A DNA stretch of 64,000 bases. It comes from Dehalococcoidia bacterium (GTDB taxonomy: Bacteria; Chloroflexota; Dehalococcoidia; UBA6926). The notes under the pieces were generated by a model. The model made no database searches and was not told the DNA's origin. It worked only from the letters and a program-made list of their open reading frames with translations. The stretch is from positions 288,001 through 352,000 of the forward strand of contig CAXXET010000006.1 of NCBI GenBank assembly GCA_963666115.2, read 5' to 3'. Both the position numbers and the translations under genes were made by a program. Below, one piece after another: positions 1-64,000 of this stretch (positions within the stretch are counted from its first letter, which is position 1; each line of letters starts with the position of its first letter).

Positions 1-554
1 GGCAGGTCATTTGGCGATACGCGCGACGTGTTGTAGACGATGACGCGCGCCCGCCCGGAGAGGCCGATCCACTTGCCGTCCGGCGAACGGAAGTTGGCGG
101 GCACCAAGTTCAGCACGTTGTTCGGCAGCGTCGCAAACATCGACTCCACCGCCGCGAGCCCGCCCGGGTCCTGCGCGAAGAAGATGTCCGCGGGTGAATT
201 GGCGCCCTCTTCGAGGATGGTGGCGGCGACTTCGGACGTGCTGCCGTACTTGACGCTAACGTCGATGCCGGTTGCCTCCGAGAACTGCGCGATGATGGGG
301 CCGACGAGGCTTTCGCTGCGGCCCGAATAGACCACAAGCTCGCCCGGGTCGGCCTCTTCAACAATCACGACGGGTGTCGCGGTTGGACCGGCAGGCATTG
401 ATGCCGGCGTGTTTGTTGGGGCAGGGCGCGGCGTTGACGTTGCCACCGGGGCGGTTGTGGGCCGGGGAGTGGCCGTGGGATCAGGTTCGCTTTCGCACCC
501 CGCCGCCGCAATCAAAACCAGGACTCCAATGAGCCCAATCAGTAACCGAAACAT
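1..554 (-). CDS. Fe(III)-type ABC transporter substrate-binding lipoprotein (AfuA/FutA-like), runs off the window start
   Basis: Manual translation from ATG at 554 (RBS GGAGG): MFRLLIGLIGVLVLIAAAGC lipobox, Pro/Thr linker, then LVVYSGRSESLVGPIIAQF...SPADIFFAQD...GKWIGLSGRARVIVYN. Absent from the ORF track because it has no stop in the window. Confidence 0.8.
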   Translation of the reverse strand, partial: MFRLLIGLIGVLVLIAAAGCESEPDPTATPRPTTAPVATSTPRPAPTNTPASMPAGPTATPVVIVEEADPGELVVYSGRSESLVGPIIAQFSEATGIDVSVKYGSTSEVAATILEEGANSPADIFFAQDPGGLAAVESMFATLPNNVLNLVPANFRSPDGKWIGLSGRARVIVYNTSRVSPNDL

Positions 555-923
555 GAGTTACCTCCAATTGAACGAAGAATGGATTTTCAACGTCAATTGG
601 CGAGGTTCGGGAGCCGGGGCAGTCGATAGACCGACCGCCGTCTCAGGCGGCTGCGTCGATGGGCATGGCGCATGACGCTGGCGCCATGAATAGTGGTCTC
701 GTGTGACGGCGCACGTTGTTCCGGCGCGGATGTGTCCGGGCGTGGGCCGCCGGATTGTTCCGTGGGGCGCGCTGCGTGCAACAGGGAAGCCCGCAGCCGC
801 AACAGCGTGCGCGAGCAACTGGTACTCAGCGCGGCCGCCTGCGGGGCAGCGTGGGTGGAGATGCGCCTCGGCGTGGCCGAGAGTCGAAGCCTACTCACAG
901 CCCGCCGCTCTCTCTAGCGCAGA

Positions 924-1832
924 TCATGAGCCCTTTTCTCTTTCGGCGCGCGCCTTGGCGGAACGCGGCCCGAACGGCTCCGGCTGGAACGGCTCATCGC
1001 GCTTGCGAATGAACGCGCGGAGGCCGCCCTCCTTGCGCGCCTCTTCAAGCGGGGCGGTGTAATCCTCTCGCTTGGAGACGATCACGGCGGCGGCGAGCTC
1101 GGAATTGTAGCGCATCACGTTGTGCAGGCCCTGCATTTCAAGGCCGCGCATAGCGACGGCAAGGTTGATCTTGACCGTCTCAGGGCTGACGAGCGCGAGC
1201 CGCTCCGTCAGTTGGAACGCTTCTTCAAGCGCGTCGTCCTTTGTCGGCACGACCTTGTTGACGATGCCGATGCGGAGCGCCTCCTGCGCGTCGATGTGGT
1301 CGCCGGTGAGGGCGTAGCGCAGACCGTTCTTGTAGCCCGCGTGGTGAATCCAGATGTAGTTGTCGTCCGAGATCATGCGGACTTCAACCTGCCCAAAGAC
1401 GGCGTCCTCCGCCGCGATGGTGATGTGGGAGGTGAGGGCGTACCAGGAGCCGCCGCCCATGCACCAGCCGCTGACGACGGCGATGATGGGCGTGTCGATC
1501 TCGTCGATAACGCGGGCGATGCGCCCATGCTCCTTCTTCCAGAAGCGCGTGCGCCAGCGGTCGATTTCCGCCGCGACGTTGGAGCCTTTGGGCAGGCCGT
1601 ACGGCCATTCATAGTCCGCGCCGCCGCCGGCGATGTCGAATCCTGCGGAGAATGCCTGCCCCGCGCCGGTGAGCACGATGGCGCGGACCTCGGGATCGGC
1701 GTCGGCGGCATCGAGTGCGTGGTGAAGTTCGATGTCCAACTCATCGGAGATGGCGTTCATGACCTCCGGACGGTTCAGCGTGATGAGCACGCCGTTGCGC
1801 TGCTTCTCATAGAGCAGATTCTGGTAGTCCAT
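924..1832 (-). CDS. Enoyl-CoA hydratase/isomerase (crotonase) family protein
   Basis: ITLNRPEVMNA, LTGAGQAFSAGFD, PIIAVVSGWCMGGG, LTGDHIDAQEALRIGIVN motifs; start placed at MDYQN. Confidence 0.9.
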   Translation of the reverse strand: MDYQNLLYEKQRNGVLITLNRPEVMNAISDELDIELHHALDAADADPEVRAIVLTGAGQAFSAGFDIAGGGADYEWPYGLPKGSNVAAEIDRWRTRFWKKEHGRIARVIDEIDTPIIAVVSGWCMGGGSWYALTSHITIAAEDAVFGQVEVRMISDDNYIWIHHAGYKNGLRYALTGDHIDAQEALRIGIVNKVVPTKDDALEEAFQLTERLALVSPETVKINLAVAMRGLEMQGLHNVMRYNSELAAAVIVSKREDYTAPLEEARKEGGLRAFIRKRDEPFQPEPFGPRSAKARAEREKGS

Positions 1833-1940
1833 GACTAATCCCCCTGTCGCGGCCGGACGCACCTGACTCAACACATGTTAATGCAGCTTAATGCCAAAGG
1901 CAATATGGGGGGTGAGCGGGCGGTGGATAGGAGGGGTTGG

Positions 1941-2351
1941 CTAGGAGGAGAGTTCTGCGACTGCGTCGGCGGGACTGACGGCGGGGATGGGGGAGTTCCT
2001 GTAGTCAGGGAGGTCTCTCGTGACGATGAGGCGCGCCCCTGCCGCCATGGCGGCAGCCACTTGCAGCGCGTCTTCAAAGTCTGACATCGGTAGCGCCAGT
2101 GCCCGCCTCACGTCAGTGTTGGACGTGGGAACAACTGTGACCGTTTTGACGAGGTCCTCAATGAATGAGCGAATATCAGGCGCATCCGGTTTCGGTCTCG
2201 CTACGTAATGCAGGTTGGAAATCGTGTGCCAGGACACGCACGCGGGCTCGACCCTTGCTCCGATGAGATCAAGGAACCTCGTGGATGCTTCGCTGAACGG
2301 CTCACGGTCGGAGGCCACATCCACAAGGATGTCCGTATCGATGTAGATCAC
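1941..2351 (-). CDS. PIN-domain (VapC-like) toxin
   Basis: IYIDTDILVD, DFEDALQVAAA, IVTRD motifs; overlaps the upstream small gene by 4 nt. Confidence 0.88.
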   Translation of the reverse strand: MIYIDTDILVDVASDREPFSEASTRFLDLIGARVEPACVSWHTISNLHYVARPKPDAPDIRSFIEDLVKTVTVVPTSNTDVRRALALPMSDFEDALQVAAAMAAGARLIVTRDLPDYRNSPIPAVSPADAVAELSS

Positions 2352-2581
2352 TGCAAGTACTTCTTGGCCAGCGCTTCATAGAGTGGGTCGCCCGTTCGCT
2401 CGGCAGGTTGGAACTTCCCGCGCCACCTGGTTCCGAAGGGCAGCTTATCCTGATCCGTTGCCTCCCTCAGTGACTGCTCGATGAGAGCCGAGAGTGAGAC
2501 CCCCTTGGAGCGCGCGTACCGCTTGGCGACCGGAATCAGGTCACTCTCCACGGTTACCGTCAGCTTCTGCTTCATCGCCAT
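2348..2581 (-). CDS. Ribbon-helix-helix antitoxin (DUF6364-like)
   Basis: MKQKLTVTVESDLIPVAKRYARSKGVSLSALIEQSL; translationally coupled to the PIN gene. Confidence 0.82.
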   Translation of the reverse strand: MAMKQKLTVTVESDLIPVAKRYARSKGVSLSALIEQSLREATDQDKLPFGTRWRGKFQPAERTGDPLYEALAKKYLQ

Positions 2582-2599
2582 TTATCCTCGTCGCACCAG

Positions 2600-2630
2600 T
2601 ACACGTATAGTCAGGAAAAGTATACGTGTA
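2600..2630. promoter_or_regulatory. Inverted-repeat operator upstream of the TA operon
   Basis: Perfect 10-bp inverted repeat TACACGTATA-N11-TATACGTGTA about 20 bp upstream of the antitoxin start. Confidence 0.65.
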
Positions 2631-2684
2631 ACGCTGGCAGATAGCAAAAGCCGCCGGGAAAGCCCAACAATACGCGCCGCCTGC

Positions 2685-3311
2685 CTAATGCTCCTCGCCG
2701 TTTCCGCTGCCCATGTTGCCCCATCTCGCAACTCCGAGGCGCCAGAGAACGACCAGGTTGGTTAGGATGCCGATGATGACGAGCGTGGCGACGCCCTGGC
2801 CGATGATCGCGCCGATCATGATGACGAGGAGGCGCAGGTCGCGGGAGGCCAGCGCGCCGGGCAGGCCCTCGAAGGGCTGGCCGAACGTCGCCTCCGCCCG
2901 CGCGCGGCTGTAGCTGATCATCAGGGAGCCAACAATCGCTGCAAGGGCAGCCGTCGAGACCACGGGGATGGACACACCCGGTTCGAATGCATGAGACCAG
3001 TAGCCCAGTCCGGCCAGGATCAGAACGTCCGCGTACCTGTCCAGCAGGGCATCGAAGAACCCGCCGAACCGGCTTGCCATGTTCTTGGCGCGGGCGAGGT
3101 CGCCGTCCACGCCATCGATGATCGACGACGCCTGAACGAGGACGCCTGCCCAGATGTTGAGGTCGTAGTAGAACAGCGCTGCCGCGCCCACCGCCATCAG
3201 GAACGCGATGAGCGAAACCTGGTTGGGCGTGACCGGGGTACGGACGAACGCCCGCGCGATGGGGCGCGAGAAGCGTCGGTTCAGGTACCGGGAGACGAAT
3301 CCTTCGTGCAT
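2685..3311 (-). CDS. CDP-alcohol phosphatidyltransferase, DIPP-synthase-like
   Basis: EGFVSRYLNRRFSRP, TPNQVS and DGVDGDLAR..SRFGGFFDALLDRYAD signature; SYSRARAEA. Confidence 0.85.
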   Translation of the reverse strand: MHEGFVSRYLNRRFSRPIARAFVRTPVTPNQVSLIAFLMAVGAAALFYYDLNIWAGVLVQASSIIDGVDGDLARAKNMASRFGGFFDALLDRYADVLILAGLGYWSHAFEPGVSIPVVSTAALAAIVGSLMISYSRARAEATFGQPFEGLPGALASRDLRLLVIMIGAIIGQGVATLVIIGILTNLVVLWRLGVARWGNMGSGNGEEH

Positions 3312-3319
3312 ACGGGGGG

Positions 3320-4048
3320 CTAGTCGGCCTGTCCGAGCGCATCCCGCGCCAGTTTCAGGTCTTCCCACGTGTCCACGTCGAACCAGAACGCGCCGTCAAC
3401 ATCATGGGCATGGAGAGCATTCCCGGAGAGGATGAGGCGCGTCACGGCCTGGCTCAACTCGTCGTGGGAACTGTCCTCATCGAGTTTGGATTCGATGGCA
3501 TCGAAGATCGTGGGCGTGAAGCGAAACACGCCGCAGTCGATGCCGTTCCATTCCGGCAGGTTCTTGCCGATGGCCACGATGTGGCCGTGCTCATCCACGC
3601 TGACGCGCGTCCCCTCCTCGACATCGCGGTCGTCGGGGTCGAAATCCACGGCGAGCGCGTTGAGATTCCACCCGTTTTCCCTTGCCCCGTTGACAAGCCC
3701 CATGATGATTTCCGTCGAGGGCATGTGGTCGGCCATGGACAGGATGAACGGGTCCGTCCCAACGGCATCCTTGGCGGCAAGAACGGAAACGGCGTTTCCG
3801 CGGTGGTGTTCCGTGTTCATGACGTACGTGATGTTGACGCCGCGCGCCGAGCCGTCCCCAAGCGCGTCCTGCAACGCCTGGCCCTCGTGGCCGATGACGA
3901 TGCAGATGTCCGTTATGCCGGCCTGCTGAATTCCGTCCAGGGTGTAGTCAATTACCGTCTGCCCGTTGACGGGCAGGAGCGCCTTATGGCGGATACCGTA
4001 TTGGCTAAAGCGAGAGCCATGCCCCGCTGCCAAAATGACAGCCTTCAT
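3320..4048 (-). CDS. Nucleotidyltransferase, IPCT-like (CTP:inositol-1-phosphate cytidylyltransferase family)
   Basis: MKAVILAAGHGSRF, GNAVSVL, LSMADH, IDCGVF, FWFDVDTWEDL; RBS AGGAG; directly upstream of the DIPPS-like gene. Confidence 0.78.
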   Translation of the reverse strand: MKAVILAAGHGSRFSQYGIRHKALLPVNGQTVIDYTLDGIQQAGITDICIVIGHEGQALQDALGDGSARGVNITYVMNTEHHRGNAVSVLAAKDAVGTDPFILSMADHMPSTEIIMGLVNGARENGWNLNALAVDFDPDDRDVEEGTRVSVDEHGHIVAIGKNLPEWNGIDCGVFRFTPTIFDAIESKLDEDSSHDELSQAVTRLILSGNALHAHDVDGAFWFDVDTWEDLKLARDALGQAD

Positions 4049-4193
4049 CCCCATACTCCTTTGTGTGGCGGCGATGCCCGTTTCCCCCACCGAGCCCTTC
4101 GCCGCTGCGAATCGTCGGCTAACGCCGGATGGCGTAGTCTAGCACGTTATCGCAAAGAAATTGCGAATCCCTTAACACGAGGGGCGCCCTGAG

Positions 4194-7100
4194 CTAATGC
4201 GCCGTGACGAGCGCGGCTCCCTCAACCTTCTTGAGCACCTCGGCGAGTGAGAGATTCTTGTCGCGCAGTTGGGCGGGCAGGGCCTTCCAGAACATTGCGC
4301 GATATTTGGGCCAATCGGCAAGGATTTCAGCGGCGCGCTTGCTGCCGGTCGTTTCCGCGTGGCGCTCGATGAGCTCCAGCACGTGGCGCTCATCTTCCGG
4401 GTCTTCGAGCCTATCCAGCACCAGAAGCTCCTGGTTGTAGAGCGACGGGAATTCGCCGGTCTCGTCCAGCACGAACGCCGCGCCGCCGGACATGCCCGCG
4501 CCGAAGTTGCGTCCTACCGTACCCAGAACCACAACGATGCCGCTGGTCATGTACTCGCAGCCGTGATCACCGACGCCCTCAACGACGGCTTGCGTGCCGC
4601 TGTTTCGCACTGCGAATCTTTCTCCGGCCCGCCCGGCGACGAAGAAGAAACCTCCTGTGCCGCCGTAGATACAGGTGTTGCCGATTATGGAGTTCTTGTG
4701 CGTCTCGAAACTCGCATCCGCGGGCGGCCTGACGACGAGTTCGCCGCCTGCCATTCCCTTGCCAACGTAGTCGTTCGCCTCACCCGTCAGCGTCATCCGC
4801 ACGCCCTCATTCAGGAACGCGCCAAAGCTCTGACCGGCGGAGCCGGTGAATGACAGGTCGATTGTGCCGGCGGGCAGGCCCTTCACGCCGTACCGGTGCG
4901 CGATGGCTCCTGAGATGCGCGCGCCGACCGTGCGCTGGGCGTTCCTGATGTCATACGACAACGAAACGGGATTCCGGCTCTCGATCGCGCCCGTGATCTC
5001 CGACAGGATGCGGTCGTCCAGCTTTTCGTCGTTCGGCCTGTCATTTCGGTCTTGCTCATTGCTGACCGGGCGTTGGAACGCAGGGTCGGCGGGGGCAATC
5101 AGCTTGAGCGCGTCCACGAACCTTGCGCGTTCAAGCTCTTCAATGTCCGGACGCAGCGCCAGGAACTCCGGATGGCCGATGATGTCGTTGAGCGAGCGAA
5201 CGCCAAGGCTTGCCAGGATCTCCCGGACCTCCGTTGCGACGAACGTGAAGTAATTCACAACGTTGTCGACGGAAGCGTTGAATTTCTCGATTAAATCCGC
5301 GCGTTGGGTCGCCACACCGACCGGGCAGCTGTTCAGGTGGCACTGGCGCGCCATCTCACAGCCGAGCGCGAGCAGGGCGACCGTGCCAAAGCCGACTTCG
5401 TCCGCGCCGAGCATGGTGGCGATGACAACGTCGCGCCCTGTGCGGATGCCGCCGTCCGTGCGCAGCTTCACGCGCCCGCGCAGGTCATTCATCACCAGGA
5501 CTTGCTGCGTCTCCGTCAGGCCCAGTTCCCACGGCGTGCCGGCGTTCTTGATGGATGAGAGCGGGCTCGCGCCCGTGCCGCCCTCATGGCCGGAAATCTG
5601 GATCTTGTCCGCGTAGCCCTTGGCGACTCCGGCGGCAATGGTGCCGACGCCCGCCTCCGCCACCAGCTTGACGCTGACCCTGGCGCGGGGATTGACCGTC
5701 TTGAGGTCATAGATGAGCTGCGCAAGGTCCTCAATGGAGTAGATGTCATGGTGAGGCGGCGGCGAGATCAGCGTGATGCCGGGCTGCGTGTGCCGGATGT
5801 AGGCGATGTACTCGATGACCTTGTGGCCGGGGAGCTGTCCTCCCTCTCCCGGCTTGGAGCCCTGCGCCATCTTGATTTCAAGCTCTTCTGCCATTGCCAG
5901 ATACTCAGGCGTGACGCCGAATCGGCCGGAGGCGACCTGCTTGATCTTGGAGTTGGCGTTGTAGCCGCGCGTCAGGCCGCGGAACCGGCGCGGGTCTTCA
6001 CCGCCCTCGCCCGTGTCAGCCGCGCCGCCGATGTGGTTCATGGCCATTGCCAGCGTCTCATGCGCGGGGGGGCTGAGCGCGCCGAGCGACATCGCGCCCG
6101 TCGTAAAGTGCTTCCAGATCTCTTCGACCGGCTCCACCTCATTAATGGGAATCGGCTCGCGGGTCTTGTTAAAGGTCAGGACATCGCGCAATGAGGAGAC
6201 GGGGCGGTTGTTCAGGGCGTCACGGTAGGGGACGTAGTCCTCGTAGTCGCCGGACCGGACGGCCTTGTGCAGCGTGCGGACGACGATTGGGTTATTGGCG
6301 TGGAACTCGCCGCTCTTGCGGTAGCGGATGAAACCGTAGTCTTCCAGCTTGGATTTCGGCGTCAGTTCCGAGTTGAAGGCGCGCTCGTGCCGCGCGAGAA
6401 CATCTGCCGCCAACTCGCGGAATCCCAGCCCGCCCACCTGCGACGGCGTGCCCGCGAAGCACTTTTGGACGATGTCGTCGCTCAGGCCGATGGCCTCGAA
6501 AATCTGGGCGCCATGGTAGGACGTAACAGTGGAGATGCCGATCTTGGACATGATCTTGAGCACGCCCTTGTTGGCCGACGCCTGGTACTTGGCGAGGGTG
6601 TAATCCTCGTCCTCCTCCTCGCTGAACTCGCCGCGCTCGAAGAGTTCACGCAGGCTCTCCCAGATGAGGTAGGGGTTGACTGCGCTCGCGCCGTAGCCGA
6701 TGAGCGCCGCGAAGTGATGCACTTCTCTCGCCTCGCCCGTGTCGCAGACAAGGCTGGCCTTCATGCGCTTGCCGCGCCGGATGAGATCGTGGTGGACTGC
6801 CCCGAGCGCCAGCATCATTGGGATGGGGGCGTGCCGCTCGTCGACGGGCCTGTCGGACAGAACGATGATCGAGCGCCCCGCGTCGACGGCGGAGACTGCC
6901 TGCTCGCAGAGATCGTCGATTGCCTGCTCCAGGGCGTCCGGGCCGTCCGCAGCGGCGAAGACGGTTGGCAGCGTGACGGACGAAAGGCTTGGCGAATCGA
7001 CTGCGCGGATGACGTCCAACTCGTGGTCGCGGATGACGGGGCCGGGTATGGCAAGCAGATGCGCCGCCTCTTCCCGCTCCCGCAACATGCTGTCGCGGGG

Positions 7101-8771
7101 CCCAAGGTACGTCTCGGCGGACATGACGATGGCCTCACGGATTGGATCTATGGCCGGATTCGTCACCTGGGCGAATCGCTGCTTGAAATAGTTGAAGAGG
7201 GAGGGCTGCATCCGGGAGAAGACGGCGAGCGGGGTGTCGTCGCCCATCGAATAGGTGGCGTCCTTGCCCTCCTGCACCATGGGCTTGATGATGATGAGGA
7301 GCTCTTCCGCCGTCATGCCGAAGGCCTTTTGGCGGCGCATCAGCTCCATCTCATCTTCGATATGATGCCCCGCGCCGTTCTGCATGGCGTGGATGGGCAC
7401 GTTCAGCCGGATGTACTGCCGCTCCGCCCACTCGCGGTAGGGCTGCTGCGCGGCGATTTCGGTCTTGATCTCGCCGTTCGTCATGATGCGCCCAGCGCGC
7501 GTGTCAACGGCGATCATGTGGCCGGGGCCGAGCCGCCCCTTTTCGACGATGCGGCTTGTGGCGATGTCCGGCAGGACGCCGACTTCCGATCCCATGACGA
7601 CGAGACCGTCAGCCGTGACGATGTAGCGGGCGGGGCGCAAGCCGTTGCGGTCGAGAGAGGCGCCGACGGTCTCGCCGTCCGACCAGGCGAGCGCGGCGGG
7701 GCCGTCCCACGGCTCGGTCAGGGATGCGTGGTATCGGTAGAACCCGCGCAGGTCTTCGTCCATGTGGGGCATGTTTTCCCATGCCTCCGGGGTGAGCATC
7801 ATCATGGAGTGCAGGAGGCTCCGACCGGACACCTGCAGGAGTTCAAATGCGTGATCCAGCGAGGCTGAGTCCGAGACGGACTGCGACGTTACGGGCGTGA
7901 TGGTTTGCAGATCGTCCTTCGTCCATACCTCTGAACTGAGGTCGGCCTCGCGGGCGCGGAGCCAATTGCGGTTGCCCTGCAGCGTGTTGATCTCGCCGTT
8001 GTGGGCCAGGAACCGGAACGGCTGGGAGAGCTGCCAATTGGGGAAGGTGTTGGTGGAATAGCGTTGGTGGAAGACGGCCAGCGCCGACTCAAAGTCCGGG
8101 TCGTCCAGGTCCTTGTAGAAGCCGGACAACTGCGTCGCGACCAGGAGGCCCTTGTAGACGACAGTCCGAGACGAAAAGGACGGGATGTAGAACTCGCCGT
8201 CACCCCGTCCTGCCATCTCCGCCTCGACGGCTCGCCGCACCAGGTACAGCGCGCGCTCAAAGGCGTCTTTGTCCATGCCGGGCGGACACGCAATGATCGC
8301 CTGCCGGATGTCCGGCAGCGTCGCCAGCGCCTGTTCGCCGAGCACGGACGGATCGTTGGGCACATCGCGCCACATGAGGAAGCGCAAGCCTCGCCGTGCC
8401 GTTTCGTTCTCGATGGTTGCGACGGCGTGTTGCGTGCCCTCGGGGTCGGCCTGCGTGAAGAAGACCATGCCGAGGGCAAGGTCGTCAGCGGAGACGCCGG
8501 AGATGCCCTGCGCGGACAACTCGCGGAGGAGGAGCTTGCGGGGGAGCTGCGTCAGGATGCCCGCGCCGTCGCCCGTGCGGGCGTCCGCGGAGACCGCGCC
8601 GCGGTGTGTGAGATTGGTGACGGCGGTGATCGCCTGCCTGACGATGTCATGCGACGGGACGCCGGAAACCTGGGCGATGAAGCCGGTTCCGCAGGCGTCC
8701 TTTTCGTGAATAGGATCGTATAGCGGCGGCGCGTCGGGACGCCGCCACCCCCGTGCCTCTAATTTGACCAT
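4194..8771 (-). CDS. gltB: Glutamate synthase large subunit
   Basis: HEKDACGTG N-terminal Cys, HQRYSTNTFP, EPWDGPA, KQVASGRFGV, QGSKPGEGGQLPG, C-x5-C-x4-C cluster, GXGXG domain. Confidence 0.97.
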   Translation of the reverse strand: MVKLEARGWRRPDAPPLYDPIHEKDACGTGFIAQVSGVPSHDIVRQAITAVTNLTHRGAVSADARTGDGAGILTQLPRKLLLRELSAQGISGVSADDLALGMVFFTQADPEGTQHAVATIENETARRGLRFLMWRDVPNDPSVLGEQALATLPDIRQAIIACPPGMDKDAFERALYLVRRAVEAEMAGRGDGEFYIPSFSSRTVVYKGLLVATQLSGFYKDLDDPDFESALAVFHQRYSTNTFPNWQLSQPFRFLAHNGEINTLQGNRNWLRAREADLSSEVWTKDDLQTITPVTSQSVSDSASLDHAFELLQVSGRSLLHSMMMLTPEAWENMPHMDEDLRGFYRYHASLTEPWDGPAALAWSDGETVGASLDRNGLRPARYIVTADGLVVMGSEVGVLPDIATSRIVEKGRLGPGHMIAVDTRAGRIMTNGEIKTEIAAQQPYREWAERQYIRLNVPIHAMQNGAGHHIEDEMELMRRQKAFGMTAEELLIIIKPMVQEGKDATYSMGDDTPLAVFSRMQPSLFNYFKQRFAQVTNPAIDPIREAIVMSAETYLGPRDSMLREREEAAHLLAIPGPVIRDHELDVIRAVDSPSLSSVTLPTVFAAADGPDALEQAIDDLCEQAVSAVDAGRSIIVLSDRPVDERHAPIPMMLALGAVHHDLIRRGKRMKASLVCDTGEAREVHHFAALIGYGASAVNPYLIWESLRELFERGEFSEEEDEDYTLAKYQASANKGVLKIMSKIGISTVTSYHGAQIFEAIGLSDDIVQKCFAGTPSQVGGLGFRELAADVLARHERAFNSELTPKSKLEDYGFIRYRKSGEFHANNPIVVRTLHKAVRSGDYEDYVPYRDALNNRPVSSLRDVLTFNKTREPIPINEVEPVEEIWKHFTTGAMSLGALSPPAHETLAMAMNHIGGAADTGEGGEDPRRFRGLTRGYNANSKIKQVASGRFGVTPEYLAMAEELEIKMAQGSKPGEGGQLPGHKVIEYIAYIRHTQPGITLISPPPHHDIYSIEDLAQLIYDLKTVNPRARVSVKLVAEAGVGTIAAGVAKGYADKIQISGHEGGTGASPLSSIKNAGTPWELGLTETQQVLVMNDLRGRVKLRTDGGIRTGRDVVIATMLGADEVGFGTVALLALGCEMARQCHLNSCPVGVATQRADLIEKFNASVDNVVNYFTFVATEVREILASLGVRSLNDIIGHPEFLALRPDIEELERARFVDALKLIAPADPAFQRPVSNEQDRNDRPNDEKLDDRILSEITGAIESRNPVSLSYDIRNAQRTVGARISGAIAHRYGVKGLPAGTIDLSFTGSAGQSFGAFLNEGVRMTLTGEANDYVGKGMAGGELVVRPPADASFETHKNSIIGNTCIYGGTGGFFFVAGRAGERFAVRNSGTQAVVEGVGDHGCEYMTSGIVVVLGTVGRNFGAGMSGGAAFVLDETGEFPSLYNQELLVLDRLEDPEDERHVLELIERHAETTGSKRAAEILADWPKYRAMFWKALPAQLRDKNLSLAEVLKKVEGAALVTAH

Positions 8772-8822
8772 AGCCAATTGTACACAAAACCCCCTTCAAT
8801 CTCACGGGGTGTGCGACAGATT

Positions 8823-10163
8823 TCACAAAGTCTGCAAGTAGCGGTCAATCTCGAAATCCGTGACGTGGGCGCGGAAGGCATTCCACTCGATCCGCTTGTT
8901 GCGGATGAAGCTGTCGAAGATGTGGCCGCCCAGGGCGTCTCGCACAAGGCTGCTCTGCTCGGTCAGCAGGATGGCCTCATGGAGGCTGCGCGGCAGTTCG
9001 CCAATGCCCATGTCGGCTCTCTGCGCCTCGGACATGCCAAAAGCGTTGTCGTTCAACGGCTCCGGCGGCTGTAGATTGCGCTCGATGCCGTCAAGGCCGG
9101 CGGCGAGCATGACGGAAAAGGCAAGGTAGGGGTTGCAGGCAGGATCGGGGGCCCTGTATTCGAGGCGGGCGGCATCCGGGTTGCCGGGCGGCACGCGGGG
9201 GATGCGGATGAGGTCTGACCTGTTCCTGTGGGCCCACGTCAGGTAGACGGGGGCCTCATAGCCCGGCACGAGGCGCTTGTAGGAGTTGATCCACTGGTTT
9301 GTGATGGCCGTGAACGCGGGCGCGTGCTCAAGCAGCCCGGCGATGAAATTCAGGGCAACCGGCGACAGGTTGTCGGGGTCGTCCGCGGAATAGAAGGCGT
9401 TGGCCTCGCCCCTGAAGAGCGACTGGTGGGTGTGCATGCCGCTGCCGTTCTCGGTGGTGATGGGTTTCGGCATGAACGTGGCGTGGACGCCGTGCTGCCG
9501 CGCGATTTCCCGCACCACGAGGCGATAGGTCATGCAGTTGTCGGCCATCGTCAGCGCGTCCGTGTAGCGGAGGACGATTTCATCCTGTCCAGGCGCGACC
9601 TCGTGGTGGCTGTACTCGGCCTCGATGCCCATTTCCTCGAGCGTGAGGATGGTTTCCCGCCGCAGGTCTGACGCCACGTCCAACGGCATCTGGTCGAAGT
9701 AGCCGCCGTTGTCGAGCGGGGTCGGGTCGTCCGGCGCCTGGAAGTAGTAGTACTCAAGCTCCGGCCCGACGTAGAAGGTGTAGCCGAGCTCCTGGGCGCG
9801 TTTCAGGTTGCGGCGAAGGACGTAGCGGGGGTCGCCGTCGAACGGCTCGCCCTCCGGGGTATAGATGTCCGCGAAGATGCGGGCCACGCCGGGATGCTCA
9901 GGCCGCCATGGGAGGATGGCAAACGTGGACGGATCGGGCACGGCGACCATGTCCGATTCGTCCACGCGCGCAAATCCCTCGATGGAGGCGCCATCGAAAC
10001 CGATGCCGCGCTCGAGCGCGACCTCAAGCTGGGCGGGACTCAACGAGAATCCCTTGAGGTTCCCGAGGATGTCCGAGAACCACAGCCTGATGAACTTGAC
10101 GTTGCGCTCCCTGACGGTTCGGAGCACGAACTCTTTCGCTGATTCGTCAGCCTGTATTGCCAC
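8823..10163 (-). CDS. glnA: Glutamine synthetase family protein (GSI-alpha-like, about 446 aa)
   Basis: FDGASIEGF, HHEVAPGQ, TFMPKP, NGSGMHTHQSL, NSYKRLVPGYEAP, EYRAPDPACNPY; start placed at GTG 10163. Confidence 0.9.
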   Translation of the reverse strand: MAIQADESAKEFVLRTVRERNVKFIRLWFSDILGNLKGFSLSPAQLEVALERGIGFDGASIEGFARVDESDMVAVPDPSTFAILPWRPEHPGVARIFADIYTPEGEPFDGDPRYVLRRNLKRAQELGYTFYVGPELEYYYFQAPDDPTPLDNGGYFDQMPLDVASDLRRETILTLEEMGIEAEYSHHEVAPGQDEIVLRYTDALTMADNCMTYRLVVREIARQHGVHATFMPKPITTENGSGMHTHQSLFRGEANAFYSADDPDNLSPVALNFIAGLLEHAPAFTAITNQWINSYKRLVPGYEAPVYLTWAHRNRSDLIRIPRVPPGNPDAARLEYRAPDPACNPYLAFSVMLAAGLDGIERNLQPPEPLNDNAFGMSEAQRADMGIGELPRSLHEAILLTEQSSLVRDALGGHIFDSFIRNKRIEWNAFRAHVTDFEIDRYLQTL

Positions 10164-10180
10164 TGTCCGCAGTCTTGCTC

Positions 10181-11650
10181 CTAGCCGTCGTAGTAGAGGA
10201 AGTACTCGTAGGGGTGGGGGCGGAGGCGCATGGGGTCGACCTCGTTCTCGCGCTTGTAGGAGATCCACCCCTCGATGAGGTCCGGGGTGAAGACGCCGCC
10301 CTTGAGCAGGTACTCGTTGTCCGCCTCGAGGGCAGCCAGCGCGTCGGCCAGGCTTCCGGGAACGTTGGGGAGCGCGGCGGCCTCTTCGCCCTCCATCTCG
10401 TAGATGTCATGGTCGACGGACGGGCCGGGATCGATGCGGTTCTGGATGCCGTCCAGGCCGGCCATGAGCATGGCGGAGAACGCCAGGTAGGAGTTCGCCA
10501 TAGGGTCGGGGCAGCGGAACTCGATGCGCTTGGCGGCGGGGGTGTCCATCTCGTACATCGGAATCCGCACTGCGGCGCTCCGGTTGCGCTGGGAGTAGAC
10601 GAGGTTCACGGGCGCCTCATAGCCGGGCACCAGCCGCCGGTAGGAGTTGGTCGTGGGCGCGGCAAAGGCCAGGATGGACGCGGCGTGCTTGAGGAGGCCG
10701 CCAATGTAGAAGCGCATGGCCTCGCTGGTCTGGGCGTAGCCGTTCGCATCGTAGAAGATGGTGGCGCCGTCCTTCCAGAGGGACTGGTGGGTGTGCATTC
10801 CGGTGCCGTTGTCGCCGAAGATGGGCTTCGGCATGAACGTGGCGGTCTTGCCCATCTGCCGGGACTTTTCCTTGACGATGTACTTGTAGATCTGGACGGC
10901 ATCGCACTCCGCCACGAGCGGCCCGTAATGCAGTCCGATCTCGCCCTGTCCGGCGGTGGCCACTTCGTGGTGGTGCTTGTCGATGTTCAGGCCGGCGTCC
11001 ATCATCGCAAGGATGATCTCGGATCGCAGGTCTTGCTGGGTATCGACGGGCGGGAGGGGGAAGTAGCCGCCCTTGTTGCGCGGGCGATGGCCCAGGTTGG
11101 GCCCCTCGTACTTGTTAAAGGGGCGCCCCGCGTTCCAGACGCCCTCTTCAGAGTCGATGAAGAAGTAGCCCTCGTTCTGCTGGTAATCGTAGCGGGCGCT
11201 GTCGAAGATGAAGAACTCCGCCTCCGGGCCCCAGAAGCTGGCGTCCGCGATGCCGGTGCTCTTAAGGTACTCCTCCGCCTTGCGCGCGACATAGCGCGGA
11301 TCGCGGGAATAGGGCTGTCCCGTCACGGGGTCGCGGATGTCGCAGATGACGGCCAGCGTCGGCACCTCCAGCAAGGGATCGACGTATGCGCCGGCGGGGT
11401 CCGGCACCACGAGCATGTCGGACTCGTCGATTGTCTGGAAACCGCGAATGCTGGAGCCGTCGAAGCCCGTGCCGTTCCTGAAGAGGGCCTCATCCATCAG
11501 CGCGGCGGGAATGGTGAAGTGCTGGCTTGTGCCCAGCAGGTCTGTGAACCGCAGGTCGACCATCTTGATGCCGTTGTCGGCTGCGTACGCGATGACCTCG
11601 CCCGGCGTGGAAAACGCGCCCAGCACCCCGTTGCTCGTCGATTCTGCCAT
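10181..11650 (-). CDS. glnA: Glutamine synthetase type I (beta)
   Basis: FDGSSIRGF, KGGYFPLPPVD, HHEVATAGQ, NSYRRLVPGYEAP, SQRNRSA, EFRCPD; adenylylation-site Tyr retained (HDIYEM). Confidence 0.96.
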   Translation of the reverse strand: MAESTSNGVLGAFSTPGEVIAYAADNGIKMVDLRFTDLLGTSQHFTIPAALMDEALFRNGTGFDGSSIRGFQTIDESDMLVVPDPAGAYVDPLLEVPTLAVICDIRDPVTGQPYSRDPRYVARKAEEYLKSTGIADASFWGPEAEFFIFDSARYDYQQNEGYFFIDSEEGVWNAGRPFNKYEGPNLGHRPRNKGGYFPLPPVDTQQDLRSEIILAMMDAGLNIDKHHHEVATAGQGEIGLHYGPLVAECDAVQIYKYIVKEKSRQMGKTATFMPKPIFGDNGTGMHTHQSLWKDGATIFYDANGYAQTSEAMRFYIGGLLKHAASILAFAAPTTNSYRRLVPGYEAPVNLVYSQRNRSAAVRIPMYEMDTPAAKRIEFRCPDPMANSYLAFSAMLMAGLDGIQNRIDPGPSVDHDIYEMEGEEAAALPNVPGSLADALAALEADNEYLLKGGVFTPDLIEGWISYKRENEVDPMRLRPHPYEYFLYYDG

Positions 11651-11756
11651 CAGATACTCCTTCCGATGTTACCTTGCCACTTCAACGGAGGGAGCCAACC
11701 GCGCCCGGCCAGCCCCTGCCCCCATATCCAGAATGCGGACGCGGGCGGGGTGTTGG

Positions 11757-11772
11757 GTTACGAACGTGTTAC
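11757..11772 (-). promoter_or_regulatory. GlnR-box-like direct repeat upstream of glnA
   Basis: GTAAC-acgttc-GTAAC on the minus strand matches GTnAC-n6-GTnAC, about 105 bp upstream of glnA. Confidence 0.65.
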
Positions 11773-11788
11773 AGTCTGCGGCGCGGCG

Positions 11789-12475
11789 CTAGCGCGAATC
11801 GGGGTCGGCGCGGAGGCGGTATCCCACGTTGCGGACGGTCTCCACAAAGGTGTGCGTGGGGTCTTCGATCTTGCTGCGCAACCGCCGCACGTGGACGTCC
11901 ACCGTGCGCGTGCCGCCGAAGTAGTCGTAGCCCCAGACGACGTCGAGCAGGGTGTTGCGCGTGAAGACGTGGCCGGGGCGGGAGGCGAGGATGCGGAGCA
12001 GCTCGTATTCCTTGAACGTGAGCGTGACCTGCCGGACGCCGACCCACACTTCGTAGCGCGCGAGATTGATTCGGAGATCGCCGACGGTTATCTCGTCCTC
12101 GTTGGCGGAGCGGGCGCGGTGGCGGGCGTAGAGGAGGGCAAGGCGGGCAATGACCTCCCCGGGATCGGCGGGAACGAGGACGAAATCATCGAGGCCGAGG
12201 GAGGCGTCTATCTCGCGGAGCTGGCCGGGGCGGACAAGGCCGAGAACGGGAACGTACACGTCCTTGTGGCAGGCGGCGGCAATCTCGCGGACGGATGCGG
12301 CGCGGGCAAGCGAACCCGCCATGTCAATGATCAGGATGTCATGGGGGCCCTGCGCCAGGTCGTCCACGTCGTCGCTCCCGGTGAGCGGCGTCCACGCAAT
12401 CACCTCACGGTCGAATGCGGCCGTCAGGTCGGCAAAGGGGGGCGCCTCGTGGGCGCTCAGCAGCGCGACGTGCAT
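11789..12475 (-). CDS. Orphan OmpR-family response regulator, GlnR-like
   Basis: Winged helix LTFKEYELL...VWGYDYFGGTRTVDVHVRRLRSK...TVRNVGY; atypical receiver with GLDDFVL; start MHVALL. The longer ORF-track call overlaps lipA antisense. Confidence 0.85.
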   Translation of the reverse strand: MHVALLSAHEAPPFADLTAAFDREVIAWTPLTGSDDVDDLAQGPHDILIIDMAGSLARAASVREIAAACHKDVYVPVLGLVRPGQLREIDASLGLDDFVLVPADPGEVIARLALLYARHRARSANEDEITVGDLRINLARYEVWVGVRQVTLTFKEYELLRILASRPGHVFTRNTLLDVVWGYDYFGGTRTVDVHVRRLRSKIEDPTHTFVETVRNVGYRLRADPDSR

Positions 12476-12532
12476 CTCAGAGTGCTCATAGGGGACAGAT
12501 AGAGTATAGCCTGTGCCGCCGGTGGTATTCTT

Positions 12533-13420
12533 GTGAGCACGATGACCCTGACAGTTGACCAACGCGTTCCGCGCCCGCGCCGCCTGCCGGAGTGGTTCAA
12601 GGTTCCCGCGCCGGGCAGCGAGCGCTACCGCAAGCTGAAGGCGCTGGTTGAGGGCAACGGCCTGCATACGGTGTGCGAGGAGGCGCGCTGCCCCAACATC
12701 GGCGACTGCTGGGACCGCGGCACGGCGACGTTCATGATCCTCGGCGACACCTGCACGCGCGCCTGCCGCTACTGCGCCGTCAAGACGGGGGATCCCGGCG
12801 GCGTTGTGGATGCGCTCGAACCGCTGCGCGTCGCCCAGGCCGTCCACCGCATGGGCATCAGGTACGCGGTGATTACGTCCGTCGACCGCGACGATCTGGC
12901 GGACGGCGGCTCGTCCATCTTTGCCCAGACCATCAACGCGGTGAGGCGTGTCGCGTCGGGTGTCGGCGTTGAGGTCCTCATCCCGGATTTTGGGGGGAAT
13001 TGGGACGCGCTCCGCACGGTGATGGATGCTGCCCCGGACGTTCTGAACCACAACATCGAAAGCGTGCCGTCCGTCTTTCGCGTGGTGAGGCCGCGCGGCA
13101 ACTACTGGCTGTCGCTGGAGCTGCTGGAGCGGGCCAAGCGGGCGGGGATGAGGACGAAGTCCGGCATCATGGTCGGCCTGGGGGAGACGCGGGAGGAGCT
13201 GCTGTCCACGATGGACGACCTTGTCAGCGTGGGGTGTGAGATTCTGACCATCGGGCAGTACCTGCGGCCAACACCATCGCACGCGCCGCTTGATCGGTTC
13301 TATACGCCGGGGGAGTTCATTGAGTTACGGGAGGAGGGAATGGCGCGGGGGTTCAGGCACGTGGAGTCGGGGCCGCTTGTGAGGAGCTCATATCATGCTG
13401 AGGAGCAGGCGGGGGGTTAA
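12533..13420 (+). CDS. lipA: Lipoyl synthase
   Basis: CEEARCPNIGDC, CTRACRYC radical SAM motif, VRSSYHA. Confidence 0.97.
   Translation: MSTMTLTVDQRVPRPRRLPEWFKVPAPGSERYRKLKALVEGNGLHTVCEEARCPNIGDCWDRGTATFMILGDTCTRACRYCAVKTGDPGGVVDALEPLRVAQAVHRMGIRYAVITSVDRDDLADGGSSIFAQTINAVRRVASGVGVEVLIPDFGGNWDALRTVMDAAPDVLNHNIESVPSVFRVVRPRGNYWLSLELLERAKRAGMRTKSGIMVGLGETREELLSTMDDLVSVGCEILTIGQYLRPTPSHAPLDRFYTPGEFIELREEGMARGFRHVESGPLVRSSYHAEEQAGG
13400..13419 (+). repeat. 20-bp direct repeat, copy 1 (3' end of lipA)
   Basis: GAGGAGCAGGCGGGGGGTTA, identical to 14537-14556. Confidence 0.85.
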
Positions 13421-13436
13421 CTGCCGTCCTCCTTAG

Positions 13437-14511
13437 CTAGGGGTGCCTTATCCATCTGGGCGGCCAGTCAGGGCCTAGCCAGCGGTCCAGTTTTTCCGCA
13501 ATCTCAAAACCGGCTGCCATTGCGGCAATCGGGAATCCAACCTCAACCAAGAAGTTGAGCGGAGCGGCGAGAAGAGTCTCCACGATGCCGAATTGGGGGT
13601 CGAATAGCAGAACGATGGCGAGCAAGCATAGCAGCGTGATGACGGAAACGAACACGGAGATTACGAGCGCTATCTCAATGACATCCTTCACCGAGACTAG
13701 ACTTCTCCCCCCCGGTTGAGCGAGTGACACCCATAATCCCAGAAGAACCACAAGCAACGTCCAGAATCGCCAATCCTGACTTCCGTCCAGGGCATGCACA
13801 GCCAGGGCGAACACGATAATCGTGTACATGAGCAAGAACGCGCCGACCACTGCGCACCGTGGGTTCTTGCTTATCCACGGAATTGTCCGGAGTGCTATAA
13901 CCAAGAGGACGAGCAGCAAGGCCCAGACGTAGATTGGCGCAGACGTGGATATGTCTGCATCAATGACGAAGAATCCCCACAACACGAGAGCGAACGCAGC
14001 CAAGAGCAGCCCGCCAGATGCCAGCTCAATAGCAATGCTTGACCGAGATACCCCCTCCGGTTTCTTCTTCGGAGTCTTCTGTGGTTGAGTCGAACCCACG
14101 TAATGCATGAAGAACGGTAAGCCCAACGTCAGGACCAACATCAGGATCACCACAGCGACCGCCCAGCGATAGATGCTGTCACCAGGCTCCGGCGCGAGCA
14201 AGAAGGTGACCCATAGCAGCCATCCGGCGGCGACCGCCACGAGCGCGCCAATGCCGAAGGCCAACACAGGGAGCAGTATGGATCCAATCCCCGATTCGGG
14301 CCGTTCTATCTCCTTGACGGCAAGTACCGGTAGTGCGGCGAGACCGGGCAACGCCCACCAGAAGAACCACCTGGTTGTTCCCTCACCGATTCCGGCACCC
14401 TGGATGTAGTACCCCCACAGGATGAAGCTGAAACCCAGGATTGAAGCTGAAACCCAGGATTAGGTAGAGAACCAAGAACCATGGGCCTGCCCGCTTCAGT
14501 TTGTCACGCAT
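13437..14511 (-). pseudogene. Polytopic membrane protein, paralog of 14837-15883, frameshifted by a 19-bp tandem duplication
   Basis: ATG 14511 gives MRDKLKRAGPWFLVLYLILGFSF (paralog MRNKLKLAGLVLLGLYLVAG). Removing one repeat unit at 14423-14461 restores the frame into ILWGYYIQG...FWWALPGLAALPVLAV. Confidence 0.8.
14423..14461. repeat. 19-bp perfect tandem duplication
   Basis: TGAAGCTGAAACCCAGGAT x2. Confidence 0.9.
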
Positions 14512-14536
14512 AAGTCGGGCGCCTCCTAACAACGCA

Positions 14537-14556
14537 GAGGAGCAGGCGGGGGGTTA
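14537..14556 (+). repeat. 20-bp direct repeat, copy 2
   Basis: GAGGAGCAGGCGGGGGGTTA, identical to the lipA 3' end. Confidence 0.85.
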
Positions 14557-14787
14557 GACGGGTTCGGTGAAGACCGGCTCTCCCGCCGGCTCTGGGTGCC
14601 GGTGATTCACAAGGGCTACAATGATGCGCCGTTCGCTGTCACGAACCTGCTGCTGAAGCAGGTCAAACCGCTGTCGCCCGCGTTCCTCGCCCTTGGCCAT
14701 ATCGGAGCGCAGCCAACTGAACAGACCGAATATCAGGACGGCCAACGCAACTCCAACTCCGATGATCGAAAGCATTTCGGGACTCAC
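14554..14787 (-). CDS. Small single-TM plus coiled-coil protein
   Basis: MSPEMLSIIGVGVALAVLIFGLFSWLRSDM then a charged helix; RBS AAGGAAGG. Confidence 0.7.
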   Translation of the reverse strand: MSPEMLSIIGVGVALAVLIFGLFSWLRSDMAKGEERGRQRFDLLQQQVRDSERRIIVALVNHRHPEPAGEPVFTEPV

Positions 14788-14836
14788 TGGTTAGGCCTTC
14801 CTTGTCTTGGGGGTCATTATGACACATCAACCGTCG

Positions 14837-15883
14837 CTAGAGGCGGATTTTCCACCAGGGCATCCAGCCGACCCTCAAGCAGCGGTCAAGTCTTTGCGCG
14901 ATCTCAAACCCGCTAACCATGCCCGCAATCGGCAACCAAACCTCAACCATGAGAGCGAACGGGGCCGCAAGAATAGTCTCCACGAGACCGAGTTCCCTTT
15001 CCAATACTAAAACAGCGATCAGCAACCATAGCACCGCGACGCCGAGAAGGAACACGCAGACCACCAGCACTGCCTCGACCACAATCTTGACGAAGTCTAG
15101 ACGTGCCTTCTTCAGTCGACCGCGTGACACCCATAGTCCCAGAAAAGCCGCAATCAACGTCCGGGACCGCCAATCGTCACTGCCGTCCAGGGACTCGATA
15201 GCCAGAGCGAGCACGATGGCTGTGTACATGAACAGGAACGCGCCGACCAGCGCGCCTCTTGGATTCGACTTTATCCAGGGAATCGTCCAACGTGCTGCAC
15301 CGGCGACGACGAGCAGCATGGCCCAGACGTAAATTGGCTCAGATATGGATATGTCTGCATCAACGACGAGAAATCCCCACAATACGAGAGCGAGCGCAGC
15401 CAACATCAATGCGCGTGCTGCCAGATTGAGCGCAGTGCTCCTCCAGCATCCCTGACAATTCAGTTCTGATGTGCATTCTTTGGCTGAGCGGAACCGTACG
15501 CCAAATATGACGTACAGTGAGGCCAACATCAGGATCAAGACGGCGACCCACCAGCGGTACACGCTGTCGCCAGGCTCCGGCGAGAGCACGGAGTTGACCC
15601 ATAGTAGCCATCCGGCGGCGAGGGCGCCGAGCCCAGCAATGCTGAAGACCAACCCCGAGAGCAGTATGGATTTAATCTCCCGTTTGGGCCGTTGCACGTA
15701 GAACACAGCAAGCACCGGCAGCGCGGCGAGTACCGGCAGCGCCCACCAGAACATCCATTGGGTCACTCCTTCACCGGTATCGACATCCTGTAGGTAAAAT
15801 TCCCACAGGAAGAGCATCGGACCCGCCACTAGGTAGAGACCGAGGAGCACCAGGCCTGCAAGCTTCAGTTTGTTTCGCATCAC
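14837..15883 (-). CDS. Polytopic membrane protein of unknown function
   Basis: 348 aa with many hydrophobic segments; shares PEPGDSxYRW, DADISxSxPIYVWA and LDGSxDWR with the neighbouring pseudogene. Confidence 0.8.
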   Translation of the reverse strand: MMRNKLKLAGLVLLGLYLVAGPMLFLWEFYLQDVDTGEGVTQWMFWWALPVLAALPVLAVFYVQRPKREIKSILLSGLVFSIAGLGALAAGWLLWVNSVLSPEPGDSVYRWWVAVLILMLASLYVIFGVRFRSAKECTSELNCQGCWRSTALNLAARALMLAALALVLWGFLVVDADISISEPIYVWAMLLVVAGAARWTIPWIKSNPRGALVGAFLFMYTAIVLALAIESLDGSDDWRSRTLIAAFLGLWVSRGRLKKARLDFVKIVVEAVLVVCVFLLGVAVLWLLIAVLVLERELGLVETILAAPFALMVEVWLPIAGMVSGFEIAQRLDRCLRVGWMPWWKIRL

Positions 15884-15889
15884 TCTTGC

Positions 15890-16594
15890 CTAGAATGGCG
15901 CTATCGGCCTGATTTCGATTCTCCAGTCGCCGATTTCCTCACCGTCGTCGAGATTGCTGTTTTGCCTGAGCCTGGCCGCAGCCTGTTCTCGCGGCGTTTC
16001 ACTGTCAGGTGAGAAGAACACGAGGCCATCTTGGTCAACTGTTAGGATAGCAGTGGACTGGCATCTTTCCTCTGCTTGAGCCCGTTCAATGTCGCGTGGC
16101 GCGACGCATAGTGTCCCTGAAAAGGCATCGGTGTCATATGTGACCAAGGTGAACGCTGGATAACGTGTGTCACCCCACGGAGTCGTCTTGAGTTCGCCGC
16201 GCCCCACGCCAACATCCAAGAGCAGTTTTTCTACGACCTTGCTGATCTTCAACTCATATTCATATGTTCCGGGATTCAGGCGTATGAAACGCGGCTCGTT
16301 CCCATTTCCGTGCAGCGCCTTCCATCCTACGAACATTCCTTTGACTCTTGGCAGGCCGTGCGGAGTCGGTATTGGCGTCACGTCCGAATAGGCCGGAGTC
16401 GGACTTGGGAATGGCGTCGGATTCTGGATGACGTTGGGGGCGGGCGTCCACGTGGGCATCGCCGTGGGCGTCGGGGTCGGCGTAACCGTCGGTATGATCG
16501 TATGTGTCGGGGTGGGCGACGGCTCCGCGCTGGCACACCCTGCGACCGCCAGCGCAATGAGTAAAACCGCTAGTATCGTCTTCACTTTAGTCAC
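15890..16594 (-). CDS. Lipoprotein with Pro/Thr-rich linker
   Basis: Lipobox LAVAGC, PT repeats, RBS GAGGTG. Confidence 0.75.
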   Translation of the reverse strand: MTKVKTILAVLLIALAVAGCASAEPSPTPTHTIIPTVTPTPTPTAMPTWTPAPNVIQNPTPFPSPTPAYSDVTPIPTPHGLPRVKGMFVGWKALHGNGNEPRFIRLNPGTYEYELKISKVVEKLLLDVGVGRGELKTTPWGDTRYPAFTLVTYDTDAFSGTLCVAPRDIERAQAEERCQSTAILTVDQDGLVFFSPDSETPREQAAARLRQNSNLDDGEEIGDWRIEIRPIAPF

Positions 16595-16597
16595 CTC

Positions 16598-17311
16598 TCA
16601 TTTCACTGCGTCCGGTGAGGAATCAAGGGCGCGGAGGGAGATTGTTGCGCCTGCCCATGCTATGGCCATTTGGATTATGGTGGCGAGGCCGATTAGGAGG
16701 GTGGCCTGGAGGAAGAAGGCTTGTGGGAAGAGTTGGATCATCCTGTCGTTGGCTGTTCCCTGCCAGAGGTCGTTGGAGAAGCTGAGCAGGTGGAATTGCA
16801 GGAAGAGGAAGTTGAATCCGCCCAGGGCCGCGACCAGGCCGATGCCGATGATTGCCGCCACCGACCAGAACGCGCTCCGGCGGATGCTGCGGAAGACGAT
16901 TGCGGCCAGGTCCGGGCGTCCGCGCGCGGCGGCGATGATTGCGGCGATCAGGGCGGCGAGCGTGACGACGGTCGCTATTGCCTGCACAGCGTAGACGCGG
17001 TGGAGGAGGTCTCGCACGTCCCGGAAGTGTATGGCCTCCCGCTGGGTGAACAGGGGCTCCTCGATGCCGTTGACGACGATCTGCGTGGTGATCAGGTCTT
17101 CGTCGGACTCAAAGTAGTCGATGAGGCCGGCCGTGCCCTTGATCAGTTCTTCGCGTTCGACGCCGGTTCGCCCCGGCGCGTCGAATGCGTCGATGGCGTA
17201 GGTGTAGACGGCCTGGCCCTGGAACGCGACGCGGACGTTGGTGGTGATGAAGAGGGCGGGCAGGGCAAGCGCAACCGCTACGCCGAGCGCGTAGAAGAGT
17301 CGAGTGGACAA
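16598..17311 (-). CDS. TIGR01906/DUF1461 membrane protein (Lit-like lipoprotein transacylase family)
   Basis: FTQREAIHFRDVR, FLQFHLLSFSNDLW, MIQLFPQAFF motifs. Confidence 0.82.
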   Translation of the reverse strand: MSTRLFYALGVAVALALPALFITTNVRVAFQGQAVYTYAIDAFDAPGRTGVEREELIKGTAGLIDYFESDEDLITTQIVVNGIEEPLFTQREAIHFRDVRDLLHRVYAVQAIATVVTLAALIAAIIAAARGRPDLAAIVFRSIRRSAFWSVAAIIGIGLVAALGGFNFLFLQFHLLSFSNDLWQGTANDRMIQLFPQAFFLQATLLIGLATIIQMAIAWAGATISLRALDSSPDAVK

Positions 17312-17323
17312 CGGCGCGGGACG

Positions 17324-21710
<4,387 letters not shown>

Positions 21711-21724
<14 letters not shown>

Positions 21725-24700
21725 TCTCTCTCTCCTCTATGTCTCCGTCCGCGAAGTCATCCACGCGCAAGGCCCCGCTGAGGGCCAGTTCCAGCGCCGG
21801 AACGTCGGGGTCTTGCAGCAGCTCGATTGCGAGGCCCAGGCTCTGCAGTTCCATCTGCAGAACGTGGAAGGACTCCGGGATGCCGTGTTCAATCACGTCC
21901 TCGCCCTTCACGATGGCCTCATAGGTCTGCTGCCGGCCCTGCACGTCATCCGACTTGATCGTGAGCATTTCCTGGAGGTTGTGGGCGGCGCTGTACGCCT
22001 CAAGCGCCCAGACCTCCATCTCTCCGAACCGCTGCCCGCCGAACTGCGCCTTGCCGCCCAACGGCTGCTGCGTGATCAGCGAGTACGGCCCCGTCGAGCG
22101 GGCGTGAATCTTGTCCTCCACCAGGTGGATCAGCTTGAGCATGTAGATGTAGCCGACCGTCACCGGCTGGCCGAAGGGCTCGCCGGTGCGTCCATCCCGC
22201 AGCGTGACCTTGCCGAAGATGGGCGGGTGGTTGCCGCTCTGGCGGAAGCGCTCCTCCGTCTTCGCCACAACGCCGTCGGCGTCCAGCTTCTTGTGGGACA
22301 CTCCCTGCTGGTCAAGCCACAGCCGCAGGCAGACATCCTTGGCGACGCCGCGGACACGGTCGCTGAACACGGGCGCCGGGTCGATGCCCTTGTTCTTCAG
22401 CCACGCCTCCGCGATTTCCAACTCGAACGCCGGCTCGCCATGCTCTCCGGTGCGGACCGCTCCGGACTCATGGGCGATGTAGGCGCGGCCAAGCGCGTCC
22501 TCAATGGACTCCGGGTCTGCGCCGTCAAAGACGGGCGTCACGACCTGGAAACCGAGTTCGCGCGCCGCGGAGCCGATGTGGGTTTCCAAGATCTGGCCGA
22601 GGTTCATGCGGGAGGGCACGCCGATGGGGTTGAGGATGATTTCAACCGGCGTTCCGTCCGGCAGGTAGGGCATGTCCTCGATGGGCATGATGCGGGAGAT
22701 GACGCCCTTGTTGCCGTGCCGCCCGGCCATCTTGTCGCCGACGGAAATCTTGCGGGTTTGGGCAACCCAGACGCGCACCAGCTCATTGACGCCGGCCTGC
22801 AGGTCATCCTTTTGCTCGCCCGTCAGGATGCGGACGTCGATGACCTTGCCGTGCTCGCCGTGCGGCACGCGCAGGGAAGAGTCCTTCACCTCGCGGGCCT
22901 TTTCGCTAAAGATGGCGCGCAGCAGCTTCTCTTCGGGGGAAAGCTCCGTCTCGCCCTTTGGCGTGATCTTGCCGACGAGGATGTCGCCGGCGTTCACTTC
23001 CGCCCCGATGCGGATGATTCCCTTTTCATCGAGGTCGGCGAGGGCCTCTTCGCCCACGTTGGGGATGTCGCGGGTGATCTCCTCGCGTCCCAGCTTGGTG
23101 TCGCGGGCCTCAATCTCGTGCTTCTCGATGTGGATGGACGTGAACTTGTCCTCGCGCACGACGGACTCGGAGAGGATGATCGCGTCCTCGAAGTTGTAGC
23201 CCTCCCAGGACATGAACGCGCAGAGCACATTCTGTCCCAGGGCCAGTTCGCCCTGCACCGTGGAGGCGCAATCTGCGATGGGATCGCCCACCGTGACCTT
23301 TTCGCCGGGGGCCACCGAGGGTTTCTGGTTGATGACGGTTCCCTGGTTGGACCGCTCGAACTTGCGGACGCGGTGGGGATAGGTCTTGCCGTCGTCGCCC
23401 TTGATGATGATTTGCTCGGCCGTCGCCGTGACGACGGTTCCGTTAACGCGGGAGAGGAGAATCTGGCCGCTGTCCTTTGCGACGCGGGATTCCATGCCGG
23501 TGCCGACGATGGGCACGTCCGGGCGGACGAGAGGCACGGCCTGCCGCTGCATGTTGGAGCCCATCAGGGCGCGGTTGGCGTCGTCGTGTTCAAGGAACGG
23601 AATGAGGGCGGTGGAGACGCTGAAGATCTGCTTGGGTGAGACATCCATGAATTCAACGTCCACGGCGCGGGCGGTATGCGGCTCTCCCTGCCGCCTGACC
23701 TCGATCATGTCGGTGACCATCTCGCCAACGTCGTTGAGTTCCGTGTTGGCCTGCGCGATGTCGTGCCGCTCCTCTTCGTCCGCGTCAAGGTACTCGGACT
23801 CATCGAGCACAAAGGGGCGCACGGGGATGTCCAGCGGGGCAAGCCGCGCGATGGACTTGGCGAGTTCCGCAGAGACGACCGTTCCGGCCTCCGCGACCAG
23901 CTTCTTGCGCCGGTCCCTGACTTCCTCACGGAGCGTGTGGCCCTGAAGCCGCTTCGGCTCCTTGTTGGGGATGTCCTTGAGCACGCGGCGGTACGGGGTC
24001 TCGATGAAACCGAAGGGGTTGATCTTGGCGTAGGTGGCGAGCGAGCCAAGCAGGCCGATGTTCGGCCCCTCGGGCGTCTCAATGGGGCAGATGCGCCCGT
24101 AGTGGGAGTTGTGAACGTCACGCACGTCGAAACCGGCGCGCTCCCGGGAGAGGCCGCCGGGCCCCAGCGCGGAAAGCCGCCGCTTGTGCGTCAACTCGGC
24201 AAGCGGGTTCGTCTGATCCATGAACTGCGAGAGCTGCGAGCCGCCAAAGAACTCACGCAGGGACGCAACGATGGGGCGCACGTTGACGAGGTGGCCGGGG
24301 GTCGCGCCCTCCGGCTGCACCAGCGTCATGCGCTCCCGCGCCACGCGCTCCATGCGGAGGAGGCCGACGCGGAACTGGTTCTGGATCAGCTCGCCGACTG
24401 ACCGGACGCGGCGGTTCCCCAGGTGGTCGATGTCATTGGGCCGCGCCGCGCCGTTGTGCACGCGGATCATCTGCTTGATGAGCGCGATGATGTCTTCCGG
24501 CAGGAGGATGCGCGTTTCCGCGTCTACCTGCGAGCCAAGGCCGCGGTTGAGCTTGTAGCGCCCCACCCGGGCCAGGTCATAGCGGCGGGGGTCAAAGAAC
24601 AGGTGGTGGATGAGCGTCTTGGCGTTGTCCAGCACGGACGGCTCGCCGGGGCGCAGGCGCCGGTAGAACTCCAGCAGGGCTTCATCCGTCGTCCGCGCGT

Positions 24701-25475
24701 GAGGCTCACGCTCCAGGGTGGTGCGTATGAGGCTCGCATCGCCGGGCTGGTCCACGTCCGAGAACATGGAGAGAATCTCGTCCTCGTCGTAACCGAGGGC
24801 GCGGAGCAGCAGGGTGACGGGCATCTTGCGGCGGCGGTCCACCTTGACGCTGATGATGCTCTTGTTGGAGATATCGAACTCAAGCCACGCGCCGCGATTG
24901 GGGATGAGCTTGGTCATGCACAGTTCACGCCCCGTGGACGGGTCGCGCTCCAGCGTGAAATAGGCACCGGGGGAACGGACAAGCTGGCTGACGACGACAC
25001 GCTCCGCGCCGTTGATGATGAACGTGCCCCGGTCAGTCATGAGGGGAACGTCACCCAGGAAGAGGTCCTGTTCCTTGACCTCGCCCGTTTCCTTGACGGT
25101 CAACTCAGCCTTGACGTGGAGGGGGGCGGAGTAGTTGAGGTCCTTGTCACGGCACTCATCTTCGGAATGCTTGGGCTCGTCAAAGCGGTGTTCGACGAAC
25201 CGGAGCTGGAAGCGGCCGCCGACAGCATCGGCGCGGGCCTTGCCCTCCCGCACAAGCTCCAGTATCTCGCGCGGCGAGCGTCCGGCGCTGAGATCGGCGG
25301 GCAGGGTCTCCCGCGCGGCGTCCTGGATGGGGCTGATTTCAGAGAGGAGTTCGGCGATGCCGTCGGTCTTGAACCAGTTGAAGGAGTCGACCTGTATTTG
25401 GATGAGATTGGGCGGCGCGAGTATTTCATCGACCCGCGAGTAATTCTTGATTGACTCCCTCATGGCTGCGACCAT
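21711..25475 (-). CDS. rpoB: RNA polymerase beta subunit
   Basis: [37 protein letters not shown]; RBS AGGAG. Confidence 0.99.
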
Positions 25476-25593
25476 TCGGCGCTCCTTCCCTTACAGACAC
25501 AAAGCGCCCGCTCGCGGGGCGCGCTTAATTTGCCCAGCGAACAGGCATCAACGGTGCGAACTAACGGGCCGACGTCCACCCAAGCACAAACGA

Positions 25594-25622
25594 ATACTAT
25601 ATCACACGCGCGCAAACGTCAA
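25594..25622 (-). promoter_or_regulatory. Sigma70-type promoter of rpoBC
   Basis: TTGACG-N17-TAGTAT on the minus strand, about 120 bp upstream of rpoB. Confidence 0.6.
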
Positions 25623-25658
25623 CACGCGCCCTTGACAGGCCGCGCGGAGGCGGGCCGT

Positions 25659-26882
25659 CTACACGACTCTCCACCACGGCGCGGCCAGGATGCCAGGGGT
25701 GATCCAGTCCAGCAGATCGCCATCGTGGAGGAGGAGGCCGGCGCGGGCCTGCTCTCCGTACTCGGAGCGGAAGGCGCGGAGGTTGGCGGTGTCACGGAGG
25801 CGGGGGCGGGTGGTTGACTTCACCTCTATGGGCAGCAAGCGGCCCCCGGCCTCTATCACGAAATCGACCTCTTCTCCTGCCGCAGTGCGCCAGTAGAAGA
25901 CCTCGGCCCGGTCGATTCGGGAGTCGCGCCAGGCAAGCAGATCGTGGAGCGCCAGGTTTTCCAGGTGCGCTCCACGCGGATCATCCTCCTGCGCCAGGTG
26001 CATGGCCAAGCCGGTATCGCCCCAATACAGCTTGGGGGTCTTGATCAAGCGCTTGGTGCGATTCACGGCGAACGCAGGCAGGCGCAGTAGGAGGTGGGAC
26101 GTCTCCAACAGGTTCAGGTAGCGGCGCACGGTTGGCTGCGGCAGCGCGACGTCCCGCCCGAGGTCTGTCTGGTTGACCAATTGGCCGAGCCGCAGGCAGA
26201 CGGCGCGCATGAGGCGGCGAAAGTCGGGCAGGGCGGCTATCGAGGAGAGGTCCTGGAGGTCTCGCTCCAGGTACGTCCGCACGTACCCGTCGAACCAGAT
26301 TGCCCTATCGCTGGCAGACTCCAACTGGAGGGACGGCGCGGGAAAGCCGCCTCGTTTGGCGAGCAGCCTCCAATCCTCAGCGGCGGATTCGTGGGACGCC
26401 AGAACCTGCGGCCACTCTTCATCAGGGGAGGCGATCAACTCCTCCCAGAGGCCGGCGCGGCCCTTCGTCAACTGTTCACGGCGAGTCATCGGCCATAGCG
26501 TCAGGTAGCTGGCGCGTCCTGCCAGGGACTCCGACACCTGCCGCATGAGCAACAGGTTGGCTGAGCCGGTCAACAGGAACCGGCCCGGCTGGCGGCGCTG
26601 ATCGATGGCCCGTTTGATTGCGTGCAGGAAATCGGGTTCCCGCTGAACCTCGTCGATTGTGAGGGGGGCGTTCTCCTCCAGTATCGCCTGCGGCTCACGC
26701 CGCACGAGGTCGATCACGTCCAGGTCGTCCAGGCTGAAGAATCTCCGCCCGCCCGCCGCGAGGTCTTGGGCAAGGGTGCTCTTTCCCGTCTGCCTGGCGC
26801 CGGTGACGACAACGGCGGGCATCACGCGAAGCCGGTCTTCAAGGCTTGAGGCGACGAGGCGGGGCAGGGGGCTAGTAGTCAT
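25659..26882 (-). CDS. AAA_14 ATPase with DUF4143 (HTH plus restriction-endonuclease-like C-terminus)
   Basis: GARQTGKST, IDEVQR, LLTGSAN, ESLAGR, KTPKLYWGDTG, EVDFVIE..PIEVK. Confidence 0.9.
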   Translation of the reverse strand: MTTSPLPRLVASSLEDRLRVMPAVVVTGARQTGKSTLAQDLAAGGRRFFSLDDLDVIDLVRREPQAILEENAPLTIDEVQREPDFLHAIKRAIDQRRQPGRFLLTGSANLLLMRQVSESLAGRASYLTLWPMTRREQLTKGRAGLWEELIASPDEEWPQVLASHESAAEDWRLLAKRGGFPAPSLQLESASDRAIWFDGYVRTYLERDLQDLSSIAALPDFRRLMRAVCLRLGQLVNQTDLGRDVALPQPTVRRYLNLLETSHLLLRLPAFAVNRTKRLIKTPKLYWGDTGLAMHLAQEDDPRGAHLENLALHDLLAWRDSRIDRAEVFYWRTAAGEEVDFVIEAGGRLLPIEVKSTTRPRLRDTANLRAFRSEYGEQARAGLLLHDGDLLDWITPGILAAPWWRVV

Positions 26883-26883
26883 G

Positions 26884-26957
26884 GCATGAATGATAATCAT
26901 TCACGGTGTGAATGACAACCATACAGAGCATGAATGATAATCATTCACGGTGTGAAT
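26884..26957. repeat. Array of palindromic operator-like units with 22-bp period
   Basis: TGAATGATAATCATTCA at 26887 and 26931, degenerate TGAATGACAACCATACA at 26909, half-site TGAAT at 26953; 30-bp exact repeat at 26884 and 26928. Confidence 0.85.
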
Positions 26958-26986
26958 AGATTAGCACAACCGCGTGCCCTCCACGC

Positions 26987-27469
26987 TCACAGCCGGTCTA
27001 TCTCCTCCAGGTTGGCCAGGAAGTCACGGAAGGCGGTGGGAGGTTGGCCTGGGATTACGGTTACTGCGGAGTGGAGGGCCGTCACGAGGTCGTCTTCTAT
27101 TTGGAAGGGCATGTTGAGGGCGACCGACCATGCTGCCGCGTGCGCTAATGAGGCGGGGACGGCCTGTTCTACGGGGGAGTCCGCCTTTCGCATGATGAGC
27201 ACCGGGGTTAGGGCAGCGCCGTCGCGGGAGTCGATCATCAGTAGCTTGATGGCCAGGACGACGCCGGCGCCGCGCGAGGCCGTGTCCTTGAGGTGGTCGA
27301 GGACGTTCCTGCCCGGCATTCCGTCCTCGGACAAGAGGCTGCCGAGAACCACCGCCTCCTTCTCCTGCACGTTGAGGGCGAGCCTGTCTTCGCCCTCCGC
27401 GCTACGGAGGATGAGCACGTTCTGTTTCGTTTCGGCGTCTTCCGACACTCTCTCAACCAAATAGTTCAT
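26987..27469 (-). CDS. Divergent DUF151/bifunctional-nuclease-like protein
   Basis: VLILRSAEGEDRLALNV..EAVVL N-terminus and AFRDFLANLE tail resemble DUF151; the DxRPSDA motif is not evident. Confidence 0.5.
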   Translation of the reverse strand: MNYLVERVSEDAETKQNVLILRSAEGEDRLALNVQEKEAVVLGSLLSEDGMPGRNVLDHLKDTASRGAGVVLAIKLLMIDSRDGAALTPVLIMRKADSPVEQAVPASLAHAAAWSVALNMPFQIEDDLVTALHSAVTVIPGQPPTAFRDFLANLEEIDRL

Positions 27470-27482
27470 CGCCGCTCCAAAT

Positions 27483-27515
27483 CCCCTCTCCACGGGGAGA
27501 GGGTTAGGGTGAGGG
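27483..27515. repeat. REP/BoxC-like extragenic element
   Basis: CCCCTCTCCACGGGGAGAGGGTTAGGGTGAGGG: hairpin plus purine tail. Confidence 0.65.
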
Positions 27516-27582
27516 TATCTCCCCTTGTATACTGAACGGGCATTACCGACACTACAAGCAGCAGGCAAGGGACGGCATTTTG

Positions 27583-30078
27583 ATGGCAGCGGAGCGGCGC
27601 GCGGGGAACCCGTACAACCTCAAGTACGATCCCGTTGCGCTTGACCGGAAGTGGCAGGAGCGCTGGGAGGCGGACGGCCTCCACGAGGCGAACCCCGACG
27701 ATTCCCGCCCCGCGTGGTACGCGCTCACCATGTTCCCGTACACGTCAGGGGATCTCCATGTCGGCCATTGGTACGCCGAGGCCCCTGCCGACGCCCACGC
27801 GCGCTATATGCGGATGTGCGGCTACAACGTGCTCCATCCCATGGGCTTCGACGCATTCGGCCTGCCGGCAGAGAACGCCGCAATCCAGCGCGGCATTCAC
27901 CCCCAAACGTGGACGCTGGACAACGTGGATCGAATGCGCGGCCAGCTCAAGACCATCGGCGCGGGCTACGACTGGCGGCGTGAGGTCATCACCTGCCTGC
28001 CTGAGTACTACATGTGGAACCAGTACTTTTTCCTCAAGATGTATGAGAAGGGCATCGCCTATCGCGCCATGGCCCCGGTGAACTGGTGCGAGAAAGACCA
28101 GACGACGCTCGCCAGGGAGCAGGTCATGTCCGACGGCACGTGCGAACGCTGCGGCACGGTCGTCTACCAACGCGACCTCGAGCAGTGGTTCTTCCGCATC
28201 ACCGACTATGCGGAGGAGTTGCTGGACAACTCGAAGATAGATTGGCCGGAGCGCATCAACCTGATGCAGACCAATTGGATTGGCCGCTCCGAGGGCGCGG
28301 AGATTTCCTTTGGGCTGGACGTTCCCGGCGTGGACGCGGACGAACTGCGCGTGTTCACGACGCGGCCCGATACAACCTACGGCGTCACGTTCATGGCGCT
28401 CGCGCCTGAACATCCGCTGGTTCCCGCGCTGACGAGCGATGAGCAGCGCGCCGAGGTGGAGGCGTATGCGGCGCAGGCGCGGCGGTTGACGGAAATCGAG
28501 CGGCTGGCCGTCGATAAGGAAAAGACGGGCGTGCCGTTGGGCACGTACTGCATCAACCGGCTCAACGGTCAGAAGGTCGCTCTGTGGATTGCCGATTATG
28601 CGCTCGCCACGTACGGCACGGGCGCGGTCATGGGGGTGCCGGCGCATGACGAACGCGACTTTGAATTCGCGACGAAGTACGGGATTCCAATCGAGACGGT
28701 CATCGCGCCGGAGGGGTATGACGGCTCGCCGCTGAGCGAGGCGTATATCGATCCCGGCGTGATGGTCAATTCCGGGCCGTTCACGGGGATGCCGAATGAG
28801 GACGGCAAGGCGGCGGTCGCCCAGCGCCTGGAGGAGAACGGCTGGGGCGGCCCGACGGTGTCCTATCGCATGAGGGACTGGCTCGTTTCTCGCCAGCGGT
28901 ACTGGGGCACACCTATTCCGATCATCTATTGCGCCGAGTGCGGCGCGGTTCCCGTTCCGGAGGACCAGCTGCCGGTTGTGCTGCCGGACGATGCCGAGTT
29001 CCTGCCCACGGGTGAATCACCGCTGAAGCATCACGCGGGATTTCGTTACACGGCCTGCCCGCAATGCGGCAGCGAGGACGCGGAACGGGAAACGGACACA
29101 ATGGACACGTTCGTCGACTCCGCCTGGTACCAATTCCGCTACACCAGCCCGGACGCCGGCACGGACGCGGCGTTTGATCCCGCCGAGATGGCGCGGTGGG
29201 CGCCTGTTGACCTGTACACGGGCGGGGCGGAGCACGCCGTCATGCACCTGCTGTATGCGCGCTTTTTCACAAAGGCGCTGCGCGACCTCGGCCTGTTGTC
29301 GTTCGATGAGCCGTTCAAGCGGCTGTTCAACCAGGGCGTCATCCTTGGTGAAGACCACGAAAAGATGTCCAAGAGCCGCGGCAACGTGGTGAACCCCGAT
29401 GAGCAGACAGCGCTGCTTGGCGCGGATGCCGTGCGCGCCTACCTGATGTTCGTTGGGCCGTGGGACCAGGGCGGGGCGTGGAGCACGCAGGGCATCCGCG
29501 GCATCCCGCGCTGGTTCAATCGCGTGTGGGAATTGTGCGAGACGCGATGCCAAGCCGAGGGCGCCGCCGCGCCGTCCGGCATTGCCGCCGAGCTAACCCG
29601 TGAGACGCACCGCACGATTCAGAAGACCACCCAGGACGTTGACTCGTTCCAGTTCAACACGATGATCGCGGCGCTAATGACGTTTACGAACACGCTGTCA
29701 CGCATTGAGTCCGACAACCCGGACGCAGCGACAAGCCCGGAATGGCGTGAGGCGTACGACACGCTGCTCTTGCTGCTCGCGCCCATCGCGCCGCATCTGA
29801 CGGAGGAGTTGTGGGAGATGACGGGCAGGCCGTACTCCATCCATCAGCAATCTTGGCCGGAGTACGATGAGTCACTGACAAAATCGGAAGAGATCACGCT
29901 CATCGTGCAGGTGGACGGCAAGCTGCGCGACCGGCTGACGGTCGCGGCGGACATTGGGGAGGACGACGCCCGAACCGCCGCGCTTGCCAGCGAGAAGATA
30001 CAGATCGCGCTCAACGGCGCAGACCCCGCCCGCGTCATCTACGTGCCGGGCAGGCTGCTCAACCTCGTCACGCGCTAA
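27583..30078 (+). CDS. leuS: Leucine--tRNA ligase
   Basis: MFPYTSGDLHVGH, FTTRPDT, GTGAVMGVPAHD, SRQRYWGTPIP, KMSKS. Confidence 0.98.
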   Translation: MAAERRAGNPYNLKYDPVALDRKWQERWEADGLHEANPDDSRPAWYALTMFPYTSGDLHVGHWYAEAPADAHARYMRMCGYNVLHPMGFDAFGLPAENAAIQRGIHPQTWTLDNVDRMRGQLKTIGAGYDWRREVITCLPEYYMWNQYFFLKMYEKGIAYRAMAPVNWCEKDQTTLAREQVMSDGTCERCGTVVYQRDLEQWFFRITDYAEELLDNSKIDWPERINLMQTNWIGRSEGAEISFGLDVPGVDADELRVFTTRPDTTYGVTFMALAPEHPLVPALTSDEQRAEVEAYAAQARRLTEIERLAVDKEKTGVPLGTYCINRLNGQKVALWIADYALATYGTGAVMGVPAHDERDFEFATKYGIPIETVIAPEGYDGSPLSEAYIDPGVMVNSGPFTGMPNEDGKAAVAQRLEENGWGGPTVSYRMRDWLVSRQRYWGTPIPIIYCAECGAVPVPEDQLPVVLPDDAEFLPTGESPLKHHAGFRYTACPQCGSEDAERETDTMDTFVDSAWYQFRYTSPDAGTDAAFDPAEMARWAPVDLYTGGAEHAVMHLLYARFFTKALRDLGLLSFDEPFKRLFNQGVILGEDHEKMSKSRGNVVNPDEQTALLGADAVRAYLMFVGPWDQGGAWSTQGIRGIPRWFNRVWELCETRCQAEGAAAPSGIAAELTRETHRTIQKTTQDVDSFQFNTMIAALMTFTNTLSRIESDNPDAATSPEWREAYDTLLLLLAPIAPHLTEELWEMTGRPYSIHQQSWPEYDESLTKSEEITLIVQVDGKLRDRLTVAADIGEDDARTAALASEKIQIALNGADPARVIYVPGRLLNLVTR

Positions 30079-30108
30079 TCGCGTTGCCAAGTCGCGCGAT
30101 CGGTCGCG

Positions 30109-30537
30109 CTAGTCCTCCTGCCGCCACATCATGGTGGCGACGGCAAGGAAGGCGAGCGGCAGGCCGGCGTCGATGGTGATCCAGACGAGGCCCCTGTTCG
30201 CGCTGAGGTCCGCGCTGAGGATTGTATCCAGCACGAAGTTGCCCAGCAGGAGAATGAACAGGAACGCGATGACGAAGAAGGCCGCAGTGTGCGCCAGCCA
30301 ATCCCGCGTGACGATCATCTCCGCGCCGGACTCGTCGTCCATCTTGCGCCGCCACGTGTAGATGAGGGCGATGACCGCGCCGATGATGGCAAGCGGGTCA
30401 ATGACCGCCCAGCCCGCGCCGATGTCGAGCGAATCACCAAACCATTCGCCCAACAGCGGGCTGAAAACGAACCAGAATGCGATGGCCGCCGCCACGATGC
30501 AGAGATAGACTGCCGCCGGTTTTCGCCACTGCGCCAT
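30109..30537 (-). CDS. Four-TM hypothetical membrane protein
   Basis: RBS GGAGG, four hydrophobic helices, fills the gap between leuS and ispD. Confidence 0.7.
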   Translation of the reverse strand: MAQWRKPAAVYLCIVAAAIAFWFVFSPLLGEWFGDSLDIGAGWAVIDPLAIIGAVIALIYTWRRKMDDESGAEMIVTRDWLAHTAAFFVIAFLFILLLGNFVLDTILSADLSANRGLVWITIDAGLPLAFLAVATMMWRQED

Positions 30538-30636
30538 TACTCCACCTCCCGCGCTTTCGACCACGCTTGCCTGCTTCGCTTGCCGTCACGCCAATCCTAG
30601 CACGGAGACCACACGCTACGCGGTACACTTGTTGAC

Positions 30637-31371
30637 GTGAACGCCCTGGCAAACACCCCCGACCGAACCGTGACCGCGATCATCGTCGCCGCCGGCTCCG
30701 GCGAGCGCATGGGCGGCGTGCAGAAGGCGTTTCAGCCGCTGCTCGGACGCGCGATGGTCGCGTATTCCCTCCGTGTCATGGAGGACTCGCCCGAAATAGA
30801 CCGCATCGTTCTGGTGGTGGCCGCCGACTCTGTTGCGAAAGCCAAATCTCTGGTCGCGGCTATGGACCTGTGCAAGGTTGCTGCCATCTGCGCGGGGGGT
30901 GATACGCGCCGCGCATCCGTCCACGCCGGGCTGGAGGCCGCGCCGGAGAGCGCGTTCACGCTAATCCATGACGGGGCGCGTCCGTGCCTCACGCCGGAAC
31001 TCGTCGCGCGGGGCGCGGCGGCGCAAGGACATGGCGGCGCGGCGATTCCCGCCGTCCCCGCACAGGACACCATTAAGGAGGTAGGGCAGGGCGGGCGTGT
31101 GATTCGCACGCCGGACAGGTCAACGCTCTATGCCGCCCAGACGCCGCAGGTTTTTCCGACCGCTCTGCTTAGGCGCGCCCACGCGGAGGCCGCGCCCGAC
31201 CTGGCGCTGGATGACGCGAGCCTGTTTGAGGCGCTTGGCTGGCCGGTGCATATCTTCGAGGGCGATCCGGCCAATATAAAGGTCACGACGCCCATCGACC
31301 TGGTATTCGCCGAGGCCGTGCTGCGCCGGCGGGGTGTCGTGGAGCCGGACGGCTCGGGAGGGGGCGCGTAG
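30637..31371 (+). CDS. ispD: 2-C-methyl-D-erythritol 4-phosphate cytidylyltransferase
   Basis: AAGSGERMG, HDGARP, AQTPQVF, NIKVTTPID. Confidence 0.95.
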   Translation: MNALANTPDRTVTAIIVAAGSGERMGGVQKAFQPLLGRAMVAYSLRVMEDSPEIDRIVLVVAADSVAKAKSLVAAMDLCKVAAICAGGDTRRASVHAGLEAAPESAFTLIHDGARPCLTPELVARGAAAQGHGGAAIPAVPAQDTIKEVGQGGRVIRTPDRSTLYAAQTPQVFPTALLRRAHAEAAPDLALDDASLFEALGWPVHIFEGDPANIKVTTPIDLVFAEAVLRRRGVVEPDGSGGGA

Positions 31372-31862
31372 TGGCCTCCGCCCGTGTTGGACTCGGTTTC
31401 GACAGCCACCCGCTGGTGGAGGGCAGGGCGCTGATAGTGGCAGGCGTCAGGATCGAGCATGACCGGGGGCCGCTCGGCCATTCGGACGGCGACGTGCTGG
31501 CGCACGCGCTAACGGACGCGCTGCTTGGCGCGGCTGGGCTTGGGGACATCGGCCAGCATTTCCCAAGCACGGACGCCGCCTACAAGGACGCGGACAGCAT
31601 GGAGCTGCTGCGCCGGGCGATGGACCTGGTGGAGGGCCGTCAATTGCGGCTGGGAAACGCCGATGCTACGCTTTATGCGGACGCGCCCCGCCTTGGTCCG
31701 TACCGGGACGCAATGATTCACTCTCTTGCGATGAAACTTAGAGTCGAGCCTGACAGACTAAACCTCAAATTCAAGACCCTCGAAGGTCTGCCGCTGGGCA
31801 GCGCGGAGGGGGCCGCCGTCATCGCCGCCCACGTCATCGCCGCGCTTGAGGCCGGGGACTGA
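31371..31862 (+). CDS. ispF: MECDP synthase
   Basis: GLGFDSH, GHSDGDVLAHA..DALLGA, GDIGQHFP. Confidence 0.95.
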   Translation: MASARVGLGFDSHPLVEGRALIVAGVRIEHDRGPLGHSDGDVLAHALTDALLGAAGLGDIGQHFPSTDAAYKDADSMELLRRAMDLVEGRQLRLGNADATLYADAPRLGPYRDAMIHSLAMKLRVEPDRLNLKFKTLEGLPLGSAEGAAVIAAHVIAALEAGD

Positions 31863-33244
31863 TGCTGCGCCTGTCAAGCACGCTCACCGGCGAGAAGACG
31901 GAGTTCACGCCGCACAGCCCGCCGGACGCGCTGATGTACGTCTGCGGCATCACGCCGTATTCGGATTCGCACGTCGGGCACGGCATGAGCTACGTCATCT
32001 TTGACGTGGTGAGGCGTTATCTTGGCCATCGGGGCTACAACGTGCGGGTCGTGCAGAACTTCACGGACGTTGACGACAAGATCATCGCGCGCGCCCAGGA
32101 GACGGGGCAGACCGCAGCGGAACTCGCGGAGACCTACATGGGCCTCTTCCGCGAAGACATGGAGTTGCTGAACGTGCTTCCGGCGGACGAATACCCGCTT
32201 GCAACTGCTGAAGTGCCTTCGATGATTGAGATGATTTCCGGCCTCATCGACAAGGGGTTCGCGTATGCCGCAGGCGGCGACGTCTACTTCCGCGTGGACA
32301 GGTTCGACAGCTACGGCAAGCTCTCTCACCGCACGCCGGACGGGATGATGGCGGGGGCGCGGGTCGCCCCCAATGAGCTCAAGGAATCGCCTCTGGACTT
32401 CACGCTGTGGAAGGGCGCGAAGGAAGGCGAGCCGTCATGGGACAGCCCGTGGGGTCCCGGCCGCCCCGGCTGGCACATCGAGTGCTCTGCCATGTCCCTG
32501 TCCTATCTCGGCCAAAAGATCGACATTCACGGCGGCGGGGCGGACCTGATCTTTCCCCACCATGAGAACGAAATCGCCCAGACGGAGGCATTCACCGGCA
32601 CTGAGCCGTTCGCGCAGCACTGGCTCCACAACGGGCTGCTGCAACTCGGCGAGGAGAAGATGAGCAAGTCGCTCGGCAACCTCGTCTCCATCCGCGAGGT
32701 TGTTGAGCAGCACGGCGCGGACGCGTTCCGGCTGTTCGTGCTGACATCCCACTACCGGATGCCGCTGACGTGGACGGACGATGGCGTTTTGGCGTCGGCC
32801 CGCGCGGCTGAGCGGCTGTCTCGCGCCGCATGGGCAGCCGGAGGCGAGGGCAGCGCGCCCAACGTGGACGCATTCCGCGAACGTTTCCATGAGGCCATGG
32901 ACGATGATCTCAACACGCCGCAGGCGCTCGCGGCACTCTTTGACATGGCCAGGGAGATCAACCGCACCGCAGGAGAGGGCGCTGATGTTTCAGACGCCTG
33001 CGCGTCATTGCGCGAGCTTGGCGGCGTGCTGGGCCTGCGGCTGGAGCAGCCCGGCAGCGCGGACGGACTCGGCGACGCCGGCCCGTTCATCGAGCTGCTG
33101 ATCGAGACACGGACGGCATTGCGGAAGGAAAAGCAGTTCGCGCTGGCGGACGGCCTGCGGGATAGGCTCGCGGAAATAGGTGTCGTGCTGGAGGATACGC
33201 CGCGCGGCACGGAATGGCGGTTCGAGCGGCGCGGCGGGCAATAG
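31862..33244 (+). CDS. cysS: Cysteine--tRNA ligase
   Basis: YVCGITPY..HVGH, GRPGWHIECSAM, FPHHENE, KMSKSLGN. Confidence 0.97.
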   Translation: MLRLSSTLTGEKTEFTPHSPPDALMYVCGITPYSDSHVGHGMSYVIFDVVRRYLGHRGYNVRVVQNFTDVDDKIIARAQETGQTAAELAETYMGLFREDMELLNVLPADEYPLATAEVPSMIEMISGLIDKGFAYAAGGDVYFRVDRFDSYGKLSHRTPDGMMAGARVAPNELKESPLDFTLWKGAKEGEPSWDSPWGPGRPGWHIECSAMSLSYLGQKIDIHGGGADLIFPHHENEIAQTEAFTGTEPFAQHWLHNGLLQLGEEKMSKSLGNLVSIREVVEQHGADAFRLFVLTSHYRMPLTWTDDGVLASARAAERLSRAAWAAGGEGSAPNVDAFRERFHEAMDDDLNTPQALAALFDMAREINRTAGEGADVSDACASLRELGGVLGLRLEQPGSADGLGDAGPFIELLIETRTALRKEKQFALADGLRDRLAEIGVVLEDTPRGTEWRFERRGGQ

Positions 33245-33284
33245 GAATCAATCGCCAAGACTCGTCCAGGAGCAGCTTTTACCT

Positions 33285-33734
33285 ATGTGGCTCATCACCT
33301 TCGATATAGATGGAACCATGGAGTTTGGCGACCCAAACGGCGTCTTGACGCGGGAGCACGTCGAGTATTTCCGGTCCAAGGGCGCGATCGTCGGCAGCGC
33401 GTCAGACAGGCCTGAGAGTTCGCAGTTGATCATGTGGCGGGGCTACGGCCTAGAGCCTGACTTTGTGCTGCTCAAGCACCATATGCCGACTCTCAAGGAG
33501 CGTTACCCGGATTTGGCGACGTATTGGCACGTTGGCGACCGACCGCTGGATCAACAGACCGCGCGCCAGGCGGGCTTCACCTTCTTCTGGCCGGATCAAT
33601 TTCCGTCGCCGGAGATGGGCGACGACTTCTTCATGCACGTGAAGCCGCCCGAAGAGGGAGGATCACTCTCCGCTGGTGAGGCCGCCGTGCGCCTTGCCGC
33701 CCACGCGCTGGACGTGGACGGCGTTAGCCCGTGA
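33285..33734 (+). CDS. Small HAD-family hydrolase
   Basis: ITFDIDGT motif I, HVGDRPLD motif IV. Confidence 0.8.
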   Translation: MWLITFDIDGTMEFGDPNGVLTREHVEYFRSKGAIVGSASDRPESSQLIMWRGYGLEPDFVLLKHHMPTLKERYPDLATYWHVGDRPLDQQTARQAGFTFFWPDQFPSPEMGDDFFMHVKPPEEGGSLSAGEAAVRLAAHALDVDGVSP

Positions 33735-33948
33735 ATCGCGAACTGGCTATAGCCAATACGACGAAGATGACGGCGAGCCCGATTGTGGCCTGAAACAGGG
33801 TCTTTTCAAAGCCGCGCCGCGCCCGGAAGACGGACGCGCCCGCGCCGAATACGCCGCCGAGGTCCTGCGTCCGCACCTGCAGCAGGATCGCGCCGATCAG
33901 CAGCACGGCGATCAGCAACTGCAACACGTGGATGATGATAGTGATCAT
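33724..33948 (-). CDS. secG: Preprotein translocase subunit SecG
   Basis: LIGAILLQ..LGGVFG..RRGFEKTL, two TM helices, 74 aa. Confidence 0.9.
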   Translation of the reverse strand: MITIIIHVLQLLIAVLLIGAILLQVRTQDLGGVFGAGASVFRARRGFEKTLFQATIGLAVIFVVLAIASSRFTG

Positions 33949-33984
33949 TGATTCCGTTCCTTTGGCGACATCGATTCGCTCCGT

Positions 33985-35514
33985 CTATTGTGCCTCATTG
34001 CCGGCCGGCGCGAGCGCTTGCAGCTGCTCGGCCACCAACTGGTTCGCCACTTGCGGGTTCGCCTGCCCGCGCGTGGCGCGCATGACCTGGCCCACGAGGA
34101 AACCGACGGCGTTCTGCTTGCCCTTCTGGAAATCCGCAACCGCCTTGGGGTTGGCCTCGATGGCCTCTCGCACGGCGGCACCCAGCGCGTCCTGGTCGCT
34201 GATCTGCGTCAGGCCTTTCTCCTCGACAATCTGCCCGGGGCTTTTGCCAGCGCTGAACATCTCAGGGAAGACCTCTTTGGCCATGCGAACGCTGATCGTC
34301 CCGTCGTCCATCAGGTCAAGCATCGCGGCAAGGGCAGAGGCGGCAATAGGCGAGTCCGCAATGTCCGTGTCCGCCTCGCTGAGCAGGTGCGTCAAGTCGA
34401 CCATGACCCAGTTGGCGACGGCCTTGGCGCGGGCGCGCGCAGCTTCGTCGTTGGCCTGCCCGGAGGCGTGGGTGGCTTCTTCAAAGTAGTCCGCGGTTGA
34501 GCGCGCAGCCGTCAGCAGGCCGGCGTCGTAGGCGGACAGGCCGTACTCCGACATGAAGCGGCTGTGCCGGGCATCCGGCAGTTCCGGGAGAGACTGCCGC
34601 AACTCGCCGACCCATTCCCTGCCGACGACGAGCGGAGGCAGGTCAGGCTCAGGGAAATAGCGGTAATCCTGCGCGTATTCCTTGGAACGCTGGGAGAGGG
34701 TCGAGCCCGCCTCCTCGGACCAGCCGCGCGTTTCCTGCGGGATGCGTTCGCCTCGACCCAAGAGTTCCGTCTGCCGCTGCACCTCGAACTCCAACGCGCG
34801 AAAGACGGCGCGGAAGGAGTTCATGTTCTTGACCTCAACCTTCCAGTTGGGCAGGGGGTCGCCGGGCGCGCGCATGGAGATATTGGCGTCGCAGCGGAAG
34901 CTGCCCTCCTCCATGTTGCCGGTGGAGACGCCCAGGTACTGGAGGATGGAGCGCAGCTTGGTGAGGTAGAGCCGCGCCTCCTCCGGCGAGCGCAAGTCAG
35001 GCTCGCCGACGACCTCCATGAGCGGCACACCGGAGCGGTTGATGTCCACCAGTGAATACGTCTCGCCGGTGACGTCGACGCGGTGCGTGAGGCGGGCCGT
35101 GTCCTCCTCGAGGTGGACGCGCGTGATGCCGACTTTGCGCGCCTCGCCGTCCTCCGGCTCGATCTCCAGCCAGCCGTTGCGGGTCAGCGGCAGATCGTAC
35201 TGGGAAATCTGGTAGCCCTTCATCAGGTCTGGGTAGGGGTAGTTCTTGCGGTCGAACTTGGTGTCCTCGGCGATCTCGCAGTTCAATGCGAGCGCGGTCA
35301 TGATGGTGGCCGCGACGGCCTGGCGGTTGATGACGGGCAGCGTGCCGGGGAGGCCCATGCACACCGGGCAGACACGGGTATTGGGCTCCGCGCCCGTATA
35401 GTCCGTCGAACACGCGCAGAACATCTTGCTGTGGGTGAGGAGCTGGGCGTGAACCTCCAGCCCGATTACGGGTTCAAGCGCACGTTCAGTGGGGGCGGTG
35501 GCGGTGGCAGTCAT
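33985..35514 (-). CDS. gatB: Asp/Glu-tRNA amidotransferase subunit B
   Basis: [41 protein letters not shown]. Confidence 0.97.
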
Positions 35515-35548
35515 GGCTTATTCGTACGGGAATCTCGCTGGCCCTGGA

Positions 35549-35881
35549 TCATTCGTCCCTCGGCAGGGGACCACTGCCGCCCAAGCGACCCGTAACGCGG
35601 TAGCCGACTCGTTCAGCCCACACCTCTGTGGCGTTAGGGCACTCCACGCGCAAGCGGTCTGTCGCCTCCAGAGTGTCCTTGCCCAAGGCCCATTTCCTCG
35701 TTTCGATGTCGATTGCGACGATCTTCCCGTCGTGGTCGTTTATGACCTGCGGTCGGATGTCCTCGTGGTAAATCTCCTTACCGTGGCGGGCAGTTTCATC
35801 AGCCGATAGCCGAGGCAATCGCCTTGCAATCTCCTCAGGCGTTCGTCCCGCCTTGCCCGTCTTCGTTTCCCTCTCGCTCAT
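35549..35881 (-). CDS. Small hypothetical protein (DUF5678-like)
   Basis: GKEIYHEDIRPQV..GKIVAIDIET..W; RBS AGGAG; paralog at 36912-37148. Confidence 0.7.
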   Translation of the reverse strand: MSERETKTGKAGRTPEEIARRLPRLSADETARHGKEIYHEDIRPQVINDHDGKIVAIDIETRKWALGKDTLEATDRLRVECPNATEVWAERVGYRVTGRLGGSGPLPRDE

Positions 35882-36035
35882 CGTTCTCTCCTGCCTGCGT
35901 GGACACGCCCCATGGCCACTCCCATATTGTATGCCCAATCGGAAAGTGGGGTTGACCAGAGCCCGTCCGCTGCTATACTCAGCATCCCAAACATGAGTTT
36001 GTGTGACGGACGCTCCGTCGTAAGGAGGAACCATC

Positions 36036-36218
36036 ATGGGTGAGAAGAAGAGCTTTTCCATCGACCGCAACGGCAAGGTTGAGCGGACGACCGTGGGTGC
36101 TACTGGTCAGAAGCATGTCGATACTGAGGGAAAGCAAGGCAGAAACGGGCATTTCAAGGACGAGGGACAGTATCGCAGGGCAATTGAGAAGGCTGTGAAG
36201 GATAACAGCCGGTCATAG
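36036..36218 (+). CDS. 60-aa basic hypothetical protein
   Basis: Strong RBS TAAGGAGG, with TTGACC...TATACT promoter-like elements upstream. Confidence 0.65.
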   Translation: MGEKKSFSIDRNGKVERTTVGATGQKHVDTEGKQGRNGHFKDEGQYRRAIEKAVKDNSRS

Positions 36219-36285
36219 GCGTGGACTCAAGTTCCAGCGTGGTACGGGTCGAGCTTAGTCCCGACAGCGTTCATCTGTCCGAGCG

Positions 36286-36909
36286 TTGGCTTTGCACATC
36301 GCCCCCCTTCTGAGAGACGGCTTCATTGTCGTGATGGTGCTTCTTGTGGCCGTCGCTTGCGATCCGTCTGAAAGCGGGGACGCTACGTCAACTGAAACGA
36401 TCATCCCGGAGGCCACGACGGAAGCGGTCGTGGCGACCCTTGAAGCCGAACTTAGTATGCAGGCGACGGTGGATGCAGCTGTGCCAACTATCGAGGCGCT
36501 CCTTGGCGAGTTTGCTACGGAGGAAGCCCAGATCTCCGGCGCCCTCCGTGTTACCCGCGTTATCGATGGCGACACTGTGGATGTTTGCTGCCCGGAGGCG
36601 CGAGTTCGTTTGCTTGGTATCGATGCGCCGGAGAGTGGGGAGCCACACTCGGATGAGGCGATCGGGATGGTGGAACGCCTGACACAGGGCCAGCCGATCC
36701 GCCTCGAAAAGTGCGAAGAAGAGGCGGATCGGTATGGCCGCCTTCTACGCCATGCTTTCGTTGGCGGAACCCATGTCAACCGCGAACTCGTCGAGGCAGG
36801 CCTCGCCCGCGCGTACGATTTCTCGCTCAACCTCAACCCCTGCTACGAGGACGAGCTGCGCGAGGCCGAGAGCGAGGCGCAGTGGGAAGGCCTGGGCATG
36901 TGGGAGTGA
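36286..36909 (+). CDS. Thermonuclease (SNase) family lipoprotein; start uncertain
   Basis: VIDGDTV, VRLLGIDAPE, DRYGRLL, NRELVEAGLA, GLGMW; lipobox-like VAVAC. Confidence 0.88.
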   Translation: MALHIAPLLRDGFIVVMVLLVAVACDPSESGDATSTETIIPEATTEAVVATLEAELSMQATVDAAVPTIEALLGEFATEEAQISGALRVTRVIDGDTVDVCCPEARVRLLGIDAPESGEPHSDEAIGMVERLTQGQPIRLEKCEEEADRYGRLLRHAFVGGTHVNRELVEAGLARAYDFSLNLNPCYEDELREAESEAQWEGLGMWE

Positions 36910-36911
36910 CG

Positions 36912-37148
36912 CTATCTTCCGGCGCCATCCTCTCCTGCTATTCCGACCGTGAACAAGAGAATCTGGCTTATGCCGGGACACTTCTCACGCAGGAGGTGCG
37001 ACGCCTCGTCGGAATCCTTGCCCAGAGCCCAGTTCCCTGAGCGTGTGTCGATCGCGACTATCTCCCCAACGTGGTCGTCGATCACCAGATGGCGGATGTC
37101 TCGCTGATAAATTCGCTCGCCAATCAGACGCTGCTCAAGCATCATCAT
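36912..37148 (-). CDS. Small hypothetical protein, paralog of 35549-35881
   Basis: GERIYQRDIRHLVIDDHVGEIVAIDTRSGNWALGKD versus GKEIYHEDIRPQVINDHDGKIVAIDIETRKWALGKD. Confidence 0.65.
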   Translation of the reverse strand: MMMLEQRLIGERIYQRDIRHLVIDDHVGEIVAIDTRSGNWALGKDSDEASHLLREKCPGISQILLFTVGIAGEDGAGR

Positions 37149-37208
37149 TCGCCATCCGTGTCCAAAGACATCCCTAAAACTTCGTGGCATCACAAGTGAC
37201 TCGCTCAG

Positions 37209-37955
37209 CTAGTCCCTGACAGGCGGCTCCATGAAAAAGCCCGCCAGCAGACCGATGGCCGAGAGCGCAAAGACTGCCGCCGGACAGTCATGCTCGTCCC
37301 GTTTTTCGTCCTCAGCTTGCGATCCGCGAGCCCTCAGGCTCTTTGGATCGACAGCCCTTTTAGGTGGAGTCCTTTCCTCGAACGGGATTCGATCCTTATT
37401 CAACTCCCTGAATTCCAGGTCCGTCAGGTCGAGCTTTTTTCTGTTGCAGACGCGACATGCCAGCTGCGTGTTGCGTCTATGGTCCTGGCCGCCTCTCGCT
37501 TTTGGAACCATGTGCTCCAGTTCAAGCTGGTTATAGGGGTACTGTCGACCGCAGTAGTTGCAGACACCGTCATTCTGCCTGTGGAACCAGTAGCGCTTGT
37601 CTTTGGCCTTCGGATCGTCTGCGCCCTCATAGTGGTCATACGGGCGCGCGCCGGAGGATGGTTTCACGGCTATTCTCCGCTGAGACCTCTGGCACATGAG
37701 GCACAAGTCATACTCGGACGGCTTGAAGCTGCCGCACTCAAGGCACTCGGAGATTACTCCCCGTCTCTCTTGTTCAAAGTGAGATCGACACAGGCGGTGC
37801 TTGTCCGGGATGACCGTGTCGCAATTCTGCTCACGGCACTTGTTAGGTTCCAGCGATTCAGTCTGTAAAGCCGCGTAACACTCGCCGCAATACTCGAACC
37901 ACGGCGGCTTATTCTTGCCGCACCGAGCGCACTCTCGCGGAAAGCGCTGTGTCAT
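37209..37955 (-). CDS. HNH endonuclease with N-terminal Cys-rich zinc-binding repeats
   Basis: CNYCG..LEHMVPKARGG..NTQLACRVCNRKK; three CxxC-type modules at the N-terminus. Confidence 0.85.
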   Translation of the reverse strand: MTQRFPRECARCGKNKPPWFEYCGECYAALQTESLEPNKCREQNCDTVIPDKHRLCRSHFEQERRGVISECLECGSFKPSEYDLCLMCQRSQRRIAVKPSSGARPYDHYEGADDPKAKDKRYWFHRQNDGVCNYCGRQYPYNQLELEHMVPKARGGQDHRRNTQLACRVCNRKKLDLTDLEFRELNKDRIPFEERTPPKRAVDPKSLRARGSQAEDEKRDEHDCPAAVFALSAIGLLAGFFMEPPVRD

Positions 37956-37987
37956 GGGCACCCCTTCGAATGCCGGTTAGCGTCCGC

Positions 37988-40063
<2,076 letters not shown>

Positions 40064-40154
40064 GATTGTCGGTCAACCCTCCTGCCCGTTTCGCAAAAAA
40101 CGACGGGATTAGCCCCGTCTCAGATAGGAAAATAGCATTTGCGCCCCTATCCCG

Positions 40155-40952
40155 TCAATTGAGAACGCTGCCCGTCACCCCCGCCACCGCCTCGCGGAGA
40201 GCGTCCAGGCGGTCTATCGCCGAGTACGCTGTCGCGTCCATCTGGACGGGGGTGATGGATACTTTCTTCTCTCGCAGCGCCCATACGTCCGTCCCCTCCT
40301 GCGTATCGACGCGACGGCGGCTTGTCTGCCGCTCGATGCTGATCCAGTAGTAATCGCGACGCCCATCGTTCCCGTGCGTCACCTCAAAGTTCACCGCGCG
40401 CGGCACCAGGTTCGTGATCTCCACGCCTCGCAGCGCGTCCAGCCCCAGGTTTGGCACCGTCACGTTAAAGAGGAGGCCCGCGTACCGCTCCTTGTCGGCA
40501 AGAATCCGCTCCGCCAGCGCGCGCGCCACTGCCGCCGCCGTCGTGTACCGCGTCCGCTTCCGCAGCGGCATGGAAATCGCGATGGCCGGTATCCCGCGGA
40601 TATGCGCGTGCAGCGCCGCGCCCACCGTGCCGGATAGGAACACGTCCGCCCCCAGGTTGGTGCCGTGGTTGATGCCGGAGATCACCAGGTCAGGCTTTTC
40701 CTCCGCCATGATGTGGCCGAGCGCGACGATGACCGCGTCACCCGGCGTCCCGTCCACGGCGTAGTGGCGCGCGCCTCGCGTCCGCAGGCGGCGCACTCGC
40801 ACGGGCCGGTGCAGCGTGAAGCTCGCCCCCATCCCGCTCTGCTCGCGGTCCGGCGCCACGACGGTTATCTCGCCCAGCCCGCGCAGCGACTTCACCAGCG
40901 CGAGAATCCCGGGCGCGTGTATCCCGTCATCGTTCGTCAACAGCAATCGCAC
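40155..40952 (-). CDS. surE: 5'/3'-nucleotidase SurE
   Basis: LLTNDDGIHAPG, VAPDREQSG, GTPGD, SGINHGTNLG, SGTVGAA. Confidence 0.95.
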   Translation of the reverse strand: MRLLLTNDDGIHAPGILALVKSLRGLGEITVVAPDREQSGMGASFTLHRPVRVRRLRTRGARHYAVDGTPGDAVIVALGHIMAEEKPDLVISGINHGTNLGADVFLSGTVGAALHAHIRGIPAIAISMPLRKRTRYTTAAAVARALAERILADKERYAGLLFNVTVPNLGLDALRGVEITNLVPRAVNFEVTHGNDGRRDYYWISIERQTSRRRVDTQEGTDVWALREKKVSITPVQMDATAYSAIDRLDALREAVAGVTGSVLN

Positions 40953-41052
40953 GCCGCAAGTCTACCCTACTCTGCGGTAGGATGAACGCATGCCCCCGCC
41001 TTCACGGGGGATACGGTAGGGAGCGGGGGTTCGGTAAGGAAAGGAGAACGAA

Positions 41053-41454
41053 ATGGCGCGGTCAATCACATTGGACGAGGCAAACACGGTCATCGCCGGC
41101 GCAATCGCCAAGGCGGAGGAGCAGGGGACGAAGATGAGCATCTCCGTCGTCGACGCGGGCGGGCGTTTGGTCGCCTTCGCGCGGATGGACGGCGCGATCT
41201 GGGCGGGCGTCTACGGCTCGCACGGCAAGGCGATAGCCTCCGCCGCGTTCGGTCGACCGTCGGGATTCTTCCAGGAGATGGCGAGCAACCCGATTTTCGC
41301 GGGCATCAAGGCCGCCGAGGGCGACCACATGATCCTGAGCCTGGGCGCAGTGCCGATCGAAAAGGACGGAGAGGTCATTGGGGCGGTCGGCGTCGGCGGC
41401 GGCACGGGCCAGCAGGATGAGGATTGCGCGGTTGCGGGGGCTGGGGGGGTGTAG
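41053..41454 (+). CDS. GlcG/HbpS family heme-binding protein
   Basis: SVVDAGGRLVAFARMDGA, GKA, IGAVGVGGG..QDEDCA. Confidence 0.9.
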   Translation: MARSITLDEANTVIAGAIAKAEEQGTKMSISVVDAGGRLVAFARMDGAIWAGVYGSHGKAIASAAFGRPSGFFQEMASNPIFAGIKAAEGDHMILSLGAVPIEKDGEVIGAVGVGGGTGQQDEDCAVAGAGGV

Positions 41455-41496
41455 GCGGTAGGTGGTATCCTTTTGGGGTAGTGGGAGGGGGAGACT

Positions 41497-42366
41497 ATGC
41501 CTGATGGGGAGAGCGTCGCGACATACCGAGCATTGAGCCTGGGTGCCGGAGTCCAAAGCTCGGTGCTTGCTTTGTTACTATCGCGCGGCGACCAGCGGCT
41601 TGTCGATGCAGGCTATCCGAAACCAGATTTGGCGGTGTTTGCTGATACCGGGTGGGAACCGGACTACGTCTATGAGCATCTGGACTGGTTGGAAACGCAG
41701 CTTGATTTTGAACTCATCCGGGTGAGCGACGGCAATCTCAGGGAGAATTTGAGGCGTGCCAAGACGGTAACCGGGCATGACTTTGTCGACGTTCCGATGT
41801 TCGTGACGAATCCCGATGGCGGGGCAGGTATTCTCCGTCGCCAATGCACGAATCACTACAAGATCCGGCCGATCCATCGGGCAGTGAGGGAACGGGCTGG
41901 AGGAAAGCGCGGACGCCCGTTCCCGAAAAACACCCACGCCGAGATGTGGCTTGGAATCTCAACGGATGAGATTGTGCGAATGAAGCCGAGCCGTGAACCA
42001 TGGACGGTGCATCGATGGCCGCTAATCGACATCGGTATGTCGCGCCAGGACTGCCTCGACTGGTTTGAGAGTGAATACCCTGACCGGCATCTGCCCAGGT
42101 CGGCCTGTGTCATCTGCCCCTATCGCTCTGACGCCCATTGGCAGGAGATGCGCGAGTACGAGCCCGAGAGCTTTGACGAGGCGGTCGCATTTGACAGGTG
42201 GCTGCGAAAGTCGTCAAAGAACCCGGTGCGGCAAGTGCTTGCGGGTCGCCCGTATCTGCATAGGACGCGCAGACCCCTTGGTAGCGCAGTTGAGGGTCTT
42301 GCGAGCGGCACACTTGTTGATGATGGGCTGTTTGAGGATGAATGTGAAGGTCACTGTGGCGTCTGA
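41497..42366 (+). CDS. PP-loop (adenine nucleotide alpha-hydrolase) / PAPS-reductase-like protein
   Basis: LSLGAGVQSS, FADTGWE, RQCT, WLGISTDE, RSACVICPY, C-terminal ECEGHC. Confidence 0.8.
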   Translation: MPDGESVATYRALSLGAGVQSSVLALLLSRGDQRLVDAGYPKPDLAVFADTGWEPDYVYEHLDWLETQLDFELIRVSDGNLRENLRRAKTVTGHDFVDVPMFVTNPDGGAGILRRQCTNHYKIRPIHRAVRERAGGKRGRPFPKNTHAEMWLGISTDEIVRMKPSREPWTVHRWPLIDIGMSRQDCLDWFESEYPDRHLPRSACVICPYRSDAHWQEMREYEPESFDEAVAFDRWLRKSSKNPVRQVLAGRPYLHRTRRPLGSAVEGLASGTLVDDGLFEDECEGHCGV

Positions 42367-43591
42367 AAGTTCTACTATCCAGGCCCTTTATGGCCTTCAT
42401 CCTTATCAGCGCCAAGTTTTGGGCGATATAGTCGCGGCGCTTGCAGAGCCCGAGGGCCGGGTTGTTGCTCACCTACCTACTGGTGCTGGCAAGACCAGAA
42501 TTGCTAGCCACGTTGCGGGGCACATGCTCAACAGCAGTTCTGGAGATAGTGCCCTAGTTATCTGGCTTGCGTCCACCGAGGAACTATGTGACCAGGCCGC
42601 TGAAACACTCGAACGCGCCTGGCAGCATGTGGGCCAGAGAAACGTAACAATGAATCGGTTTTGGGGTGGACATCGAATCGATTTGCGACAGATTGAAGGT
42701 GGCTTTCTGGTTGCCGGGCTGGCGAAACTCTGGGCAGTTGCCAGCCAGGACAATACCTGGAGTCCTCATCTCGCACAAAGAACTGCGGGAGTGATCTTTG
42801 ATGAGGCTCACCAGGCAGTGGCGAGAACCTATTCATATTTGACGGAACAACTCATTGGATCAAGGACCCCGTTGCTTGGACTGACCGCAACTCCTGGCCG
42901 TAAAGCGTCCTTGAGTGATGAGGATTATGCCTTAGCGGAGATGTTTGCTCACAAGAAAGTGTCGATCGATCCCAAAGGGCACGTTAGCCCGGTTACGTAC
43001 CTGATTGCGAACGGATACCTTGCCGACCCTCGCTTTGTCACGAGGGCATTCACCGGCCAGCAGCGCGATTCACTTCGAACGAATAACGGCGATTATGCTC
43101 AGGAACTGCTCGACGAATTGGGGAGGGATCGAGAGCGCAACCAGAATATTGTAGATTGGACAGCAGACGCAGCGACTAGGCACAAGCGGATCATTGTATT
43201 CTGTCCTTCGGTCGAAAGTGTCCAGCAATGTGGGCAGCAGTTGGAGTTAAGGGGCCTCCAAGCAAACGGGATTACAGCAACGACTCCCCAAGATGTCCGC
43301 TCTGAGATTATTCGCAAATATCGCGAGACCTCGTCCACCCCCAGGATAATCTTGAATTATGGTGTCCTCACTGCGGGCTTCGACGCGCCACAGACTTCAT
43401 GCGCAATCATTGCGCGCCCGACTCAATCGCTGGTACTATATTCTCAGATGGTAGGTCGTGCGCTGCGGGGTCCGCGCGTTGGGGGAAATAGGTGGGCCGA
43501 AATACTCACCGTTGTCGACATGGACTTACCGGGGTTCGACTCTGTTACTGACGCATTTAGGAATTGGGAGGAGCTATGGCAGGAGAACTGA
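42356..43591 (+). CDS. SF2 DEAH/ResIII-like helicase
   Basis: LHPYQ, PTGAGKT, DEAH, GLTATPGR, LTAGFDAP, QMVGRALRG; start is GTG 42356 or ATG 42338. Confidence 0.92.
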   Translation: MASESSTIQALYGLHPYQRQVLGDIVAALAEPEGRVVAHLPTGAGKTRIASHVAGHMLNSSSGDSALVIWLASTEELCDQAAETLERAWQHVGQRNVTMNRFWGGHRIDLRQIEGGFLVAGLAKLWAVASQDNTWSPHLAQRTAGVIFDEAHQAVARTYSYLTEQLIGSRTPLLGLTATPGRKASLSDEDYALAEMFAHKKVSIDPKGHVSPVTYLIANGYLADPRFVTRAFTGQQRDSLRTNNGDYAQELLDELGRDRERNQNIVDWTADAATRHKRIIVFCPSVESVQQCGQQLELRGLQANGITATTPQDVRSEIIRKYRETSSTPRIILNYGVLTAGFDAPQTSCAIIARPTQSLVLYSQMVGRALRGPRVGGNRWAEILTVVDMDLPGFDSVTDAFRNWEELWQEN

Positions 43592-45456
43592 CGCCTGACG
43601 AGAGGGAAGAATTCTCGATCCTTACTCCAGAAAGGCTTGTGGAGGCCCTGCGGGATACCAGATACAACAGCACCGCACATGCTATCGCTGAACTTGTCGA
43701 TAATTCTATCGAGGCCAATGCGCGAGAGATTAGCCTGCTTTGCGCAGAGGAATACGAGATGGTTGTCGAGCGAAGCAAGCGAAGAGTATCCGAGATAGCT
43801 GTCCTCGATAACGGTGATGGAATGGACCCGGAGACGTTAGCGCAGTCATTGATTTTCGGCGGAGGAACCAAGCACGATAGCCTGCGTGGGATGGGGAAAT
43901 ATGGAATGGGCCTGCCGACAGCATCGCTATCGCAATGCACGAAAGTCGAGATATGGAGTTGGCAGTCAGGTTACGAGAGCGCCTGGCATTCGTGGATTAA
44001 CGTCAAGGAGATAATGGCTGGCCGCCAAACTATTCCGATGCCAGACCAGGAGAAGATTCCGGATCGCTGGCTGCGCGCGGCAAGTACGGATATGTTCGAG
44101 AACCTGCCACTTTCGCACCAAAAATCGGGCACTCTGGTCGTATGGTCAGATCTTGACAAGATGCAGTGGAAAACGAGCAGCGCAATCCTGAGGAATACTG
44201 CGGAGGAGGTCGGACGGATCCATCGGCACTTTATCGCGTCAGGACGTTGCCGCATTCAGACTGTCAGCTTCTCTGCGACCAATCCAGACGACAAGCAAGC
44301 GGACATTGTCGTCCCTAACGACCCTACTTATTTGATGCCGACTACATCCACGCCCACGCCTTGGGGCGAAACTCCAATGTTTAGAGAGTGGACGAGAAAG
44401 CACTACGGCATTGAAGCGGGTGGCAGAGAAAACACAATTGATGTCGTGTACTCGATAGTCAAACCAGAAGCATTGCAAACCGACAGGGTTAGTATACAGC
44501 CGGGCAGACAGCCACACGGTGCACATGCTAGGAAGAACATAGGAGTGTCCGTGGTTCGGGAAGAACGTGAGATTATTCTCGACAAGTCATTCATGAGTGA
44601 GGGCGGCAGTTCTCGCGACCCGCGGCAGCGGTGGTGGGGTTGTGAAGTTAGGTTCGGGCGTGACGCCGACGAGTTTTTCGGGATAGACACCAAAAAGCAG
44701 GCCGTCTGGAAATTCACTAAGGCTGCTCAAGAGCTCGCCAGTGATGATAGACCAATAGCAGTTGTTCTTGATGAAATGGGTGTGGAGAGAGACCCGATTT
44801 ATGAATTGGTTTTCGAAATCAAGAATGAAATTGGAAACCTGATGCGGGAAATCAATAAGATGTTCGGCCAGCGAACGGGCGAATCGACTGAAGACAGGAA
44901 GCACAGCCCAGAGACGAAGGCTGCCGGCAGCATGTCAGAAGCCATAAAGGACGCAATCGAGGCCGGAGAAGAAAAGGAGACGCAGACAGACGAAGACCGG
45001 CGGACAATTCCTCCTGACGAGAGAGAAGAGGCGATCGCACTGGAACTAGAAGAATCGGGGCGGCCTCCCGAGAGAGCCAAAGAGCTTGCAATGGGACTGG
45101 TGCAACAGGAGCAAGGTTTTGTCTTTGATGTTGGACAAGTTTCAGGATACTCCATTTTTGACGTGCGTTCCAGCAAAGGCATATTGCACCTGACTCTGAA
45201 TATGGATCACCCAGTTTACGACTACTTGAACGTTATCGAACAAGATATCCGTGAAAACGCCGACGAGAACAGCCCCGAATTCAAGGCGGCTGTGGCAATT
45301 CGCCTACTATTGCTATGTTGGGCACGCATGGAAGACCAGGCTGCTACTCGCGAGGAGCGGATGCAGATACAGGATATTGCGGCGAAGTGGGGACGTCACG
45401 TTGACCGGGCGGTGAGGCACGCTAGCTCGGAGGACCCGGAGATGCCGACTGGATGA
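43576..45456 (+). CDS. MORC-type GHKL (HATPase_c_3) ATPase
   Basis: AIAELVDNSIEA, DNGDGM, GKYGMGL, SGTLVVW; late LNMDHP motif; RBS GGAGG. Confidence 0.88.
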   Translation: MAGELTPDEREEFSILTPERLVEALRDTRYNSTAHAIAELVDNSIEANAREISLLCAEEYEMVVERSKRRVSEIAVLDNGDGMDPETLAQSLIFGGGTKHDSLRGMGKYGMGLPTASLSQCTKVEIWSWQSGYESAWHSWINVKEIMAGRQTIPMPDQEKIPDRWLRAASTDMFENLPLSHQKSGTLVVWSDLDKMQWKTSSAILRNTAEEVGRIHRHFIASGRCRIQTVSFSATNPDDKQADIVVPNDPTYLMPTTSTPTPWGETPMFREWTRKHYGIEAGGRENTIDVVYSIVKPEALQTDRVSIQPGRQPHGAHARKNIGVSVVREEREIILDKSFMSEGGSSRDPRQRWWGCEVRFGRDADEFFGIDTKKQAVWKFTKAAQELASDDRPIAVVLDEMGVERDPIYELVFEIKNEIGNLMREINKMFGQRTGESTEDRKHSPETKAAGSMSEAIKDAIEAGEEKETQTDEDRRTIPPDEREEAIALELEESGRPPERAKELAMGLVQQEQGFVFDVGQVSGYSIFDVRSSKGILHLTLNMDHPVYDYLNVIEQDIRENADENSPEFKAAVAIRLLLLCWARMEDQAATREERMQIQDIAAKWGRHVDRAVRHASSEDPEMPTG

Positions 45457-46304
45457 TTGTCTCAGAAAGTACCGGCTTCAGTGTTCCTCCTCAGAATGCC
45501 GTCTTTATTGCCGCTCCATACATAAGGGCTGCCGCTCTGACTCGGTTCCTTGCGAATGTGCCCTCTGTGCCAGAGTTGACCTGTGTTACTCGCTGGCAAC
45601 CTAAGGATCTGGCGCTTGGTGTATCAGAGGTGGAGTGTCGACGGATCATCCTTAACAGGGGAGGCCATTTCCTGCTGCACCCAACGTTGCACGCCAAGTA
45701 TTATCGATTTGATGATGAGATTCTGATTGGCTCGGCCAATTTGACGATGTCGGGTATGGGCTGGTCATGGAGATCGAATCTGGAGATACTGGCACCGCCC
45801 TCAGACGCATTTGACTACCTAGCATTCGAGTCGGAACTCTTAGCGAGAGCCAGACCGATTTCCGACGTCGAATTCGAGCAATGGGCGTCTATCCAAGATC
45901 TCGGAACAGAGGCTGTGGGTTCGACGCCACAGTTCGCTCAAGCACCTGATTGGCGACCGGTTACTCGCGAATTTGAGAATTTCTCCAGAGCCTACTACGG
46001 CCGGTTACGCGAGATACCTTCAATTGATGAGGCGCGACGGGCCCAAAGCGATATTGTGACTTTGCAGTTGCCGCCCAACCAAGTGCCTGAATCACTGCGC
46101 AGACTGGTGACTACAGCCCTCTTGGCGTCTCCCTACGCGTCGGATGTCCTGCGCGTTCAGCATATGGACGCGGTGGATGCTGCTCGTGAGTTGGCTACGT
46201 TGTATGACCTGCCGTTACACTTGGCGCGGCGCGACATGGAAACCGTCCATAATTGGCTGAGAGAATTAGCCCCGGAACTGCTACCATCATCGGAGGATCA
46301 GTAG
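45453..46304 (+). CDS. Phospholipase D (single HKD) nuclease-like protein
   Basis: AAPYI, LHAKYYRFD, IGSANLT, NLE; ATGA overlap with the ATPase gene. Confidence 0.87.
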   Translation: MIVSESTGFSVPPQNAVFIAAPYIRAAALTRFLANVPSVPELTCVTRWQPKDLALGVSEVECRRIILNRGGHFLLHPTLHAKYYRFDDEILIGSANLTMSGMGWSWRSNLEILAPPSDAFDYLAFESELLARARPISDVEFEQWASIQDLGTEAVGSTPQFAQAPDWRPVTREFENFSRAYYGRLREIPSIDEARRAQSDIVTLQLPPNQVPESLRRLVTTALLASPYASDVLRVQHMDAVDAARELATLYDLPLHLARRDMETVHNWLRELAPELLPSSEDQ

Positions 46305-46328
46305 CGCCATCGCAGAAAGGACACCGCC

Positions 46329-46802
46329 ATGACAAACCAACAACAATACGACGGCCCATCCCCCGCGCTCTCTATCTACGTCAACTTTGATGGGAACTGC
46401 CGGGAGGTGTTTGATGCTTACCTGGCTGTGTTTGGGGGGGAGTTCTCCAATTTGATGACGTTTGCGGATTTGCCGCCGGATGATGATTCGCCGCCTTTGC
46501 CGGACGGGTGGGGGGACAAGATCATGCACGTCGCCCTGCCCATCGGCGACGGGGTCCTCATGGGGAGCGACATGCCGCCCGGCTTCGGCCCGCCCCTCGC
46601 CGCCGGCAACAATTTCTCCGTCAGCTATGCCGCGCCCACGCGCGACGAGGCGAACCGCGTCTTCGCGGCCCTCGCGGAGGGCGGGGAGGTCACGATGGAT
46701 CTCCAGGACATGTTCTGGGGCGACTACTTCGGCACCTGCACTGACCGGTTCGGCATCAACTGGCAGGTTCACCACACAGTGGCCGAGGACGCGGGCGGGT
46801 AA
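46329..46802 (+). CDS. VOC/PhnB family protein
   Basis: YVNFDGNCRE, IMHVAL, LMGSD, MFWGDYFGTCTDRFGINW. Confidence 0.9.
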   Translation: MTNQQQYDGPSPALSIYVNFDGNCREVFDAYLAVFGGEFSNLMTFADLPPDDDSPPLPDGWGDKIMHVALPIGDGVLMGSDMPPGFGPPLAAGNNFSVSYAAPTRDEANRVFAALAEGGEVTMDLQDMFWGDYFGTCTDRFGINWQVHHTVAEDAGG

Positions 46803-46808
46803 GCCACG

Positions 46809-48449
46809 ATGGAACTACACGAGGCCCTCTGGGAGCTTGGCCTGCTGATTGTGCTCGCCAAGCTCCTCGAGGGCGTCTTCAAGCGATTCGGCCTGAACGC
46901 CATCATCGCCTATGCCACGGCCGGGATCATCCTTGGCCCCGTGCTTGGAATCGTCCATCCGGGCGGCGGCATGGAGGTCATTCTCGGCATCGGCATCTTC
47001 GTCTTCTTCTTCCTCGTCGGCATCGAGGAACTGGACATCAAGGGCTTCATCGCCGCCGCCCGCGGCCGCCTCTTCTTCGCGGCTGCGTTCTCGGTGGCGC
47101 TCTCCCTCCTCATATCCCTCGCGGTCACCAGCGATGTGCTGTTCGATCTTGGGCTGGGGCTCAACCTGGACGAGGCGCTCGCGCTCGCCGGCATCCTCTC
47201 TCTTTCCAGCCTGGGACTGGTCGCCAAGGTTCTTGTCGATGAGGGACGGCTCAAGGAGCCTGCGGGCATCCAGATATTCACCGCCGTGGTCATCGCCGAG
47301 CTGCTCGTGCTGTTCGTCGTGGGATTCGCCATCAGCGAGCACTTCTTTGCGGGCGAGGGCGATGCGGCCATGGACCCCGTCCACGCCCTGGTGGTCATCG
47401 GGCAGATCTTCATATTCGCCGCCCTCACGTGGCTGTTCTCCACGAGGGTTCTACCGTGGATCATCGTGGGCCTGCAGCGATTCCTGCGCGTGCCGCAGTT
47501 GTCCTTCGGCGTGCTGCTGGGCGGGCTCTTCCTCGTGGTTGTCGGCGCGGAGCAGGTCGGATTGCACGGCTCTCTGGGCGCGCTGCTCTTCGGCGCGGCG
47601 CTCTCCATGCTGCCGTACCAGGTGCGGCGGGACATCATGCCCGGCGTCCGGAGTTCCGCAGAGGGATTCTTCGTTCCGCTGTTCTTTGCCTCCGCCGGTC
47701 TGCACGTCAGCCTGGCCTTCCTCGATCTGCCGGCGACGACCGTTGCCGTGCTGATCCTCGTCCCGCTGGCAGGAAAATTCGCCGGCGCGTTCATCAGCAC
47801 TTTCGTCGCGCGGCTCGAAGCCCCGTTCGCCATCTCCGCCGGGCTCATGGCCAAGGGGGTCGCGGAGATTGCGCTGCTGCTGGTGATGTTCCAGGTCGGC
47901 TCCATCGACGAAGCCGTGTTCTCCCTCCTCGTGATCCTCATGTTTGCGTACATGCTCCTCTCCCCGTTCGGCATCAGCTTCGCGCTCAGGAGAGTCAAGG
48001 AACCGGTCGATCACATGGACGCGCTGCACCTGCCGCCCTCGATGGTTCCCTTCGCGCTGGAGGGCATCAGGGTGGGGGACATCCTCGATCGGTCACGCGC
48101 CTACGCTGACCATTCGTCGAGCATCCAGTCATTTGCCGAATACTGGCTCCTGCCGGAACAGCAGGACTACGTGGTTGTCGATAAAGGGGAGTTGGCCGGA
48201 ATCGTCTCGCTTGGCATGCTGCGCTACGTTCCCCGCGGCGAGTGGGACGACACGCCGCTGAGCCGCGTGCTGCGCGAGCACACGCCGCATGCCCATGACA
48301 ACGAACTGATCGAGGATGCCCTACAGCGGATGATCGACCACTCCCTGACGGTGATTCCCGTCAGGGATGAAGATACGAGCCGTTTCATCGGCTCGATCAC
48401 CATCAGCGAGGTTATGGAGTTGATCACGGTCACCGCGCGGGGCCACTAG
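46809..48449 (+). CDS. Cation:proton antiporter with C-terminal CBS pair
   Basis: GIILGP, FFVPLFFASAG, GKFAG, many TM helices; CBS-like tail. Confidence 0.88.
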   Translation: MELHEALWELGLLIVLAKLLEGVFKRFGLNAIIAYATAGIILGPVLGIVHPGGGMEVILGIGIFVFFFLVGIEELDIKGFIAAARGRLFFAAAFSVALSLLISLAVTSDVLFDLGLGLNLDEALALAGILSLSSLGLVAKVLVDEGRLKEPAGIQIFTAVVIAELLVLFVVGFAISEHFFAGEGDAAMDPVHALVVIGQIFIFAALTWLFSTRVLPWIIVGLQRFLRVPQLSFGVLLGGLFLVVVGAEQVGLHGSLGALLFGAALSMLPYQVRRDIMPGVRSSAEGFFVPLFFASAGLHVSLAFLDLPATTVAVLILVPLAGKFAGAFISTFVARLEAPFAISAGLMAKGVAEIALLLVMFQVGSIDEAVFSLLVILMFAYMLLSPFGISFALRRVKEPVDHMDALHLPPSMVPFALEGIRVGDILDRSRAYADHSSSIQSFAEYWLLPEQQDYVVVDKGELAGIVSLGMLRYVPRGEWDDTPLSRVLREHTPHAHDNELIEDALQRMIDHSLTVIPVRDEDTSRFIGSITISEVMELITVTARGH

Positions 48450-48593
48450 GCCCGGATACTCCCGCGCAGCGCGTGTCCTTACTTAAAGAGAGAAACACGT
48501 CAACGAATCCGTATACATGGTTGCCGCCATGCGCGCGCGGTGCTACCGTGTAGCCATGCGAGCAGGGCAGTGGTTGGCCCACGAGGTGGACGT

Positions 48594-49751
48594 ATGAGCC
48601 TTCGCGGTGAAGCGGCGATCATCGGAATCGGCGAGTTGCCCACGACCCGCGCCACTTTTGGCCGCTCCATGGTCGGCCTCATGGGCGACGTGGCCCGCAT
48701 CGCCATCCATGACGCGCACGTGCGCTTCGACGATATTGACGGGCTTGTGACGGAGGGCGGGAATGTGTCTCCGGCCTTCGCGTCCGAGTACCTTGGCATC
48801 CAGCCGCGGTTCGCTTCCGGCGCGAGCATGATGGGCGCAAGCGGCGCGACGGGCGTCACTCTCGCCTCCATGGCCGTGCAGAACGGCCTCGCCAATTATG
48901 TGCTCGTCGTCATTGCTACTGCGCGCAACCCCGCCATCCCGCCGGAGGGCGGCGGGCCTCCCAGCGCGCGGTCGGAGTTTGAGGACCCGTACGGCATGGC
49001 CGCCGGCGCCAACACGGGTTACGGCATGATGTACGTCAGGCACATGGAAGAATACGGCACCACCGAAGAGCAGATGGCGCAGATGGCCGTCAACGAGCGG
49101 TTCAACACGCTGGAGAATCCAAACTCCGTCTTCAAGGGGCAGCCCATCACGCATGACGACGTGATGAATTCCCGCTTTATCAACTATCCCATCAAGCTGC
49201 TTGAAACCGTGATGCCGTGCGCCGGCGCGGCGGCTGTCGTGGTGACGAGCGCGGAGCGCGCCAGGCACAGCCTGAACCGGCCTGTCTACGTGCTCGGCGC
49301 AGGCGTGGCGACCGATCCGCTCATGGGCTGGATGCGCGACAAGCTGACCGAGACGCCCGTTGCGCGGTCTGCCCCCACCGCGATCACGATGTCCGGCTAC
49401 ACGCCGCGCGACATGCAGTTCGCCCAATTCTACGATTGATACACCATCCTCCATGCCGTGAGCCTGGAAGATGCGGGACTGATGCCCAAGGGCGAGGTTG
49501 GGGCCTTCTTTGAATCGACGGACACCCGCTACAACGGCGAGTTCCCCATCAACACGGACGGCGGCCAGCTCTCCAGCGGCCAGCCGGGTCTCGCCGGCGG
49601 ATTCCGCCACGTCGTTGAGGGCGCGCGCCAGATCATGGGCAAGGCGGGCGTCCGGCAGATTGCCCGCAATGACCTCGGTCTGGTGAATGGTTGAGGCGGC
49701 ACCGCGAGCACCATGTGCACGCTGGTTCTCGGGTCCGAGAACGCACTCTAG
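48594..49751 (+). CDS. Thiolase-like (SCP2/Ltp2-type) protein with two in-frame TGA codons, putative selenoprotein
   Basis: 1158 nt, same length as paralog 50356-51513; TGA at codon 282 (FYD*YT) and codon 367 (VNG*GG); continuous frame to TAG after LGSENAL. Confidence 0.75.
49445..49473 (+). promoter_or_regulatory. Candidate SECIS hairpin after the first TGA
   Basis: CATCCTCCA-T-GC-[CGTGA]-GC-C-TGGAAGATG; loop starts 17 nt after the TGA. Confidence 0.45.
49701..49726 (+). promoter_or_regulatory. Candidate SECIS hairpin after the second TGA
   Basis: ACC-GCG-A-GCAC-[CAT]-GTGC-A-CGC-T-GGT; loop starts 17 nt after the TGA. Confidence 0.45.
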
Positions 49752-49795
49752 GGATACAGAAAGAGCACAGCCGCAGAGCCGCCGGAGATGCTGCC

Positions 49796-50314
49796 ATGAC
49801 GAGCGAATACAGGAGACCCGTCCCGCGCCCCACGATGAACCCGGAGTTGACCGCGCCGTTCTGGGCAGGGACGAAACGCCATGAACTCTGGCTCCAGAAC
49901 TGCAAGCCCTGCGGCAAGTTCATCTTCTACCCGCGCGAGGCCTGCCCCGAGTGCTGGGCTCACGGCGATGACCTGGTGTGGACGAAGGCGAGCGGCACGG
50001 GCCGCGTCCACTCCTACACCGTCGTCTATCAGCCCGCCCACCCGGCCTTCGGCGAGTTCATGCCCCAGGCGCAGGTTCTCATCGAGCTGGATGAGGGCGT
50101 GCGAATGGTCGGGAACATGGTGGACGTCTCGTCGGAGGAGTTCCGCGCGGACCCCGCCGTGCTCCCGGTCAACCAGCGCGTCGAGGCGGTCTTTGAAGAC
50201 GTGACGCCCGAGTGGACGCTTATCAAGTGGCGGCGCGTTGAGGAGGACCCCGTGCCGGGGTCCGATACGGCACCTACCGAGAACCCGTGGGCGAACGATC
50301 CCAGGTATAACTGA
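49796..50314 (+). CDS. DUF35 Zn-ribbon/OB-fold protein
   Basis: PFW..ELWLQNCKPCG..YPREACPEC, SGTGRVHSYTVV, IELDEGVRMVGN; RBS GGAG. Confidence 0.92.
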   Translation: MTSEYRRPVPRPTMNPELTAPFWAGTKRHELWLQNCKPCGKFIFYPREACPECWAHGDDLVWTKASGTGRVHSYTVVYQPAHPAFGEFMPQAQVLIELDEGVRMVGNMVDVSSEEFRADPAVLPVNQRVEAVFEDVTPEWTLIKWRRVEEDPVPGSDTAPTENPWANDPRYN

Positions 50315-50355
50315 TCCCGTTAGTGAGGCGTGGCGCAGAGCAGGAGGACAGAGAC

Positions 50356-51513
50356 GTGAGTTTCCGGGGAAAGGCCGCAATCATCGGTATCGGCGAACTC
50401 CCGTCGCGCCGGACGATTCCCGGCATGAGCACGGCCGGCCTGCTGGCGCAGGCGGCGCGTCTCGCCATCGAGGACGCGCACATCTCCAAGGATGAGGTCG
50501 ACGGGCTGGTTACGGAGGGAGGCTCGGTCTTCCCGGGATTCGCGGCGGAATACCTTGGCATCCGCCCCCGATTCGGCACCGGCGTTTCCATGATGGGGGC
50601 GAGCGGCGCGACCGCCGTCCTGCTTGCCGCGATGGCCGTCCAGAACGGCCTCGCAAGCAACGTCCTCGTCGTCATGGGGCAGGCGCGCAACCCTGCAATC
50701 GCCGCCGAGGGCGAGGGGGGCGCGAACCCAGCGACGGAGTTCGATTTCCCGTATGGGCCCGCCGCCGGCGCGAATTCCGGCTACGCACAGGTCTACAAGC
50801 GCCACATGGACCGGTACGGCACCACGCAGGAACAGATGGCGCGCGTGGCGGTAAATGAACGCGCCAACGCGCAGGGCAACGAGAATGCCGTGTTCAACGG
50901 CCAGCCGATCACCTATGACGACGTCATCGGCTCGCGGTACGTGAATTATCCGCTGCGGCTGCTGGAGTGCGTGATGCCGTGCGCGGGCGCGGCGGCGCTC
51001 ATCGTCACGACCGCCGAGAGGGCGAAGGCCGGGTTGAACAGGCCCGCGTACATGCTTGGCGGGGGGACAGCGGTGGACGGCCTCAGCGGGATGATGCGGC
51101 CGGAGCTGACCGTCACGCCGGTTGCCCGCTCTGCCCCAACCGCGTTCGCCATGTCCGGCTACGCCCCGAAAGACGTGCAGTTCGCCCAATTCTATGACGC
51201 TTACACCATCATCCACGCCGTGAGCCTGGAGGACGCGGGAATCGTGCCGAAGGGCGAGATCGGGCCGTTCTTTGCGGAGACCGACACCACCTACAACGGC
51301 ACGTTCCCGATCAATACGGACGGCGGCCAGTTGTCCGGCGGGCAGCCGGGTTCGGCAGGCGGCCTCCGCCACGTCGTTGAGGCGGCCCGTCAGATCATGG
51401 GCAAGGCGGGCGTGAGGCAGATCGAGCGGAACGACCTGGGCCTCGTGAATGGCAACGGCGGGATGTCGAGCGTCATGTGCACGCTGGTTCTCGGGTCCGC
51501 GAACGCACTCTAG
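50356..51513 (+). CDS. Thiolase-like (SCP2/Ltp2-type) protein, uninterrupted paralog
   Basis: AAIIGIGE, RHMDRYGTT, FYDAYT, INTDGGQLS, LVNGNGG; RBS AGGAGG. Confidence 0.92.
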   Translation: MSFRGKAAIIGIGELPSRRTIPGMSTAGLLAQAARLAIEDAHISKDEVDGLVTEGGSVFPGFAAEYLGIRPRFGTGVSMMGASGATAVLLAAMAVQNGLASNVLVVMGQARNPAIAAEGEGGANPATEFDFPYGPAAGANSGYAQVYKRHMDRYGTTQEQMARVAVNERANAQGNENAVFNGQPITYDDVIGSRYVNYPLRLLECVMPCAGAAALIVTTAERAKAGLNRPAYMLGGGTAVDGLSGMMRPELTVTPVARSAPTAFAMSGYAPKDVQFAQFYDAYTIIHAVSLEDAGIVPKGEIGPFFAETDTTYNGTFPINTDGGQLSGGQPGSAGGLRHVVEAARQIMGKAGVRQIERNDLGLVNGNGGMSSVMCTLVLGSANAL

Positions 51514-51522
51514 GAGGCAGGC

Positions 51523-51987
51523 ATGACAAGCGAATACACCAAGCCGCTGCCGCACGCCACGCTGAACCCGGAGGTGTCGCGGCCGTTCTGGGAGGGCACG
51601 AAGAAGCACGAGTTGTGGGTGCAGTACTGCGGCGCGTGCAATAAGTTCGTCTTCTTCCCGCGCGAAGTGTGCCCGTACGGCCTGTGCGCCATCGACAAGC
51701 TCGTCTGGACGAAGACCAGGGGCAAGGGCCGCGTCTACTCCTACACGACCGTCTACCAGTCCTCGTTCCCGGCGTTCACAGAGGAAGCCCCCTACATCCA
51801 CGCCACCATCCAGTTGGACGAGGGCCCGCGCATGTCGGGAAACGTCCTCGTGCCGAAGGAGCAACTAGCGGAAGACCCGAGCGCGCTGGCCGTCGGCCAG
51901 CGCGTCGAGGCCGTGTACGACGACGTGACGGATGACGTCACCCTCGTAAAGTGGCAGCCCATCCCGGAAGATGAGCCGCCAGATTAA
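51523..51987 (+). CDS. DUF35 Zn-ribbon/OB-fold protein
   Basis: PFWEG..CGAC..FPREVCP..C, GKGRVYSYT, QLDEGPRM. Confidence 0.92.
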   Translation: MTSEYTKPLPHATLNPEVSRPFWEGTKKHELWVQYCGACNKFVFFPREVCPYGLCAIDKLVWTKTRGKGRVYSYTTVYQSSFPAFTEEAPYIHATIQLDEGPRMSGNVLVPKEQLAEDPSALAVGQRVEAVYDDVTDDVTLVKWQPIPEDEPPD

Positions 51988-52423
51988 GCCGGTCGATCTT
52001 CTCGGACTGATTGCGATTGGCGTTGGCCTCCTGCTTATCGTGTCGGGGGTGATGATTGGCGGGGATACCGGCTCGTCGGTCAGGACGCTGGGCGGCTTTC
52101 TCCTGATTGGCGGACTTGGGGCGGTGATCCTCGTTGAACCCCACAGGCGGGAGAGGGCGCTCGCCCTGGCGCGGGGCATGATGAAGCGCTACCGGACGGG
52201 AACCGCCGCCTGGCGCTGGCAGTACCGGACGGCGATGGCGTGCCTGCTGCTGGCGGGGGTCATGTTTGTGCCCGCGCTGTTCCTGGGCACACTCTTTGGA
52301 ATGTTCATGACGACGCCGTTTATGCTGCTGAGCATCATGGCCGTCATTGCGTCCGGGGTTTTCTTCGTCTGCGGACTGCACAGCGCCTCCAACGACGAAT
52401 CGCGCCGCCGCCGCTCACCGTGA
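51971..52423 (+). CDS. Four-TM hypothetical membrane protein
   Basis: 150 aa with four hydrophobic segments; fills the gap before the tRNA. Confidence 0.65.
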   Translation: MSRQIKPVDLLGLIAIGVGLLLIVSGVMIGGDTGSSVRTLGGFLLIGGLGAVILVEPHRRERALALARGMMKRYRTGTAAWRWQYRTAMACLLLAGVMFVPALFLGTLFGMFMTTPFMLLSIMAVIASGVFFVCGLHSASNDESRRRRSP

Positions 52424-52452
52424 CCTACTCCCTGCGTTACAATAGGAACTGA

Positions 52453-52528
<76 letters not shown>

Positions 52529-52559
52529 TCCCTTACGATGACCTGCCGGAGAACGTGAC

Positions 52560-53327
52560 GTGTCATCACCAAACGCCCCGCAAACCGCCCAGCCCAGGGT
52601 GACGGTCACCTTCGCGGATTGGGGCGCGACGTACAAGATCGCGCTCGGCGTCATATTCGTCGGCGTCTCCATCATCGTCTTTGCCCCGTTCGTGGGGGGC
52701 GCCCTCATGCAGGCCGCATCGCCGCTCCTGGAGGATGTGGCGGGCGCGCCGCCGGACCGCGTCGTCTTCGCCGCGTCCGATTCGCAAACGGGCGTTGATG
52801 TACTCGTGCTGCTTGGCGTGGCCAATCTCATCGTCGGCATCTGCCTGTTCGCCGTGCGCCTCGTGCTTGAGCTCCTGGGGCTGGCCGGCGAGCCCATGTT
52901 GACCCGCAGGATCAGGCCGCGCGGCAAGCTGGCATTGGGCGGGGCCGCTGTCGCAGCGCTCGTGCTGATTGTCAGCGCATCGCTTGAAACCGTGATCCGC
53001 GAGTCGTCCGTGGACATCGATGCCGATATGTCCGACATACTGCGGGCGTTGGGCATCGCCGGGCAAGTGGGCGCGCTGTTCATGGCGTCCTCGATCATCA
53101 CGCTCTTCTGGTGGGGGCGCCTGTTTCGTTGGGCCGACGCCATCGGATGGGGCAGGCCGCGCTGGGGCTGGATCAACAGGCTCTCAGCGGCGATGATCCT
53201 GGCCGCGCTGCTCGCCGGGCTTCCCTTCATTCCCTTCGACGACGCGGCCTATCCCTTCGGCGTCACCGGCGCAGCCGTCCTGGTCCTGGGAATCATTCCG
53301 CAGATATTCGCCCGCGGACGCCCGTAG
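52560..53327 (+). CDS. Hypothetical polytopic membrane protein
   Basis: 255 aa with about six hydrophobic segments. Confidence 0.7.
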   Translation: MSSPNAPQTAQPRVTVTFADWGATYKIALGVIFVGVSIIVFAPFVGGALMQAASPLLEDVAGAPPDRVVFAASDSQTGVDVLVLLGVANLIVGICLFAVRLVLELLGLAGEPMLTRRIRPRGKLALGGAAVAALVLIVSASLETVIRESSVDIDADMSDILRALGIAGQVGALFMASSIITLFWWGRLFRWADAIGWGRPRWGWINRLSAAMILAALLAGLPFIPFDDAAYPFGVTGAAVLVLGIIPQIFARGRP

Positions 53328-53337
53328 CGGCTGTCCC

Positions 53338-54600
53338 CTAGCTGACGTCGTACCAGCCGTAGAGGGAGATATACCAGGCCGCCAGCCCCGCAAGGCTCAG
53401 CGTCACGGCCATGACGGTGAAGACGATTCCCAGCAGTATCTTGCCGCCCTCCCGCTTGCGAGGCCGGCGTGGGAGCGGCGGGGCGGAGGCGGGAGCGGCT
53501 TGGGTTGCACGGGTCTGGGCGGGGCGAGTCTGCGGCCGGGTTCCCGTTGTGGCGGGCTGTGTTCCGCCGGTCTGCTGCGTCCTGAGCATCTGGCGGTATC
53601 CCTGCGACGTGACGCCGCGTGTTGTCGCCGGTGGTGGGGGAGGAGTGGGCGGCGGCGGGGCGGCGGGAATGGAGAGTGTGGCGGACGGGGACAGAGGAGC
53701 GGCGCTCACGGGAATGCCGCGCAGCGCCGTCTCCAGGTCCGGCACCTTCTCCACCGGAAGCGCGCAGAACTCCTCCAGCCGCTCTGTCAGTTTCGCCACC
53801 GTCTGGTCGGACGACTTCTTCAGCCGTTGGAAGAGCGGAGATTTCTTGGGATCCGCGTAGTCGTCCCTTGTGAACAGCAGGTTGTCCTCGTTGAAGAACG
53901 ACCATACGCCGGGGTCGGACGCCGCCGCGAGCAGGCTGAGGTAGACGACCAGCGACGGGAAATTGTCCACGTAGGAGTCATAGTCGTCCGCCGTCCTGAG
54001 CGGGTGTTGAAAATTCTTGTGCCCCAACTCCGGGCTGCGCTCCCCCCGGAACTGCGGCAGGAACATGCCGTCATAGTCCACCAGCCGGATGCGCCCGTCC
54101 TTTTGCACCATGACGTTGCCGTGCTGCAGGTCGTTGTGGGCGATGCCAAGCCCGCGGAGGCTGGCGGACGGGCCGCCGCGCCATTGGGCGGCGACCTGGC
54201 GCAACATGCCGGGGTCGTTGATCTTGTCGTCGACGAAGCTGCTCAGCGACTGCCCCTCCACCCACTCCATCCTGACGATGGGATACCACGTGCCGCGCAC
54301 GTTGATGCCGCGCTCCATGTACTCGAACTGCACGAACGACGGGGGCAGCACGTTCATCAGGTAGTCGCTCAACTTGTTGTAGCGGTCGTGCTGGTCTTTC
54401 ACCTCGCGGGTGAAGCACCGCACCGCGAACGTCCGCCCCCCAACCGAAAGCGGATAGACGCAGGCAAACGCGCCGGAGTACACCAGCGGCATCCCCCGCC
54501 GGTTGGTCGCCACCGTTCCCCGCTCGAAATCTGTGCCCGTGAAGCACAGCCGCGGGTTCTGAACGGCCTCGCTAAACTCCGTTATTCCCGGCCACGCCAT
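53338..54600 (-). CDS. YegI-like protein kinase with Pro-rich linker and C-terminal TM
   Basis: SGAFACVY, AVRCF, RMEWVEG, HNDLQHGNVMV, LVDYDG, NFQHP. Confidence 0.85.
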   Translation of the reverse strand: MAWPGITEFSEAVQNPRLCFTGTDFERGTVATNRRGMPLVYSGAFACVYPLSVGGRTFAVRCFTREVKDQHDRYNKLSDYLMNVLPPSFVQFEYMERGINVRGTWYPIVRMEWVEGQSLSSFVDDKINDPGMLRQVAAQWRGGPSASLRGLGIAHNDLQHGNVMVQKDGRIRLVDYDGMFLPQFRGERSPELGHKNFQHPLRTADDYDSYVDNFPSLVVYLSLLAAASDPGVWSFFNEDNLLFTRDDYADPKKSPLFQRLKKSSDQTVAKLTERLEEFCALPVEKVPDLETALRGIPVSAAPLSPSATLSIPAAPPPPTPPPPPATTRGVTSQGYRQMLRTQQTGGTQPATTGTRPQTRPAQTRATQAAPASAPPLPRRPRKREGGKILLGIVFTVMAVTLSLAGLAAWYISLYGWYDVS

Positions 54601-54621
54601 GATTCTGCTCTACGTCCGGGG

Positions 54622-55404
54622 CTATTCGACTTCGACGACGACCATCGTCGTATCGTCATTCCGCATCAGCTTGTCGCGGCGCAGGTCCTCGATCCACGCC
54701 TCCCATTCCTGCGGCTCCAGCGCCAGCAGCGTTTGCCACGGCTTCTCTCCCGCGGCGCTTTCCACCAGGAACCGGCGTGCGAGGGCGTCGCTGGCGAGTA
54801 TGAAAACGTCCCCCGCCGCGCACTTGCCGCCGACAAGCCTCACGCCGTCCCACAACTCCCCCGTGTTATTCGGGTTGCTGCAAATCAGGGCAGGGCTGTT
54901 GTCGAACTCAGCCGCGTCATGCAGCGGGAACGACACGCACAGCGCATCGTCGCGCACGACGAAGAGGCAGCTATCGCCCACTGCCACCGCCTCCCAGGAG
55001 AGCTGCTCCGGGTCGTCCGGCGTCGGTCCGACGGCCAGCCCCACGAGTGTCGCGTACGCCCCCGCGCGCGTCTTCGGCTCCGCGTGCCAGGGCAGGCGGT
55101 CCCACGGCACCGCGTCATGCCATGCCCCTTGCGGCGAGACTAACCACGCGCTCAGTGAATCCTCGGTCAGGTCGTCCAACTCCGGGGGCTGAGCAACGTA
55201 AGCATCGGCCAGCGCATCTGCCCATTCCCGGGCGAACGCGGACTCGGTCGCGCCGTCCGCGACGGCTATGCGCGCCGTGACTCCTTGCTCGGATTCCCCG
55301 TCCTGCTCCGGGTAGAGGACACGGAAAGAATCCTCGTACTCCTCCGCGCTGTTGCCCGCCTTGGGCAGCCACAACTCCGCGAGAGGTCGAAGGCCCACCG
55401 TCAC
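54622..55404 (-). CDS. PP2C-like phosphatase (YegK-like)
   Basis: EYEDS, AVADGATES, AVGDSCLF, LASDAL, RNDDTT. Confidence 0.85.
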   Translation of the reverse strand: MTVGLRPLAELWLPKAGNSAEEYEDSFRVLYPEQDGESEQGVTARIAVADGATESAFAREWADALADAYVAQPPELDDLTEDSLSAWLVSPQGAWHDAVPWDRLPWHAEPKTRAGAYATLVGLAVGPTPDDPEQLSWEAVAVGDSCLFVVRDDALCVSFPLHDAAEFDNSPALICSNPNNTGELWDGVRLVGGKCAAGDVFILASDALARRFLVESAAGEKPWQTLLALEPQEWEAWIEDLRRDKLMRNDDTTMVVVEVE

Positions 55405-55416
55405 CCTCCGGCCGGG

Positions 55417-56271
55417 CTAATTCAAGTCCGACGCGGCGCGCGTGCCGATATCCAGGAACTGCACCAGCGCGACCATGTCCGCGTTGTACACGTAGCCGCG
55501 GGAGCCTTGCGTGACGGGCAAGTCCAGGCCGGCGGCGATGTCCACCACCTGCGGCGGGAACTCCGACGACATGCGGAACATCTGCGCCGCGTACTCGTCC
55601 TCCGGCACCGCGCTCTCATCGGCGGGGTACTGGACGGGCATCGCGTTCATTTCGGACAGATGCGCGTTGTAGACCAGCGCGTTGCCGTCGCTCGTCTCCA
55701 TCGCCATGATCTCTTCCGCCAGTGGAACCGGGTTCCCGTCCGTCGCCGCGCCGTCCGTCACGCTGATCACCATGGGCGGATACGAGTCCGGATGATCTGT
55801 GATCCAGTCATAGAGGGCTTTGGACGCGGTGGACAACGCCGCGCACATCGGCGTGCCCCACTTGGCTTCGGGGCGCAGCCAGACGGGGAACTTGCGCGTC
55901 ACCTCCACGATGCCGCCCGCGCCGTCCGACTCCTTCACCTGCCTTTCCTCCACCTGCGCCGCGTCCACGACCTCGCTGATGGGGAGGAACGGCTGCTCCG
56001 GCGAGGTTCCGGGAAGCGCCGATTGCACGTCCGGCGCGCCGGCGTCGTCCGTCGTGTAGGTGATGACGCCGATGTGGAAATAGTCGCGCACGTCCATGCC
56101 CTGCGAGCACCGTTGCGAGATGGCGTCCAGGATGCGGTTCACGGCGTCCGCCGCGCCGTCCATCTTTCGCAGCGGCTGGCCGCCCAACGACCCGTCCATC
56201 GAACCCGAGTGGTCGATCAGGAACAGGAAGCAGCCCGGGTTATTCCTGCTGATATCCGCCGAGTATGGCAT
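55417..56271 (-). CDS. vWA-domain protein (TerY/YegL-like)
   Basis: MIDAS motif LIDHSGSM, GTPM, VTDG. Confidence 0.88.
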   Translation of the reverse strand: MPYSADISRNNPGCFLFLIDHSGSMDGSLGGQPLRKMDGAADAVNRILDAISQRCSQGMDVRDYFHIGVITYTTDDAGAPDVQSALPGTSPEQPFLPISEVVDAAQVEERQVKESDGAGGIVEVTRKFPVWLRPEAKWGTPMCAALSTASKALYDWITDHPDSYPPMVISVTDGAATDGNPVPLAEEIMAMETSDGNALVYNAHLSEMNAMPVQYPADESAVPEDEYAAQMFRMSSEFPPQVVDIAAGLDLPVTQGSRGYVYNADMVALVQFLDIGTRAASDLN

Positions 56272-56367
56272 GAAACACCTCCCTGCAAGCCGCAGCAACC
56301 ATCCGGTGACGCTATACGCCTATTGTATGCCATGCGCGGCAGGTATAATGGGGTAGTGTAAGTCGAG

Positions 56368-57585
56368 GTGCCGGTGACCAACAGAGCGACGGACCTACAG
56401 CGGGCTGAGAGCGCCGATTCGTCGGCGCAGCCTGGCCCAATCGAGAATCAGCTTCATCTGCCCAGCCTGTACATATCAGGATTCAGGGGTATTGGGGAGT
56501 TGAACCTGCCGAGGCTTGCCCAGGTGACGCTGTTCGTTGGCGACAACGGCGTTGGGAAATCGACGATTTTGGACGCCGTTAGGCTGTACGCGGGGAGGGG
56601 CAACCTGAATGCGATAGCCCAGCTTTTGGATTCAAGGGAGGAGTACTCTCAGGCATGGGAAAATGGGGAACTGGTGGACAATCTCTGGTGGCCCGCATTG
56701 TTTCGCAAAATGCCGAGGGACACTGACCAGCGACTTGAAATAGGGCCTGCGCCAGAGGCTGATGGTGGTGGCGGACTTGTCATTGAGACCGTAACCCTTG
56801 ATGAAGACTCTGCGGAAGTCAGGCAGAGACGAGGTGTAGGCGGTGGGATAGCATCCGGGTCTTTCTTCAAGGTGGTCGTTCGCTTTAACGGTGAGGAGTG
56901 GCGCCTCTACGACTATAATCTTCAGAATGCGAAACCCTCCCCGAATTCGTCCCCGGAGGCGGAGATTGCAGTGGCCATGGAGCGACGGGAAGAGATTCCG
57001 GGGACGATATGCGAATCAGTTGGACCGGGATTGCCGGACAATGACGACCTGGGCCGCAAGTGGGACGAGATTGCCCTGACGTCATTTGAGGACGACGTCG
57101 TCGAAATCTTGCGCCCAATTGTTGGGCCTGATCTTGAACGAGTGGGAGTTGTCGGGAAACCCCTGGGGCCTCTGCACAAGCCAGATCGGCAGGTCGTCGC
57201 GCGACTTCGGGGTGACCGAAACAGGATGCCACTCAAGAGCCTCGGCGATGGTGCGCTGCGCTTCTTTGACATGGCCGTGACTCTCGCAAACAGCGCCGAC
57301 GGCTACCTGCTTATCGATGAGGTTGAAAACGGCATCCACTACTCCCACTTCGAAGAACTCTGGCGAATGATTCTTGAGGCTGCTGTTGAGCGCAACATCC
57401 AGGTTCTTGCCACGACCCACAGTTTCGATTGCGTAGCGGGATTTGCCCGTGCTGCCAACTCGCTCCCCGGTGACAACGGCATGCTGATTCGCCTGGACAA
57501 GGGCGATGACGGCGAAATCAAGACCGCTCAGTACTCAGAGGATCTTTTGTCGGTTGCCGACGAGATGGGGATAGAGGTTCGTTAG
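56368..57585 (+). CDS. ABC-type (AAA_15/AAA_21) ATPase
   Basis: ISGFRGI, GDNGVGKST, SLGDG, LLIDEVENGIH, TTHS. Confidence 0.9.
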   Translation: MPVTNRATDLQRAESADSSAQPGPIENQLHLPSLYISGFRGIGELNLPRLAQVTLFVGDNGVGKSTILDAVRLYAGRGNLNAIAQLLDSREEYSQAWENGELVDNLWWPALFRKMPRDTDQRLEIGPAPEADGGGGLVIETVTLDEDSAEVRQRRGVGGGIASGSFFKVVVRFNGEEWRLYDYNLQNAKPSPNSSPEAEIAVAMERREEIPGTICESVGPGLPDNDDLGRKWDEIALTSFEDDVVEILRPIVGPDLERVGVVGKPLGPLHKPDRQVVARLRGDRNRMPLKSLGDGALRFFDMAVTLANSADGYLLIDEVENGIHYSHFEELWRMILEAAVERNIQVLATTHSFDCVAGFARAANSLPGDNGMLIRLDKGDDGEIKTAQYSEDLLSVADEMGIEVR

Positions 57586-57589
57586 GTAA

Positions 57590-58231
57590 ATGACCTCACC
57601 GTCCCGTCTAGGCCGGGCTACAGATCCGGCGAAGTTGCTTCTGGTTGAAGGAAGCGATGATTTACAGGTAGTGCGTCGGCTAGCACGTGAGAACATCCCC
57701 GAGCTACAGTTTGAGATATGGCAGCGACAGGGAATCGACAACCTTCTAAAGGCGATACCGCTACAGTACTTGCGTCAGGGTACAACGGCTCTTGGGATTC
57801 TTGTTGATGCTGACGACAACCTGCAATTTCGATGGAACGATGTTGCTGACAGTTTGAGGCAGGTACGAGTGGACTTACCTACTGAACCGGACCCGGCCGG
57901 AACTGTTCTTGAAGGAGCACCGCGAGTAGGTGTTTGGGTTATGCCGGACAATCGCTCCAGCGGTCAGCTTGAGGACTTCATTCACAAGATGATTCCTGAA
58001 TCCGATCCGGTCTGGCCTCGCTCCGAGGCGTATATTGATGGGATACCAGGACGTGACCGCAAGTTCGGCCGAACCAAGGTCCTGCGTGCAAAGGTAGGTG
58101 CTTGGCTCGCGGCTCGTGAGCGCCCACGTCCGGTGTGGATCGGTATCGAGCAGGGCGACCTTCAACTTGAAGAGAATAGCAGGGCCTTCCTGGATTGGCT
58201 CCAGCGGCTATTTGGTGACGTTCTGCCCTAG
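57590..58231 (+). CDS. DUF3226-like TOPRIM-fold protein
   Basis: LLLVEGSDD, GILVDAD, GVWVMPDN..GQLEDF. Confidence 0.8.
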   Translation: MTSPSRLGRATDPAKLLLVEGSDDLQVVRRLARENIPELQFEIWQRQGIDNLLKAIPLQYLRQGTTALGILVDADDNLQFRWNDVADSLRQVRVDLPTEPDPAGTVLEGAPRVGVWVMPDNRSSGQLEDFIHKMIPESDPVWPRSEAYIDGIPGRDRKFGRTKVLRAKVGAWLAARERPRPVWIGIEQGDLQLEENSRAFLDWLQRLFGDVLP

Positions 58232-58248
58232 CTGTATCCCCCTGTTGG

Positions 58249-58267
58249 CCCTGAGCCTGTCGAAGGG
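58249..58267. repeat. Short REP-like extragenic element
   Basis: CCCTGAGCCTGTCGAAGGG, a widespread REP-type motif, just after a stop codon. Confidence 0.5.
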
Positions 58268-58317
58268 CGAATCCTACCCTGGCACATATACCCGTGCCAG
58301 CACCGAAATTAGGAGCC

Positions 58318-58485
58318 CTAATGCCATGCGAATGAATTGCAGATACGGTACGCGCGCGATTTGGGATGCAGCCGAACGCGATCACGCCGAACTGGTCCGC
58401 CGATGGCCGACAGCCCGCCCGCTCCCCACAGCAGCCGGAAATTCCGCCTGCGAAGCAGTTGGAGGAACGAACCATCCTTCTCCAT
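58318..58485 (-). pseudogene. N-terminal remnant of an MFS transporter
   Basis: MEKDGSFLQLLRRRNFRLLWGAGGLSAIG, then a frameshift to DQFGVIAF, then similarity is lost. Confidence 0.65.
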
Positions 58486-58492
58486 CGCCGGA

Positions 58493-60241
58493 TCACCCGC
58501 TCTCCTCAACGTGGACCGTGATGATGTCCACGCCGTAGAACTTCTCGTGGCGGACGGCGGAGGCGTGGTATCGCAATAGCCGGAGCGAGAGATCGTCGGC
58601 TGTTGGGACCGCGCCCTCATCGGCCAGGTACGCCAGTTGGTCTTCGATGTTCTCGTGCCGCGTCGTCGCCACAAACTCCAGGTCCACCATGCCCGCCTGC
58701 GGCCGCGCCTTGATGACCAGCCGTGGAGGGCGGGAGCCGTCACCGGCGTCCTGCTCCGCCTGTAGAGTAGTTAGGGTGGCCAGGGTCTCTTCGCCCGCCG
58801 CGCGCAGCCGCAGCGTGGAGGTCTCGTTCCACCCCAAGTCGGATGCCGCGCGTGTCAGAAACTCATCAATTGCAGGGAGCGAGGTCGTCTCCAGCGTGAC
58901 TTCGAGGCGTGATTGGCGCGACCCCAGCGATTCAAGCAGGAGCGTCATCCCGATTGCGACAACAGCGCCAATCGTCGCGCCATTGCCCAGCAGCCCGCCC
59001 AGGACGTCGCCGAACAGGTCCGCCATGATGGGGTGATTGTGCAGGCCAAGACCCAGCGCTCCTGCGAGCGCGACGATCAGCGCGCGCTTCTGGTTCAGGC
59101 CCTCCCGCAGAACCGTCTGCAAGCCGCTGACGAACAGCATCCCCATGGCGAGCATCAGGTACGCCCCCAACACGGGGCCGGGAATCGTCAGCAGCGCGGC
59201 AGTGAACTTTGAAAAGAGCGCGAAAGCCACCAGGACGACTGCCACGCCGATGCCCACCCGGCGGGCGGCAACCCCGGTGAGGTTGATCAGGGTGAGGCTG
59301 AATGACGAATAGGACATTGGGGGCAGCGTGCCGGCGATTCCGGCCAGAAGCATCCCGATGCCGTTCACGCTCACCATTCCCTGGATCTTGCGGAAATCAA
59401 TCGCCCGGGGCCGCCGTCTCGAGCCTTGCTGGATCGCAACGCCGTCGCTGATCGTCTTGATTCCGATGACGAGCGTCAGGATCGCGAACGAGGGCAGAAG
59501 CGCCCAGAACTCCGGGCTGAACGTCAGGTCGAAGCCCAGCTCCGGGACCTCGGGGATGCCGAACCACGCCGCGCGGGCGATTCGCTCCGTTTCGACCAAC
59601 CCAAAGACAACTGCGACCACATAGCCGGCCGCGATGCTGATGAAGGGCCCTGCAAGGCGCCACTTCCCCCTGGCGCGCAGCGTCATGATGATCGAGACGA
59701 TAACTGTCGCCACGGCGATCAGCGGGCCGGAGGCAGTGGGGGCGTCATCGGGCAGATTCTGCACGCTGTTGAACGCGATTGGCAGCACGCTGACGGCGAT
59801 CAGCATGGTCACCGTCCCGATAACCACCGGCGTGAAGATACGGCGCAGCGTTGGCAGCCAAAAGGCGAGCCCAACCTGGATGACGCAGCAGATCACAAGC
59901 AAGGTCGCGAACATCGACGGCCCTGCGGCGGACATTGACGCCGCCATGATCGCGATAAACAGCGCCGCCGGGGACGTGAGGACGATGTGGCCTCCGCCGA
60001 ACCGCCAGATCTGGAACGCCTGCAGCGCCGTGATCGCCGCCGTGATCAGCAGCGCGGTGAACACGCCCCATGCCAGGTGGGTGTCATCAAGATCGGATGC
60101 GTGAATCGCCACTGCGACGTTCAGCACCGTCGGCGCGAGAATCAGCGCCGCGCCCTGGGCTCCCACAACCAGCGTGACCCAGGGAGACGTGGCCTCCTCC
60201 GGCTCAAACCGTATCGGCAGTTCGGCGTGTGGGGACGTCAA
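58493..60241 (-). CDS. NCS2 (xanthine/uracil permease family) transporter with extra C-terminal domain
   Basis: TALQA..RFGGG, FTPVVIGTVTMLI, TGVAARRVG, IPGPVLG; soluble tail of about 140 aa; start placed at TTG 60241. Confidence 0.85.
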   Translation of the reverse strand: MTSPHAELPIRFEPEEATSPWVTLVVGAQGAALILAPTVLNVAVAIHASDLDDTHLAWGVFTALLITAAITALQAFQIWRFGGGHIVLTSPAALFIAIMAASMSAAGPSMFATLLVICCVIQVGLAFWLPTLRRIFTPVVIGTVTMLIAVSVLPIAFNSVQNLPDDAPTASGPLIAVATVIVSIIMTLRARGKWRLAGPFISIAAGYVVAVVFGLVETERIARAAWFGIPEVPELGFDLTFSPEFWALLPSFAILTLVIGIKTISDGVAIQQGSRRRPRAIDFRKIQGMVSVNGIGMLLAGIAGTLPPMSYSSFSLTLINLTGVAARRVGIGVAVVLVAFALFSKFTAALLTIPGPVLGAYLMLAMGMLFVSGLQTVLREGLNQKRALIVALAGALGLGLHNHPIMADLFGDVLGGLLGNGATIGAVVAIGMTLLLESLGSRQSRLEVTLETTSLPAIDEFLTRAASDLGWNETSTLRLRAAGEETLATLTTLQAEQDAGDGSRPPRLVIKARPQAGMVDLEFVATTRHENIEDQLAYLADEGAVPTADDLSLRLLRYHASAVRHEKFYGVDIITVHVEESG

Positions 60242-60260
60242 ATTCAGTTCGTCTCCCGCC

Positions 60261-60671
60261 TTACAGCAGGAAATCGTCCCCCAGCAGGGCGCGGGCCTGA
60301 TCATCATCGTCCGTGGTCACGGCCACGATGGCGTGCCCGGCCTGCCGATGCACAATGTGGATGGTGCGGACGTTGAGGTTGGCGTCCGTAAAGCGCCGGG
60401 CCACGCCCGCCAGCGCGCCGGGTTGGTCAGGCAGGCGAAACACGACGGCATCGGACGTGATCGCCCGCACGCTCGCCTCCAGGAGCGCATGCAGCGCCGC
60501 GTCATCATCGTTGGTGCTCAGCCGTATGACGCCGAATTCCCCGGCCTCGCGCCCGTCGATGGATTCGATGTTGATTCCGGCCTTGGCCAGAGCTTCTGTC
60601 ACGAGCGCCAGCGCGCCCGGCCCCTGGGAGGTGAAGGCGATGATCCGCCCGTCAGGATTATCTGTTTGCAT
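60261..60671 (-). CDS. Tandem ACT-domain protein
   Basis: GPGALALVTEALAKAGINIESI and DQPGALAGVARRFTDANLNV. Confidence 0.88.
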   Translation of the reverse strand: MQTDNPDGRIIAFTSQGPGALALVTEALAKAGINIESIDGREAGEFGVIRLSTNDDDAALHALLEASVRAITSDAVVFRLPDQPGALAGVARRFTDANLNVRTIHIVHRQAGHAIVAVTTDDDDQARALLGDDFLL

Positions 60672-60673
60672 CT

Positions 60674-61795
60674 CTATCCCTGCGTCACCGGCCACTCCAG
60701 GCAGTCCTGCACGATTCTGTCAATCATGTCGCGCGTGACGTGCGGCATGGTCACAATATGGGCGATATCTCCGTACGGGGCGAGCTGCCACATGAACAGC
60801 ACGTAATCCGAGGGGCGCGGGAAAACGACGATAGGGCTGTTCTCGGTGCGCCATGCCGCGATGCCGGCGGCGTTGAACGCCTGCACCGCGTACTCTGCGT
60901 TGTCCAGCATCCGCCTCACCATCTCCTGGAAGCCGTCCAGGCCATTGTGGGTCAGCCCGTACCAGATGATCATGGGCGTGATGGCGTTGCGCGAGCCCGC
61001 CAGCGTCGTGTCCAGGATGCCGACATACTCGATGGCCCGGCCGATTCGTGCCGTGTACTCCTTTCGCGTCACGACGACGCCGCACGGCATGGGCGAGCCG
61101 ATGAGCTTATGGCCGGAGATGGCGATGCTGTCGACGCCGCTGTCGAATCCGAACGGTTGGGGGTTATCGACGAAGGGGAGAATCATGCCGTGGAGCGCGC
61201 CATCGGCGTGGATATACGAACGGGCAACACCCAACTCGTCGATGATTGCCCGGATCGCGTCCAGGTTGTCGACGGCGCCCTTCATCGTCGTGCCGATGTT
61301 GGCGACAATGAGCGCCGGCGCGTCCCTGTTCACCCGCATGGATTCCCGCAGGTCGTCGTAATCAAGCTCCCCGTTCTCCTGGCTCCGCACCATGGTGTTG
61401 CGAATGCCGAGGACGTGCAGGATTTTCAGCACGGAATAGTGGGTGTCCTCTGAGAAGTAGGCGATGGGGTTCCCCAGCAGTTCTCGGCCCATGTAGATGC
61501 CGTACATATTGCCTTTGGTGCCGCCGCTTGTGACGTAGCCCCATGCATCGTCGGAAGGCAGCCTCATCAACTCGGCAACCATGCGCACCACCTCGCGCTC
61601 CGTCTCGTGCGTGTTCGCCTGGTAGCGTGAGTAGCTGAAGGGGTCTCCGACGTTGTTGGCGGCGAAAGCCATCAGCGGGTACAGCGGCGAGTAGTCGAAG
61701 TCCTGGTTGACCGGATACCCTGCGAAGAACGGGCTTAGCAGCTTGAATTCCGAGACCAACTCATCGATGCGCTGATCAATGCCTGATTGACTCAT
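60674..61795 (-). CDS. PLP-dependent group II decarboxylase, histidine/serine decarboxylase clade
   Basis: GYPVNQDFDY, NNVGDPF, THYSV, GTTMKGAVD, HADGAL, SGHKLIGSPMPCG, GSRN. Confidence 0.88.
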   Translation of the reverse strand: MSQSGIDQRIDELVSEFKLLSPFFAGYPVNQDFDYSPLYPLMAFAANNVGDPFSYSRYQANTHETEREVVRMVAELMRLPSDDAWGYVTSGGTKGNMYGIYMGRELLGNPIAYFSEDTHYSVLKILHVLGIRNTMVRSQENGELDYDDLRESMRVNRDAPALIVANIGTTMKGAVDNLDAIRAIIDELGVARSYIHADGALHGMILPFVDNPQPFGFDSGVDSIAISGHKLIGSPMPCGVVVTRKEYTARIGRAIEYVGILDTTLAGSRNAITPMIIWYGLTHNGLDGFQEMVRRMLDNAEYAVQAFNAAGIAAWRTENSPIVVFPRPSDYVLFMWQLAPYGDIAHIVTMPHVTRDMIDRIVQDCLEWPVTQG

Positions 61796-61908
61796 TGACG
61801 TTCACCTGCGTTGGCTGTGGTCATGCGTTCCCTTATCCTACTGCCATTTGACGCCCAACGCGCGAACGCTGTTCAATGACCCAAACGGAGTGAACCCGGG
61901 GGTTGAGC

Positions 61909-62598
61909 ATGAAACTGGATGGACGTCGAATTATCGTCACGGGCGGCAGCCGGGGCATCGGCTATCGGATCAGCGAACTCTTTCTCGCGGAGGGCGCTCA
62001 GGTGCTCGCCGTGTCTCGCAGTTCTGAGAAGCTTGAGGGCGCAAAGGAACGGCTTCCTGCGCTCAAAACCCTCGTTGCGGATGTTTCCGTTGCGTCGGAC
62101 GTCGACCGCGTCGTTGCGTGGACTGAGAGCGAATGGGGCGACCTTGACATCCTCGTGAACAACGCGGGCATTCTCGACGAATCCGACACCGGCCTCACCC
62201 AGTCTCCTGACGACGTCTTCCTCAAGACGATGCAGGTCAACGTCCACGGCGCGTATTTCTGCACCAAGCGCTTCCTGCCGCTGCTGCTGCGGTCAGACGA
62301 TCCGCGAATCCTCAACGTCGGTTCAAGCTCCGGTATCCTCGACGCAGGCATGAGGGATTCCTACGGCGTGTCCAAGGCTGCCCTGCACGCGCTCACGCTG
62401 GCAACCGCCAACGAGTTGAAGGGCAGGGTGGCGGTGAATGTGATGGATCCGGGGTGGGTCAAGTCGGATATGTCGCCCGACGGCCCCGGCGATCCGAAGT
62501 GGTCCGCAGCCGGCGCGCTCTCCATTGTCACCAGGACGGACGGCGTCACGGGCAGGCTGTTCAACGGCAAGCGCATCCGCGCATGGACGCCCCGCTAG
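61909..62598 (+). CDS. Short-chain dehydrogenase/reductase
   Basis: TGGSRGIG, NNAG, YGVSK, DPGWVKSDM. Confidence 0.93.
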   Translation: MKLDGRRIIVTGGSRGIGYRISELFLAEGAQVLAVSRSSEKLEGAKERLPALKTLVADVSVASDVDRVVAWTESEWGDLDILVNNAGILDESDTGLTQSPDDVFLKTMQVNVHGAYFCTKRFLPLLLRSDDPRILNVGSSSGILDAGMRDSYGVSKAALHALTLATANELKGRVAVNVMDPGWVKSDMSPDGPGDPKWSAAGALSIVTRTDGVTGRLFNGKRIRAWTPR

Positions 62599-62666
62599 TG
62601 ATCCCCGCAGCCTGATACGCGCGTCAGCGGCGCTGTGCCATGGCATCCAACGAGGGTAGGGTGGGC

Positions 62667-64000
62667 GTGAGACGCATCGCCATCGTTGGCGCGGGCATCT
62701 CCGGCCTGGGCGCGGCGTGGGGATTGAGCCGCCACCCGGACAAGTTCGATTTTAGAATCTTCGAAGCGCGCGGCGAGATTGGCGGCAATGCCGTAACGGT
62801 CGATATGCCGCAGGATGACGGGAGTTCCATCCCGTTCGACATCTCCGTCACCGCCCTCATCCCGTCCGTCTACCAGCATGTCCTCCTGCTAATGGAACAA
62901 TTCGGCATTGACATGCTTGAAACGCGATTCAGCTACAGCGTGAAGTACGGGGACGGCGTCTACGCCCACGACTTCGATTCCAATCTCAGGCGGGAGCTGC
63001 AATCCGACATCGCGAAATTTCAGAGACTGCTCCGCCGCCTCTACCGCTTTGGCCGCCTGACCCGTTCCCGCTCCCTGCTCATCAATGCCCTCAACCCCTA
63101 CAACTACCTCAGCATGGGCACGGTTCTCAAAATGGGGCGGTTCTCCGATGACTTCAAGTACAAGATTCTCAAGCCCATGTTCGTCAATTTCCTGATGGCC
63201 ACAGACGTGTTCGCCATGCCCGCCTCCCTCTTTGCCCGCTATCTCGAATTCTTCGACATCGAGACGGCGACCACCATGCAAACGTGGGACCAGGGAACCC
63301 GCCGCATCTACGAGAATCTGTCCCTCGGGTTCCGCGACAAGATCCACTTGAATCGTCCCGTCCGAAAGGTATACCGGCAGGACTCCGGGGTCGTCATCGA
63401 GGACGAGAACGGCGTCCGGGAAGAGTTCGATGACGTCATCCTCGCCTGCAACGCGAATCACTCCCTGGCGCTGCTCGATAGCCCCACGCGCCTTGAGCGC
63501 TACATCCTCTCTCGTGTCCGCTACGATACCGATCTCCACCACAACGCCACCGTCCACACGGATTCCTCCGTGCTGCCGGATGATGAGATGAGGGCGCTTG
63601 AAACGCGGAGCAACTCCATCCGGCACTACGGCGAGAGGCCGGACAATTACCAGATCACGTACATCATGCACAACCAGCAGCCTTGGGCGGCCGGCTCCGA
63701 TAGGCCGTGCCTCGTGACCTTCAACGCCGCCGACCCCATCGACGAAGAGAAAATCCTCAGGAAGATGTCATTCCAGCACATCATCCATGACGTGCGGCAC
63801 GTCGCCGTGCTCGTCAGCCTCTTCCGCTTCATCCAGGGCAAGAAGCGAACGTGGCATTGCGGCGCCCATACGCTCGTCAACAGCCAGGAAACGTGCTTTG
63901 TGACTGGACTCGCCGCCGCGCGGCAACTGGGCGCGGACTACCCCTTTGACGATGAGGAGGCCAGGCGGATATTCAACTACTACGGCGGCATCATGTACGG
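62667..64000 (+). CDS. NAD(P)/FAD-dependent oxidoreductase (amine-oxidase-like), runs off the window end
   Basis: Manual translation: MRRIAIVGAGISGLGAAW..FEARGEIGGNA..FDDVILAC..QGKKRTWHCGA..SQETCFVTGLAAA; open to the window end. Confidence 0.88.
   Translation, partial: MRRIAIVGAGISGLGAAWGLSRHPDKFDFRIFEARGEIGGNAVTVDMPQDDGSSIPFDISVTALIPSVYQHVLLLMEQFGIDMLETRFSYSVKYGDGVYAHDFDSNLRRELQSDIAKFQRLLRRLYRFGRLTRSRSLLINALNPYNYLSMGTVLKMGRFSDDFKYKILKPMFVNFLMATDVFAMPASLFARYLEFFDIETATTMQTWDQGTRRIYENLSLGFRDKIHLNRPVRKVYRQDSGVVIEDENGVREEFDDVILACNANHSLALLDSPTRLERYILSRVRYDTDLHHNATVHTDSSVLPDDEMRALETRSNSIRHYGERPDNYQITYIMHNQQPWAAGSDRPCLVTFNAADPIDEEKILRKMSFQHIIHDVRHVAVLVSLFRFIQGKKRTWHCGAHTLVNSQETCFVTGLAAARQLGADYPFDDEEARRIFNYYGGIMY

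Follow-up and report, generated by a model that had tools for sequence, protein, structure and literature searches.

A four-gene cassette of a PAPS-reductase-like enzyme, a helicase, a GHKL ATPase, and an HKD nuclease as a candidate DNA modification-restriction system

What is the role of four overlapping genes lodged between an HbpS/GlcG-like gene and a glyoxalase/VOC gene in a Dehalococcoidia bacterium? The initial annotation of the window (the whole stretch of DNA analyzed, 64,000 nucleotides) saw in them a PP-loop enzyme for self-marking, together with an effector made up of helicase, ATPase, and nuclease. The features concerned are as follows.

41053 to 41454: HbpS/GlcG-like gene, left flank
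41455 to 41496, no strand: left junction, a 42-bp spacer from the HbpS/GlcG-like stop to the gene A ATG, read from the sequence
41497 to 46304, plus strand: cassette, four overlapping genes A-B-C-D, 4.8 kb
41497 to 42366, plus strand: gene A, 289 aa, PAPS-reductase-like enzyme of the PP-loop fold
42338 to 43591, plus strand: gene B, 417 aa, SF2 helicase/translocase; likely start ATG 42338
43576 to 45456, plus strand: gene C, 626 aa, GHKL (Bergerat-fold) ATPase; likely start ATG 43576, listed start TTG 43564
45453 to 46304, plus strand: gene D, 283 aa, predicted single-HKD nuclease of the phospholipase D fold
46305 to 46328, no strand: right junction, a 24-bp spacer from the gene D stop to the glyoxalase/VOC ATG, read from the sequence
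46329 to 46802: glyoxalase/VOC gene, right flank

The layout first described for this block held up in each respect. All four genes are on the plus strand and, using the likely starts, overlap by 29, 16, and 4 nucleotides (A/B, B/C, and C/D, respectively); the neighbors are of the glcG-like and VOC kinds that had been named; and the block is indeed more AT-rich than its surroundings, with a GC content of 0.52 to 0.58 versus 0.62 to 0.70 in the flanks (500-nucleotide windows). The contigs of the genome have a GC content of 0.62 to 0.64. The stretch GGGAGGGGGAG lies immediately 5' of the gene A ATG, inside the left 42-bp spacer, and a scan for promoters and terminators gave counts that were not above those in shuffled sequence. 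We saw no direct repeats or integrase at the borders, and the sole tRNA is located 6 kb downstream of the cassette. A longer open reading frame for gene B, from TTG 42065, reads across gene A in a different frame and is unlikely to be translated; in several loci, tblastn matches start at residues 92 to 104 of this long frame. Searches of the four proteins against Pfam, PADLOC, and NCBIfam agreed with the earlier reading that DNA methyltransferase, DndD/DndE, SspB/SspC, and cysteine desulfurase are absent from the cassette, which also has no DndB or regulator gene within it. A DndB-like gene paired with an MT-A70 methylase was observed 58 kb from the cassette, to which it is unlinked.

The same site was compared in five genomes of the genus (G002, G003, G004, G007, and G008). 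It is empty in G004 and G008, where the flanking genes are about 131 and 154 bp apart, which bears out the proposal that the block is an insertion. In G002 it holds an A-B-C-D cassette, and in G003 and G007 a different cassette with a HerA-like ATPase and a methylase-like gene. A site that is empty in some relatives and holds one or the other cassette in others suggests a defense hotspot.

Neighborhood conservation had been named as a check on the initial annotation, and the same four-gene combination does recur, with the order A-B-C-D kept in 29 of 35 related loci found with gene A. Among the 32 loci with a gene A at least 63% identical, those beyond the complete ones were one cut by a contig end and two truncated. 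No fifth conserved gene was found in the flanking 8 kb to the left or right; the largest cluster of outside open reading frames covered four loci. The hosts belong to at least four phyla, with loci in Chloroflexota, Latescibacterota, Alphaproteobacteria, and Binatota, across which gene A is 63 to 70% identical; over all loci it is the best conserved of the four proteins (63 to 92%). Phyla are intermixed at short distances in a quick tree of gene C. Within the genus, the distribution is patchy, with a gene A at least 92% identical in 2 of 22 genomes, G000 included. Between the window and its nearest relative (locus L001), gene A is 92% identical but gene C only 40%, so the partners are not strictly coinherited. 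Viral contigs scanned with gene C gave no pattern match, in a scan sensitive to close relatives only. Taken together, these observations are best explained by a horizontally mobile, self-contained cassette that moves between uncultured members of the Chloroflexota, Latescibacterota, Binatota, and Alphaproteobacteria.

Gene A is the candidate DNA-marking enzyme. Its predicted structure (AF2 model, pLDDT 91.5) has a Rossmann-like core with an N-terminal nucleotide-binding loop and places it in a PAPS-reductase-like clade of the PP-loop (adenine nucleotide alpha-hydrolase) fold. The best Foldseek match of the model is CysH (6vpu, E 7e-5), and VIA Z values are 11.9, 10.7, 10.6, and 10.6 against the PAPS/APS reductases 7rge, 6vpu, 7lhr, and 2goy, respectively, and 9.3 to 10.3 against the Fe-S tRNA thiolases NcsA and TtuA. 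The Pfam PAPS_reduct score is 19.5 bits, under the cut-off of 22.5, and there was no NCBIfam match. Searches of PDB sequences returned nothing at E <= 1, and a PDB profile search returned a sole match, "PptA" (21fy, E 5e-4), spanning the CxxC-bearing half; a literature search retrieved no paper tying PptA to PAPS reductases or DNA modification. The loop of the protein, SLGAGVQS, is of the CysH type, and the cysteines C117, C204, C207, C283, and C287 are conserved, arranged as a single Cys, a CxxC pair, and a flexible ECEGxCG tail at the C terminus. The pattern is reminiscent of APS reductase, with its Fe-S ligands and its nucleophile in the tail. The original description was of a short LSLGAGVQS type with a Cys-rich tail, rather than a typical DndC; C283 and C287 are conserved, no PADLOC DndC match was found at E <= 0.01, and gene A is not a canonical DndC.

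The relationship of gene A to SspD is distant. It matches the PADLOC SspD model PDLC02782 at 43 bits (E 9.7e-12), versus 382 to 457 bits for four SspD proteins linked to the trio described below, and it is 23% identical to true SspD over 241 aligned columns, the CT and CxxC cysteines being common to both. Where SspD has GLSGGRDS, a SGGxDS loop of the ATP pyrophosphatase type, gene A has SLGAGVQS, which aligns to SSSFGIQAAV of CysH, in an alignment that is itself weak (E 0.3 to 0.4). Gene A was rejected as a canonical SspD, since both a full-length match to the SspD model and the SGGxDS loop are missing. With a loop of the CysH type and not SGGxDS, gene A may use a chemistry other than phosphorothioation by adenylation.

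Relatives of gene A also occur on their own. We found stand-alone homologues in 49 phage and 184 plasmid records, including one that directly follows a DUF1738 gene on a conjugative plasmid of Agrobacterium and another amid small phage genes, mostly of unknown function. The stand-alone LSLGAGVQS-type PAPS-reductase-like family comprises 4164 clusters at 50% identity, from phages, plasmids, and defense cassettes. These solitary occurrences suggest that the enzyme can act without SspB or SspC. The genome itself encodes a separate housekeeping CysH (178 bits), and Aminotran_5 is matched six times in it, with a top score of 505 bits.

The remaining three genes form a candidate effector trio, and their catalytic motifs, first reported as intact, are present and conserved in orthologues. 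Gene B carries motifs I, II (DEAH), III, and VI of a predicted SF2 helicase (GAGKT, DEAH, TATPGR, and QMVGRALR, conserved in 36 aligned rows), and its Pfam scores for ResIII (62.7 bits), DEAD (54.5), and Helicase_C (49.7) are all over the cut-offs. Helicases of type I, type IV, and PbeA enzymes are among its matches, with PADLOC hits to PbeA (1.1e-16) and a type IV REase (1.2e-10), an NCBIfam hit to RadD (9e-28), and PDB hits to RadD (6jde, 2e-17) and SauUSI (7clg, 5e-8).

Gene C has the Bergerat-fold motifs of a putative GHKL ATPase of the MORC/MutL-like kind, namely ELVDNSIEA (N box), DNGDGM (G1), and GKYGMGLP (G2), conserved in 32 aligned rows. Its MORC/MutL-like N terminus is followed by ~430 residues of no named family, and it also matches the N terminus of MzaB (PADLOC/NCBIfam). 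The earlier label "MORC ATPase" stands in part: the Pfam HATPase_c_3 match (76.4 bits) upholds the GHKL assignment, but N-terminal PDB matches to MORC2 chains are weak (E 1.2e-3), and "GHKL, MORC-like" is the better name. In MORC proper, the GHKL domain is followed by a transducer domain of the S5 fold; for residues 210 to 630, the ESM Atlas gave unnamed clusters only, with Morc6_S5 at 0.77 serving as a lead only.

Gene D displays the motif HAKYYRFD...GSAN, conserved in 30 aligned rows; among 28 sequences, H80, K82, G93, S94, and N96 never vary and D87 hardly does. With this HxK(x)4D...GSxN motif set on a PLD fold in the AF2 model (pLDDT 84.9), it is predicted to be an HKD/PLD nuclease. The Pfam PLDc_2 score is 20.9 bits, under the cut-off of 27, the PADLOC match to DrmC has an E value of 6e-7, and a PDB sequence search returned nothing at E <= 1. 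Foldseek matches are all weak (1e-3 to 0.3) and are led by SauUSI (E 1e-3), R.NgoAVII (3.5e-3), and BfiI (1.8e-2), then NucT and Nuc; the C-terminal helical domain of the model (about 170 to 283) has no match. No sequence-recognition (TRD-like) or sulfur-binding domain was found, and the C-terminal regions of both C and D gave no match to a named family. Complex prediction from alignments of C (626 aa) and D (283 aa) scored 0.00 in both runs, which gives no answer either way on binding.

On plasmids, we viewed 11 of 13 records with a full-length gene C homologue. At 9 of the 11 loci, a trio of helicase, GHKL protein, and third gene adjoins SspD-type genes or lies within 5 kb of them, usually with SspB and SspC. 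The tested loci gave strong PADLOC matches to SspB (E 9e-100 and 3e-106), SspC (E 0), and SspD (E 1e-115 to 5e-138). A cysteine desulfurase is present in four viewed loci (three of these among the 9) and a DndB/DGQHR gene in three. The other two loci have no annotated PAPS reductase nearby in the PLSDB gene tables, which are incomplete, and on this account the trio may work without a mark. This link of B-C-D homologues to SspB-SspC-SspD phosphorothioation genes is new here. The trio has no PADLOC model, and our literature search found no paper on it. The company it keeps on plasmids suggests that it is an effector module of sulfur-modification systems; judged by gene content, a single enzyme of another clade appears to stand in the cassette in place of SspBCD.

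On balance, we consider it probable that the cassette combines modification with restriction, A marking self DNA, probably with sulfur, and B-C-D attacking DNA that is unmarked. Gene A, as an Fe-S-type PAPS-reductase-like enzyme, would place a mark on host DNA, most likely a sulfur-based one (phosphorothioate or related), working alone without an SspB nickase or SspC ATPase and drawing its sulfur from housekeeping cysteine desulfurases. Gene C would be an ATP-driven DNA clamp or sensor, gene B would translocate on DNA, and gene D, presumably as a dimer, would cut DNA lacking the mark; single-HKD nucleases are active as dimers. The pairing of marking enzyme and effector proposed at the outset gains support from the trio's association with SspBCD elsewhere and from a site shared with another defense-like cassette; the chemistry of the mark and the role in defense are both things that we infer. 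The proposal that the system is undescribed also fits what was found: PADLOC gave single-domain matches only, there was no NCBIfam equivalog, and a literature search for the gene combination, which could miss a description in supplements, found no paper describing it.

Other readings of the same genes have to be weighed. It is conceivable, if somewhat unlikely, that the architecture is as proposed but the mark is something other than a backbone phosphorothioate, with A writing, for example, a thiolated or differently derivatized base or taking sulfur from APS/PAPS and B-C-D reading that mark. This might be expected from the CysH-like loop in place of SGGxDS, from folds closest to PAPS/APS reductases and then, closely, to NcsA and TtuA, and from a Cys, CxxC, and ECEGxCG tail that resembles APS reductase. 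However, the other partners of the trio are true SspBCD phosphorothioation genes, gene A is homologous to SspD over those 241 columns, and its alignment with CysH is weak. Alternatively, there may be no self-marking at all, and B-C-D would be a stand-alone ATP-dependent nuclease system, type IV or abortive, with A altering or erasing an invader's mark, supplying a cofactor, or being a phage-derived antidefense gene. We hold this to be unlikely: gene A comes first in the cassette with a 29-nucleotide overlap with B, is the best-conserved protein and present in all 29 complete cassettes, and a sulfur-modification module accompanies the trio at 9 of 11 plasmid loci. The two plasmid loci without an annotated PAPS reductase do point toward such a nuclease system, as do the typically stand-alone phage and plasmid homologues of gene A and the resemblance of B and D to SauUSI, a modification-dependent enzyme.

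The four genes could also make up a modification machine only, in which D is a nickase replacing SspB and B and C are ATPases replacing SspC, with an epigenetic or antioxidant role and no restriction. Gene A does lack SspB and SspC partners, and Ssp phosphorothioation requires a nickase and an ATPase, according to PMC12707154 and PMC12914056. Yet the trio is also found beside complete SspB-SspC-SspD sets having their own nickase and ATPase, gene A homologues occur alone on phages and plasmids, the closest structures to gene D are restriction endonucleases, and the insertion site is common to another defense-like cassette, all of which make this reading very unlikely. That gene A is an ordinary sulfate-assimilation paralogue whose linkage to B-C-D is accidental has a probability close to negligible; its fold and nucleotide loop are those of CysH, but the genome has its own CysH, and gene A keeps the same four-gene order at 29 loci in four phyla and lies in a low-GC insertion missing from close relatives.

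Returning to the modification-restriction reading, the cassette offers a compact four-gene test bed, in which an unnamed effector trio is joined to a candidate writer that consists of a single gene and belongs to a very large family. We tentatively suggest, as a possibility that is far from assured, that the LSLGAGVQS family consists of one-protein DNA-sulfur writers using a CysH/APS-reductase-like route that requires neither nickase nor motor ATPase, that the trio is an interchangeable reader-cutter for either SspBCD or this enzyme, and that mobile elements take along just the writer so as to be read as self. Members of the gene A family in phages are, as a matter of routine, annotated as genes of sulfur metabolism. 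Should A prove able to mark DNA by itself, thousands of "PAPS reductases" of phages and plasmids would have to be reread as enzymes of self-disguise, with the trio becoming a new restriction module of the Ssp type. PMC13551039 credits a phage PAPS reductase with promoting the evasion of Dnd.

To our knowledge, few DNA-sulfur defense systems are known (Dnd, Ssp, BREX type 4, and Tdp); the inventory of their effector modules is still growing, and there is debate over the route by which sulfur reaches the backbone. The cassette is not a Dnd system, as A has no DndC match and DndD and DndE are missing from it. In BREX type 4, a PAPS-reductase-domain protein (BrxP) is the modification enzyme, as described in PMC12839542, and gene A may be comparable by analogy in such a role. 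An assignment to BREX type 4 was rejected; by PADLOC, gene A has neither a BrxP match nor a DUF4007 fusion, and no BrxC, PglZ, or BrxL partner is present.

There is also a likeness to the PADLOC candidate PDC-M33. In a sister clade of gene A, which is 49% identical and has the same cysteines, the enzyme is fused to DUF6339 (PDC-M33C). The fusion comes after PDC-M33A, an ATPase of the sacsin-like GHKL type, and PDC-M33B, both in three genomes of the genus and in Nitrosopumilaceae. The PDC-M33 models match this sister cassette only (loci L042 and L034), and identity with PDC-M33 was rejected, the window proteins having no match to its models. When C was compared by BLASTP with the M33A protein, and D with the M33B protein, neither pair showed significant similarity, and PDC-M33, unlike the cassette, has neither helicase nor PLD protein.

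Among restriction enzymes, gene B matches both PbeA, an HKD nuclease-SF2 helicase fusion of the Dnd-linked PbeABCD, and SauUSI, whose PLD domain is the best fold match of gene D. An HKD nuclease with an SF2 helicase is described as a recurrent restriction partner of Dnd genes in PMC10853773. In the cassette, however, nuclease and helicase are separate proteins with a GHKL ATPase gene between them, and the CxC ABC ATPase, DndE-like protein, and small-protein partner of PbeABCD are absent. ATP-dependent enzymes of the NgoAVII/CglI type resemble the cassette in joining a PLD-fold nuclease to separate helicase-like ATPase subunits, as described in PMC4267654 and PMC5737866. R.NgoAVII is a fold match of gene D, as noted, but this type is without a GHKL subunit or a PP-loop enzyme, and the C-terminal domain of gene D is helical and was not matched to the DNA-binding domain of R.NgoAVII/BfiI. 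The latter domain is B3-like.

The Ssp system (SspABCD with SspE or SspFGH) resembles the cassette in coupling a PAPS-reductase-fold enzyme, here an SspD homologue, to a separate ATP-dependent effector. Unlike it, the cassette has no SspB (DUF4007), SspC, SspA, SspE, or SspFGH by Pfam and PADLOC; SspC is a BrxC-like ATPase of about 1100 aa. The trio was rejected as SspFGH because SspF carries a Walker A motif and SspH is FtsK-like according to PMC8092258, and B, C, and D have no PADLOC match to SspE or SspFGH.

Searches of PDB sequences and folds with the cassette proteins returned no Tdp-named chains. TdpABC, from An et al. 2025 in Nat Chem Biol, is reportedly a hypercompact phosphorothioation system of thermophiles. 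It has two restriction genes versus three in the cassette. TdpC alone suffices for phosphorothioation, according to PMC12914056, and TdpABC would resemble the cassette in that one PP-loop enzyme is the whole modification module, joined to a small multiprotein restriction module.

Four co-directional open reading frames (ORFs) occupy positions 41497 to 46304 of the window:

41497-42366, + strand: gene A, PAPS-reductase-like protein, 289 aa
42338 (ATG, most likely start; listed as TTG 42065), + strand: gene B, SF2 helicase, 417 aa
43576 (ATG, most likely start; listed as TTG 43564), + strand: gene C, GHKL ATPase, 626 aa
45453-46304, + strand: gene D, HKD/PLD nuclease, 283 aa

For B, tblastn matches to the long ORF start only at residues 92 to 104 in several related loci, and the TTG-initiated extension (42065-42337) overlaps A in a different frame, making the ATG at 42338 the most likely start. 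The extension aligns even between genomes because the DNA of A is so conserved, an artifact that could mislead gene callers. With the revised starts, the overlaps between neighboring genes are 29, 16, and 4 nt, consistent with a single translationally coupled operon. The GC content of the cassette is 0.52 to 0.58, compared with 0.62 to 0.70 in its flanks and 0.62 to 0.64 across the nine contigs of the host genome, and the 2.07-Mb genome holds one copy.

B is an SF2 helicase by Pfam (ResIII, 62.7 bits; DEAD, 54.5; Helicase_C, 49.7), and among named proteins it is closest to RadD, PbeA, type I R subunits, and the type IV enzyme SauUSI. The N terminus of C is a GHKL domain (HATPase_c_3, 76.4 bits) akin to the N terminus of MzaB and, weakly, to MORC2; the other ~430 residues of C matched unnamed clusters only. 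D carries a single HKD motif, with a PLDc_2 score of 20.9 bits (below the cut-off) and a DrmC match at E 6e-7, and its nearest structures are the PLD-type restriction endonucleases SauUSI, R.NgoAVII, and BfiI, at weak E-values. Catalytic motifs are kept in the aligned orthologs of B (36 rows), C (32 rows), and D (30 rows). Between the window and its closest relative, locus L001, identity is 92% for A, 68% for D, 63% for B, and 40% for C. The divergence of C is spread along its entire length (window 43576-45456 versus L001:9996-11954), and both proteins sit on long branches in the C tree. Judged from these alignments, C is the quickest-changing component of the cassette, and the pattern points to either rapid divergence or replacement of that one gene. 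Such change would suit a part that meets phage proteins, or a swapped part.

Searched with A, a set of one genome per species yielded 35 loci, and tblastn with all four proteins recovered A-B-C-D in identical order at 29 of them. At L014, the contig ends directly after C. The cassettes at L022 and L027 are truncated, the former retaining just the first 143 residues of C and the latter ending within B, while at L032 to L034 (Nitrosopumilaceae) A is 48 to 49% identical and lies in a different neighborhood. The helicase of L017 is split across two frames (L017:8557-10072), and from their sequences the L017, L022, and L027 cassettes are decaying. A Latescibacterota locus carries a short remnant of another copy, comprising a piece of A and the beginning of B (L004:6043-6397), ~2 kb upstream of a complete cassette. 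When the ORFs of the 35 loci were clustered, A was present in 35, B in 32, C in 31, and D in 29; the next-largest clusters were shadow or overlapping ORFs within the cassette, and the largest cluster outside it reached only 4 loci, so the unit is four genes. Record titles place these loci in Chloroflexota (Dehalococcoidia, SAR202, Caldilineaceae, and Anaerolineales), Latescibacterota, Alphaproteobacteria, and Binatia metagenome-assembled genomes (MAGs), across which A is 63 to 70% identical. In a quick tree of C, alphaproteobacterial, Latescibacterota, and Binatota rows are interspersed among Chloroflexota rows at short distances.

Closer to the window's genome, A was matched in 6 of 41 related genomes (its own counted): at 92% or more in its own genome and G002, at 49% in three same-genus genomes, and at 32% in one other genus. 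Both flanks were searched in five same-genus genomes. The HbpS/GlcG-like and glyoxalase/VOC genes lie ~131 and 154 bp apart in G004 and G008, so the site is empty there; G002 has the same cassette at the site, and G003 and G007 have a 4.6-kb insert of three other genes. In G007 (L056, G007:C1:177900-183800), these encode a 696-aa HerA (DUF87)-domain ATPase, a 439-aa protein without a Pfam match, and a 379-aa protein that weakly matches N6_N4 DNA methylases, and the ORF sizes of the G003 insert (L057, G003:C1:1401500-1407300) agree with these. This HerA/methylase-like insert may be another unnamed defense or restriction-modification-like system. In the window, the cassette is spaced 42 and 24 bp from its neighbors, and no repeats, integrase, or adjacent tRNA were seen at its borders; a tRNA-Ala (CGC) at 52453-52528, the window's only detected RNA gene, is 6 kb downstream rather than at a border. 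The site is a variable slot with defense-like cargo.

Homologs of the trio B-C-D were also found on plasmids. A tblastn search with C returned 54 plasmid records, 13 of them with at least 80% of C covered, and we viewed 11 of these 13 (H52 to H62). The C homolog is flanked by a helicase gene and a third gene in all 11.

Gene neighborhoods of the trio on plasmids
Pannonibacter, Pleomorphomonas: SspB-SspC-SspD-helicase-GHKL-PLD, one direction
Hymenobacter: as above, plus one extra small gene
Mesorhizobium, Roseobacter: Ssp genes convergent with the trio
Trichormus, Planktothrix, Geminocystis: SspD gene upstream of the trio; in Trichormus and Geminocystis also a large DndB-domain protein, and a cysteine desulfurase downstream
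Aminobacter: SspC-SspD at most 5 kb from the trio
Cyanobacterium HL-69: cysteine desulfurase, the only such annotation nearby in an incomplete gene table
Agrobacterium pAtCFBP7129b: no such neighboring genes

In the loci tested, PADLOC matched SspB at E 9e-100 and 3e-106, SspC at E 0, and SspD at E 1e-115 to 5e-138. Compared with the window's proteins, the Trichormus homologs show 44% (B), 35% (C), and 35% (D) identity. In Agrobacterium and Aminobacter the third gene has a 359-aa product, which in Agrobacterium matches a PADLOC endonuclease model, not PLD. Because an SspD-type gene lies within 7 kb in 9 of the 11 trio loci, the trio behaves, as far as gene neighborhood indicates, as an effector module for sulfur modification of the Ssp type. 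PADLOC 2.0 holds no model for the trio, and no description of it was found in the literature searched; its identity with SspE or SspFGH was rejected on the description given in PMC8092258.

Some of these loci hold further genes. The Ssp-trio clusters of cyanobacterial plasmids L060, L064, and L069 are interleaved with toxin-antitoxin pairs, and in the Planktothrix locus an additional DUF2779 gene separates the GHKL gene from the PLD gene. The window's own genome encodes a 769-aa DndB/DGQHR-domain protein, similar in size to those preceding the trio in the Trichormus and Geminocystis plasmids, which adjoins an MT-A70 methyltransferase (G000:C6:268289-271303; L071:6290-9304) and lies 17 kb upstream of the window start and 58 kb from the cassette.

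The window's cassette has A in the place of these Ssp genes. A scored 19.5 bits against Pfam PAPS_reduct (cut-off, 22.5) and E 9.7e-12 against the PADLOC SspD model, and had no NCBIfam match. It is homologous to a trio-linked SspD, but at just 23% identity over 241 columns; the alignment retains C117 (the CT cysteine) and both CxxC cysteines, C204 and C207. An alignment of 45 diverse family members shows no variation at C117, C204, C207, and C287 and hardly any at C283; G16, G18, Q20, S21, D50, and T51 are likewise invariant. The AF2 model (pLDDT 91.5) is confident save for the last 11 residues, which bear ECEGHCG. Its best structural neighbors are PAPS/APS reductases (Z 10.6 to 11.9, with Foldseek in agreement), followed by the Fe-S tRNA thiolases NcsA (10.3) and TtuA (9.3) and by LarE (9.2). 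Fe-S APS reductases possess a single cysteine, a CxxC pair, and a further cysteine on their flexible C-terminal tail, and the pattern in A appears similar.

The A family is large, with 4164 representatives at 50% identity clustering at E ≤1e-3 and 1182 at 1e-30; with clustering at 90%, E 1e-3 was passed by 6615 of the 8000 candidates scored, of which the best 120 are 64 to 92% identical and unnamed. Stand-alone relatives were found in 49 phage records (Pelagibacter, Geobacillus, Thermus, Salisaeta, and Mycobacterium abscessus prophages among them) and 184 plasmid records, the majority of these from Agrobacterium and other Rhizobiales. One directly follows a DUF1738 gene on a conjugative plasmid, DUF1738 being the domain at the N terminus of the antirestriction protein ArdC; another lies amid small phage genes, mostly of unknown function, and an oyster Vibrio phage protein matches A at 28%. 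A sister clade, 49% identical with the same motifs, is fused to DUF6339 and follows the PADLOC candidates PDC-M33A (sacsin-like GHKL) and PDC-M33B in three same-genus genomes and Nitrosopumilaceae. The cassettes at L042:4161-8586 (G013) and L034:4523-10361 (a Nitrosopumilus MAG) consist of PDC-M33A, PDC-M33B, and a 540-aa fusion of DUF6339 (PDC-M33C) with the PAPS-reductase clade; the archaeal one has its M33A in two parts and is followed by a DndB gene. Two unrelated cassettes therefore combine this enzyme clade with a GHKL-type ATPase.

Taken together, the anatomy of the cassette makes modification-restriction most likely: A would be a writer marking the host's own DNA, and B-C-D would attack DNA lacking the mark. 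Plain sulfate assimilation by A is a rival reading, and reductases are indeed its closest structures; the homology to SspD, the substitution pattern (the trio occurs with SspBCD or with A), and the stand-alone relatives on mobile elements, which fit a protective mark, argue for a writer. That one enzyme could suffice is plausible from passages reporting that TdpC is by itself sufficient for phosphorothioation (PMC12914056) and that a phage PAPS reductase helps evade Dnd (PMC13551039, citing Piel et al. 2022). The genome's cysteine desulfurases could supply the sulfur (six Aminotran_5 matches, best 505 bits). Alternatively, A may write a different mark. Its nucleotide loop reads SLGAGVQS versus GLSGGRDS in SspD, and the family profile aligns weakly there (E 0.3 to 0.4) to SSSFGIQAAV of Vibrio CysH; this CysH-type loop may denote chemistry other than backbone adenylation.

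The four proteins could also form a modification-only machine, but the structures nearest to D and the kinship of B to restriction helicases support a cutter. For C, analogy with GHKL and MORC proteins suggests a clamp or sensor, the weakest step of the proposal. Lastly, B-C-D might be a mark-independent nuclease system. Two of the 11 plasmid trios are without an annotated writer, and A falls short of the SspD model and the Pfam cut-off; both points count against modification-restriction. Also, no sequence-recognition or sulfur-sensing domain was found in the cassette proteins, and the cassette is without its own desulfurase or regulator. We still favor modification-restriction.

By the membership tests for each, the cassette falls outside Ssp, Dnd, BREX type 4, and PDC-M33. 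In the literature and databases searched, neither the effector trio nor its combination with one non-SspD enzyme appears to have been described. The logic, however, is that of known phosphorothioate modification-restriction systems, and the cassette is thus not a new category.

What the first reader, a model, noticed from the sequence alone, without database searches (positions are those of the whole stretch)
48594..49751. Thiolase-like gene with two in-frame TGA codons at active-site loops: candidate double-selenocysteine enzyme
Seen: the ORF track splits this gene, but it reads in one frame from ATG 48594 to TAG 49749-51 with only two interruptions. Both are TGA, at 49437-39 (codon 282, FYD*YTIL) and 49692-94 (codon 367, LVNG*GGT). 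It is 1158 nt, the same length as the paralog 50356-51513, whose codons 282 and 367 are Ala (FYDAYT) and Asn (VNGNGG). There are no indels or other decay, and similarity to the paralog continues past both TGAs (MCTLVLGSENAL versus MCTLVLGSANAL). Established: codon 282 is the Cys position of the SCP2-thiolase HDCF/YDC motif, and codon 367 lies in the loop carrying the second catalytic Cys of canonical thiolases. Inference: two random nonsense mutations, both TGA and both in catalytic loops, are less parsimonious than Sec recoding. I do not know of thiolases as an established selenoprotein family. Caveats: the paralog has Ala/Asn rather than Cys, and no sel genes are in the window.
Basis: partly seen in the sequence, partly recalled or inferred. 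Interest (0 to 1): 0.92.

Follow-up and report, generated by a model that had tools for sequence, protein, structure and literature searches.

The report
Double-selenocysteine thiolase-fold enzyme gene
This gene of an uncultured marine Dehalococcoidia bacterium almost certainly encodes a thiolase-fold enzyme with two selenocysteines in its active site, and public databases list its many relatives as truncated thiolases.

Summary
Window 48594-49751 (+) is one 385-codon frame with two in-frame TGAs, at codons 282 and 367.

The selenocysteine reading is strongly supported.
- The genome has tRNA-Sec, selA, selB and a Sec-containing selD.
- Both TGAs are kept in the orthologs of 20 other species of the genus and in 12 more distant Dehalococcoidia loci.
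- Three further paralog groups carry TGA at codon 367, with Cys or TGA at 282.
- dN/dS downstream of the TGAs is 0.04-0.10.
- Synonymous change is suppressed just after each TGA.
- Hairpins there show compensatory changes.

The protein is not a true thiolase, because Gly81 replaces the nucleophilic Cys. Its closest solved relative is the DUF35-bound retro-aldolase CtSal (9myr). CtSal's catalytic Tyr302/Cys304 align with Tyr280/Sec282, and a DUF35 gene follows directly. Sec367 lies two residues before the oxyanion-hole Gly.

Of the 120 best public protein clusters, 105 end exactly at one of the two TGA positions and are named "thiolase family protein". I found no thiolase-type selenoprotein in the texts I could search. 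Function and selenium incorporation remain untested.

The parts
48594..49751 (+). Gene A: 385-codon thiolase-fold (Sal-like) selenoprotein gene, from ATG to TAG. A GAGGTGG ribosome-binding site lies upstream.
   Evidence: Pfam Thiolase_C_1, 1.5e-42. AF2 model pLDDT 91.3. Best fold match 9myr_A, TM 0.91.
49437..49439 (+). TGA codon 282, read as Sec282 in the Y280-D281-U282-Y283 motif. It aligns with the catalytic Cys304 of CtSal and with the HDCF Cys of SCP2-thiolases.
49446..49472 (+). Candidate SECIS hairpin for Sec282: an 11-pair stem with apical loop CGUGA at 49457-49461. G22 and U23, counted from the U of UGA, are invariant.
   Evidence: Cells paired are 81% against at most 51% in slid controls. 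Pair 16-30 is CG 20, GC 11, GU 1. The folding z-score is only -1.08.
49692..49694 (+). TGA codon 367, read as Sec367 in N365-G366-U367-G368-G369. It lies two residues before the Gly that aligns with the oxyanion-hole Gly391 of CtSal.
49704..49722 (+). Candidate SECIS hairpin 1 for Sec367. The loop lies around the conserved AUG codon. The hairpin is kept, with different stem sequences, in the paralog groups (in the C and D groups in a shifted register; only the non-D sequences were counted).
49725..49742 (+). Hairpin 2 after Sec367: a 7-pair stem with a GGUC loop.
   Evidence: 96.9% of cells paired, and pair 36-49 is UA 35, CG 23, UG 4. A like hairpin follows the selD TGA. It is absent or weak in one paralog group (L116-118) and is also present in the non-Sec copies of B.
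49796..50314 (+). DUF35 partner gene (zinc ribbon plus OB fold, ChsH2 type), directly downstream of gene A.
   Evidence: PF12172 at 6.6e-10 and PF01796 at 2.3e-17.
50356..51513 (+). Paralog B: the same family with Ala282 and Asn367 in this genome. In 13 other species of the genus this gene has TGA at both codons.
51523..51987 (+). Second DUF35 gene, the partner of paralog B.

Best explanation
Both TGAs are read as selenocysteine by the organism's SelA/SelB/SelD/tRNA-Sec system. Each is probably guided by a hairpin (SECIS) in the coding sequence just downstream. The product is a 385-residue thiolase-fold protein of the nucleophile-less Sal/Ltp2/SLP branch, and it most likely works as a complex with the DUF35 protein encoded directly downstream. 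By homology with the bile-acid retro-aldolase CtSal, Tyr280 and Sec282 would form the catalytic base/acid dyad. That dyad would cleave a C-C bond of a beta-hydroxyacyl-CoA and protonate the resulting acyl-CoA enolate. Sec367 sits in the neighbouring active-site loop, next to the oxyanion-hole glycine. SHOWN: the TGAs and their conservation, the Sec machinery, purifying selection downstream, the Cys/Sec exchange at 282, hairpins with compensatory changes, the fold, the alignment to CtSal's catalytic residues, and the DUF35 neighbour. INFERRED: selenium is actually inserted, which hairpin is the SECIS, the complex forms, the aldolase chemistry, the substrate, and the role of Sec367.
For: Sec machinery in the genome:
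- tRNA-Sec scores 68 bits, above the cut-off, with anticodon tca.
- selA scores 539 bits, selB 330 bits, and selD 387 bits; selD itself holds one TGA.
- The only tRNA with anticodon UCA is tRNA-Sec, and tRNA-Trp is CCA. TGA ends 653 of 1489 long ORFs, so it is an ordinary stop elsewhere.

Conservation of the TGAs:
- Group A has TGA at both codons in 21 of 21 copies. Group B has both in 13 of 20. Groups C (22 of 22) and D (22 of 22) have Cys282 plus TGA367.
- 12 loci at 59-62% identity have both TGAs.
- In a sample of 401 genomes of the class, 42 hold a close homolog. By my count of the 96 listed rows, 49 have two TGAs, 40 have one and 7 have none.
- tRNA-Sec is present in 5 of 5 other carrier genomes tested.

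Coding constraint:
- dN/dS is 0.059 for codons 1-281, 0.040 for 283-366 and 0.103 for 368-385.
- The tail after TGA367 is homologous to the translated tails of paralog B and of CtSal.
- In the model the tail forms strand 373-380, paired with strand 361-368.

Cys homologs:
- Column 282 is Cys in 64 of 150 representatives and in 106 of the 111 best clusters that reach it.
- Column 367 is Cys in P0028 and P0309 only.

RNA signals:
- Synonymous diversity at codons 283-297 is 0.148 (A) and 0.132 (B with Sec). It is 0.331 in B without Sec and 0.466 in C, which has Cys.
- The windows after TGA367 are among the lowest of the gene in A, B-Sec, C and D (ranks 7/371, 4/371, 2/371 and 7/374).
- The hairpins show compensatory pairs, and selD has a similar two-hairpin layout.

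Family:
- The best PDB match by sequence is 9myr_A at 3.9e-76. By fold it is 9myr_A at TM 0.91, followed by 4u4e and 6ok1.
- CtSal residues Tyr302, Cys304, Gly89, Gln347, Gln352 and Gly391 align with Y280, U282, G81, Q325, Q330 and G369.
- A DUF35 gene follows the gene.
Against: - No direct evidence of selenium or of the full-length protein exists.
- The folding energies of the hairpins are not better than shuffles: z is -1.08 and -0.19. No Rfam family matches.
- Column 367 is mostly Asn, Thr or Val in homologs, and Cys is rare there. That is unusual for a Sec site.
- Low synonymous diversity near the 3' end is also seen in the non-Sec copies of B (rank 18/371). After codon 282 it is also seen in the Cys-bearing group D (rank 22/374). 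That signal is therefore not specific.
- CtSal's oxyanion residue Gln161 aligns with Ala139.
- No hydratase gene is adjacent to gene A, and paralog D has no DUF35 neighbour.
- hhalign places the CxG cysteine of the genome's own canonical thiolase five residues upstream of U367.
- The joint loss of both Sec residues in B is a single evolutionary event.
Confidence: 0.85

Rival explanations
1. Only the first TGA (282) is Sec. TGA-367 is the real stop, as gene callers assume for groups C and D. On this view, the conserved sequence behind it is an RNA element, such as a regulatory hairpin or a translational-coupling signal for the DUF35 gene, and is not coding.
For: 96 of the 120 best public clusters are annotated as ending at column 366. 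Column 367 seldom aligns with Cys. The stretch after it has very low dS and strong hairpins, and those hairpins are also present in the non-Sec copies of B.
Against: The 18-21 codons after TGA-367 stay in frame and free of stops in paralogs that have diverged to 43% identity, and they always end in TAG or TAA. They are homologous to the translated C-terminal strand of paralog B, CtSal and other homologs. The model needs strand 373-380 to pair with strand 361-368. dN/dS there is 0.07-0.30. The TGA is invariant in every copy of A, C and D, although TAA or TAG would serve equally well as a stop.
Confidence: 0.04
2. The TGAs are read through, but as a standard amino acid such as Trp or Cys by near-cognate decoding, and not as selenocysteine.
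For: No selenium measurement exists. The thermodynamic support for a SECIS is weak.
Against: A complete Sec system is present in this genome and in 5 of 5 other carriers tested. No suppressor tRNA is present, and TGA is the commonest stop of long ORFs. The TGA alternates with Cys codons at 282 among close relatives, which is the classical Sec/Cys pattern. Conserved hairpins follow each TGA, as in the genome's own selD.
Confidence: 0.04
3. The gene is a pseudogene with two nonsense mutations, or the TGAs are assembly errors.
For: Gene callers split the gene. The neighbouring paralog B is intact with sense codons.
Against: The same two TGAs occur in 21 of 21 orthologs and in distant lineages. 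There are no other stops or indels. dN/dS is 0.04-0.10 downstream. Independent contigs agree.
Confidence: 0.01

Closest known systems
CtSal, steroid (bile-acid) side-chain retro-aldolase of Comamonas testosteroni bound to the DUF35 domain of Shy (PDB 9myr; PMC12329534: abstract and sections 9 and 11 read)
   Same: It is the best match by sequence (3.9e-76) and by fold (TM 0.91, 37% identity). Gly sits at the place of the thiolase nucleophile. The YDCY motif is shared: catalytic Tyr302 aligns with Y280 and Cys304 with position 282. Gln347, Gln352 and Gly391 are conserved. A DUF35 partner is present.
   Different: Sec replaces Cys304. A second Sec stands where CtSal has Thr389. Gln161 aligns with Ala139. 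The DUF35 partner is a free-standing small protein and is not the tail of a hydratase. No steroid-degradation genes lie around the gene. The substrate is unknown.
Ltp2-ChsH2(DUF35) aldolase of Thermomonospora curvata (PDB 6ok1)
   Same: It has a thiolase fold without the nucleophilic Cys, a DUF35 partner, and the Tyr of the YDxF motif.
   Different: Ltp2 uses Tyr294 and Tyr344 and has His where this protein has Sec282 (PMC12329534, section 9). Sequence identity is about 30%.
SCP2-thiolases (HDCF motif) and classical thiolases (CxS, NEAF, GHP, CxG motifs)
   Same: The fold is shared. Position 282 is the HDCF cysteine position. Position 367 lies in the loop that carries the CxG cysteine. A structure-based alignment in PMC3406046 equates CXG with NGG in a thiolase-like protein (passages read).
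   Different: There is no nucleophilic Cys (Gly81), and Gln replaces the His of GHP. The protein therefore cannot perform classical thiolysis. The exact equivalence of U367 with Cys378 was not confirmed.
Known bacterial selenoprotein genes, such as fdhF and selD, with an in-frame UGA and a SECIS hairpin directly downstream
   Same: Shared features are the in-frame UGA, Cys homologs, a hairpin starting about 10 nt after the UGA with GU in the loop about 22 nt downstream, and dependence on selA, selB, selD and tRNA-Sec. The positions G23/U24 and the GGUC loop of E. coli fdhF are recalled and not taken from any call.
   Different: The host family is new, there are two Sec residues each with its own hairpin, and the enzyme class is not an obvious oxidoreductase.
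'Selenium-containing thiolase' of Clostridium kluyveri (Hartmanis and Stadtman, 1982; recalled, not seen in any call)
   Same: It is a thiolase-family protein reported to contain selenium.
   Different: As I recall, that selenium was non-specific selenomethionine and not UGA-encoded selenocysteine.

Membership tests
Bacterial selenoprotein gene (UGA-Sec recoding) | In-frame UGA conserved among orthologs, with the coding frame continuing behind it | tested here: met
   dN/dS downstream is 0.04-0.10.
Bacterial selenoprotein gene (UGA-Sec recoding) | tRNA-Sec, SelA, SelB and SelD in the same genome | tested here: met
   tRNA-Sec is also present in 5 of 5 other carrier genomes.
Bacterial selenoprotein gene (UGA-Sec recoding) | Homologs with Cys at the UGA position | tested here: met
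   Codon 282 aligns with Cys in paralog groups C and D and in 64 of 150 representatives. Codon 367 has only two Cys homologs (P0028, P0309) and otherwise aligns with Asn, Thr or Val. The feature is therefore met for 282 and only weakly met for 367.
Bacterial selenoprotein gene (UGA-Sec recoding) | SECIS stem-loop directly downstream of the UGA | tested here: inconclusive
   Hairpins lie at the expected distance and show compensatory changes and suppressed synonymous change. However, the folding z-scores are -1.08 and -0.19, Rfam gives no match, and it is not settled which of the two hairpins after codon 367 acts as the SECIS.
Bacterial selenoprotein gene (UGA-Sec recoding) | Selenium shown in the protein (75Se labelling or mass spectrometry) | not testable with these tools
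   None. RNA-library contigs of relatives cover the 3' part of the gene, which is a weak hint of transcription only.
Thiolase superfamily (fold) | Two-domain thiolase fold; Pfam thiolase C-terminal domain | tested here: met
   PF22691 at 1.5e-42. Model pLDDT 91.3. 1039 PDB matches at E <= 0.001, and the listed top matches (to rank 50) are all thiolase-fold proteins.
Classical thiolase (acetyl-CoA acetyltransferase / 3-ketoacyl-CoA thiolase) | Nucleophilic Cys of the CxS motif | tested here: not met
   Gly81 stands at this place, aligned with Gly89 of CtSal. Every NCBIfam thiolase model scores below its cut-off.
Classical thiolase (acetyl-CoA acetyltransferase / 3-ketoacyl-CoA thiolase) | His of the GHP motif | tested here: not met
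   G323-G324-Q325 stands in its place.
Sal-type thiolase-fold retro-aldolase | Catalytic Tyr and Cys of the YDCY motif | tested here: met
   Y280 is present and position 282 is Sec, the selenium analogue of Cys. Whether Sec serves the same role is inferred.
Sal-type thiolase-fold retro-aldolase | DUF35 partner | tested here: met
   A DUF35 gene lies at 49796-50314. Binding was not tested.
Sal-type thiolase-fold retro-aldolase | Oxyanion hole formed by Gln161 and Gly391 | tested here: inconclusive
   Gly391 aligns with G369, but Gln161 aligns with Ala139.
Sal-type thiolase-fold retro-aldolase | Retro-aldol activity on a beta-hydroxyacyl-CoA, with a hydratase partner | not testable with these tools
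   No hydratase gene lies next to gene A. A crotonase-type hydratase gene lies near paralog C.

The most novel reading that the evidence does not exclude
This would be the first selenoenzyme family of the thiolase superfamily. In it, a Sec(Cys)282-Sec367 pair in the C-terminal domain has taken over the active site that lost its N-domain cysteine. The pair would act either as a selenium nucleophile plus acid/base, giving acyl-selenoester chemistry (a 'seleno-thiolase' or acyltransferase), or as a redox-active diselenide or selenenylsulfide. It would then not merely be a faster proton donor in a Sal-type aldolase. The family is abundant in marine, sponge-associated and freshwater Dehalococcoidia (SAR202-like), and public databases mask it as truncated 'thiolase family proteins'.
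Probability: 0.2. Interest if true: 0.9.

Novelty: new variant of a known kind. Interest (0 to 1): 0.8.

Why it matters
Almost all known selenoenzymes are oxidoreductases. A selenocysteine at the general-acid position of a C-C-cleaving thiolase-fold enzyme, with a second one in the adjoining loop, would widen the chemistry for which nature uses selenium. It would also give enzymologists a natural Cys/Sec series (U/U, C/U, C/N and A/N forms among close paralogs) for measuring what selenium contributes.

The family is large. Of the 120 best public protein clusters, 105 end exactly at one of the two TGA positions. They are named thiolase or acetyl-CoA acetyltransferase. Metabolic reconstructions of marine Dehalococcoidia, a group discussed for the breakdown of recalcitrant organic matter, therefore carry a systematic annotation error. 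It also means a trace-element (selenium) dependence of part of their acyl-CoA metabolism has been overlooked.

Tried and rejected
Folding energy as a SECIS test. Single-sequence MFE z-scores were -1.08 and -0.19, which is not significant in this G+C-rich gene. I therefore relied on comparative signals.

Rfam. The scan found no SECIS family. The only match was a chance-level serC-leader hit with E 0.47.

Profile alignment to a canonical thiolase. I aligned the family to the genome's own canonical thiolase (P0153) to fix the equivalence of U367 with the CxG cysteine. The alignment is weak at the C-terminus and puts that Cys five residues upstream. I therefore call the equivalence inferred. The inference rests on Gly391 of CtSal and on the CXG/NGG correspondence in PMC3406046.

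tRNA-Sec as a discriminator. 5 of 5 carrier genomes have it, but so do 3 of 5 genomes whose homologs lack TGA. Its presence is necessary but not specific.

Reads. All four runs laid were contigs. Parts of the gene without cover in X1, X22 and X23 mean nothing. RNA-library contigs covering TGA-367 come from relatives and may include DNA. Small-share runs were not used to name a habitat.

Genomic context as a guide to substrate. Gene A's neighbours are a Na+/H+ exchanger, a glyoxalase-fold protein and a tRNA. Paralog D's neighbours are unrelated. Only paralog C has a crotonase and MFS transporters nearby. No substrate can be named.

Literature. Two full-text searches were run: 'selenoprotein + thiolase + selenocysteine' and selenoproteome terms. 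'Find' for thiolase, acetyltransferase, lipid-transfer, acyl-CoA and (in part of the papers) aldolase in the main texts of PMC13188914, PMC12013277, PMC2398784, PMC9312934, PMC5029168 and PMC13326102 gave no thiolase-type selenoprotein. I could not see their supplements, the BSepDB list of 111 families, or the two Haft papers, which are not held. The family may be listed in any of these.

Full report
OBSERVATION

Window 48594-49751 (+) translates as one 385-codon frame from ATG to TAG. It has only two internal stops, both TGA: 49437-39 (codon 282, FYD*YT) and 49692-94 (codon 367, VNG*GG). The paralog at 50356-51513 has the same length and reads Ala and Asn at these codons. The window is G000:C6:288001-352000 of a 2.07-Mb genome in 9 contigs, rated 100% complete. 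Related records are uncultured Dehalococcoidia (Chloroflexota) metagenome-assembled genomes.

IS TGA READ AS SELENOCYSTEINE?

The genome has the full Sec system.
- tRNA-Sec scores 68 bits, above Rfam's cut-off. ARAGORN calls it tRNA-SeC with anticodon tca.
- selA scores 539 bits and selB 330 bits.
- selD scores 387 bits and itself contains one in-frame TGA.
- TGA is otherwise a normal stop: it ends 653 of 1489 ORFs of at least 300 codons.
- No other tRNA reads UGA, and tRNA-Trp has anticodon CCA.

The same genome holds two more paralogs with an in-frame TGA at the codon-367 position and Cys at 282. C is at C4:246426-247580 (63% identity) and D at C6:411157-412311 (43% identity).

I collected 128 copies from 41 related genomes and aligned them.
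- Group A, the orthologs of this gene (89-100% identity among the copies), has TGA at both codons in 21 of 21 copies. That is G000 plus 20 of the 21 other species of the genus. No ortholog was found in G001, which is 90% complete and in 230 contigs.
- Group B has TGA at both codons in 13 of 20 copies and Ala/Asn in 7, including this genome.
- Groups C (22 of 22) and D (22 of 22) have Cys282 and TGA367.
- Sister genera have mostly Cys282/TGA367, with one U/U copy.
- Rows shorter than 380 residues, which were cut by locus ends, were left out of the group counts.

Wider sampling agrees.
- Twelve more distant loci (59-62% identity) have TGA at both codons. They come from genomes of 2.7-3.8 Mb and from one lake MAG.
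- In an even sample of 401 genomes of the class, 42 hold a homolog at E <= 1e-120. By my count of the 96 listed rows, 49 have two TGAs, 40 have one and 7 have none. Those 7 are the B copies just mentioned.
- tRNA-Sec is over the cut-off in 5 of 5 other carriers tested. It is also present in 3 of 5 genomes whose homologs have no TGA, so it is necessary but not discriminating.

SELECTION

Among the 21 A orthologs, dN/dS is 0.059 for codons 1-281, 0.040 for 283-366 and 0.103 for 368-385. There is no other stop or indel, and the final stop is always TAG or TAA. The tail behind TGA-367 is homologous to the certainly translated tail of paralog B and to the C-terminal strand of solved homologs. In the AlphaFold model (pLDDT 91.3) residues 373-380 form a strand paired with 361-368. 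These facts rule out a pseudogene. They also make 'TGA-367 is the real stop' unlikely.

CYS HOMOLOGS

In 150 representatives from a library of 1.84 billion proteins, column 282 is Cys in 64, Ser in 22, Ala in 22 and Asp in 14. Column 367 is variable (Asn 26, Thr 16, Val 12 and others), with one Cys, P0028.

Among the 120 best clusters of the 5.8-billion-sequence collection:
- 96 end exactly at column 366;
- 9 end exactly at column 281;
- 3 end elsewhere;
- 12 are full length, of which 11 have Asn and 1 (P0309) has Cys at column 367.

On a tree, Cys and Sec alternate at 282 among close relatives. The seven Ala/Asn copies of B form one clade (support 100/100) nested within the U/U copies, on a long branch. 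The joint loss of both Sec residues is therefore a single event and should not be over-read.

RNA SIGNALS

Synonymous diversity drops just after each TGA.
- At codons 283-297 it is 0.148 (A) and 0.132 (B with Sec). It is 0.331 in B without Sec and 0.466 in C, which has Cys there. Gene means are 0.27-0.43.
- The 15-codon windows after TGA-367 are among the lowest of the whole gene in A, B-Sec, C and D (ranks 7/371, 4/371, 2/371 and 7/374).
- Two caveats apply. Group D (Cys282) is also low after codon 282 (rank 22/374). B without Sec is also low at the 3' end (rank 18/371).

After TGA-282 an 11-pair hairpin (window 49446-49472) is kept in 32 distinct sequences.
- 81% of cells are paired, against 32-51% when the partner is slid.
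- Pair 16-30 is CG in 20 sequences, GC in 11 and GU in 1. A His-to-Val or His-to-Glu change on one side is matched by a synonymous Leu change on the other.
- No shuffle in 500 reaches the covariation score.
- G22 and U23 of the loop are invariant.

After TGA-367 there are two hairpins, at 49704-49722 and 49725-49742 (GGUC loop).
- 85% of cells are paired, against at most 61% when slid.
- Pair 36-49 is UA in 35 sequences, CG in 23 and UG in 4.
- Hairpin 1 is rebuilt with different stems in different paralog groups.

The genome's own selD has a similar two-hairpin layout after its TGA. Against this, single-sequence folding energies are no better than shuffles (z -1.08 and -0.19), and Rfam gives no match. 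Which hairpin is the SECIS remains open.

WHAT THE PROTEIN IS

Pfam finds only the thiolase C-terminal-like domain. All NCBIfam thiolase models score below their cut-offs, and no selenoprotein-named model matches.

The best solved relative is 9myr_A (3.9e-76 by sequence; TM 0.91 by fold). The next are 4u4e (a Chloroflexota 'putative thiolase') and 6ok1 (Ltp2-ChsH2 DUF35 aldolase). [quoted passage not shown] According to that paper:
- Tyr302 and Cys304 of the YDCY motif are the catalytic base and acid.
- C304A, C304S and C304H variants are inactive.
- Gly89 stands where SCP2-thiolases have the nucleophilic Cys.
- Gln347 and Gln352 may stabilise the thiolate.
- The oxyanion hole is formed by Gln161 and the backbone of Gly391.

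In the alignment these residues correspond to Y280, U282, G81, Q325, Q330, A139 and G369 (positions). Sec282 therefore replaces the essential catalytic cysteine of a Sal-type aldolase. Sec367 corresponds to CtSal Thr389, two residues before the oxyanion-hole glycine.

A structure-based alignment in PMC3406046 (passages read) equates the CXG motif (378-380) of the Zoogloea thiolase with an NGG motif in a thiolase-like protein. This fits U367-G-G (N-G-G in paralog B) being the CxG position. However, hhalign against the genome's own canonical thiolase placed that Cys five residues upstream. I therefore treat the equivalence as inferred.

A DUF35 gene (zinc ribbon plus OB fold) follows gene A at 49796-50314, and another follows paralog B. 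Paralog C also has one, with MFS transporters and a crotonase nearby. Paralog D has none.

MOST LIKELY MECHANISM

SelB and tRNA-Sec insert Sec at both UGAs, guided by the local hairpins. The protein pairs with its DUF35 partner. Tyr280 and Sec282 carry out base/acid catalysis of a retro-aldol (or closely related) C-C cleavage of a beta-hydroxyacyl-CoA. The low pKa of a selenol makes Sec282 an effective proton shuttle.

The role of Sec367 is open. It could be a second proton relay, a partner in a Se-Se or Se-S bond with residue 282, or a nucleophile that replaces the lost cysteine. TGA-367 never occurs without Cys or Sec at 282 in the copies I aligned. That fits the two residues acting together, but the coupling rests on related sequences.

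KNOWN OR NEW?

Public records call these proteins 'thiolase family protein' or 'acetyl-CoA acetyltransferase' and end them at the TGA. I found no thiolase-type selenoprotein in two full-text searches or in the main texts of six selenoproteome papers and reviews. BSepDB reports Dehalococcoidia among the bacteria with the most selenoprotein genes, at 46-49. Its list of 111 families, all supplements and two Haft papers were not visible to me.

The recoding mechanism and the enzyme fold are both known. Their combination, with two Sec residues in the catalytic loops of a non-redox enzyme family, appears to be undescribed.

VERDICT

Selenocysteine recoding is very likely (about 0.9) at both codons. 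Assignment to the Sal-like, DUF35-dependent branch is well supported, while the chemistry and substrate are inferred. The finding is interesting for selenium biology, for thiolase enzymology and for the annotation of marine Dehalococcoidia.

Noticed in passing
G000:C6:420976-421899 (outside the window): The genome's selD is itself a selenoprotein gene, with one in-frame TGA in the N-terminal ...CAG*AAK... motif. Two hairpins follow the TGA, at +13..27 and +29..47 (loop GUC).
   Followed up: partly
window 50356-51513: Paralog B has lost both Sec codons (Ala282, Asn367) in one clade of seven species, on a long branch. In 13 other species of the genus it keeps TGA at both codons. This gives a natural U/U versus A/N pair for experiments.
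   Followed up: yes
G000:C4:246426-247580 (L162) and G000:C6:411157-412311 (L163): Two further Sec-containing paralogs (Cys282/Sec367) lie elsewhere in the genome. The first is followed by a DUF35 gene and an MFS transporter, with a crotonase-type enoyl-CoA hydratase nearby. The second stands alone beside a Na+/Ca2+ exchanger gene.
   Followed up: partly
window 42065-46304: Three consecutive + strand genes encode a ResIII/DEAD-type helicase, a GHKL (HATPase_c_3) ATPase and a weak PLD-like nuclease. The arrangement resembles a defence or restriction-like module.
   Followed up: no
public protein clusters P0200-P0319: Of the 120 closest public protein clusters, 105 end exactly at one of the two TGA positions. 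They are named thiolase family protein or acetyl-CoA acetyltransferase, which is a systematic truncation in annotation.
   Followed up: yes
window 52453-52528: A tRNA-Ala (cgc) gene lies just downstream of the second DUF35 gene.
   Followed up: no
L163:12641-13248 and L163:1705-2682: A HigB-like toxin gene with an HTH antitoxin gene, and a DDE transposase gene, lie near paralog D.
   Followed up: no
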